Part shown: one piece after another, positions 1 through 64,000 of the stretch
How positions within the stretch are numbered: position 1 is the first letter of the stretch
Layout of the letters: each line of letters opens with the position of its first letter
Position numbers and translations under genes: made by a program
The notes under the pieces: generated by a model
Told to the model about the DNA's origin: nothing
Seen by the model: only the letters and a program-made list of their open reading frames with translations
The model's database searches: none
Assembly: GCA_964016885.1 (NCBI GenBank)
Contig: OZ024765.1
Coordinates: 16,306,001 to 16,370,000, forward strand
DNA: 64,000 nucleotides
Direction: 5' to 3'
DNA from: Eledone cirrhosa
Taxonomy: Eukaryota

Positions 1-170
1 ATATTGATTTAGTGTTTGTGTTAGTGAGCATGCGTGGGATTGAGTTAGTGTTTGTGTTAGTGAGCATGCGCGGGATTGAGCTAGTGTGTGTGTTAGCGAG
101 CCTGCGTGGGATAGAGTTGGTGTGTGTGTGTGTGTGTTAGTGCGCATGCGTGAGATTGAGCAAGCGAGTG
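1..170. repeat. ~35-bp degenerate minisatellite (gtgtttgtgttagtgagcatgcgtgggattgagtta)
   Basis: 4-5 diverging tandem copies, followed by GA-rich low-complexity DNA to about 490. Confidence 0.8.
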
Positions 171-1004
171 AGAGCGAGCCCAACGAAATGAGAGCATGAT
201 CGTGTGTGGGCATGAGAGATAGAAAGATACAGTGAAAGAGAGAGATAGAGAGGTAAGGAGAGGAATAGAGAAGAGGAAGCTATAAATGAGAGGGGGAGAT
301 AGAGAGGTAGTGTGATACAGAGAGGAAGAGAGACGTGGGAGCTTTAGAAGAGAGAGTGTGAGAGACACATAGAGACTGTGGTATGTCTGTGTGTGAGAGA
401 GAAAGAGGGTGGTAGAGAGAGCGAGAAGAGAGAGAGAGAAAAGAGAGTGCTAGAGAGCAGTAGAGAGAGAGAGAGAGATAGAGAGGGAGTGACAAGTCGA
501 ACAGTCGATGAAGTCAGCAAGGCAAGTGAGCAGGAGAGCGTGCAAGCCAATGAAATCAGAAACGCTGAAATAAAACAACACAACCACCAAAAATATACCA
601 AAAATACACCAAAAATGTACCAAAAGTGTACCAAAAACACACCAAAAATATACCAAAAATATAGTAAAAATATATGAAAAACAAACCAAAAATATAGCAA
701 AATTATATCAAATATATATCAAAAATATATCAGAAAATAGCAGAAAATGGCGGAAAAATCCAAACAAAATATTAAAATAGAAGCAAGACAGAATAAGCCA
801 ATAGATTCCGTCAGTCAGTTTTGTAATTAATTTAACAAGATTACGGGAAAATAAAATGTCAATTTTATAAATGCTAAACATATATTGTAGAAACATTTGT
901 TTATTTTGGGTTAGCAAGATGGCGGAACAAAACAAATATCAAAAATATTCTGTTCGCTTCTAATGGAATTTTCGGAAAACTTGATTTTCTACTTAAAGCT
1001 ACAA

Positions 1005-2335
1005 CACTCAACCACCCAACCATCCATCTATCTAACCATCCAACCGAGCAGTCAACCATCCAACCACCCAACCATCTAACCATCCATCTATCTAACCATC
1101 CAACCAAGCAGCCAACCATCCAAACATCTAACCATCCATCTATCTAACCATCCAACCAAGCAGCTAACCACCCAAGCATCCATCCATCTAACCATCCATC
1201 TATCTAACTATCCAACCAAGCAGCCAACCATCCATCCATCTAACCATCCATCTATCTAACCATCCAACCAAGCAGCCAACCATCCATCCATCTAACCATC
1301 CATCTATCTAACCATCCAACCAAGCAGCTAACCACCCAAGCATCCATCCATCTAACCATCCATCTATCTAACCATCCAACCAAGCAGCCAACCACCCAAC
1401 CATCCATCCATCTAACCATCCATCTATCTAACCATCCAACCAAGCAGCCAACCATCCATCCATCTAACCATCCATCTATCTAACCATCCAACCAAGCAGC
1501 CAACCACCCAACCATCCATCTAACCATCCATCTATCTAACCATCCAACCAAGCAGCCAACCACCCAACCATCCATCTAACCATCCATCTATCTAACCATC
1601 CAACCAAGCAGCCAACCACCCAACCATCCATCCATCTAACCATCCATCTATCTAACCAGCCAACCATCCAACCACCCAACCATCCATCCATCTAACCATC
1701 AATCTATCTAACCATCCAACCATCCAACCACCCAACCATCCAAGCAGCCAAACGACCACCCAACCATCCGTGTAACCATCCAACCATCTATCCAAGCAAA
1801 CATCCAGCCATCCATCTAACCATCCTACCAACCTACAAGCCTACGACCACCGTCCACCGTCCGCCAAGCACCAACCGTCCAACCATCCATATAACTACAC
1901 AACCAACCAACCAACCATCCATCGAACCATCCAACCAGCAAATCAACCAGCCATCCATCTAACCATCCATTCAACCATCCATCCATCCAACCACCCAACC
2001 GTGCATCCATCCAACTAACCATCCATCCATCTAACCGTCCAACCATTCAACCAATTTACCAACCCCAAACACCCAACCATTCCACTAACCATCCAATTAA
2101 CCACACAACCATCCAACCATATATCTAACCATCCAGCCATCCTACCAACCATCCACCTAACCATCCTACGAACCATCCAGCCAAACAACCAACCTTCCAT
2201 CCATCCAACCATCCATCTAATCATCCAAACAACAAACCACCCAACCATCTAACAAGCTTACCCCACCCCCCGCCACCAACCTACCAACCAACAATTCTAC
2301 CAACCAACCATCTATCCAACCAGCCAACTATCAAG
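1005..2335. repeat. CCAT/CCAA-based compound minisatellite
   Basis: Recurrent ccatccatctatctaaccatccaaccaagcag units. Confidence 0.9.
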
Positions 2336-2369
2336 TCTACGCTACACTCCGCCGCACGAGTGATCGACC

Positions 2370-2795
2370 AAGAGCCGAGCGGTGATGAGCCGAATCGAGC
2401 TGTACCGAGCTGTGCTGATCTGAGCCGAACTGTGCCGAGCCGAACCGAACTGATCCGAACTGTGCCTAGACGAGCCGAACCGAGCTGTGGCGAGCTGAAC
2501 CGAATTGTGCCGAGCCGAACCGAGCTGTGCCAAGCTGTGTCGAACTGAGCCGAGCCGAACCGAGCTGTGGCGAGCTGAACCGAATTGTGCCGAGCCGAAC
2601 CGAGCTGTGCCGAGATGTGCCAAGCTGTGTCGAACTGAGCCGAGCCGAACCGAGCTGTGGCGAGCTGAACCGAATTGTGCCGAGTTGTGCCAAGCTGTGT
2701 CGAACTGAGCCGAGCCGAACCGAGATGTACCGAGCTGTGTCGAACTGTGCCGACCTGTGCCTAGCCGAACCTAGCTGAAATGTCGTACCGAGTTC
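2370..2795. repeat. GC-rich pentamer-derived minisatellite (ccgagccgaac/ctgtg)
   Basis: Tandem gccgagccgaaccgagctgtg units; the overlapping ORFs are repeat translations. Confidence 0.9.
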
Positions 2796-2917
2796 AGCCT
2801 CTTATGTCACCCTACTCCCACCCATATCTTCTACTACCACTTCCAACTAACGACAGACAGACAGACTGACTGACAAGCACCCGGAAATAGGAAATAATCG
2901 ACATACGTAATAGATTC

Positions 2918-2955
<38 letters not shown>

Positions 2956-3100
2956 GTATATATATATATGTATATGTGTGTGTGTGTGGGTTCGTCTATG
3001 TGTATGTTTATATACAAATATATTCATATATATTAAATTTATATTAAATTTATATATACACATATATTTATTTATATACGATATATATAGATATATATAT

Positions 3101-3133
<33 letters not shown>

Positions 3134-3251
3134 ATTTCATATATATATATATTTTCATATATATACATATATATATTTAACCGTTACCCTTTTTACGGAA
3201 ATTCATAACACTATATATATGTACCTCTCTCTCTCTCTCCCTCTCTGTCTC

Positions 3252-3788
<537 letters not shown>

Positions 3789-4031
3789 TATATATATATA
3801 TATATATATATGTATATGTATGTGAAAGAAAGCAATGCATGTAAATGAAAAATCGATACCAAGAAAGTATGTTTAATATTACATGCAGCGATTGTTGCTT
3901 CATTTAATGTGAATGGTCGACAATGTTATTTTACCGATATTTCCTCTCTGCTTCCATTATCAGCGCACACAGACCCATACACACATATACAAACATATAC
4001 ACACAGACAGACAAACACACACACAGATATA

Positions 4032-4089
<58 letters not shown>

Positions 4090-4134
4090 AACATATATAT
4101 ATAAACATACATATAATACATATATATATAAAAG

Positions 4135-4620
4135 AAAATTTTCGCTCCACAAGGCTGAATACAATAAATGTAATCTGAGTTTTTCGAATATTAATAATAA
4201 CATTCGATTCGTTTTCAATTATGCAAACAAGCCTCAATTGTATAGCCATGTCAGTAGAATAAACCCTTCATTCTTGTTCTTCTGTTGGCATGTGAACAGA
4301 ACTGCAGAGACTAATGTTTCTGGGTATTACCCTTCTTCAGTACAGCTCACTATTCAACTGCCAAACTGTCAGAGCTAGTGAAAATATATGCTATTTTCAA
4401 AATTACACAGTTACTGATCGGCCTGATTTGCATATTAACAGAATGGCTGATCAGTCAGATCTGCATATTAGCAGATTCGCGGATCAGGCAGATTTGCATA
4501 TCAGCAAACTGGCCAGTCAGTTTCCTGTATACGAGCGATAAATGGCCGGCTTTGCCAAATTCAAATAAAAAATAAAATGTTCGTTCTACATGGCTGAATA
4601 CAATAAATGTAATCTGAGTT
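4135..4620 (-). mobile_element. ~439-bp unit bounded by a ~47-bp direct repeat, containing an HHR-like motif
   Basis: ggctgaatacaataaatgtaatctgagtt at about 4153 and 4592; HHR-like motif at 4299-4348. Confidence 0.45.
4299..4348 (-). ncRNA. Hammerhead-like motif (imperfect)
   Basis: gagctgta-CTGAAGA-a-gggt-aat-accc-a-GAAAC-atta-GTC-tc-tgcagttc; 8-bp stem I with a 2-nt insertion. Confidence 0.4.
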
Positions 4621-4670
4621 CTAAGCGTAGGTAATCCCCAATATATTTATACATAAACAAATCCCTTGAA

Positions 4671-4861
4671 TAATTGTTTTTACTTTTGGCCCAAGGCCAG
4701 CAATTATCCCAATGCATTACTGGTACTTTATTTTATCGACCCCGTAAGGACGAAAGCCAAAGTTAACCTCGCCGGAATTTCAACTTAGATCATAAAGGGC
4801 CGTAACTCTATGCTGCAAAGCATGGCGTCCGACCCTCTACTGATACTGCCAATCGACCGCC
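4671..4861 (-). mobile_element. tRNA-derived SINE (octopus-type)
   Basis: A box tggcagtatc, degenerate B box, central ccttacggggtcgataaaataaagtaccag; ttgaataat present at both ends as a possible TSD. Confidence 0.85.
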
Positions 4862-5194
4862 TTTGAATAATGTAAGTTAAAATGGAGGTAACTATAAATG
4901 AAACGTAGCTTATGTAAAACATGGAGTTCAGAGGTTAAGTGGCAAATTCGGTGAAAATGAATTCAATTAATCCAGTCTAAACCACATTTTTCGATTAAAC
5001 TTTGCTTCATGAGGACAGTGACTGAAACATTGGACCGGGTAATTAAGCAGTATTTCCCTGAAGCCAGTTGTGAGAGTATATTCTACTTCTCCGAGTTACA
5101 AATCACACAAACTTTCGTCGTATTGACATGGGGATACACACGCGCCCACATACACACACCCACACACATATAATCTCACACACACACACACACG

Positions 5195-5268
<74 letters not shown>

Positions 5269-5349
5269 GCTTTATGCATATACATCTATGCGCGCAAATA
5301 TATAAATATATGCGTACATATATTTATATATATGAATTAGTAATAGTAA

Positions 5350-5397
<48 letters not shown>

Positions 5398-5515
5398 ATT
5401 ATTATATATATATATATATATATGTGAGTGTCTGCATATATGTGTACATATAAATGTGTGCGTGTGTGTGTTTCAATGCATATAAATATATATACCTATA
5501 AAAATACAAATGTTC

Positions 5516-5573
<58 letters not shown>

Positions 5574-6122
5574 GTATATATATGTATATATGCATCTCAG
5601 TACGTATGTATTTATGTATGTACGCATGTATATATTGCCCTGGCAGTAAGAGATCGTCGTTTTCTTCCCGAACAGGATGTCATTTATAATGTATGGAAGT
5701 CTCAACTGCTAAACGACTAGAAACCAGTACAGGAAGTCTTCTCAGAGAATGGCAAACGAACCATGCTTTAAGGGAAACATAGCAATCCATATGTACAGAA
5801 AGATTAGGTCAAATCTAGTCATTATTCTTTTCTTCACGGATGAGAAGTACAGAAACTCCGTTGCTTCCTTAATTGAATTATTAATCCCAATAGATAATAA
5901 TGTATTTCTAACAAGCGAAAAGGAAAATATATTAGATTATAATGTATAATACAGATCTCGAAAGGGAGATAACCGGAATCCCGGAAAAGAAAATGCAAAG
6001 AACCAAAAAATGATGTTTTTAATTGGTACCTTGGGTATGATAAGAAAGAACGCTTAAATATATATTGCATTAAATATTTTCGTTGTAATAGAAAATAACA
6101 AACGATGCAAGACAATCTCTTT

Positions 6123-6318
6123 ATACAAGAGGGTTTCAAAAATTTCGTGGAAAAAGCGATTTAAGTTATGATGTTTATTTTTCAACATATGCCCCAGTAC
6201 TGTTCTGACCTGTTAGGGCCCCATTTATGGGTTAAATAAATGTCCTGGATATGACATTAAACTACATCCAGTGACAAGGCTCCAGTTCGGGAGTTCAGTA
6301 GCACCTTGATAGCACTTA

Positions 6319-6384
<66 letters not shown>

Positions 6385-6863
6385 TACTACTACTACTAAT
6401 ACTAATACTACTAATACACTCCTACAAATGTTGATACCAGCCTTTAAGTCCAACTATGTAGAACTGGGGACCATGTGATTTAAAAGCAGCTTTTTTAACA
6501 CGTTCAACTGGGGATCACCTTCAACCTCATCTGTTCCACTTCTAAAACAACTTATCCATTTGTAGGTTGTTGATTTCTTTGGGGGTATTGTCCCCATAAA
6601 CTTGCTCCAGAGTGTCAATGACTTGGCTCCTCTTTCCCCATAGCTTCACCATGCATTTAATATTTTGATGGAGGCCATGTTACTCGAGAGGGTGCTGACT
6701 TCCGACTGGCGGTGCCGTGTTACAACATGTATTTAAGGGTTCGTGTTAGAACACGTTATGACATGTCAGTACAACAACGTACAGGTGCATTGAGATCAAA
6801 ATCCCTGTATATAATTTTTAGCTATGAACTTTTCCCACGAACTTTTCGAAGCTCCTTTGTATA
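6123..6863. mobile_element. Degenerate Tc1/mariner-type element with nested insertion
   Basis: Imperfect TIRs tacaagagggtttcaaaaatttcgtggaaaa and ttttcccacgaacttttcgaagctcctttgta, with TA ends. Confidence 0.5.
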
Positions 6864-7283
6864 CTAAAGCAATTGTAGAGTTGTATTCATTAAAATAAAG
6901 GAAGCCAGGTATAAAAGTAGGTCTACCAACTATACTGATGACGATGATGATTGTGATGGCGGTGAGGGTTTTTTTTATTATGTGATTTGCTAGATACTTG
7001 ACGTGAAATCGTGTGTTGAAACAGTTATTGTTATAATTTGGGTGGGGCCTACTGACAATGTCCTGGGTATGACATTAAACTACATCCAGTGGCAAGGCTC
7101 CAGTCCAAGAGTTCAGGAATGTGGGGAATGTGGAGGTACCCCTTAGTTGTTATCACTCCCAGTACTGTTCTGACCTGTTAGGGCCCCATTTATGGGTTAA
7201 ATAAATGTCCTGGATATGACATTAAACTACATCCAGTGACAAGGCTCCAGTTCGGGAGTTCAGTAGCACCTTGATAGCACTTA

Positions 7284-7358
<75 letters not shown>

Positions 7359-7397
7359 TACTACTACTACTAATACTAATACTACTAATACTACTAA
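6193..7397 (+). repeat. Direct duplication (~225 bp, 6193-6417 and 7158-7397) of a retroposon tail ending in (CTA)n
   Basis: cccagtactgttctgacctg...gatagcacttacactactac is near-identical in both copies. Confidence 0.85.
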
Positions 7398-7399
7398 CA

Positions 7400-8063
7400 T
7401 GATGGCACTTACACTCGCCTACTGCGACGATATCAGAACATAAGCTGGTGACATCTGACTTTGGGAGAAAACTATGCCGGCCTCTCACGCATATCTGTCG
7501 TTGTATGTAAAAGGAGCGTAAGATTTAGTGGCCACTGCCCTCGTGCCACCTATGAGGCTGTGTCCCCGTCAGTGCTTCGGAAACCACAAGCAGTCACTAT
7601 TAACAGAGGGCACAAGCTCTCCTGACCCGAGATGCTGGCCACTGCCATCGTGCCACCTATGAGGCTGTGTCCCCGTCAGTGCTTCGGAAACCACAAGCAG
7701 TCACTATTAACAGAGGGCACAAGCTTTCCTGACCCGAGATGCTGGCTACTGCCATCGTGCCACCTATGAAGATGTGTCACCATTAGTGCTTTGGAAACCA
7801 CAACCAGTCACTATTAACAGAGGGCACAAGCTCTCCTGGCCCGAGATGCTGGCTACTGCCATGGTACCCCCTATGAAGATGTGTCACCATTAGTGCTTTG
7901 GAAACCACAACCAGTCACTAATAACAGGGGGCACAAGCTCTCCTATCCCAATGTCATCTCCAGAAATTCTGGTATTGAAATCCAGGCCGTGGCAACGTCA
8001 ATGAACGACAAACCCAGGTGGAGATCAATTATTGAATCGATTTCGCCTGAGGCCGCCGGATAA
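7400..8063 (+). pseudogene. RTE-clade LINE RT C-terminal relic with internal 107-bp tandem amplification
   Basis: Translates DGTYTRLLRRYQNISW*...VRFSGHC...VLWKPQ...YPNVISRNSG...MNDKPRWR; ~4 tandem units at 7531, 7638, 7745, 7852. Confidence 0.7.
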
Positions 8064-8065
8064 TG

Positions 8066-8096
<31 letters not shown>

Positions 8097-8156
8097 ATCT
8101 GCACATATTCCCACACACACATATAAATATCCATATATATATATATAAATATATAT

Positions 8157-8316
8157 AAAGATGAGTATTGACGTACGTCAATACTCATCTTTTTCCATTT
8201 ATCTAAGGGTTCTAAACCCCATTATCAGGCTAAAATTCCTTTAGTAAAAAATACGGTGAAAGCTATTCTATTTTCTAATTTCAAACCTGCTCACTGTTTC
8301 AAAACATACTTACTTG

Positions 8317-8318
<2 letters not shown>
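8157..8318. mobile_element. Family E fragment with terminal palindrome
   Basis: aagatgagtattgacgtacgtcaatactcatctt palindrome; homologous to 43780-44048. Confidence 0.6.
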
Positions 8319-8380
<62 letters not shown>

Positions 8381-8382
<2 letters not shown>

Positions 8383-9056
8383 CTACGGTTACGAGATGTG
8401 GTTTCTTATTCAGGTACAACCTCTGATTTTAGCTTAAGAAAATATCTATATGCGTGTGTAATTTATACACGCATATATTTATTTTTTTAATTTCAATTAG
8501 TTCTTAACACGTTGGATTGATAATGTTTTCGAAAAAACTGATTAACCCGCGTGTATATTATTTTTTTCCTCCTTTCGTGGATCGTAGTTTTCTCCCCTTC
8601 CCGCTTAGTGACGCTATAATACTTCCTCAGTCAAAAACTGCTGGAATTTCAAATTTGCCGGTCATTCGTTGCGGGAAGGATTAACTTAACAGAACGATTT
8701 TTAACTGCGGTAAGAACATTTTTTTTCTTATATCAAAGTTTAATGGGCTTCCACTGATGATTTATAAGGGCCCACCTAAATATATTCTTACATGAATGTA
8801 TATTAGGCTTCTACATAAACTGGAAATATTCTCCGAATTTGTAGAAAACTTATAATGAAACAATTGTTTGGAAAGAGAGATATATTTTAATTTTAATTAT
8901 ATCTAATAAAATAATACAACTGGCTTTTCCACATAATACATATTGTTAGCACCCCAAACACTTAAATTGGGTTTATATTAAAATATAACTTAATGTTTGT
9001 TGAGTGAGATGGTTACCAGTCAGAGATTAGCTTTAAACTATCTCTGTTATTGTATA
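8381..9056 (+). mobile_element. Family D ~675-bp HHR-bearing element in (TA)n
   Basis: Inverted homologue at 53842-54498; TA flanks on both sides. Confidence 0.75.
8749..8873 (+). ncRNA. Type I hammerhead candidate with ~95-nt branched stem II
   Basis: ttcca-CTGATGA-t-ttataag...cttataa-t-GAAA-caattgTT-tggaa; palindromic AACAATTGTT. Confidence 0.55.
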
Positions 9057-9059
9057 ATA

Positions 9060-9100
<41 letters not shown>

Positions 9101-9318
9101 ATATAATATCCGTAATCTCCAGCATAAAACTGGTGATAGGGAATATATATATATTAGGTATACGATTATCCTGGATGCAATAATGGTTAAACATAGCATA
9201 ACTAGGCTGTATAAGCACCGTGGAAACATTTGTAAGCACACAGAATAAATTACCTTTTTATGATGTCTACCTGTTATTATTCATTCTTTATATATCTATA
9301 TATATATATATATATATA

Positions 9319-9605
9319 CGATATTAATAAATGGAAACTATATTTATAAAACCATATTTATTTCATTATACATATTTCAGGGATACCAAATTAAAATATG
9401 GTATGCCTTCATCAGACAAAATACAATATATAAACAGTTATATAAATAATTTTGACGTACCCTATTAAATGCAACTTTTATTTTAGGAAGCTGTCTGGAT
9501 AGTCATTTATTAATATCGTATATCTACTCCAAAAACTTGTGTCGAGTGCTTTATATCAGTTATAAAATATTTACTTGTATCCCAACAATTTTAAATACAA
9601 CTTTT
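9319..9605. mobile_element. Family A fold-back element
   Basis: Homologous to 3416-3788, with inversion at about 9502. Confidence 0.75.
9359..9423 (-). ncRNA. Type I hammerhead ribozyme
   Basis: tattttgt-CTGATGA-aggcatacca...tggtatccct-GAAA-tatgtaTA-atgaaata. Confidence 0.7.
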
Positions 9606-10244
9606 GCATATATATATATATATATTTGTGTATGTTTACATAGATAGCCAGAGTCACACACACACATATATATGTGTGTGTGTGTCTCTGTGTGTGAGGC
9701 TGTGTGTATATTTATATATGCATGGGTATTACACCATAGCTGAAGTTCCAATAGGACAACAGCAGTGGAATTATTTAAGAAAGTCTCTAATCAAGAAATG
9801 AAATATTTTCTTCAACAAAGTGAACACAGCTATATTATTGAACAACATCAAACACGAATACAAAAGGGGAAAATAATTATTAACCCGAAACGTAACAGTT
9901 CCTCTTGCACCTGCAGTAGTGCAGCAAGATATGCAATGTGCTTTCGGAAGTCACAAGTGCATCTAACAGTTATTATGCAATTAGCCAGAAAGCGTGAAAA
10001 TAATAATGGCTTGTATTTTTGCATCACTATGTCTGTCTTGTCTATTGCTAAAATATTAACACACACACACACACACACGCACACGCACACGCACACGCAC
10101 AGACACAGACACACATATATATATATATAATCGTATGTATTTGACGGCTGAATATTTATTTTATGAAATCTTTTTACTCTGGAATGATAAAATGAATATA
10201 TGTATATATATATATACATATATCATACATACACACACACTTAT

Positions 10245-10298
<54 letters not shown>

Positions 10299-10383
10299 GT
10301 GTGTATAGATATAAACACATAAAAGTATATATAGGTAGCAAAGAGTCTTCCGCTTGTAAATGTATACTGTCACATATATATAT

Positions 10384-10415
<32 letters not shown>

Positions 10416-10651
10416 GTATATATATAGGTATACATGCATACTTATATATATAGAGAGAGAGAGATAGATAGATAGAGAGAGAATAAGCGGGGGGGGGGGG
10501 ATAAGTAGATAGATTGATATGTAAATACATATATCTGTGAGACTATCTGTATATATATATATACACAATCACACTCAAACACAGACACACATATATATAT
10601 GTGTATGTGTGTATATATATATATATACATACATACATATATACACAAACA

Positions 10652-10682
<31 letters not shown>

Positions 10683-11134
10683 TTATACATACATAAACAC
10701 ATACATACATACATATACACACACACACATATATATATATATGCATACATAAATACATACATCCATACACACACACGTATATACATACATACATACATAC
10801 ATACATACATACATACATACATACATACATACATACATACATACATACATACACACATATATGCACACACATATATATGTATATATACGCGTGAGACGTT
10901 CCATTTGCGTTAAATGCGTTGTATTCATTTAAAAATATATATTCTCTCTTAATTTTTAGTTTGGTGGTTTCCATTAATTTCCCCTGCTAATAAGATTTAT
11001 CACATGAAACGTGTAAAGGTCAACCATTTTGAGGAATAATTCACGGAAATTGCCTCGGTTTATAAAACAGGAATTTAATAATTTCTAATAACGATGACAA
11101 CGGTAATAATATTAATAATGATAATAATAAAAAA

Positions 11135-11760
11135 AAATGGTACTGATGGTGATGGTGATGGTGGTGGTGGTGATGGTGAGAAGGAGTATGAGGAGGGCGG
11201 TGATGGTGATGGTAATGAGGAGGAGGAGAAGGAGGAGGATGGTGGCGGTGATGATGATGGTGGCGAAGATGATTGTGGTGGTGGTGGTGACGGTGAATAC
11301 GGTGATGATGATGATGATGATGATGGTAATGATGGTGTTAACGATGATGAAGCTGGTAGTTTCTGGTGGTGATGATGATGGTGATGACAATGAGGAGCAG
11401 GAGAAGAAGGATGAGGTGGTGGTGAGGATGATGGTGGTGAAGATGATTGTGGTGGTGGTGGTGGTGAATACGGTGATGATGATGATGATGATGATGGTAA
11501 TGATGGTGTTAACGATGATGAAGCTGGTAGTTTCTGGTGGTGATGATGATGATGGTGATGACAATGAGGAGCAGGAGAAGAAGGATGAGGTGGTGGTGAG
11601 GATGATGGTGGTGAAGATGATTGTGGTGGTGGTGGTGATGGTGAATACAGTGATGATGATGATGATGATGATGGTAATGATGGTGTTAACGATGATGAAG
11701 GTGGTAGTTTCTGGTGATGATGATAATGATGATGATGACGATGACGATAGATGGGTGATA
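11135..11760. repeat. (GAT/GGT)n trinucleotide compound repeat with ~175-bp higher-order unit
   Basis: gatggtgttaacgatgatgaag recurs 3 times. Confidence 0.9.
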
Positions 11761-11989
11761 ATGATTTGCATGTTGATCTGTATTACACATCGTCATTATG
11801 ATGGTGATGATGCTGATTGATATTGGATTGGTAGACAGAGACCACGAGAAGACCAGAAAAAGGAAACAATATAAAGACCCTTGATTTGCTCTAATGGTTT
11901 TATCAGCCCTAATTTAATAGTTCCCTAACAGGAAGTGGCTAGACATTTAAATTAGTTAGGAGAATATGTTAGCACATCTCTGATGCCAC

Positions 11990-12655
11990 AGGATTTAATA
12001 GACAGTCTATAAAGGTTAGTTATAGCTGTATGGCAAATTGTGGTGATCCAAAGTAAAATGGTGTGAACCAAGCTTACCATTGGATTAAATAATAAGAAAA
12101 GAAACAGGATTATTAGACAGCAGGGATCAGTTGAGGACATAGTTTAGACAATCAGCAAGGGCAAACATAGATAAGGATGGACTGACGAGATATCTGGTCT
12201 CGGAGACAACAGGTGGACGATGGAAATGAAACTAGGAATTTAACACCACCACCTGAGAGACACATACATTGGCTCAACGTAAAATGGAACTAATCTTACT
12301 CAGCAGCAACTCATGTGCCAGGTTGAGCAATATATTAATATATCACAGATAAAACATGATTTAATAGAAAGTCTATAAAGGTTAGTTATAGCTGTATGAC
12401 AAATTGTGGTTTTCCATAGTAAAATGGTGTGAATGAAGCTTACCATTGCATTAAATGAAAAGAAAAGAAACAGGATTCGACAGCAGGGATCAGTTTAGGA
12501 CATAATCTAGGCAATCATGAAGGGCAAACATAGATGAGGATGGGCTGGCTAGGTCTTTTGTTTGAGGGACACCAGGTGCACGAGGAAAATGAAACGAGGG
12601 TATTCAACATCACCGCCTCACAGGTACATACAGCAGCTCAACATAAAATGGACCT
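11990..12655 (+). pseudogene. Two tandem diverged copies of a LINE (RTE-like) RT tail relic
   Basis: 11992-12295 resembles 12358-12655; degenerate IRQQGSVEDIV...GDNRWT motif. Confidence 0.5.
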
Positions 12656-12656
12656 A

Positions 12657-12689
<33 letters not shown>

Positions 12690-12746
12690 TCACACAAATC
12701 TAGAAATCTAAATAGTTAAATACAAGCGAAGAGTATTATTTAAACA

Positions 12747-12781
<35 letters not shown>

Positions 12782-12788
<7 letters not shown>

Positions 12789-13134
12789 ATACTTTGGGAG
12801 GGTCATGTTGCCAATAAGAAACACATGCACCAGATGATTTCACTCCAATTTATTATAAATTAAATTAATAAATTTCCGGTTGCTTGGTTGGTTGGTTCCA
12901 CAACCGGATGGTTGTTCATATATTGTCAAAGTTCTTTCGTCACACATTCTGTGACCTCTTCAGTGACTGGGGATTCTTCCCTTTGTTTTGTACCTCTCCT
13001 TTGTTCTGATCTACGCCATCTTGTTTTTGTGTGTGTTGTCTGCTTAGTTTGCGCATGTGTTACATCCAAAGTATAACAATATCGGTTTCAACACACGTTT
13101 TCAGATAAAGAATCTTGCTAAACAAATTCAGAAA

Positions 13135-13137
<3 letters not shown>
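12782..13137. mobile_element. Fold-back element in (TA)n with HHR-like motif
   Basis: Inverted attgttatactttgg / ccaaagtataacaat; related fragments at about 6980-7045, 20375-20430 and 45820-45865. Confidence 0.6.
12925..12967 (-). ncRNA. Type I hammerhead candidate
   Basis: gtca-CTGAAGA-g-gtcaca-gaatg-tgtgac-GAAA-gaacTT-tgac. Confidence 0.5.
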
Positions 13138-13190
<53 letters not shown>

Positions 13191-13387
13191 CATTATACAC
13201 GCATCTATGCAGTCATCCACTTCAAAACCAAACATAAGATTCTGTCTAAATTTGTCATCAATAGATATTTTCGATAGTTTTTCTTTTCTTAATGAAATCA
13301 TAATTCCCAGAAGTCTTTTTGAGACTTTTCTCTTTAACGTCCTGCCAGGGGAAAATATATTTACTAGGTCTTAACTAAATCAGAAGA

Positions 13388-14095
13388 TATGTGTCTGTGT
13401 GTGTGTCTTTGTGTGTGTCAGTGGGGGGAGGGTGCGTATGGTTCTATCTGTGTGCGTTTCTGTGAATGTGTGTGTTGGGGGGGTCTGTATGTGTGTGTTT
13501 GTGAATGTGTGTGTATGTGTCTCTGTGTGTGTTTGTGGTCGGGGGGATCTATGTGTATGTTTTTGTGTGTTTGTGTGTGTGTGGGGGGGGGGGTCTGTGT
13601 CTATGCGTGTGTGGGGAGGGAGAGCATTGTGTGTCTGTGTTTGGGTCTCTGTGTGTGTTGGTCTGTGTGTGTGTGTGCATGTATGTTGGGGACTGTGTGT
13701 GGGAGGAGGGGTCTCTGTGTATGTGTGTGTTTGTGTGTCTGTGTGTGTTGGTATGTGTGTGTGGGGGGTCTTTGTGTGAATGTGTGTGTGCGTGCCTATG
13801 CGTATGTGTGTGCCTATGTGGGAGTGCCTATGTGTATGTGCGTGAGGGTCTGCTTGTGTGTGTATGTGTGTTGGCTCCGTATGTGTGTGTGTATTTGTGT
13901 GTGAGAAGGTCTGTGTGTATGTATATGTCTGTGTGTGTGTGTGTGTGTGTGTCTGTGAATGTGTGTTGGGGGTGGGTCTGTGTGATGACTGTGTGTCTGT
14001 ACGTCTGTATGTCTGTGTGTCTGTATGTCTCTTTCTATGTACAAGTGTGTACGTGTATCTATAAGCGTGTCTCCGTGAGTGTGTGTGTTAGAGAG
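13388..14095. repeat. GT-rich low-complexity tract
   Basis: Degenerate (GT)n. Confidence 0.9.
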
Positions 14096-14475
14096 TGAAT
14101 GTGAAACACAGAGACAGAGAGACATATATATATATATAGAGAGAGAGATATCAATAGATACAGATTATAGACCGGGCACTTTCTACAGTGTTCTCAGGGA
14201 GACTCAGGTGAGTGAGTGTGTGTGTGTGTTAGAGAGTGAATGTGAAACAGAGAGACAGAGAGAGACATATATATATAGAGAGAGAGATATCAAGAGATAC
14301 AACTTATAGACACGTGCACTTTCTACAGTGTTCTCAGGGAGACTCAGCATGTCACAGTTTATGATTTGGACACTCCACTGAATGACTGCAAGATTGGCGG
14401 AGTCGTTAGAACGTCAGATAAAATGGTTTGCAATATTCGTTCCAGCTCTCTGTTAATATTAGTTTCACGCTTGAG

Positions 14476-14523
<48 letters not shown>

Positions 14524-14582
14524 CAGGGCTCTGATACCATCAACACTATACACACAGAGCTGGCATATCTAAGAACTGACTA

Positions 14583-14638
14583 ACTGCCTGATGAGGTCAT
14601 AGCCATTCAATGGCTATCATCGAAATATATATAGCAGT
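14583..14638 (+). ncRNA. Type I hammerhead ribozyme
   Basis: actgc-CTGATGA-ggtc-atagccat-tca-atggctat-catc-GAAA-tatataTA-gcagt; lies in a 165-bp island between (TA)n tracts. Confidence 0.75.
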
Positions 14639-14679
14639 AAATAAAGGATTATCAGTTCATGCAATTGACTTATGTTTCG

Positions 14680-14742
<63 letters not shown>

Positions 14743-15332
14743 TAGCGAGAATCGTATTTCGGCTATTGGAAATTAGCGAAAAACAACTTCCGAGATGTGT
14801 GGCAAGCGCTCCATAGAAGCTAGTGAACTAGAGCTACAACATAAGATAAAAGGCCAAACTCACTGAGACGATGGTTAAACCATTATCCGCACAGCCATAG
14901 AAACGACCAAGTAATTCGGGTCAAACAAATAAAATATGATTGAAAAATATAAATATACCCGGGCCCCTGGAAGGTTGGTAATATCCAGTATTGGGTTTCT
15001 GCAACTCCTAAATCAAGTACTGTCTACTTAGACAAATAATGTTAAGCTTTTTGGTATGATGATCGAACAAGGAGGTCACTTTTTCAACAGGCTTTTGGTT
15101 CAGTGCCAAGCCGAGGTCTGACCGTTATCAAAACCCACGTGGGGCTTGACAAGGGGAGCAACCCTTAGTTTTGGCGGCTGAATTCAGTATGTGAGTTATT
15201 GCAAAATTGCAAAATATCACAAAACGAATTAAGCTCTCAACAGAATATATATATATGTGGGGGAGAAAACTCTAGTGAATGAAGATCTTTAAATTTTCTC
15301 CCTCATATCAAGGATTTGAAGACGATTCATTT

Positions 15333-15406
15333 TCACCTGACGAGTTAAGTGATAATCGATCATGGCCGCACGATCGATCTATCTCTTATTGAAAAATGTA
15401 TCGTGA
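15333..15406 (+). ncRNA. Type I hammerhead candidate, degenerate stem III
   Basis: tcac-CTGACGA-gttaagtgata-atcgatc...gatcgat-ctatctcttatt-GAAA-aatgtaTC-gtga. Confidence 0.45.
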
Positions 15407-15618
15407 TTAAAATGATTGGAAATTTATACCATGCCTTTGGATCTTTATTTTGATACAAATACTCCGTTTTACATCATCTAGCTGTTCCCATAAATGGAAT
15501 TGGAGATATACAAAAGCGTGGAGAAGTTAATATTGCTAACAAAATGTTATTGGACCGTATGACACAACCAATAATACACCTTACTATATATCAAATATAT
15601 ATATATATATATATATAG

Positions 15619-15649
<31 letters not shown>

Positions 15650-15650
<1 letters not shown>

Positions 15651-15780
15651 TTATCCCGTCTTCAATCGGGAGTAACCACAGTAAGTAAGGTACTCAATGC
15701 AAAGCAGAGTATAAATATTTAATATAGAAATGGCTTCTACAGGACTAGAACTGTTTCATTCGGGAGAAATCATCACGATA
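15650..15780 (-). mobile_element. Family G element, 5'-truncated in the HHR core
   Basis: GTGATGA-tttc-tccc-gaat-GAAACAGTT; homologue at 52700-52823(+), diverged copy near 57030-57100. Confidence 0.55.
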
Positions 15781-15786
15781 TTATCA

Positions 15787-15819
<33 letters not shown>

Positions 15820-15823
<4 letters not shown>

Positions 15824-16096
15824 ATATTAAATAAATGGAAACTATATTTATAAAACCATATTTATTTTATTATATATATTTCAAGGGTAACAAGACACAT
15901 TGATACGCTTTCGTCAGATAAAATACAAAGGTTGTTTTATAAATAGAGACATACCCATGGAAATCATACCTTATCGGTTGGAAATTCCCTGGATTTAATA
16001 TCATTGAATATTTACTCCAGTAAACTGTTGAGTGCTCTAAGTCAGTTATAAACATTTATATTTGTTGGATTTCCAACAAATTAAATAAACCTTCTA

Positions 16097-16098
<2 letters not shown>
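15820..16098. mobile_element. Family A fold-back element
   Basis: Homologous to 3416 and 9319, with inversion at about 15995. Confidence 0.75.
15863..15925 (-). ncRNA. Type I hammerhead ribozyme
   Basis: tattttat-CTGACGA-aagcgtatcaa...ttgttaccctt-GAAA-tatataTA-ataaaata. Confidence 0.7.
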
Positions 16099-16132
<34 letters not shown>

Positions 16133-16135
<3 letters not shown>

Positions 16136-16308
16136 CGAAGGAAGTATGGTAAGGAACTAGATGGACCATAACGCACCAGAGTACTCAATACTGAGCGTAG
16201 TAGAGTGGGTTATAGGAAAACGTTTGACCCCGACGGCAGAGCTCAAGCCGTCTCGACGGCTATTTCTGGACAGGAATTTCGAGACTGTCGTCAGGTTCAA
16301 ACACTTTC

Positions 16309-16312
<4 letters not shown>
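16133..16312 (-). mobile_element. Family C hairpin-ended element in (TA)n
   Basis: ggaccataacgcaccagagtactcaatac shared with 36775, 36942, 55561 and 56447. Confidence 0.75.
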
Positions 16313-16369
<57 letters not shown>

Positions 16370-16374
16370 CTTAT

Positions 16375-16410
<36 letters not shown>

Positions 16411-16868
16411 GTGGTTACACAACAGTTAGTTCACCATACCGAGACCAATTGTTTCACCTTAGCGGATCTTCAGCTCGGGATGTGCATGGTTATAGGAACA
16501 GGAAGGACAACCATATATATATATATAGTACCAGTGTAGTACTGGGGTTGACTCTTCTTCTTCTATATCTCTTTCTCGCTCTCAATCCTTCTCTGGAAGG
16601 AATCCTCTGTAGTCAGATCTGCAGATGCCGATATATATCCTTTCTTTCTGGCCCTTTCTCTCTCTCTCCCCCATCTACCTTCACTCTTTCGCCCCTCCCT
16701 CTGTCCTCTCACTCTTTCTCTTTCTCCCCTCTCTCTCTCTTCCCCGTTACTACTTCTGGGTCTCTGCGTGTGTGTCTGTACGTGTGTGTATGTGTGGATG
16801 TGTGTGTCGGTCTGTGCGTGTTTGTTTACGTATGTTGGTCTGTGTGTGTGCGTGTGTGTATGTATGTC

Positions 16869-16907
<39 letters not shown>

Positions 16908-16984
16908 CTGTATAAGTGTGTGGATCTCTTTGTCTGTGCGTGTGTGAGCGTGTCATTGTCTCTGTGTATGTGCAACCATTATTC

Positions 16985-17685
16985 AGTTCTCAGGGAGATT
17001 CAGCATGAAACAACGGGTCATTGAGTATCATGGTCCCGTCCCTTAAAGTACAAATACAGACATGATGTAACCTTGCTCTACTTCTCAGGAAGATTCAGCA
17101 TGACACAGCGGGACACTGGGCAGGATGGTTCCGTCCTTTTAAGTACAGATACATACATGATGTAACCTTGCTCTAGTTCTCAGGGAGATTCAGCTTGACA
17201 CAGCGTGTCACTGAGAAGGATGGTTCCGTCCTTTAAAGAACAGATACAGACAAGATGTAACTTTCATTTAGTTGTCAGGGAGATTCAGCTTGAAACAGCG
17301 GGTCACTGAGAAGGTTGGTCCGGTCCTTTTAAGTACAGATCCATACATGATGTAACCTTGCCATACTTCTCAGGGAGATTCAGCATGACACAGCGGGAAA
17401 CTGAGAAGGGTGATCCCGTCCTTTTAAGTAGATACAGACATGATGTAACTTTCATTTAGTTCTCAGGGAGATTCACCATGAAACAGCGCGTCAGTGAGAA
17501 GGGTGGTCCCGTCCTTTTAAGTACAGATACATCACATGTTTGCCATCTGAGTGAATGTAATGGACACAACGTGAAAAACAGTATTTTACTGAGGAAGAAC
17601 ACATGACAGAGGGTCTGGCATTCGAACCCTTGTTCTTCAGAATCAGAACCTGAACCCATTAGCCGTTGAGCCACACCGCTTCTAA
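16985..17685 (-). mobile_element. tRNA-headed SINE with 3' region amplified as ~6 x 95-bp tandem units
   Basis: A box tggctcaacgg and B box ggttcgaatgc near 17615-17675; ttctcagggagattcagc at 16987, 17082, 17177, 17272, 17367, 17460. Confidence 0.75.
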
Positions 17686-17779
17686 ACTAGAGTTTATATA
17701 AACAAATAAAACAATAAGTAATGTTTGATGAGTGAACACAGATTAATAAAGAAATGGAGAGATCGTTTGATAAATTAGG

Positions 17780-18500
17780 CAAACACACACATACTGAAAC
17801 ACACAGGCACACACATACTGAAACACACAGGCACACACATGCTGAAACACACAGGCACACGCATACACACACATACACACACATATATACACACACACAC
17901 ACACAGGCAAACACATACACACACAGAGAGAGACACACAAAGTCAAACACAAGCTCACAGACACACATACAAACACGTACACACACACACATACACACAC
18001 ACACACACAGACAGACATACAGAGACAAACACACGCACACAGACACACATACAAACACACACTCACAGACACACACAGGCAAACACGCACACAGACGCTC
18101 AGACACACACCACACAGACACACACAGAGGCAAACACTCACACATACAGAGGCACATACGGGCATACACACACATATACATACAGAGGCACATACAGCCA
18201 TACACACACAGATGCTTACACACACACATACAGATGCACATACAGGCATACACACACACACACACATACAGAGGCACATACAGGCATACACACACATACA
18301 CACACATACACACACACATACAGAGGCACATACAGGCATACACACACATACAGAGGCATACACACACATACACACACAGAGGCACATACAGGCATACACA
18401 CACATACACACACAGAGGCACACACATACACACACAGAGGCACATACAGGCATACACACACATACACACACAGAGGCACACAGAGGCACATACGCAGACA
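17780..18500. repeat. CA-rich minisatellite (cagaggcacatacaggcatacac)
   Basis: Tandem CA-derived units. Confidence 0.9.
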
Positions 18501-18559
18501 CGGTGTCATAAGTTGTAACCTATATTATTCCACATAGGCCATTAGTTCTACTTGGTGCC

Positions 18560-24732
<6,173 letters not shown>

Positions 24733-27700
24733 ATAAAAACAAATAACGAAACGAAATTAAATTTCGTTTCGTTTGTAACTCACTTTTGTATGACTGACGC
24801 TCAAACAATTAAGTCAAAGATGTACATCCATATATGTATACTGAAATACTAGTATGTATATGAATACACACACGTATACATATGTAGATGTACCAAGTTT
24901 TTTTCACTGATCACTTTACTGTGAGTGGCCAGCTATTCTGTATGTAAACACACAGACAAACCGGTTTTTAGAGTCATACTGGTTTTTGAGGAAACACCTT
25001 TCCTCTATTCTCCAGAAAGCCAGACAAGGAACATTGAACTAGTTTCGTTGTTGTTACAACTCATCAGCAATATTTACCTATCTTCCGGCCTCTCTAGAGA
25101 ATCGTAAAAGCACATATCGCTATATGCTTTTTCTATGAAAATTAGTAGTGGGCAGACCAACTTGCATAGAGTGTGAGTAAGTACCGGTTCAACGGAGACG
25201 ATAAAAACAAATAACGAAACGAAATTAAATTTCGTTTCGTTTGTAACTCACTTTTGTATGACTGACGCTCAAACAATTAAGTCAAAGATGTACATCCATA
25301 TATGTATACTGAAATACTAGTATGTATATGAATACACACACGTATACATATGTAGATGTACCAAGTTTTTTTCACTGATCACTTTACTGTGAGTGGCCAG
25401 CTATTCTGTATGTAAACACACAGACAAACCGGTTTTTAGAGTCATACTGGTTTTTGAGGAAACACCTTTCCTCTATTCTCCAGAAAGCCAGACAAGGAAC
25501 ATTGAACTAGTTTCGTTGTTGTTACAACTCATCAGCAATATTTACCTATCTTCCGGCCTCTCTAGAGAATCGTAAAAGCACATATCGCTATATGCTTTTT
25601 CTATGAAAATTAGTAGTGGGCAGACCAACTTGCATAGAGTGTGAGTAAGTACCGGTTCAACGGAGACGATAAAAACAAATAACGAAACGAAATTAAATTT
25701 CGTTTCGTTTGTAACTCACTTTTGTATGACTGACGCTCAAACAATTAAGTCAAAGATGTACATCCATATATGTATACTGAAATACTAGTATGTATATGAA
25801 TACACACACGTATACATATGTAGATGTACCAAGTTTTTTTCACTGATCACTTTACTGTGAGTGGCCAGCTATTCTGTATGTAAACACACAGACAAACCGG
25901 TTTTTAGAGTCATACTGGTTTTTGAGGAAACACCTTTCCTCTATTCTCCAGAAAGCCAGACAAGGAACATTGAACTAGTTTCGTTGTTGTTACAACTCAT
26001 CAGCAATATTTACCTATCTTCCGGCCTCTCTAGAGAATCGTAAAAGCACATATCGCTATATGCTTTTTCTATGAAAATTAGTAGTGGGCAGACCAACTTG
26101 CATAGAGTGTGAGTAAGTACCGGTTCAACGGAGACGATAAAAACAAATAACGAAACGAAATTAAATTTCGTTTCGTTTGTAACTCACTTTTGTATGACTG
26201 ACGCTCAAACAATTAAGTCAAAGATGTACATCCATATATGTATACTGAAATACTAGTATGTATATGAATACACACACGTATACATATGTAGATGTACCAA
26301 GTTTTTTTCACTGATCACTTTACTGTGAGTGGCCAGCTATTCTGTATGTAAACACACAGACAAACCGGTTTTTAGAGTCATACTGGTTTTTGAGGAAACA
26401 CCTTTCCTCTATTCTCCAGAAAGCCAGACAAGGAACATTGAACTAGTTTCGTTGTTGTTACAACTCATCAGCAATATTTACCTATCTTCCGGCCTCTCTA
26501 GAGAATCGTAAAAGCACATATCGCTATATGCTTTTTCTATGAAAATTAGTAGTGGGCAGACCAACTTGCATAGAGTGTGAGTAAGTACCGGTTCAACGGA
26601 GACGATAAAAACAAATAACGAAACGAAATTAAATTTCGTTTCGTTTGTAACTCACTTTTGTATGACTGACGCTCAAACAATTAAGTCAAAGATGTACATC
26701 CATATATGTATACTGAAATACTAGTATGTATATGAATACACACACGTATACATATGTAGATGTACCAAGTTTTTTTCACTGATCACTTTACTGTGAGTGG
26801 CCAGCTATTCTGTATGTAAACACACAGACAAACCGGTTTTTAGAGTCATACTGGTTTTTGAGGAAACACCTTTCCTCTATTCTCCAGAAAGCCAGACAAG
26901 GAACATTGAACTAGTTTCGTTGTTGTTACAACTCATCAGCAATATTTACCTATCTTCCGGCCTCTCTAGAGAATCGTAAAAGCACATATCGCTATATGCT
27001 TTTTCTATGAAAATTAGTAGTGGGCAGACCAACTTGCATAGAGTGTGAGTAAGTACCGGTTCAACGGAGACGATAAAAACAAATAACGAAACGAAATTAA
27101 ATTTCGTTTCGTTTGTAACTCACTTTTGTATGACTGACGCTCAAACAATTAAGTCAAAGATGTACATCCATATATGTATACTGAAATACTAGTATGTATA
27201 TGAATACACACACGTATACATATGTAGATGTACCAAGTTTTTTTCACTGATCACTTTACTGTGAGTGGCCAGCTATTCTGTATGTAAACACACAGACAAA
27301 CCGGTTTTTAGAGTCATACTGGTTTTTGAGGAAACACCTTTCCTCTATTCTCCAGAAAGCCAGACAAGGAACATTGAACTAGTTTCGTTGTTGTTACAAC
27401 TCATCAGCAATATTTACCTATCTTCCGGCCTCTCTAGAGAATCGTAAAAGCACATATCGCTATATGCTTTTTCTATGAAAATTAGTAGTGGGCAGACCAA
27501 CTTGCATAGAGTGTGAGTAAGTACCGGTTCAACGGAGACGATAAAAACAAATAACGAAACGAAATTAAATTTCGTTTCGTTTGTAACTCACTTTTGTATG
27601 ACTGACGCTCAAACAATTAAGTCAAAGATGTACATCCATATATGTATACTGAAATACTAGTATGTATATGAATACACACACGTATACATATGTAGATGTA

Positions 27701-29724
27701 CCAAGTTTTTTTCACTGATCACTTTACTGTGAGTGGCCAGCTATTCTGTATGTAAACACACAGACAAACCGGTTTTTAGAGTCATACTGGTTTTTGAGGA
27801 AACACCTTTCCTCTATTCTCCAGAAAGCCAGACAAGGAACATTGAACTAGTTTCGTTGTTGTTACAACTCATCAGCAATATTTACCTATCTTCCGGCCTC
27901 TCTAGAGAATCGTAAAAGCACATATCGCTATATGCTTTTTCTATGAAAATTAGTAGTGGGCAGACCAACTTGCATAGAGTGTGAGTAAGTACCGGTTCAA
28001 CGGAGACGATAAAAACAAATAACGAAACGAAATTAAATTTCGTTTCGTTTGTAACTCACTTTTGTATGACTGACGCTCAAACAATTAAGTCAAAGATGTA
28101 CATCCATATATGTATACTGAAATACTAGTATGTATATGAATACACACACGTATACATATGTAGATGTACCAAGTTTTTTTCACTGATCACTTTACTGTGA
28201 GTGGCCAGCTATTCTGTATGTAAACACACAGACAAACCGGTTTTTAGAGTCATACTGGTTTTTGAGGAAACACCTTTCCTCTATTCTCCAGAAAGCCAGA
28301 CAAGGAACATTGAACTAGTTTCGTTGTTGTTACAACTCATCAGCAATATTTACCTATCTTCCGGCCTCTCTAGAGAATCGTAAAAGCACATATCGCTATA
28401 TGCTTTTTCTATGAAAATTAGTAGTGGGCAGACCAACTTGCATAGAGTGTGAGTAAGTACCGGTTCAACGGAGACGATAAAAACAAATAACGAAACGAAA
28501 TTAAATTTCGTTTCGTTTGTAACTCACTTTTGTATGACTGACGCTCAAACAATTAAGTCAAAGATGTACATCCATATATGTATACTGAAATACTAGTATG
28601 TATATGAATACACACACGTATACATATGTAGATGTACCAAGTTTTTTTCACTGATCACTTTACTGTGAGTGGCCAGCTATTCTGTATGTAAACACACAGA
28701 CAAACCGGTTTTTAGAGTCATACTGGTTTTTGAGGAAACACCTTTCCTCTATTCTCCAGAAAGCCAGACAAGGAACATTGAACTAGTTTCGTTGTTGTTA
28801 CAACTCATCAGCAATATTTACCTATCTTCCGGCCTCTCTAGAGAATCGTAAAAGCACATATCGCTATATGCTTTTTCTATGAAAATTAGTAGTGGGCAGA
28901 CCAACTTGCATAGAGTGTGAGTAAGTACCGGTTCAACGGAGACGATAAAAACAAATAACGAAACGAAATTAAATTTCGTTTCGTTTGTAACTCACTTTTG
29001 TATGACTGACGCTCAAACAATTAAGTCAAAGATGTACATCCATATATGTATACTGAAATACTAGTATGTATATGAATACACACACGTATACATATGTAGA
29101 TGTACCAAGTTTTTTTCACTGATCACTTTACTGTGAGTGGCCAGCTATTCTGTATGTAAACACACAGACAAACCGGTTTTTAGAGTCATACTGGTTTTTG
29201 AGGAAACACCTTTCCTCTATTCTCCAGAAAGCCAGACAAGGAACATTGAACTAGTTTCGTTGTTGTTACAACTCATCAGCAATATTTACCTATCTTCCGG
29301 CCTCTCTAGAGAATCGTAAAAGCACATATCGCTATATGCTTTTTCTATGAAAATTAGTAGTGGGCAGACCAACTTGCATAGAGTGTGAGTAAGTACCGGT
29401 TCAACGGAGACGATAAAAACAAATAACGAAACGAAATTAAATTTCGTTTCGTTTGTAACTCACTTTTGTATGACTGACGCTCAAACAATTAAGTCAAAGA
29501 TGTACATCCATATATGTATACTGAAATACTAGTATGTATATGAATACACACACGTATACATATGTAGATGTACCAAGTTTTTTTCACTGATCACTTTACT
29601 GTGAGTGGCCAGCTATTCTGTATGTAAACACACAGACAAACCGGTTTTTAGAGTCATACTGGTTTTTGAGGAAACACCTTTCCTCTATTCTCCAGAAAGC
29701 CAGACAAGGAACATTGAACTAGTT
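24733..29724 (-). mobile_element. 468-bp tandem array (~10.7 units) of a hammerhead-containing retrozyme-like element
   Basis: Units start at 24733+468n (confirmed by the period of the identical 60-aa ORF); one type I HHR per full unit on the minus strand. Confidence 0.85.
25030..25074 (-). ncRNA. Type I hammerhead ribozyme (repeats every 468 bp to 29242-29286; 10 complete copies)
   Basis: aatattg-CTGATGA-gttgt-aaca-acaac-GAAAC-ta-GTT^caatgtt; 7-bp stem I, 5-bp stem II, palindromic AACTAGTT stem III. Confidence 0.85.
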
Positions 29725-30350
29725 AAACCGGTTTGTCTGTGTGTTTACATACAGAATAGCTGGCCACTCACAGTAAAGTGATCAGTGAAAAAAACTTGGT
29801 ACATCTACATATGTATACGTGTGTGTATTCATATACATACTAGTATTTCAGTATACATATATGGATGTACATCTTTGACTTAATTGTTTGAGCGTCAGTC
29901 ATACAAAAGTGAGTTACAAACGAAACGAAATTTAATTTCGTTTCGTTATTTGTTTTTATCGTCTCCGTTGAACCGGTACTTACTCACACTCTATGCAAGT
30001 TGGTCTGCCCACTACTAATTTTCATAGAAAAAGCATATAGCGATATGTGCTTTTACGATTCTCTAGAGAGGCCGGAAGATAGGTAAATATTGCTGATGAG
30101 TTGTAACAACAACGAAACTAGTTCAATGTTCCTTGTCTGGCTTTCTGGAGAATAGAGGAAAGGTGTTTCCTCAAAAACCAGTATGACTCTAAAAACCGGT
30201 TTGTCTGTGTGTTTACATACAGAATAGCTGGCCACTCACAGTAAAGTGATCAGTGAAAAAAACTTGGTACATCTACATATGTATACGTGTGTGTATTCAT
30301 ATACATACTAGTATTTCAGTATACATATATGGATGTACATCTTTGACTTA
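29725..30350 (+). mobile_element. Inverted 1.3-unit arm of the 468-bp array
   Basis: Reverse complement of the unit, from aaaccggttt to ctttgactta, then (TA)n. Confidence 0.9.
30086..30130 (+). ncRNA. Type I hammerhead ribozyme (predicted cleavage after GUU at 30123)
   Basis: Same motif as 25030-25074, on the plus strand. Confidence 0.85.
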
Positions 30351-30695
30351 TATATAAATATATATATATATATATAAATATATATATGCATATAAATATA
30401 TATAAATATATATATATATATATAAATATATATATGCATATAAATATATATATGCATATAAATATATATAAATATATATATATATATAAATATATATATG
30501 CATATAAATATATATATAAATATATATATGCATATAAATATATATAAATATATATATGCATATAAATATATATAAATATATATATGCATATAAATATATA
30601 TAAATATATATATGCATATAATTATATTTATATATTTTTTTATATATATATATACAATATATTAACAAATGGAAATTTATTTATAAAACCATATT

Positions 30696-30761
30696 TATTT
30701 CATTATACATATTTCAAGGGCCACCAGAGCAAACCATGGTGCGCTTTCATCAGATAAAATA
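30696..30761 (-). ncRNA. Type I hammerhead ribozyme (family A copy 30657-30838)
   Basis: tattttat-CTGATGA-aagcgcacca...tggtggccctt-GAAA-tatgtaTA-atgaaata. Confidence 0.7.
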
Positions 30762-30970
30762 TAATATAGGTTTATTTTATAAATAAATATTGACATACCC
30801 TTAAAAAAGCAACCATTCTGGTTGGAATCTTCTGGATCATAGATGTTTCGGCGCTTAATATAGGACATCTAAAATCGATCAGCGGAGCGCCCAAGGCCTT
30901 TTATCGCTCAATACAAAAAAATATCTATATATATATATATATCACAGACAAATCTGCTTCGTAGAATCAA

Positions 30971-31066
30971 GACGTATCTGAGGACTTTGCGATTTTCAGA
31001 GTCAGGTTCGATCATCACATCGATCGTGCCTCGAGCTGGTCGCCAGAGAAACGATTGTAATATGTC
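30971..31066 (+). ncRNA. Type I hammerhead with long stem II (family H, 30943-31190)
   Basis: gacgtat-CTGAGGA-c-tttgcgat...gtcgccaga-GAAAC-gatt-GTA-atatgtc; 7-bp stem I; degraded homologue at 46075-46310. Confidence 0.6.
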
Positions 31067-31203
31067 CAATCAATTCCATTCCTCGCAACACTGTTCCTCT
31101 TTTTTTTCTGTCATATCATACTCTGCTCTATAAGAGCATCGAGTGCTCATACGGCCTACCGCATACGAATCTTTTACCATCCAACACCAATTAAATATAT
31201 GTA

Positions 31204-31252
<49 letters not shown>

Positions 31253-31497
31253 CTCTCGCTGATGATGCCCACGGATTATCTGTTACAAACACAATTCTCA
31301 GGACGAAACAGATTAAATCTCTAATCTATCCGGGATATGTAATAGTTATTGAGACGGTCTGTATATTTTCTGTATTTTCCGTTTTTTTCTGGTTAAATTG
31401 TCAAACCAACGGCGTATTTCAACCCTCGTACTGTGTTTCAACGACGTATTTCAACCCACGATGTACTGTGTTTGTTACTATATATATTATTATATCG

Positions 31498-31570
<73 letters not shown>

Positions 31571-31691
31571 AGGTGAGTTTTATTGTAGTACAATAAAGCA
31601 ATGCAGATATCGGATAAGAAGCACTCTACAGTTTGTAGGACTGGAGTATACATAATATATAAGATCAAGAGATGGTTAAATGAGGTCCATG

Positions 31692-31762
31692 TATTTTATT
31701 ATGCGCATTTCAAAAACAAATATCATCATGCAATAACATTTGTGTTTTCATCAGATAAAATA
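31692..31762 (-). ncRNA. Type I hammerhead ribozyme
   Basis: tattttat-CTGATGA-aaacacaaatgttatt...gatgatatttgttttt-GAAA-tgcgcaTA-ataaaata; palindromic ATGCGCAT. Confidence 0.7.
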
Positions 31763-31900
31763 GGAGGACATGATATGAAGGTTAAAACACACTTGTGGAT
31801 AGTGCAGTTTTAAATCAACATATGTTGTTTTAAATCAACATATGTTGATTTAAAACTGCACTATCCACAAGTGTTTTTTAACCTTCATATCATGTCTTGC

Positions 31901-31971
31901 TATTTTATCTGATGAAAATACAAATGTTATTGTATGATGATATTTGTTTTTGAAATGCGCATAATATAATA
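31901..31971 (+). ncRNA. Type I hammerhead ribozyme
   Basis: Inverted copy of 31692-31762 with one mismatch in stem I. Confidence 0.65.
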
Positions 31972-32001
31972 CATGAAACTCATTTAACCATCTTTTGATC
32001 T

Positions 32002-32048
<47 letters not shown>

Positions 32049-32819
32049 CAAAGACATCGAAAATACAACTGGAGTCTTTTTAAGAATATTTATTTCTTTC
32101 CTTTATTTGTTTCAAATTCATTATGCTTTTCAAAAGTAGAAATAAGATGACGGTTTGGTGGTTTCTCTCGCATCATATCTATATATCTGTGTACACACAC
32201 ACACACACTCACGCACACACACGCACACACATACACACACACATATATATATATTACTTCCCCCTGCATATATAAATATATATATATCACATTTCATCTT
32301 TGCCTTTCCTCTCTCTTTCTCTCTCTCTCTTCTTTATTCGATATATAATCACTTTCTTTCTCTCATCTATAACTGTTACTAAACCCCTTCAAAGTCTATA
32401 CTCTCAACATGGCTGAATTCTAACACAAACTACGAGGAAGCAGCGTTCTATGTTACCTTTCTAAGGTTTCGTTGGCGTTCATTTTCTTTTTCGTTTCTCA
32501 ATTAAATATTTTCTATCTACTCTATATTGTATATGATTTGTATATACTTAATCTTAAGCGAATAGAGGTTTTGTTGCTGTATGTATGTTTTTATCTATGT
32601 TTGTATGGATGTATTTAAGTAGGTATATATGTATGTATGCGTTTATGTATACATGTATGAGTTTATGTATGTATGTGTTTATATATGTAAGTGGGTATAA
32701 ATGTATGGATGTATATAAATATACATATATGTGTGTGTGTGTGTTCGTACATACACACATATACGTCTATGTATATTTCACTCTCTTTCTCTCGCTCCCT
32801 CCCCCTTTCTCTCTCTCTA

Positions 32820-32867
<48 letters not shown>

Positions 32868-33259
32868 CATATATATACACACACTCTCGGATATATAGAT
32901 ATATATATATACGCATATACATACAAGTGTACGAATATATACATATATATGTATATAGTCATGTACAAATATATACATATATGTATGTATACACACACAC
33001 ATATATATATATATGTATGTATATGTATACATACATATATATATATATATGTATATATAAATATATATATATGTATATATAAATATATATGTATATATAA
33101 ATATATATGTATATACATATATATATGTATATATACATATATGTATATATATATATGTACATATACATATATGTATATATATATATATATATGTGTGTAT
33201 ATATATATGTATATACATATATATATGTATATACATATATATATGTATATTTATATATA

Positions 33260-33290
<31 letters not shown>

Positions 33291-33343
33291 GTGTATATAT
33301 ATATATATATGTATATACATATATATATGTATATTTATATATA

Positions 33344-33423
<80 letters not shown>

Positions 33424-33741
33424 CACATGTATGTATGTATGTATATATGTATGTGTACTCTCCATTACAGTACACCATTGAAACAAAACATCGTTAACGC
33501 GCCACCAATCTCCGTGGTCTATCTGTGTAAGAAATTCTTTAGAATGATATTTAATTTCCTGTTCCAGCTTCAAAGGTATTCCTATATGGCCGTTAGTTTA
33601 CTGTTTTAACATTACTAACGCTTACTAGCCTCTGGCTTGATGGAATCTGTAGAGCGCCGACCGTTAACTAATATCAAGTTCTGTGCTCAAATTTCGCGGA
33701 TTTCCGCTTTGGATACTTTTCCCTACCACGGCCGAAATATT

Positions 33742-33840
33742 TAGGGTATATCAAAAGGAATGATCTAATTTGAAAAGACTATAGTTTTTAAAGAAATATA
33801 GCTTTTGAAATCGGTTGGTTCTCTTTGATAAACCCTGTAT
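33742..33840. mobile_element. Short Tc1/mariner-type MITE relic
   Basis: Imperfect TIR agggtatatcaaa / tttgataaaccct, ending in gta. Confidence 0.4.
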
Positions 33841-33924
33841 ATGAATCACTTTTGATGCCAAAACTCCTGAAATCGTGTATGGTGCAATGATACTGTGAAG
33901 TTTAACTTAAAGCCAATATACTTT

Positions 33925-34212
<288 letters not shown>

Positions 34213-34247
34213 TGCAATGTCAACTCTGGATGTATATGTATATATGC

Positions 34248-34319
<72 letters not shown>

Positions 34320-34321
34320 GC

Positions 34322-34369
<48 letters not shown>

Positions 34370-34376
34370 GCATATG

Positions 34377-34411
<35 letters not shown>

Positions 34412-34413
34412 GC

Positions 34414-34457
<44 letters not shown>

Positions 34458-34478
34458 ATATATATATATATATACATG

Positions 34479-34516
<38 letters not shown>

Positions 34517-34666
34517 TATATAGTGTTAGAAAGTAAGGGAACGCAAACAAGATATAGACAATTCCCATTTATCAGTTGTTTACTACGGGTCACGGATGTT
34601 TCAGTACATTATGGACAATGCACTTATCCGTAGCGCGCCCATAACTTATTGTCTACGTACTGAATC

Positions 34667-34697
<31 letters not shown>

Positions 34698-34995
34698 AAT
34701 ATATGTATATGTATATATATATATATGGATATGTGTATATATGTATATGTGTATATATATATATGGATATGTTATATATATATATATATAAACATATCCA
34801 TATATATATATATGTATATGTGTATATATATATATGGATATGTTTATATATATATATATAAACATATCCATATATATATATATATATGTATATGTGTATA
34901 TATATATATGGATATGTGTATATATATATATATATATATATGTATATGTGTATATATATATATGGATATGTATGTATGTGTATATATATATATGG

Positions 34996-35054
<59 letters not shown>

Positions 35055-35137
35055 TGTTATATATATTTATATATATAATAATAATATATATATAATAATA
35101 TATATATATGTGTGTGTGATTGTGTGTATATATGTAT

Positions 35138-35440
35138 TTTCTTCTGGTTTCATAATTTCACAAATGTTTGCCAATAGAAAGAGAGTCGGTTTCTAACATG
35201 GACACAAGACTCTCTCTTTGGAATTTACCAAACATCAACTAAGGGCATATGCATGCATGTCTGCATGCACGTGTGTGAAGGTATCGATGTTATTGTACGT
35301 GTGGATCTGAATGTTTTGAGTTATATGTGTGCATGTGTATATGCTTTGAATCTGTACAAGTGTATATGCAATTATTAGATGCAGAATATTTGGAATATTT
35401 TACATATTTTTACTGTTCCATTAATGGATTGTACTTGTAT
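35138..35440 (-). mobile_element. 3' end of the R4/Dong-like LINE (second copy)
   Basis: Reverse-complement homologue of about 42075-42375. Confidence 0.7.
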
Positions 35441-35461
35441 GTATATATATATGTATGTATG

Positions 35462-35494
<33 letters not shown>

Positions 35495-36732
35495 GTATAA
35501 TTGTACTTCTATGTAAAAATGTTGTCTAAGCTATGCTCTGTACACTAATATATTATTGAAAAAAAATATAGTTATATCCCTACAATTTTTTTATTATTTT
35601 CAAAATCGTATTTCATTAAAAAATATAGTGACTTCATTCACCAATGTAAGGAGGGTGTCTTTCATTATAGATATAGTAACCCCTTACACTAATGTAAGGG
35701 GGAGGTCTTTCATTAAAAATATGGTAACTCATACACCAATGCAAGGAGCGTGTCTTCATTATAAATATAGAAACCCATGATGAATTATTAAGTGTTGCCT
35801 GTGTGTCGTTTTATTCATGAAAAATTATATATTTTATGTGACGCAATGAGTATTGATTGGCAAATGACGTCAATAGCTTAACATTGTCGTAATTATAATA
35901 TCTAATTAAAAGTCCTACTAATGATTTCTTAATAATATTGACAATAAACACGAATTTCTATAGATTTATCACATATCCATGGTTGCGGCCAGAATTCTAG
36001 CATACTCCAAAGTACTCGACAAAACACAGATAATAACATGTACTCTCGGGTCCCAGATAATAGAGGAGATTGGAATAAATGTGGTAGGGATTGGACATTT
36101 GCATAAATTCTTATGAATGGGGTTGGATGATTGGCGACGAGGTTGGGAAATCGTTAATTGTATAGTGTGCACTCAAAAATAAGGTATTTCATGTAATGTT
36201 TGTTTTTTTTTAATGTAAAATAAAATTATTAAATTCTCCAGCTGCTGTATCGATATGTCGATACGAATCACTTACAAAAACTTTCGCCGGAAATAGATTA
36301 GCAAAATTGAATAGGTGGTGGTGTAATAAAAGCGGGAGTGGGTGAAGAAATAATCTGAAAATTTAAAAATCAATAAGTGAGGGTGAGGAATCGATTATCG
36401 AAGACCTGACAGTAGGATCTGTGAGTTTTAGGCAGTTAGGTATCAAAATGTTTAATGATTGTTCATGGAGATAGTGTGAACTATAAAAAAGCTGCAATTT
36501 CGATGATAGTTCAATATATAAACAACAGACACAGTCTTGTCTAATGCAGACTGTGGCCTGCGGCAGTGCAACACAGACAAATGTGTATTAAATTAGTCTC
36601 AGATGGACCGATACTTTACAAGTGGGATATATTTAATGTACAATACAGAAAGCCGTCACACGCACACACACAAACACACACACAAAACATGAACCAAAAG
36701 AAAACAGACGTTCACACAAACACATGCACATA

Positions 36733-36774
<42 letters not shown>

Positions 36775-36775
<1 letters not shown>

Positions 36776-36885
36776 CAAAGAGGGTGTGGTAAGATACCAA
36801 GTCGACCATAACGAACCAGAGTACTCAATATTATGGGTAGTAGCTGTCAAAACGGCCGGAGCTCAGCCGTCGGGATCCTGAGTCT

Positions 36886-36944
<59 letters not shown>

Positions 36945-37122
36945 CGAAAGAAATGTAGTAAGGAACCAGGTGGACCATAACGCACCAAAGTACTCAATAC
37001 TTAAGGTAGTAGAGTGGGTATTAGGAACGAGTAGGACCCCGACGGCTGAGCTCAAGCTAATTCTGGACTGAATTAGCCGTCGACACGGCTTGAGCTCAGC
37101 CGACGGGGTCCTACTCGTTCCT
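36775..37122 (-). mobile_element. Two family C elements separated by (TA)n
   Basis: 36775-36888 and 36942-37122; the second has ~35-bp inverted arms 37023-37057 and 37088-37122. Confidence 0.75.
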
Positions 37123-37155
37123 ATATATATATATATACATATACATACATTACAT

Positions 37156-37187
<32 letters not shown>

Positions 37188-37225
37188 TCGTATATATCTA
37201 ACTTATGTATATTTACATATATATG

Positions 37226-37271
<46 letters not shown>

Positions 37272-37335
37272 TACATACATACATAGATATAGATATAGAT
37301 ATATATTATATTATAGTATATTGTATTGTATTATA

Positions 37336-37513
37336 TGGCAGTATCGGTAGAGAGTCGGACACCATGCTTTGAAGCATAGAGTTACGTCCCTTTATGATCT
37401 GAGTTCAAATCCTGCCGAGGTTAACTTTGCTTTCATCCTTACGGGGTCGATAAAATAAAGTACCAGTAATGTACTGGTTAATTGCTGGCCTTTTGCCTAA
37501 AATAGAAACAATT

Positions 37514-37514
<1 letters not shown>
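37336..37514 (+). mobile_element. tRNA-derived SINE
   Basis: A box tggcagtatcgg, B box gagttcaaatcc, central ggggtcgataaaataaagtaccag. Confidence 0.85.
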
Positions 37515-37550
<36 letters not shown>

Positions 37551-37555
<5 letters not shown>

Positions 37556-37713
37556 AGTTATATTTAAATTGTTGGGTTAACAACGAGTAAATATTTATAA
37601 CTGATATAAAAGCACTCAACAAGTATTTGCAGTATATTTATGATATTAAATAAATGGAAACGAAACGAAATAAATATGGTTTTATAAATATAGTTTCCAT
37701 TTATTTAATATCA
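37551..37713. mobile_element. Family A truncated fold-back copy (reverse orientation, no HHR core)
   Basis: tgatattaaataaatggaaac / gtttccatttatttaatatca inverted arms. Confidence 0.7.
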
Positions 37714-38239
37714 TATATATATATATATATTTATATATATAAATTGCGAATTAAACTCTCAGTTTATGAAAATATGTTCCGCGAAAATCGTGTCACGTGG
37801 GGCGAAATTATTATATTACAATCACAAAAAATTCACTTGAGGATGAAGTGTTGCCTACGTATCTGCTACATTCTTATCAGACGATGACAACATGTTTCGT
37901 TCAAACTTGCTAGCTATAGCTAAAACTATACTGTATATGTATTATATCATAGCCTCTAGTCTTCTCCATTGTGTCTTTGAAACAATGAAACATGCGACAA
38001 TAATCAAAATCTATTGAAATAGATTGTTTACTGTCTTGAACAAAATATCTCCCACGCTCAAGCTAAAAATGGCGAACGGTAAAATTGCAATTTAATATGG
38101 CGTCGTCATTGTCACCGCTAAACTTGTTGTTTCGTTAATATCGTTCTATTGCGTTTCGATTTAACACTTTCTTCCTTACCTTCTCTCGTTTTCTTTTCTC
38201 CCAACCCATCTACACACATACAGACACACACGCACACAC

Positions 38240-40830
<2,591 letters not shown>

Positions 40831-40904
40831 TAATTTACACATCAACTAAGGAGATATGTCTGCATGTCTGCATGCATGTGTGTATATATATATATATGTA
40901 TATA

Positions 40905-40957
<53 letters not shown>

Positions 40958-41312
40958 GTGTGTGTATATGCATGTGTATGTCTGTATTGAAGATTCATTT
41001 TTAGCATCATATCTTTTTGCACACAGATGCTAATCAATGCACTGTTCGATTAGACGATTGATATATATATATATATATATATAGGTATACGTGTGTCAGA
41101 TTGTTTTACACTCACGTACATACATACATACATAGATTCATACATATATACATTCATTGACACACACACACACATAAATACATTCACACATACATACAAA
41201 CATAGATAGGCAGATATCTATACAGATAGATACATAAATACACACATACATACAAACGTAAAATACATACATACACATATATACATGCGCACATACATAC
41301 ACACATACATAC

Positions 41313-41367
<55 letters not shown>

Positions 41368-41440
41368 CGTAATTGAAAGAGTACTGATAGAGTGTTCCAG
41401 TAAAAACCCCAATAAAATGCAGGCATAACAGACCTGATAT

Positions 41441-41627
41441 AATTGTTTCTACGTTAGGCACAAGGCCAGCAAATCACCAGTGCATTACTGGTACTTTATT
41501 TTATCGACCTTGTAAGGATGAAAGGCAACGTCAACCTCGGCGTAAAGTCAACAGATCGTAAAGGGACGTAACTATGCTGGAAAGCATGGCGTCCGACCCT
41601 CTACTGATACTGCCAATCCACCGCCTA
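41441..41627 (-). mobile_element. tRNA-derived SINE with ~16-bp TSD
   Basis: acagacctgatataat and acagaccagatataat at the two ends. Confidence 0.85.
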
Positions 41628-41702
41628 TACAGACCAGATATAATGATATGGGTCAGGGAATAGAAGGCACGCACCGTAGTGGATGTTAGCAGCCCAGCTA
41701 TA

Positions 41703-41866
41703 TAATTGTTTCAACCCTGTGTATTACTGGTACTTTATTTTATCGACCCTGTAAGGATGAAAGGCCAAGTCAACCTCGGCGGATTTGAACTCACACCATA
41801 AAGGGCCGTAAATCTTTGCTGCAAAGCATGGCGTCCGACCCTCTGCCGATACTGCCAATCCACCGA
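41703..41866 (-). mobile_element. tRNA-derived SINE
   Basis: Same family, inserted in the REL coding relic. Confidence 0.85.
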
Positions 41867-42499
41867 GCAGATGCTAATATAATATCAAAGATTAGCGAAA
41901 AGGAGAATATTTATGCAGGACTAATGAGAAATCTGCAGATACTCTTCCCTGACTATACCTTCAGATTTATACATGTGATTATTGGAGCACTGGATATGTT
42001 AGTAACTGCCTCAGTACAAATCTTGAGAAGCTGGGCTTCAGAAGAACAGAAAGAACACAACTAGTTAGGAAATTACAAGTACAATCCATTAATGGAACAG
42101 TAAAAATATGTAAAACATTCCAAAAATTCTGCATCTTATAACTGCAAGTACACTTGTACAGATACAAAGCATATACACATGCACACATATAACTCAAAAC
42201 ATCCACATCCACACATACAATAAAATCCATACCTGCACACACACATATGCATGCAGACATGCAGACATATCTCCTTAGTTGATGTTGTGTAAATTACAAT
42301 GAGAGAGTCTTGTAGCTATGTTAGAAACCGACTCTCTCTCTATTGGGAAAAATGTATAAAATCATAAAACCAGAAGGTCATACATACATACTTACATACC
42401 TACACACACACATGCACACATACATACATACGTACATATATGATGGCTGCCCTCTCGTTATCGAGTAGGACCATTACAGGATATACCATTATTAATAAT

Positions 42500-42642
42500 T
42501 AAGGATGAAAGGCAAAGTGAACATCGGCGGGATCTGAGTTCAATCCCGCCGAGGTTGACTTTGCCTTTCATCTGCGTGGTGGTTAAAGTGCAGTAATGAA
42601 CTGGGTAATTGCTGGCCTTGTGCCTAAAGTAGAAACAATTAT
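42500..42642 (+). mobile_element. SINE fragment with 5' inversion
   Basis: gatgaaaggcaaagt...cggcgggat is inverted relative to atcccgccgaggttgactttgcctttcatc. Confidence 0.7.
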
Positions 42643-42783
42643 TAACAATTATCGCACAATTCCTATCGCACAATGCCTGTGCGGGAAGATTTTATAAAGT
42701 GTTGAAAGACTGCACTGAGTCTTTCTTCTTCCTGAGGTCGATGAATTAAGAACCAATCTCGAGACGTTGAATTGCCGGAAGTG

Positions 42784-42887
42784 TTAAAGATTGGAATATG
42801 AAGCCTGTGTGGGGCCTCTCGCGGCTCTGTATGTCCCGTATTGAAACCCAGTCTCGTTGTAGCCGTCCTTAAAACGGGAGATAGCAT
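42784..42887 (-). CDS. Possible terminal coding exon of an unknown host gene
   Basis: Acceptor-like ctttacattgcag followed by non-repetitive (D)AISRFKDGYNETGFQYGTYRAARGPTQASYSNL*; no recognised homology. Confidence 0.25.
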
Positions 42888-43129
42888 CTGCAATGTAAAG
42901 ACCAGTAGAGATATAATTCGTCCTTGGAACGATCCGGCGAAATTCCAACTCATATATCCACATACACAAACACACTCACATACACACGCACACACAGGCT
43001 ACACGCGTGGGTGTATGTATGTGTTGTGTATGTGTGAGTGTGTCTATGTATACATAAATGTTATGGTTATATTTCAATATTGATGGTGATACTCTTATCT
43101 CTAGGCTTGTGTCCCCTGCCACCGCTCAT

Positions 43130-43260
<131 letters not shown>

Positions 43261-43689
43261 CATGAATTGATGTATATATGTGTATTTATATATAATCTAG
43301 ATATATGTATATATAAACGTATCTTATTATTCTAAGGCCATATCTTATCGAGTGCTTTGCTAACTCATCATTTCATATAAGTAGGCCGGATTTACTTTGC
43401 AAACCGCCAGAGATTCGATTTTACTGATTTCCAATTATATGTATATATATATATATATATATATGTATTTATATATACGTCTCTCTCTATGTATATATGT
43501 ATGTATGTATATATATATATATATATATATATAGATATAGATAGGTAAATATACACGGGTGTGTATGATTGTGTATAGAAGATTATATTAATAAGAGGAA
43601 TTCCAACTTTGTCTGATTTACTCGTTTTATTTACAATCCTTTAACATATATATAATATGGTATTATAATGAAATAGTATGATAGAATAT

Positions 43690-44048
43690 TACATTCTAAG
43701 TGTTAATTGAACAAGTACTTTCATGCTTTCGCAATCTTCAGGTTCATGATATGTAGTGACAGTCGAGTTTGCAATTTTCATACAGGTAAGAATATTTTCG
43801 AAACAGCGAGTGGGTTTGAAATTATTAGAAATGTAAGCTATCGCCGTATTTTGACTAAAGAAATTAAAGAAATTATTTAGCCTGATAGTGGGGCTAAGAC
43901 CCCTCGGAGAGATGGAAAAAGATTGAGTATTGAGTACGTCAATACTCATCTTTTTCCATTTCTCCGAGGGTTCTTAACCCCACTATCAGGCTAAATAATT
44001 TCTTTAATTTCTTTAGTCAAAATACGGCGATAGCTTACATTTCTAATA
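43690..44048. mobile_element. Family E fold-back element
   Basis: ~110-bp inverted arms about 43823-43932 and 43938-44048; homologue at 8157-8318. Confidence 0.75.
43708..43746 (-). ncRNA. Minimal type I hammerhead ribozyme
   Basis: tgaac-CTGAAGA-t-tgc-gaaa-gca-t-GAAA-gtacTT-gttca; palindromic AAGTACTT. Confidence 0.65.
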
Positions 44049-44213
44049 TATATACAGATATTAACATACATATGTATGTATAACATGTTATGATCATGTA
44101 TAGAACGAAGCAGATATCAATAGCGATGATCAGTTTGATAAATATTCCATCTATATTCATTCAAATATTTTTACTGATGTAGTCTACAGTATACACACAC
44201 ACACACACACTCA

Positions 44214-44296
<83 letters not shown>

Positions 44297-44372
44297 ATAG
44301 TTATATATGTGTATATATATATACATATTTATATTTATATATATATATATATATTTATTAAAATATATATAC

Positions 44373-44459
<87 letters not shown>

Positions 44460-44557
44460 ATGTATAGTTATATATGTGTATATATATATACATATTTATA
44501 TTTATATATATATATTTATTAAAATATATATACATATATATATATAAATATATATAT

Positions 44558-44614
<57 letters not shown>

Positions 44615-44761
44615 ATAGTTATATATGTGTATATATATATACATATTTATATTTATTTATTAAAATATATATATATATGTACATATATATATATGCACAT
44701 ATATATATATAATTATATATATATATATATATATTCATATATATATATATATATATATATA

Positions 44762-44795
<34 letters not shown>

Positions 44796-44876
44796 TATAT
44801 ATATATATATATATATATTCATATATATATATATATATATATATATTCATATATATATTTATATATATATAAATAT

Positions 44877-44953
<77 letters not shown>

Positions 44954-44956
<3 letters not shown>

Positions 44957-45138
44957 TAGCAGAATGACCCGGCGTTGTACAGATATTTTTGCATACACAA
45001 TAACAAAATATAAACAAAAGTATACCCACCATGCCAAGGCCTAGGTATTCATACTTCTCTGTAATGTTTCAGAAAGGAGGGATAAACATGCCAATCTATG
45101 TTTAGAATCCCGAGCAACGCCGGGTCATTCTGCTAGTA
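44954..45138. mobile_element. 185-bp element with perfect 24-bp inverted ends resembling Helitron-type 5' termini
   Basis: tactagcagaatgacccggcgttg / caacgccgggtcattctgctagta. Confidence 0.6.
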
Positions 45139-45494
45139 TATATTAAAATAACAGATTAAAGTTTAAGCAGAGAATCGCTGCTTTCACCCTTAACGGGATC
45201 TTCTGAAATTAAAAAAATCAATCTGTGAACGCAGAAGTAAATATTTCGAAAAACGTTACACACACACACACTATATATATATATATATACACACATATAT
45301 AGCGTCATAATATCGTAATGCAGACAGCCAGACATACAGACAGGTATTATAAGGGCGCAACGTTATATGTATGTATCTATCTAAAAGAAAGACTAAGAAT
45401 TATATAGAGAGATCGCAAAATCGCCTAATGAGGTCCCTAGAACATTGACAATTTGAAATATGCTTTGCTCAAAACACTCACAAGACCATAAGTA

Positions 45495-45585
45495 TTAGAT
45501 GTGTAAAGTTTGAAAACAATCGGTTGGGTGTTTCTCGAGTTTTAGGGAATCAGACAGTCAGACATACTCTGTTTTAGATATATAA
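45495..45585 (+). mobile_element. Helitron/Helentron-like non-autonomous 3' end
   Basis: aaagtttgaaaacaatcggttggg...cagacagtcagaca...ttttagatatata pattern, recognised from memory. Confidence 0.4.
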
Positions 45586-45886
45586 ATACTTATTTATTTA
45601 GGTTGGTTGATTCTCCACTGGATAGAACTGGTCATTCCGTTTGGTCAACCCCGATGTAATATTATGGAGAGTACTCGACGTAATGTAACTTACCCGTCTT
45701 CGTTTGTGATGTTGGTGGTGCGAGTACGGACTTAATAATTATAACATATTTTATAATATATATATGTATATACATACATATATATATATATACATATATA
45801 TATATATGTATATATATATATTGTTATACTTTGGGAGGGTCATGTTGCTAAATTCAGAAACGAAATATATATATATATATATATAT

Positions 45887-46068
45887 CTGTTTCTATATTT
45901 GGCACAAGGTCAGCAATTATACCAATGTATTACTGGTACTTTATTTTATCGACCCCGTAAGGATGAAAGGCAAAGTTAACCTCGGCGGGATTTGAACTCA
46001 GTCCGTAAAGAGACGTAACTGTGCTCCAAAGCATGGCGTCCGACGCTCTACCGATACTGCCAATCCGC
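45887..46068 (-). mobile_element. tRNA-derived SINE
   Basis: Same family motifs. Confidence 0.85.
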
Positions 46069-46311
46069 CAGTGAGAGAATGTGCTCCGAATCATTAGACG
46101 TGTCCGTCGAACCTGCGCGTCCAGAATCAGACAGATCCACACAATGATCGCGTCTCGAGCTGTCCACCGGCGAAACAATTGTAAATCACAGTAATTGAGT
46201 TCATAGATACATCACTGATTTTTCGTTTTATATTATATCATACTCTGCTCTGTAAGAGCATAGAGTGCTCAACAGGCATACCGCCTATGGAAGCATCTTA
46301 GCTAACATCAG

Positions 46312-46368
<57 letters not shown>

Positions 46369-46568
46369 NNNNNNNNNNNNNNNNNNNNNNNNNNNNNNNN
46401 NNNNNNNNNNNNNNNNNNNNNNNNNNNNNNNNNNNNNNNNNNNNNNNNNNNNNNNNNNNNNNNNNNNNNNNNNNNNNNNNNNNNNNNNNNNNNNNNNNNN
46501 NNNNNNNNNNNNNNNNNNNNNNNNNNNNNNNNNNNNNNNNNNNNNNNNNNNNNNNNNNNNNNNNNNNN
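46369..46568. other. Assembly gap (200 N)
   Basis: Run of N. Confidence 1.
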
Positions 46569-46632
<64 letters not shown>

Positions 46633-46649
46633 TTATACATATACATATA

Positions 46650-46683
<34 letters not shown>

Positions 46684-46837
46684 ATGAAATACTGCTGCTT
46701 CACGCTTACAATAATTTCTAGACTTTCATTTATATATATATATATATAACGGAAAAATTTGAACAGGGACAAAACAGAGAGGCAGTACAATAAATGTTTA
46801 TTAATTTCACGCTCAGGAGAGAGGGGTGTAGGTGGGG

Positions 46838-46870
46838 GACGACGTTTCGGGCATAAGCCCTTCCTCAGGT
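46838..46870 (-). ncRNA. HHR core of family F (46750-46900), weak stem I
   Basis: CTGAGGA-a-gggc-ttat-gccc-GAAACGTC; homologue at 53095-53128(+) CTGAAGA-agggcttatgcac-GAAACGTC. Confidence 0.5.
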
Positions 46871-47067
46871 GAGAAGTGTGTGGGAACAGAGTTCAAAAGG
46901 TGTGTAGGTGAGTGGTGGAGAGACATATTGCGAAAGGAAACGGTGCGAATGAAAAAATAACAAATAAAGATAAAAATAAAGCATGATAAAAATACAAGGA
47001 ATGAGATAAATTTAAAAATATACGGAAAAAAACAAGTACGGTAACAAAATCAAACAGAGGTAATGCG

Positions 47068-47098
<31 letters not shown>

Positions 47099-47109
47099 GT
47101 TTATATATA

Positions 47110-47563
47110 AAGGGCAAAGGAGCTCTTAAGAGTCAATGGCCATCCAAAATCACCGGGAGGGATGACCCCTTAGCCTTTGTCAGGGCAGAATTCTAGAAGA
47201 AGGAAAACTCTGATATAACACCTGCAACCCTGATGGTATCCAATCATGTTGACTTTTTCTTCTTTTTGGTAAATATCATCTTGGTTAAGAGAGTGGGACT
47301 GGCTTTGTGCAGTACCTTTGCTCACTATAAAAGCTTCACGGCACAGGCATTGCTTTATATCTGGAGATCTCTCTGCACTTGTCATCACATGGTACCATGG
47401 GCCCAGCACTATGTGTCAATAATTGTCACAAGTGTAGTGTTTGTACCAGAGTTTTCAAGTCCCTGGCTGAACTAAAAAGTCACACTTGTTCAGCCCATCG
47501 GTAGGGGTTCTCCTACATGGATATAAAGTAGTGGCCGTACTCGAAAACGAGTTGGCAGCCACC
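47110..47563 (+). mobile_element. ~455-bp dispersed repeat (second copy 54689-55143), possibly RTE 5'-region derived
   Basis: Two highly similar copies with shared ends next to (TA)n; ctagaagaaggaaaactctg motif. Confidence 0.7.
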
Positions 47564-47860
47564 ATATATATATATATATTATATATATATATATGTCGGT
47601 ATACAAATACGTGTGTGTGTGTGCAAAGTACAATCTTGGCGCGCGTCACAGTATCTTCCATCGCGTGTGCATACATATATACTCGCACACAGACAGATGC
47701 ACACATGTGTATATATATACATATATATATATAGTGTATGTGTATGTGGTGTGCAGCACTTGTAAGATTGAGTTTTTCCTGTTCTATATCCGCCGAGAAG
47801 AATCCCGTTATGGCATTAATAAAGAAAACAGGAACGTTGATACACCTTACACCATATCCT

Positions 47861-47937
<77 letters not shown>

Positions 47938-48021
47938 CTATATGTATAGGCACACGCACTCACACATATATATATAAATATATATATATACATTATACAT
48001 ATATACACACACATACATGTA

Positions 48022-48052
<31 letters not shown>

Positions 48053-48063
48053 GTATATGCGTG

Positions 48064-48103
<40 letters not shown>

Positions 48104-48114
48104 CACGCATATAC

Positions 48115-48218
<104 letters not shown>

Positions 48219-48283
48219 GTGTGTGTATATATATATTTATATATATATATACATGTGTGTGTGTATATATATAGACACAAACA

Positions 48284-48343
<60 letters not shown>

Positions 48344-48548
48344 TGGTCTCTAAATTATTTCAACGCAATAAAATAGATCAGTAGTTTACTTGTCATCTTC
48401 CATATTTTTTTCCATACCCCCCCCCCCTCTATCTCTCCCTCTCTCTATGTACTTATATGTATAACTCGCTTTCTATCTCTCCATCTCTATATATTTCACT
48501 CTACCTATCTCTCTCTTTCTCTCTAACTATCTACCTATATACATTTCA

Positions 48549-48594
<46 letters not shown>

Positions 48595-48602
<8 letters not shown>

Positions 48603-50300
48603 CTCTCTGTCAACCTCAGTGTCTCACACACACACACTCTCTCTCCCTATCTATCTATCTCTTTCTATATATATATATATATGTCTCTCCGTCAATCTCA
48701 GTGTCTCACACACACTCTCTCTCTCTCCCTATCTATCTCTCTCTCTCTCTATATATATATGTCTCTCTGTCAATCTCAGTGTCTCACACACACTCTCTCT
48801 CTCTCTATATATATATGTCTCTCTGTCAACCTCAGTGTCTCACACACTCTCTCTCTCTCCCTATCTATCTATCTCTTTCTATATATATATATATATGTCT
48901 CTCTGTCAACCTCAGTGTCTCACACACTCTCTCTCTCTCCCTATCTATCTATCTCTTTCTATATATATATATATATGTCTCTCTGTCAACCTCAGTGTCT
49001 CACACACTCTCTCTCTCTCCCTATCTATCTATCTCTCTCTCTCTCTATATATATATGTCTCTCTGTCAATCTCAGTGTCTCACACACACTCTCTCTCTCT
49101 CTATATATATATGTCTCTCTGTCAACCTCAGTGTCTCACACACTCTCTCTCTCTCCCTATCTATCTATCTCTTTCTATATATATATATATATGTCTCTCT
49201 GTCAATCTCAGTGTCTCACACACTCTCTCTCTCTCTCCCTATCTATCTCTCTCTCTCTATATATATATATATGTCTCTCTGTCAATCTCAGTGTCTCACA
49301 CACTCTCTCTCTCACTCTATCTACCTGTCTCTCTCTCTCCCTCTATATATATATTTCTGTCAATCTCAGTGTCTCACACTCACTCTCTCCCTCTCTGTAT
49401 ATCTCTCTGTCAATCTCAGTGTCTCACACTCTCACTCTATCTCCCTATCTCTATATATTTCTATATCCCCCCCCCCCCCTCTATCTACCTATATGTATGA
49501 TTTTCTTTCTATCTTAATGCCTCACACTCTCTCTATATTACTATCTCTCTAGCTCTCCCTCTCTCTCCAACCCTTAACTATCTCTCTCTATACCACTCTA
49601 CAGTGCTCTCTCTCCCTAAACTGTTCTTTTCTTTCACCTCGAAAACCTACTTTTTTTTACTTATCTCTCGCTCTCTCTCTCTCTCTCTATCTTACTATCT
49701 CTCTAGCTCTCCCTCTATCTCTAACCCTTAACTAGCTCTCTCTATACCACTCTACAGTGCTCTCTCTCCCTAAACTGTTCTTTTCTTTCACCACGAAAAA
49801 CTACTTTTTTTTTACTTATCTCTCGCTCTCTCTCTCTCTCTATCTTACTATCTCTCTAGCTCTCCCTCTCTCTCTAACCCTTAACTAGCTCTCTCTATAC
49901 CATTCTACAGTGCTCTCTCTCCCTAAACTGTTCTCCTTTTCTTTCACCTCGAAAACCTACTTTTTTTTACTTATCTCTCGCTCTCTCTCTCTCTCTATCT
50001 ATCTTACTATCTCTCTAGCTCTCCCTCTCTCTCTAACCCTTAACTAGCTCTCTCTATACCACTCTACAGTGCTCTCTCCCCCTAAACTGTTCTCCTTTTA
50101 TTTCACCTCGAAAACCTACTTTTTCTTACTTATCTCTCGCTCTCTCTATATATATATTACTATCTCTCTAGCTCTCCCTCTCTCTCCAACCCTTAACTAT
50201 CTCTCTCTATACCACTCTACAGTGCTCTCTCTCCCTAAACTGTTCTCCTTTTCTTTCACCTCGAAAACCAACTTTTTTTTTACTTATATCTCTCTCTCTC
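48595..50300. repeat. CT-rich minisatellites (~60-bp unit to 49440, ~150-bp unit 49530-50300)
   Basis: gtcaatctcagtgtctcac and ccactctacagtgctctctctccctaaactg recur. Confidence 0.9.
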
Positions 50301-50856
50301 TATCCTACATATCTATGTCTCACCCACCTTATACTAACTACATCTCTGCTATATTTCCCCCTCACTCAATCTATCTTACTCTTTTATAGCATATCTCTTC
50401 CATTTCATCCGCCATTCATTACCTATTTCTCTCTCTCTCTATATATATATATATACACATATATATATATATATATATATATTTATAAATATATATATAT
50501 CCATATATAAACATGTATACATATATATTTATGTATATATACATATAAACACACACACATGAATATATATATAAACATATATATTTATGTATTTATACAT
50601 ATAAACACAGACACACACACGCACACACACATATATATATATATATACACATACATAAATATGTGCTTCTACATATATATATATATAATATATATAGTTA
50701 TGTATATATACATATAAGGACATGTATAGATATAAACATATATATGTGTGTATATATACATATTATCACACACACACACCACACACCACATAAATCCCCA
50801 CACACACATAATATATATATATGTAGAAGCACATATTTATGTATATATACATATAA

Positions 50857-50936
<80 letters not shown>

Positions 50937-64000: not shown

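Follow-up and report, generated by a model that had tools for sequence, protein, structure and literature searches.

A tandem array of 468-bp hammerhead-bearing units within a TA microsatellite of Eledone cirrhosa is a young copy from a dispersed family, and it is probably a non-autonomous hammerhead retroelement (non-LTR retrozyme) that was very recently inserted by a Penelope-like element (PLE) protein in a two-end priming cycle. Mobilisation of the retrozyme by a PLE is very likely, priming from both target ends is likely, and a circular template is rather likely; an L105-type PLE is the marginally favoured helper. The features of this copy in the window, by which we mean the whole 64,000-nucleotide stretch analysed, are collected in the table, where unit position U1 is the first base 3′ of the ribozyme cut.

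Table. Features of the two-armed insertion and its target, in window coordinates
Feature	Position	Strand	Remark
Left target, TA microsatellite tract	18566..24732	.	
Long arm	24733..29724	-	10.67 units of 468 bp, all identical; the minus strand is RNA-sense
One cut-to-cut monomer	25037..25504	-	predicted 468-nt RNA
Ten complete type I hammerheads	25030..29286	-	468-bp spacing; first 25030-25074, last 29242-29286
Inversion junction	29717..29734	.	29724/29725
Short inverted arm	29725..30350	+	1.34 units
Site B hairpin	29875..29892	+	predicted fold
Tail separating site B from site A	29886..29959	+	about 74 nt, U231-U304
Type I hammerhead	30086..30130	+	predicted cut after 30123
Right target, TA microsatellite tract	30351..30662	.	

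The initial annotation had described about 10.7 identical head-to-tail units with an inverted 1.3-mer, set in a TA microsatellite, and this description held. The period of the long arm is perfect, with zero differences between units (their number is as assembled), the following 626 bp are an exact inverted copy, and the same variant units occur in the TA tracts of both flanks. The best target-duplication candidate at this locus is 15 nt of nearly pure TA. The outer end of the long arm lies at U304 (site A) and that of the short arm at U227 (site B). Their inner ends, at U461 in the stem III palindrome (8 nt beyond a cut site) and at U70 within a different palindrome, meet with neither overlap nor inserted bases. 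Site B ends (U227-234) fall inside or adjoin the loop of the predicted site B hairpin, and the tail contains a perfect 13-bp hairpin (29919-29947, predicted fold).

Each full unit carries a complete type I hammerhead, all annotated parts of which were located; ten complete copies lie on the minus strand (long arm) and one on the plus strand (short arm). In the latter, stem I pairs 30086-30092 with 30124-30130 (7 bp, including one G-U), and the core comprises CUGAUGA (30093-30099), a 5-bp stem II (30100-30113), GAAAC, and a cut site after GUU. Stem III is a single pair capped by CUAG, a palindromic loop, and weak folding of the monomer is expected from this; the palindromic AACUAGUU stem III region appears suited to a double hammerhead. 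An Rfam HH9 match at 30075-30146 (34 bits, E 2.7e-6) stays below the HH9 gathering score of 52, and no Rfam match anywhere in the window reached its gathering score; sub-threshold miRNA and sRNA matches were taken as chance. The hammerhead stems covary, with 18 both-sided changes across a small set of 11 copies that are relatives of one another (0 of 500 shuffles; at most 4 in slid controls). The 468-nt monomer has 36% GC, a longest ATG ORF of 20 aa, and a circular MFE of -152 kcal/mol (z -9.3 against 40 shuffles).

Other loci, for which the initial annotation had proposed a search, were found as 464 candidates; we examined the 29 best-scoring, a choice that biases the set toward young copies. 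Twenty-three of the 29 are two-armed and outward-facing in the same relative orientation (21 with long arms, two with a second arm of 10-12 nt), and six are one-armed. The inversion, earlier flagged as a possible artefact, is instead part of a standard two-arm product with fixed ends. One A end (about 304; U300-304) is paired with one B end (U227-234) at all 22 loci with both ends readable, a count that leaves out L048, whose right end lies in a gap. The sister subfamily A2 (86% identical) has the paired pattern at 8 of 9 loci, and family B, with a 511-nt unit and homologous ends, at 8 of 8 independent loci. These counts omit L174 and L183 (A2) and L112, L120/129, L131, and L138 (family B), where one end falls beyond the stretch or within the TA tract of the unit itself; the probable duplicates L116 and L118 were counted once. 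No A+A or B+B ends occur among retrozyme-only loci, but L188 has an end 1 nt beyond the ribozyme cut and L177 one at a non-standard position. Both arms exceed one monomer at 17 of 21 loci, their lengths are often very unequal with either arm the longer, and at L043 and L055 they differ by about one tail. L037 has a 12-bp non-TA target duplication, and candidates of 11-13 nt exist at several other loci. The genome-wide copies also support the earlier proposals of a young non-LTR retrozyme, of PLE mobilisation, and of repeated reverse transcription of the monomer.

Substitutions within the arms bear on the template. Five substitutions, each private to one locus (L042, L043, L044, L045, and L050), are present in every covering unit of both arms, one unit being misaligned in the L042 call. 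Non-fixed substitutions number about 23 in 104.5 kb (about 2e-4 per base, leaving out terminal T301 changes and a junction cluster in L050). At L048 and L056 a variant is confined to 2-3 units, which implies some unit copying or mixed templates. Crossings of the ribozyme cut site are perfect in 216 of 217 cases, which disfavours end-to-end template jumping on linear monomers, and inner ends show no excess there (2 among 51, with 2.3 expected). In combination, the multi-unit arms, the locus-private substitutions common to both arms, and the scar-free crossings favour a circle that was copied repeatedly, primed from both target ends.

The strongest competitor, which we consider improbable, keeps PLE-driven two-end priming but has existing arrays supply the template, as long linear multimer transcripts left uncut, in place of circles. 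Scar-free cut sites are also compatible with such a template, slow cleavage of the monomer is predicted from the GUU site and the one-pair stem III, the Anolis PLE mainly uses uncut RNA as substrate (PMC11167929), and 8 of 9 Xenopus dimers stayed uncleaved in vitro (bioRxiv 2026.07.22.740005). However, arms reach 14 units, and without regrowth such copying would shrink arrays every generation; private variants fixed in all units also require a one-unit bottleneck at some step. The lack of mirroring of A-run deviations between arms (mirrored at 0 of 23 positions) weighs against linear multimers as well, if the arms start in the same unit and the deviations are not assembly errors, as they may be.

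Fold-back of one cDNA or antisense RNA at a hairpin, with self-priming of the second arm as proposed for Penelope (PMC3846280), is quite unlikely. Near-mirror inner junctions (within 12 nt) occur at 5 of 21 loci against 1.1 expected (p 0.004), both window inner ends lie at palindromes, and the one-tail length difference at L043 and L055 would fit. Yet 16 of the 21 junctions are not near-mirror, arms are unequal in either direction, the outer end of the second arm is fixed at its own site, and self-copying cannot yield the junction of a PLE arm with a retrozyme arm described below; mirror junctions could also arise from hairpin-aided cDNA joining or RT-RT collision. Slightly less likely still are short PLE-type insertions expanded later at the DNA level by unequal crossover, slippage, or conversion, as in the satellite model (bioRxiv 2026.07.22.740005). 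The 2-3-unit variants at L048 and L056 agree with it, but nearly all loci are very young by their non-fixed substitutions and already multimeric in both arms, and variants spread by crossover would be expected to be mosaic as a rule, whereas the private variants here are fixed across both inverted arms. The family suggests that such arrays are born multimeric in a single event and do not grow as satellites. An assembly or read fold-back artefact is very improbable: 5.6 kb at 100% identity and a unit number that rests on the assembly and not on raw long reads would allow one, but the fixed-end architecture recurs on many contigs with locus-specific variants and target duplications, an independent sequencing run (X1) has 12 contigs ending at U304 and 3 at U234 with TA loose ends, and in the window 77 nt separate the inner ends from mirror positions and neither flank is an inverted copy of the other.

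PLEs of this genome that combine RT and CxxC with GIY-YIG at the C terminus have the identical arm architecture, TA-tract targets, and tails of about 39-62 nt. L105-type PLEs are young, with 40 of 40 scored matches listed at 100%. L201 has Pfam RVT_1 and GIY-YIG above cut-off, L105 has CX4CX2C ahead of EN, and by these features the candidate helper is a Neptune/Nematis-type PLE, the two clades not being separated. At L169/L170, a 2.4 kb L105-type PLE that runs from its B end and is broken inside the RT is joined to a 42-nt inverted retrozyme piece, and the far arm is a 2.7-unit A2 retrozyme ending at site A. This chimera, which has a 1-nt overlap, points to an L105-type PLE as candidate helper. 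It could also be a deletion between neighbouring insertions; L105-type elements make up 13 of 50 sampled GIY-YIG loci, so adjacency to one is not rare. At L036, a retrozyme A end is joined to a PLE A end, which, if a single event made it, breaks the A+B rule. L057 and L041 were considered as chimeras, but adjoin older PLE pieces and were left uncounted.

Comparison of the unit by blastn with L201 and with the PLE portions of 50 GIY-YIG loci gave no significant match, and similarity to the L105-type PLE was likewise undetected; neither a pLTR parent nor similarity to a helper pLTR or 3′ end was found among these loci; the unit is therefore not a visible pLTR derivative of the loci compared. With 150 of 10,597 GIY-YIG candidates scored, there is room for a matching PLE. 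A pattern search gave 761 matches (control, 9), and the 100 listed are mostly family B-like copies, plus the L169/L170 chimera. At L083, L099, L100, and L103, A2-like and B-like sequences lie close to PLEs; they were considered as pLTRs but are separate TA-tract insertions.

In the two-end priming cycle that we propose, tandem copies would be transcribed, the hammerhead, probably acting in double form, would cut the transcript into 468-nt monomers, and these would circularise. A PLE RT/GIY-YIG protein would then nick both strands of a TA tract, and cDNA would be primed at both target ends, at site A on one and at site B on the other. Each cDNA would reach between 0.1 and 14 units as it circles the template, and the joining of the two cDNAs at short overlaps would give outward-facing inverted arms that differ by the tail. 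In vitro, a purified PLE protein extends both target strands and begins RT at two positions inside the RNA, between which the tail lies (PMC11167929). With somewhat more doubt than confidence, we generalise that PLE proteins perform programmed twin priming with one fixed RNA site per target strand; that on ribozyme-made circles both active sites would carry out rolling-circle RT, writing two inverted multimers per event; that helper PLE RNA and retrozyme RNA can share a complex; and that the retrozyme gains access by structure and not by pLTR descent. If true, programmed twin priming explains both the inverted-plus-tail structure of PLEs and the birth of retrozyme arrays.

Parts of the unit occur in at least 20 sequencing runs under 17 organism labels (4 of the 24 runs listed were examined). 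None of the runs listed as holding it is an RNA run, and the four examined are DNA or of unspecified kind, which speaks neither for nor against expression. In runs X2 and X5 it is confined to contigs of low depth (about 10-90), and for organism E the 1.9 Gb raw DNA run X21 has 2 partial reads, though X7 holds 55% of the words. We do not claim horizontal transfer; given the low-depth contigs and the 2 partial reads, carry-over is the simpler reading.

How animal retrozymes re-enter the genome is stated as open in PMC7229834, as is the origin of the PLE inverted copy and one-sided tail (PMC8557442; PMC11167929). With start sites defined to the base, a substrate of 468 nt, (TA)n as target, and a candidate for the helper protein, all provided by this family, the two questions come down to a single in vitro assay. 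The route by which retrozymes spread, long guessed, is made directly testable by fixed end points with a PLE signature. No description of paired priming or of two-arm retrozyme insertion was found in the literature searched, which covers few subscription papers, and the word "cephalopod" is absent from the papers listed by one of the searches; an earlier description of two-arm insertions is possible. The kind of element is already known, and the paired-priming architecture, as read from sequence, would be the new part.

Tandem units each with a complete type I hammerhead, a short non-coding unit below 50% GC without LTR structure, and a dispersed multi-locus family with target duplications above 4 bp (12 bp at L037) place the element among non-LTR retrozymes. 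An inverted 5′-truncated copy tailed at a single end (22 of 22 readable loci) and an AT-rich/microsatellite target common to the active PLEs of the genome are features of PLE mobilisation. The unit has no RT or GIY-YIG ORF and is not an autonomous PLE; plant LTR retrozymes have type III hammerheads in LTRs and 4-bp duplications, unlike the type I hammerheads, tandem units, and 12-bp duplication here. L1 twin priming likewise starts cDNA on the RNA from both target ends and leaves an inversion whose parts meet at short overlaps. In L1, however, this happens in a minority of cases, the second site varies, and the end is poly(A); here most loci are two-armed, both internal sites are fixed, and poly(A) is absent.

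Animal non-LTR retrozymes are likewise dispersed tandem repeats below 50% GC with one type I hammerhead per unit, without ORF or LTR, with long target duplications where visible, and with co-occurring PLEs (PMC7229834; bioRxiv 2026.07.22.740005). Stem III resembles that of axolotl HHR_Amex1, a dimer-requiring hammerhead, and the 468-nt unit is slightly longer than the 150-450 bp that PMC7229834 quotes. The origins proposed in these papers are RT of circles by a PLE or LINE, or a pLTR origin plus crossover; the pLTR homology was not found in this unit. The inverted two-arm insertions, fixed paired ends, and TA targeting seen here are undescribed in the text consulted, and the main text of PMC7229834 contains neither "inverted" nor "microsatellite". 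Chlamydomonas Chlamys elements such as MRC1 are similarly non-autonomous and PLE-mobilised, with multicopy head-to-tail insertions, but resemble the helper 3′ end and belong to a clade without canonical hammerheads (PMC8557442), whereas the present unit carries a hammerhead and PLE similarity was not detected in it. Inverted arms, a one-ended tail, and AT-rich targets are shared with EN+ PLEs (PMC8557442, PMC3846280) and with Poseidon PAc, which in vitro also uses two internal start sites and extends both strands (PMC11167929). For PAc no strand difference in start sites is reported, whereas here there is one site per arm; and in contrast to EN+ PLEs, a non-coding unit of 468 nt is the template, the tail measures about 74 nt and not 30-40, and both arms are multimeric.

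The array at 24733-30350 comprises, as assembled, a long arm (24733-29724) of 10.67 identical 468-bp units and a 626-bp short arm (29725-30350) that is an exact inverted copy of unit sequence, with TA tracts on both sides, as the initial annotation had described. Its claim of a complete type I hammerhead in each full unit also holds: there is one per unit, with 10 complete on the minus strand of the long arm and one on the plus strand of the short arm. The hammerhead matches Rfam HH9 (E 2.7e-6, under the gathering score), and its stem III, a single pair with a palindromic loop, is like that of an axolotl motif described as active as a dimer (PMC7229834). In a set of 11 related hammerheads, 18 both-sided changes fall in stems I and II, a number exceeding 500/500 shuffles and every slid control; the covarying-pair count (6) is no better than shuffles (104/500). 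Numbering the RNA-sense monomer from U1 (30124), the base right after the predicted cut, we obtained a predicted circular fold of -152 kcal/mol (z -9.3 versus 40 shuffles; antisense z -4.2). Judged by its sequence, the array is a real, very young non-LTR retrozyme, a known class. The window also holds a separate dispersed hammerhead-like family (CUGAYGA, long loop, GAAA, complete 7-bp stem I), possibly the ends of a different element of Penelope-like (PLE) type.

Other motifs, repeats and a gap in the window
Feature	Position	Strand	Remark
Separate hammerhead-like family	30697-30760	-	
Separate hammerhead-like family	9360-9422	-	
Separate hammerhead-like family	15864-15924	-	
Separate hammerhead-like family	31693-31761	-	
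Separate hammerhead-like family	52339-52402	-	one half of inverted pair 52339-52545
Separate hammerhead-like family	52482-52545	+	other half of inverted pair 52339-52545
Separate hammerhead-like family	56659-56727	-	
Additional CUGANGA...GAAA motifs	12182, 14588, 15337, 31259, 53097	+	
Additional CUGANGA...GAAA motifs	46868, 43741, 16473, 12963	-	43741 matches 3' region of L092/L104 PLE family
Tandem repeat, 107 bp	7529-7944		
Tandem repeat, 95 bp	16985-17531		
Tandem repeat, 153 bp	49527-50301		
Tandem repeat, 174 bp	11201-11735		
Assembly gap, 200 bases	46369-46568		

The genome-wide search for other loci that the initial annotation had proposed returned 464 candidates; the best 29 (the window locus and 28 others) were scored, all ~99-100% identical to the unit. 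Two long arms occur at 21 of the 29, invariably with RNA 3' ends outward; the second arm is just 10-12 nt at two further loci, and six have a single arm. Wherever both outer ends could be read (22 of 22 loci), the arms stop at two different fixed points, one at U304 (site A) and its partner at U227-234 (site B); if each end were chosen independently at 50:50, this would have a probability of 2e-7. (TA)n adjoins nearly all arm ends, and L037, which lies outside repeat DNA, has a 12-bp target duplication. The flanks of L055 are copies, inverted relative to each other, of a different hammerhead-like short element, matching at 98% over 98 nt.

Homologous end positions recur in two related groups. 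Subfamily A2 (469-nt unit, 86% identical, GUC site) has A+B ends in 8/9 readable two-arm loci, and family B (511-nt unit, GUA site) in 8/8; site B lies in or next to a hairpin loop in the predicted folds of all three families. For A2 (L169-L200), 39 of 876 candidates were scored, and arrays exceed 14 units. Family B (L099:7579-9000 and L109-L138; 40 of 443 candidates scored) is a second young retrozyme family, homologous to that of the window, whose unit contains a TA tract that varies in length. An older window-family copy (L099:5938-6157, 93% identity) has unchanged B and A ends. Sequencing run X1 (labelled organism A; run kind unspecified) carries a sister haplotype whose summed depth is very high and in which loose TA ends occur at U304 and U234. 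Run X2 (kind likewise unspecified), compared with window 25000-25467, gave a lone self-closing 503-nt contig (depth 10) whose haplotype, G5 + A343G, is that of L052 and not the genomic majority.

Repeated passes over one monomer predict several features of these loci: both arms exceed one unit at 17/21 loci (longest, 14.1 units), five substitutions, each confined to one locus, run throughout both its arms, the predicted cut site is crossed perfectly in 216/217 cases, inner ends spread evenly around the unit (Rayleigh p 0.54), and at none of 23 positions does a deviation in A-run length have its mirror in the other arm. Non-fixed substitutions total about 23 in 104.5 kb by our own count, and the window's G5 variant is also found at L031 and L052. 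Against such passes count a variant limited to 2-3 units at L048 and L056, an L188 end coinciding with the predicted ribozyme cut, and near-mirror inner junctions (5/21, p 0.004); the template may instead have been a linear multimer RNA rather than a circle.

PLEs abound in this genome, with 10,597 GIY-YIG candidates, 150 of them scored. All six long frames scanned match reverse transcriptase (RT), four of them also GIY-YIG, and a CxxC motif precedes the C-terminal endonuclease, an arrangement that by PMC8557442 is of Neptune/Nematis type. Three such families have inverted arms, with tails of ~39-62 nt and ends in TA tracts. At C1 41.49 Mb (L169/L170), an L105-type PLE is represented by a 2.4-kb arm that begins at the PLE short end and breaks within the RT; a 42-nt inverted retrozyme piece connects it to an A2 arm of 2.7 units, which ends at site A, and the PLE does not resume past that point. 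This chimera conforms to the B+A rule and suggests, from its structure, a single event drawing on both PLE and retrozyme RNAs; a deletion, which would leave an identical structure, may also have produced it. L036 likewise adjoins an L105-type 3' piece, yet has A+A ends. The L105-type PLE is young and present at 13/50 sampled loci. A near-full tandem copy, L201 (C3:191805000-191813500; 4,796 bp, copies 99.7% identical), has two overlapping frames (natural or frameshift) of 455 aa without a Pfam match and 784 aa encoding RT-EN. Its hammerhead-like stretch appears degenerate. We detected no sequence similarity between the L105-type PLE and the 468-nt unit.

L1 twin priming offers one comparison for these insertions. 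For retrozymes, reverse transcription of circles into tandem cDNA has been proposed, with PLEs as candidates (PMC7229834), and for Xenopus, relatedness to pLTRs has been described and a crossover model put forward (bioRxiv 2026.07.22.740005). Self-priming has been proposed for Penelope (PMC3846280). PLEs themselves are described with an inverted copy, a 30-40 bp tail and (TA)n targets, the mechanism being left open there (PMC8557442); a PLE protein, predicted to be a dimer, nicks and extends both strands, and two internal RT start sites equal the tail (PMC11167929). Among the main texts searched, we found none that describes retrozyme insertions with two arms and paired ends. Relative to that literature, what is new in these sequences is a regular pairing, in each insertion, of a site A arm with a site B arm, both of them multimeric, that recurs in three related families; this architecture would link the spread of retrozymes to the chemistry of PLEs at single-base resolution.
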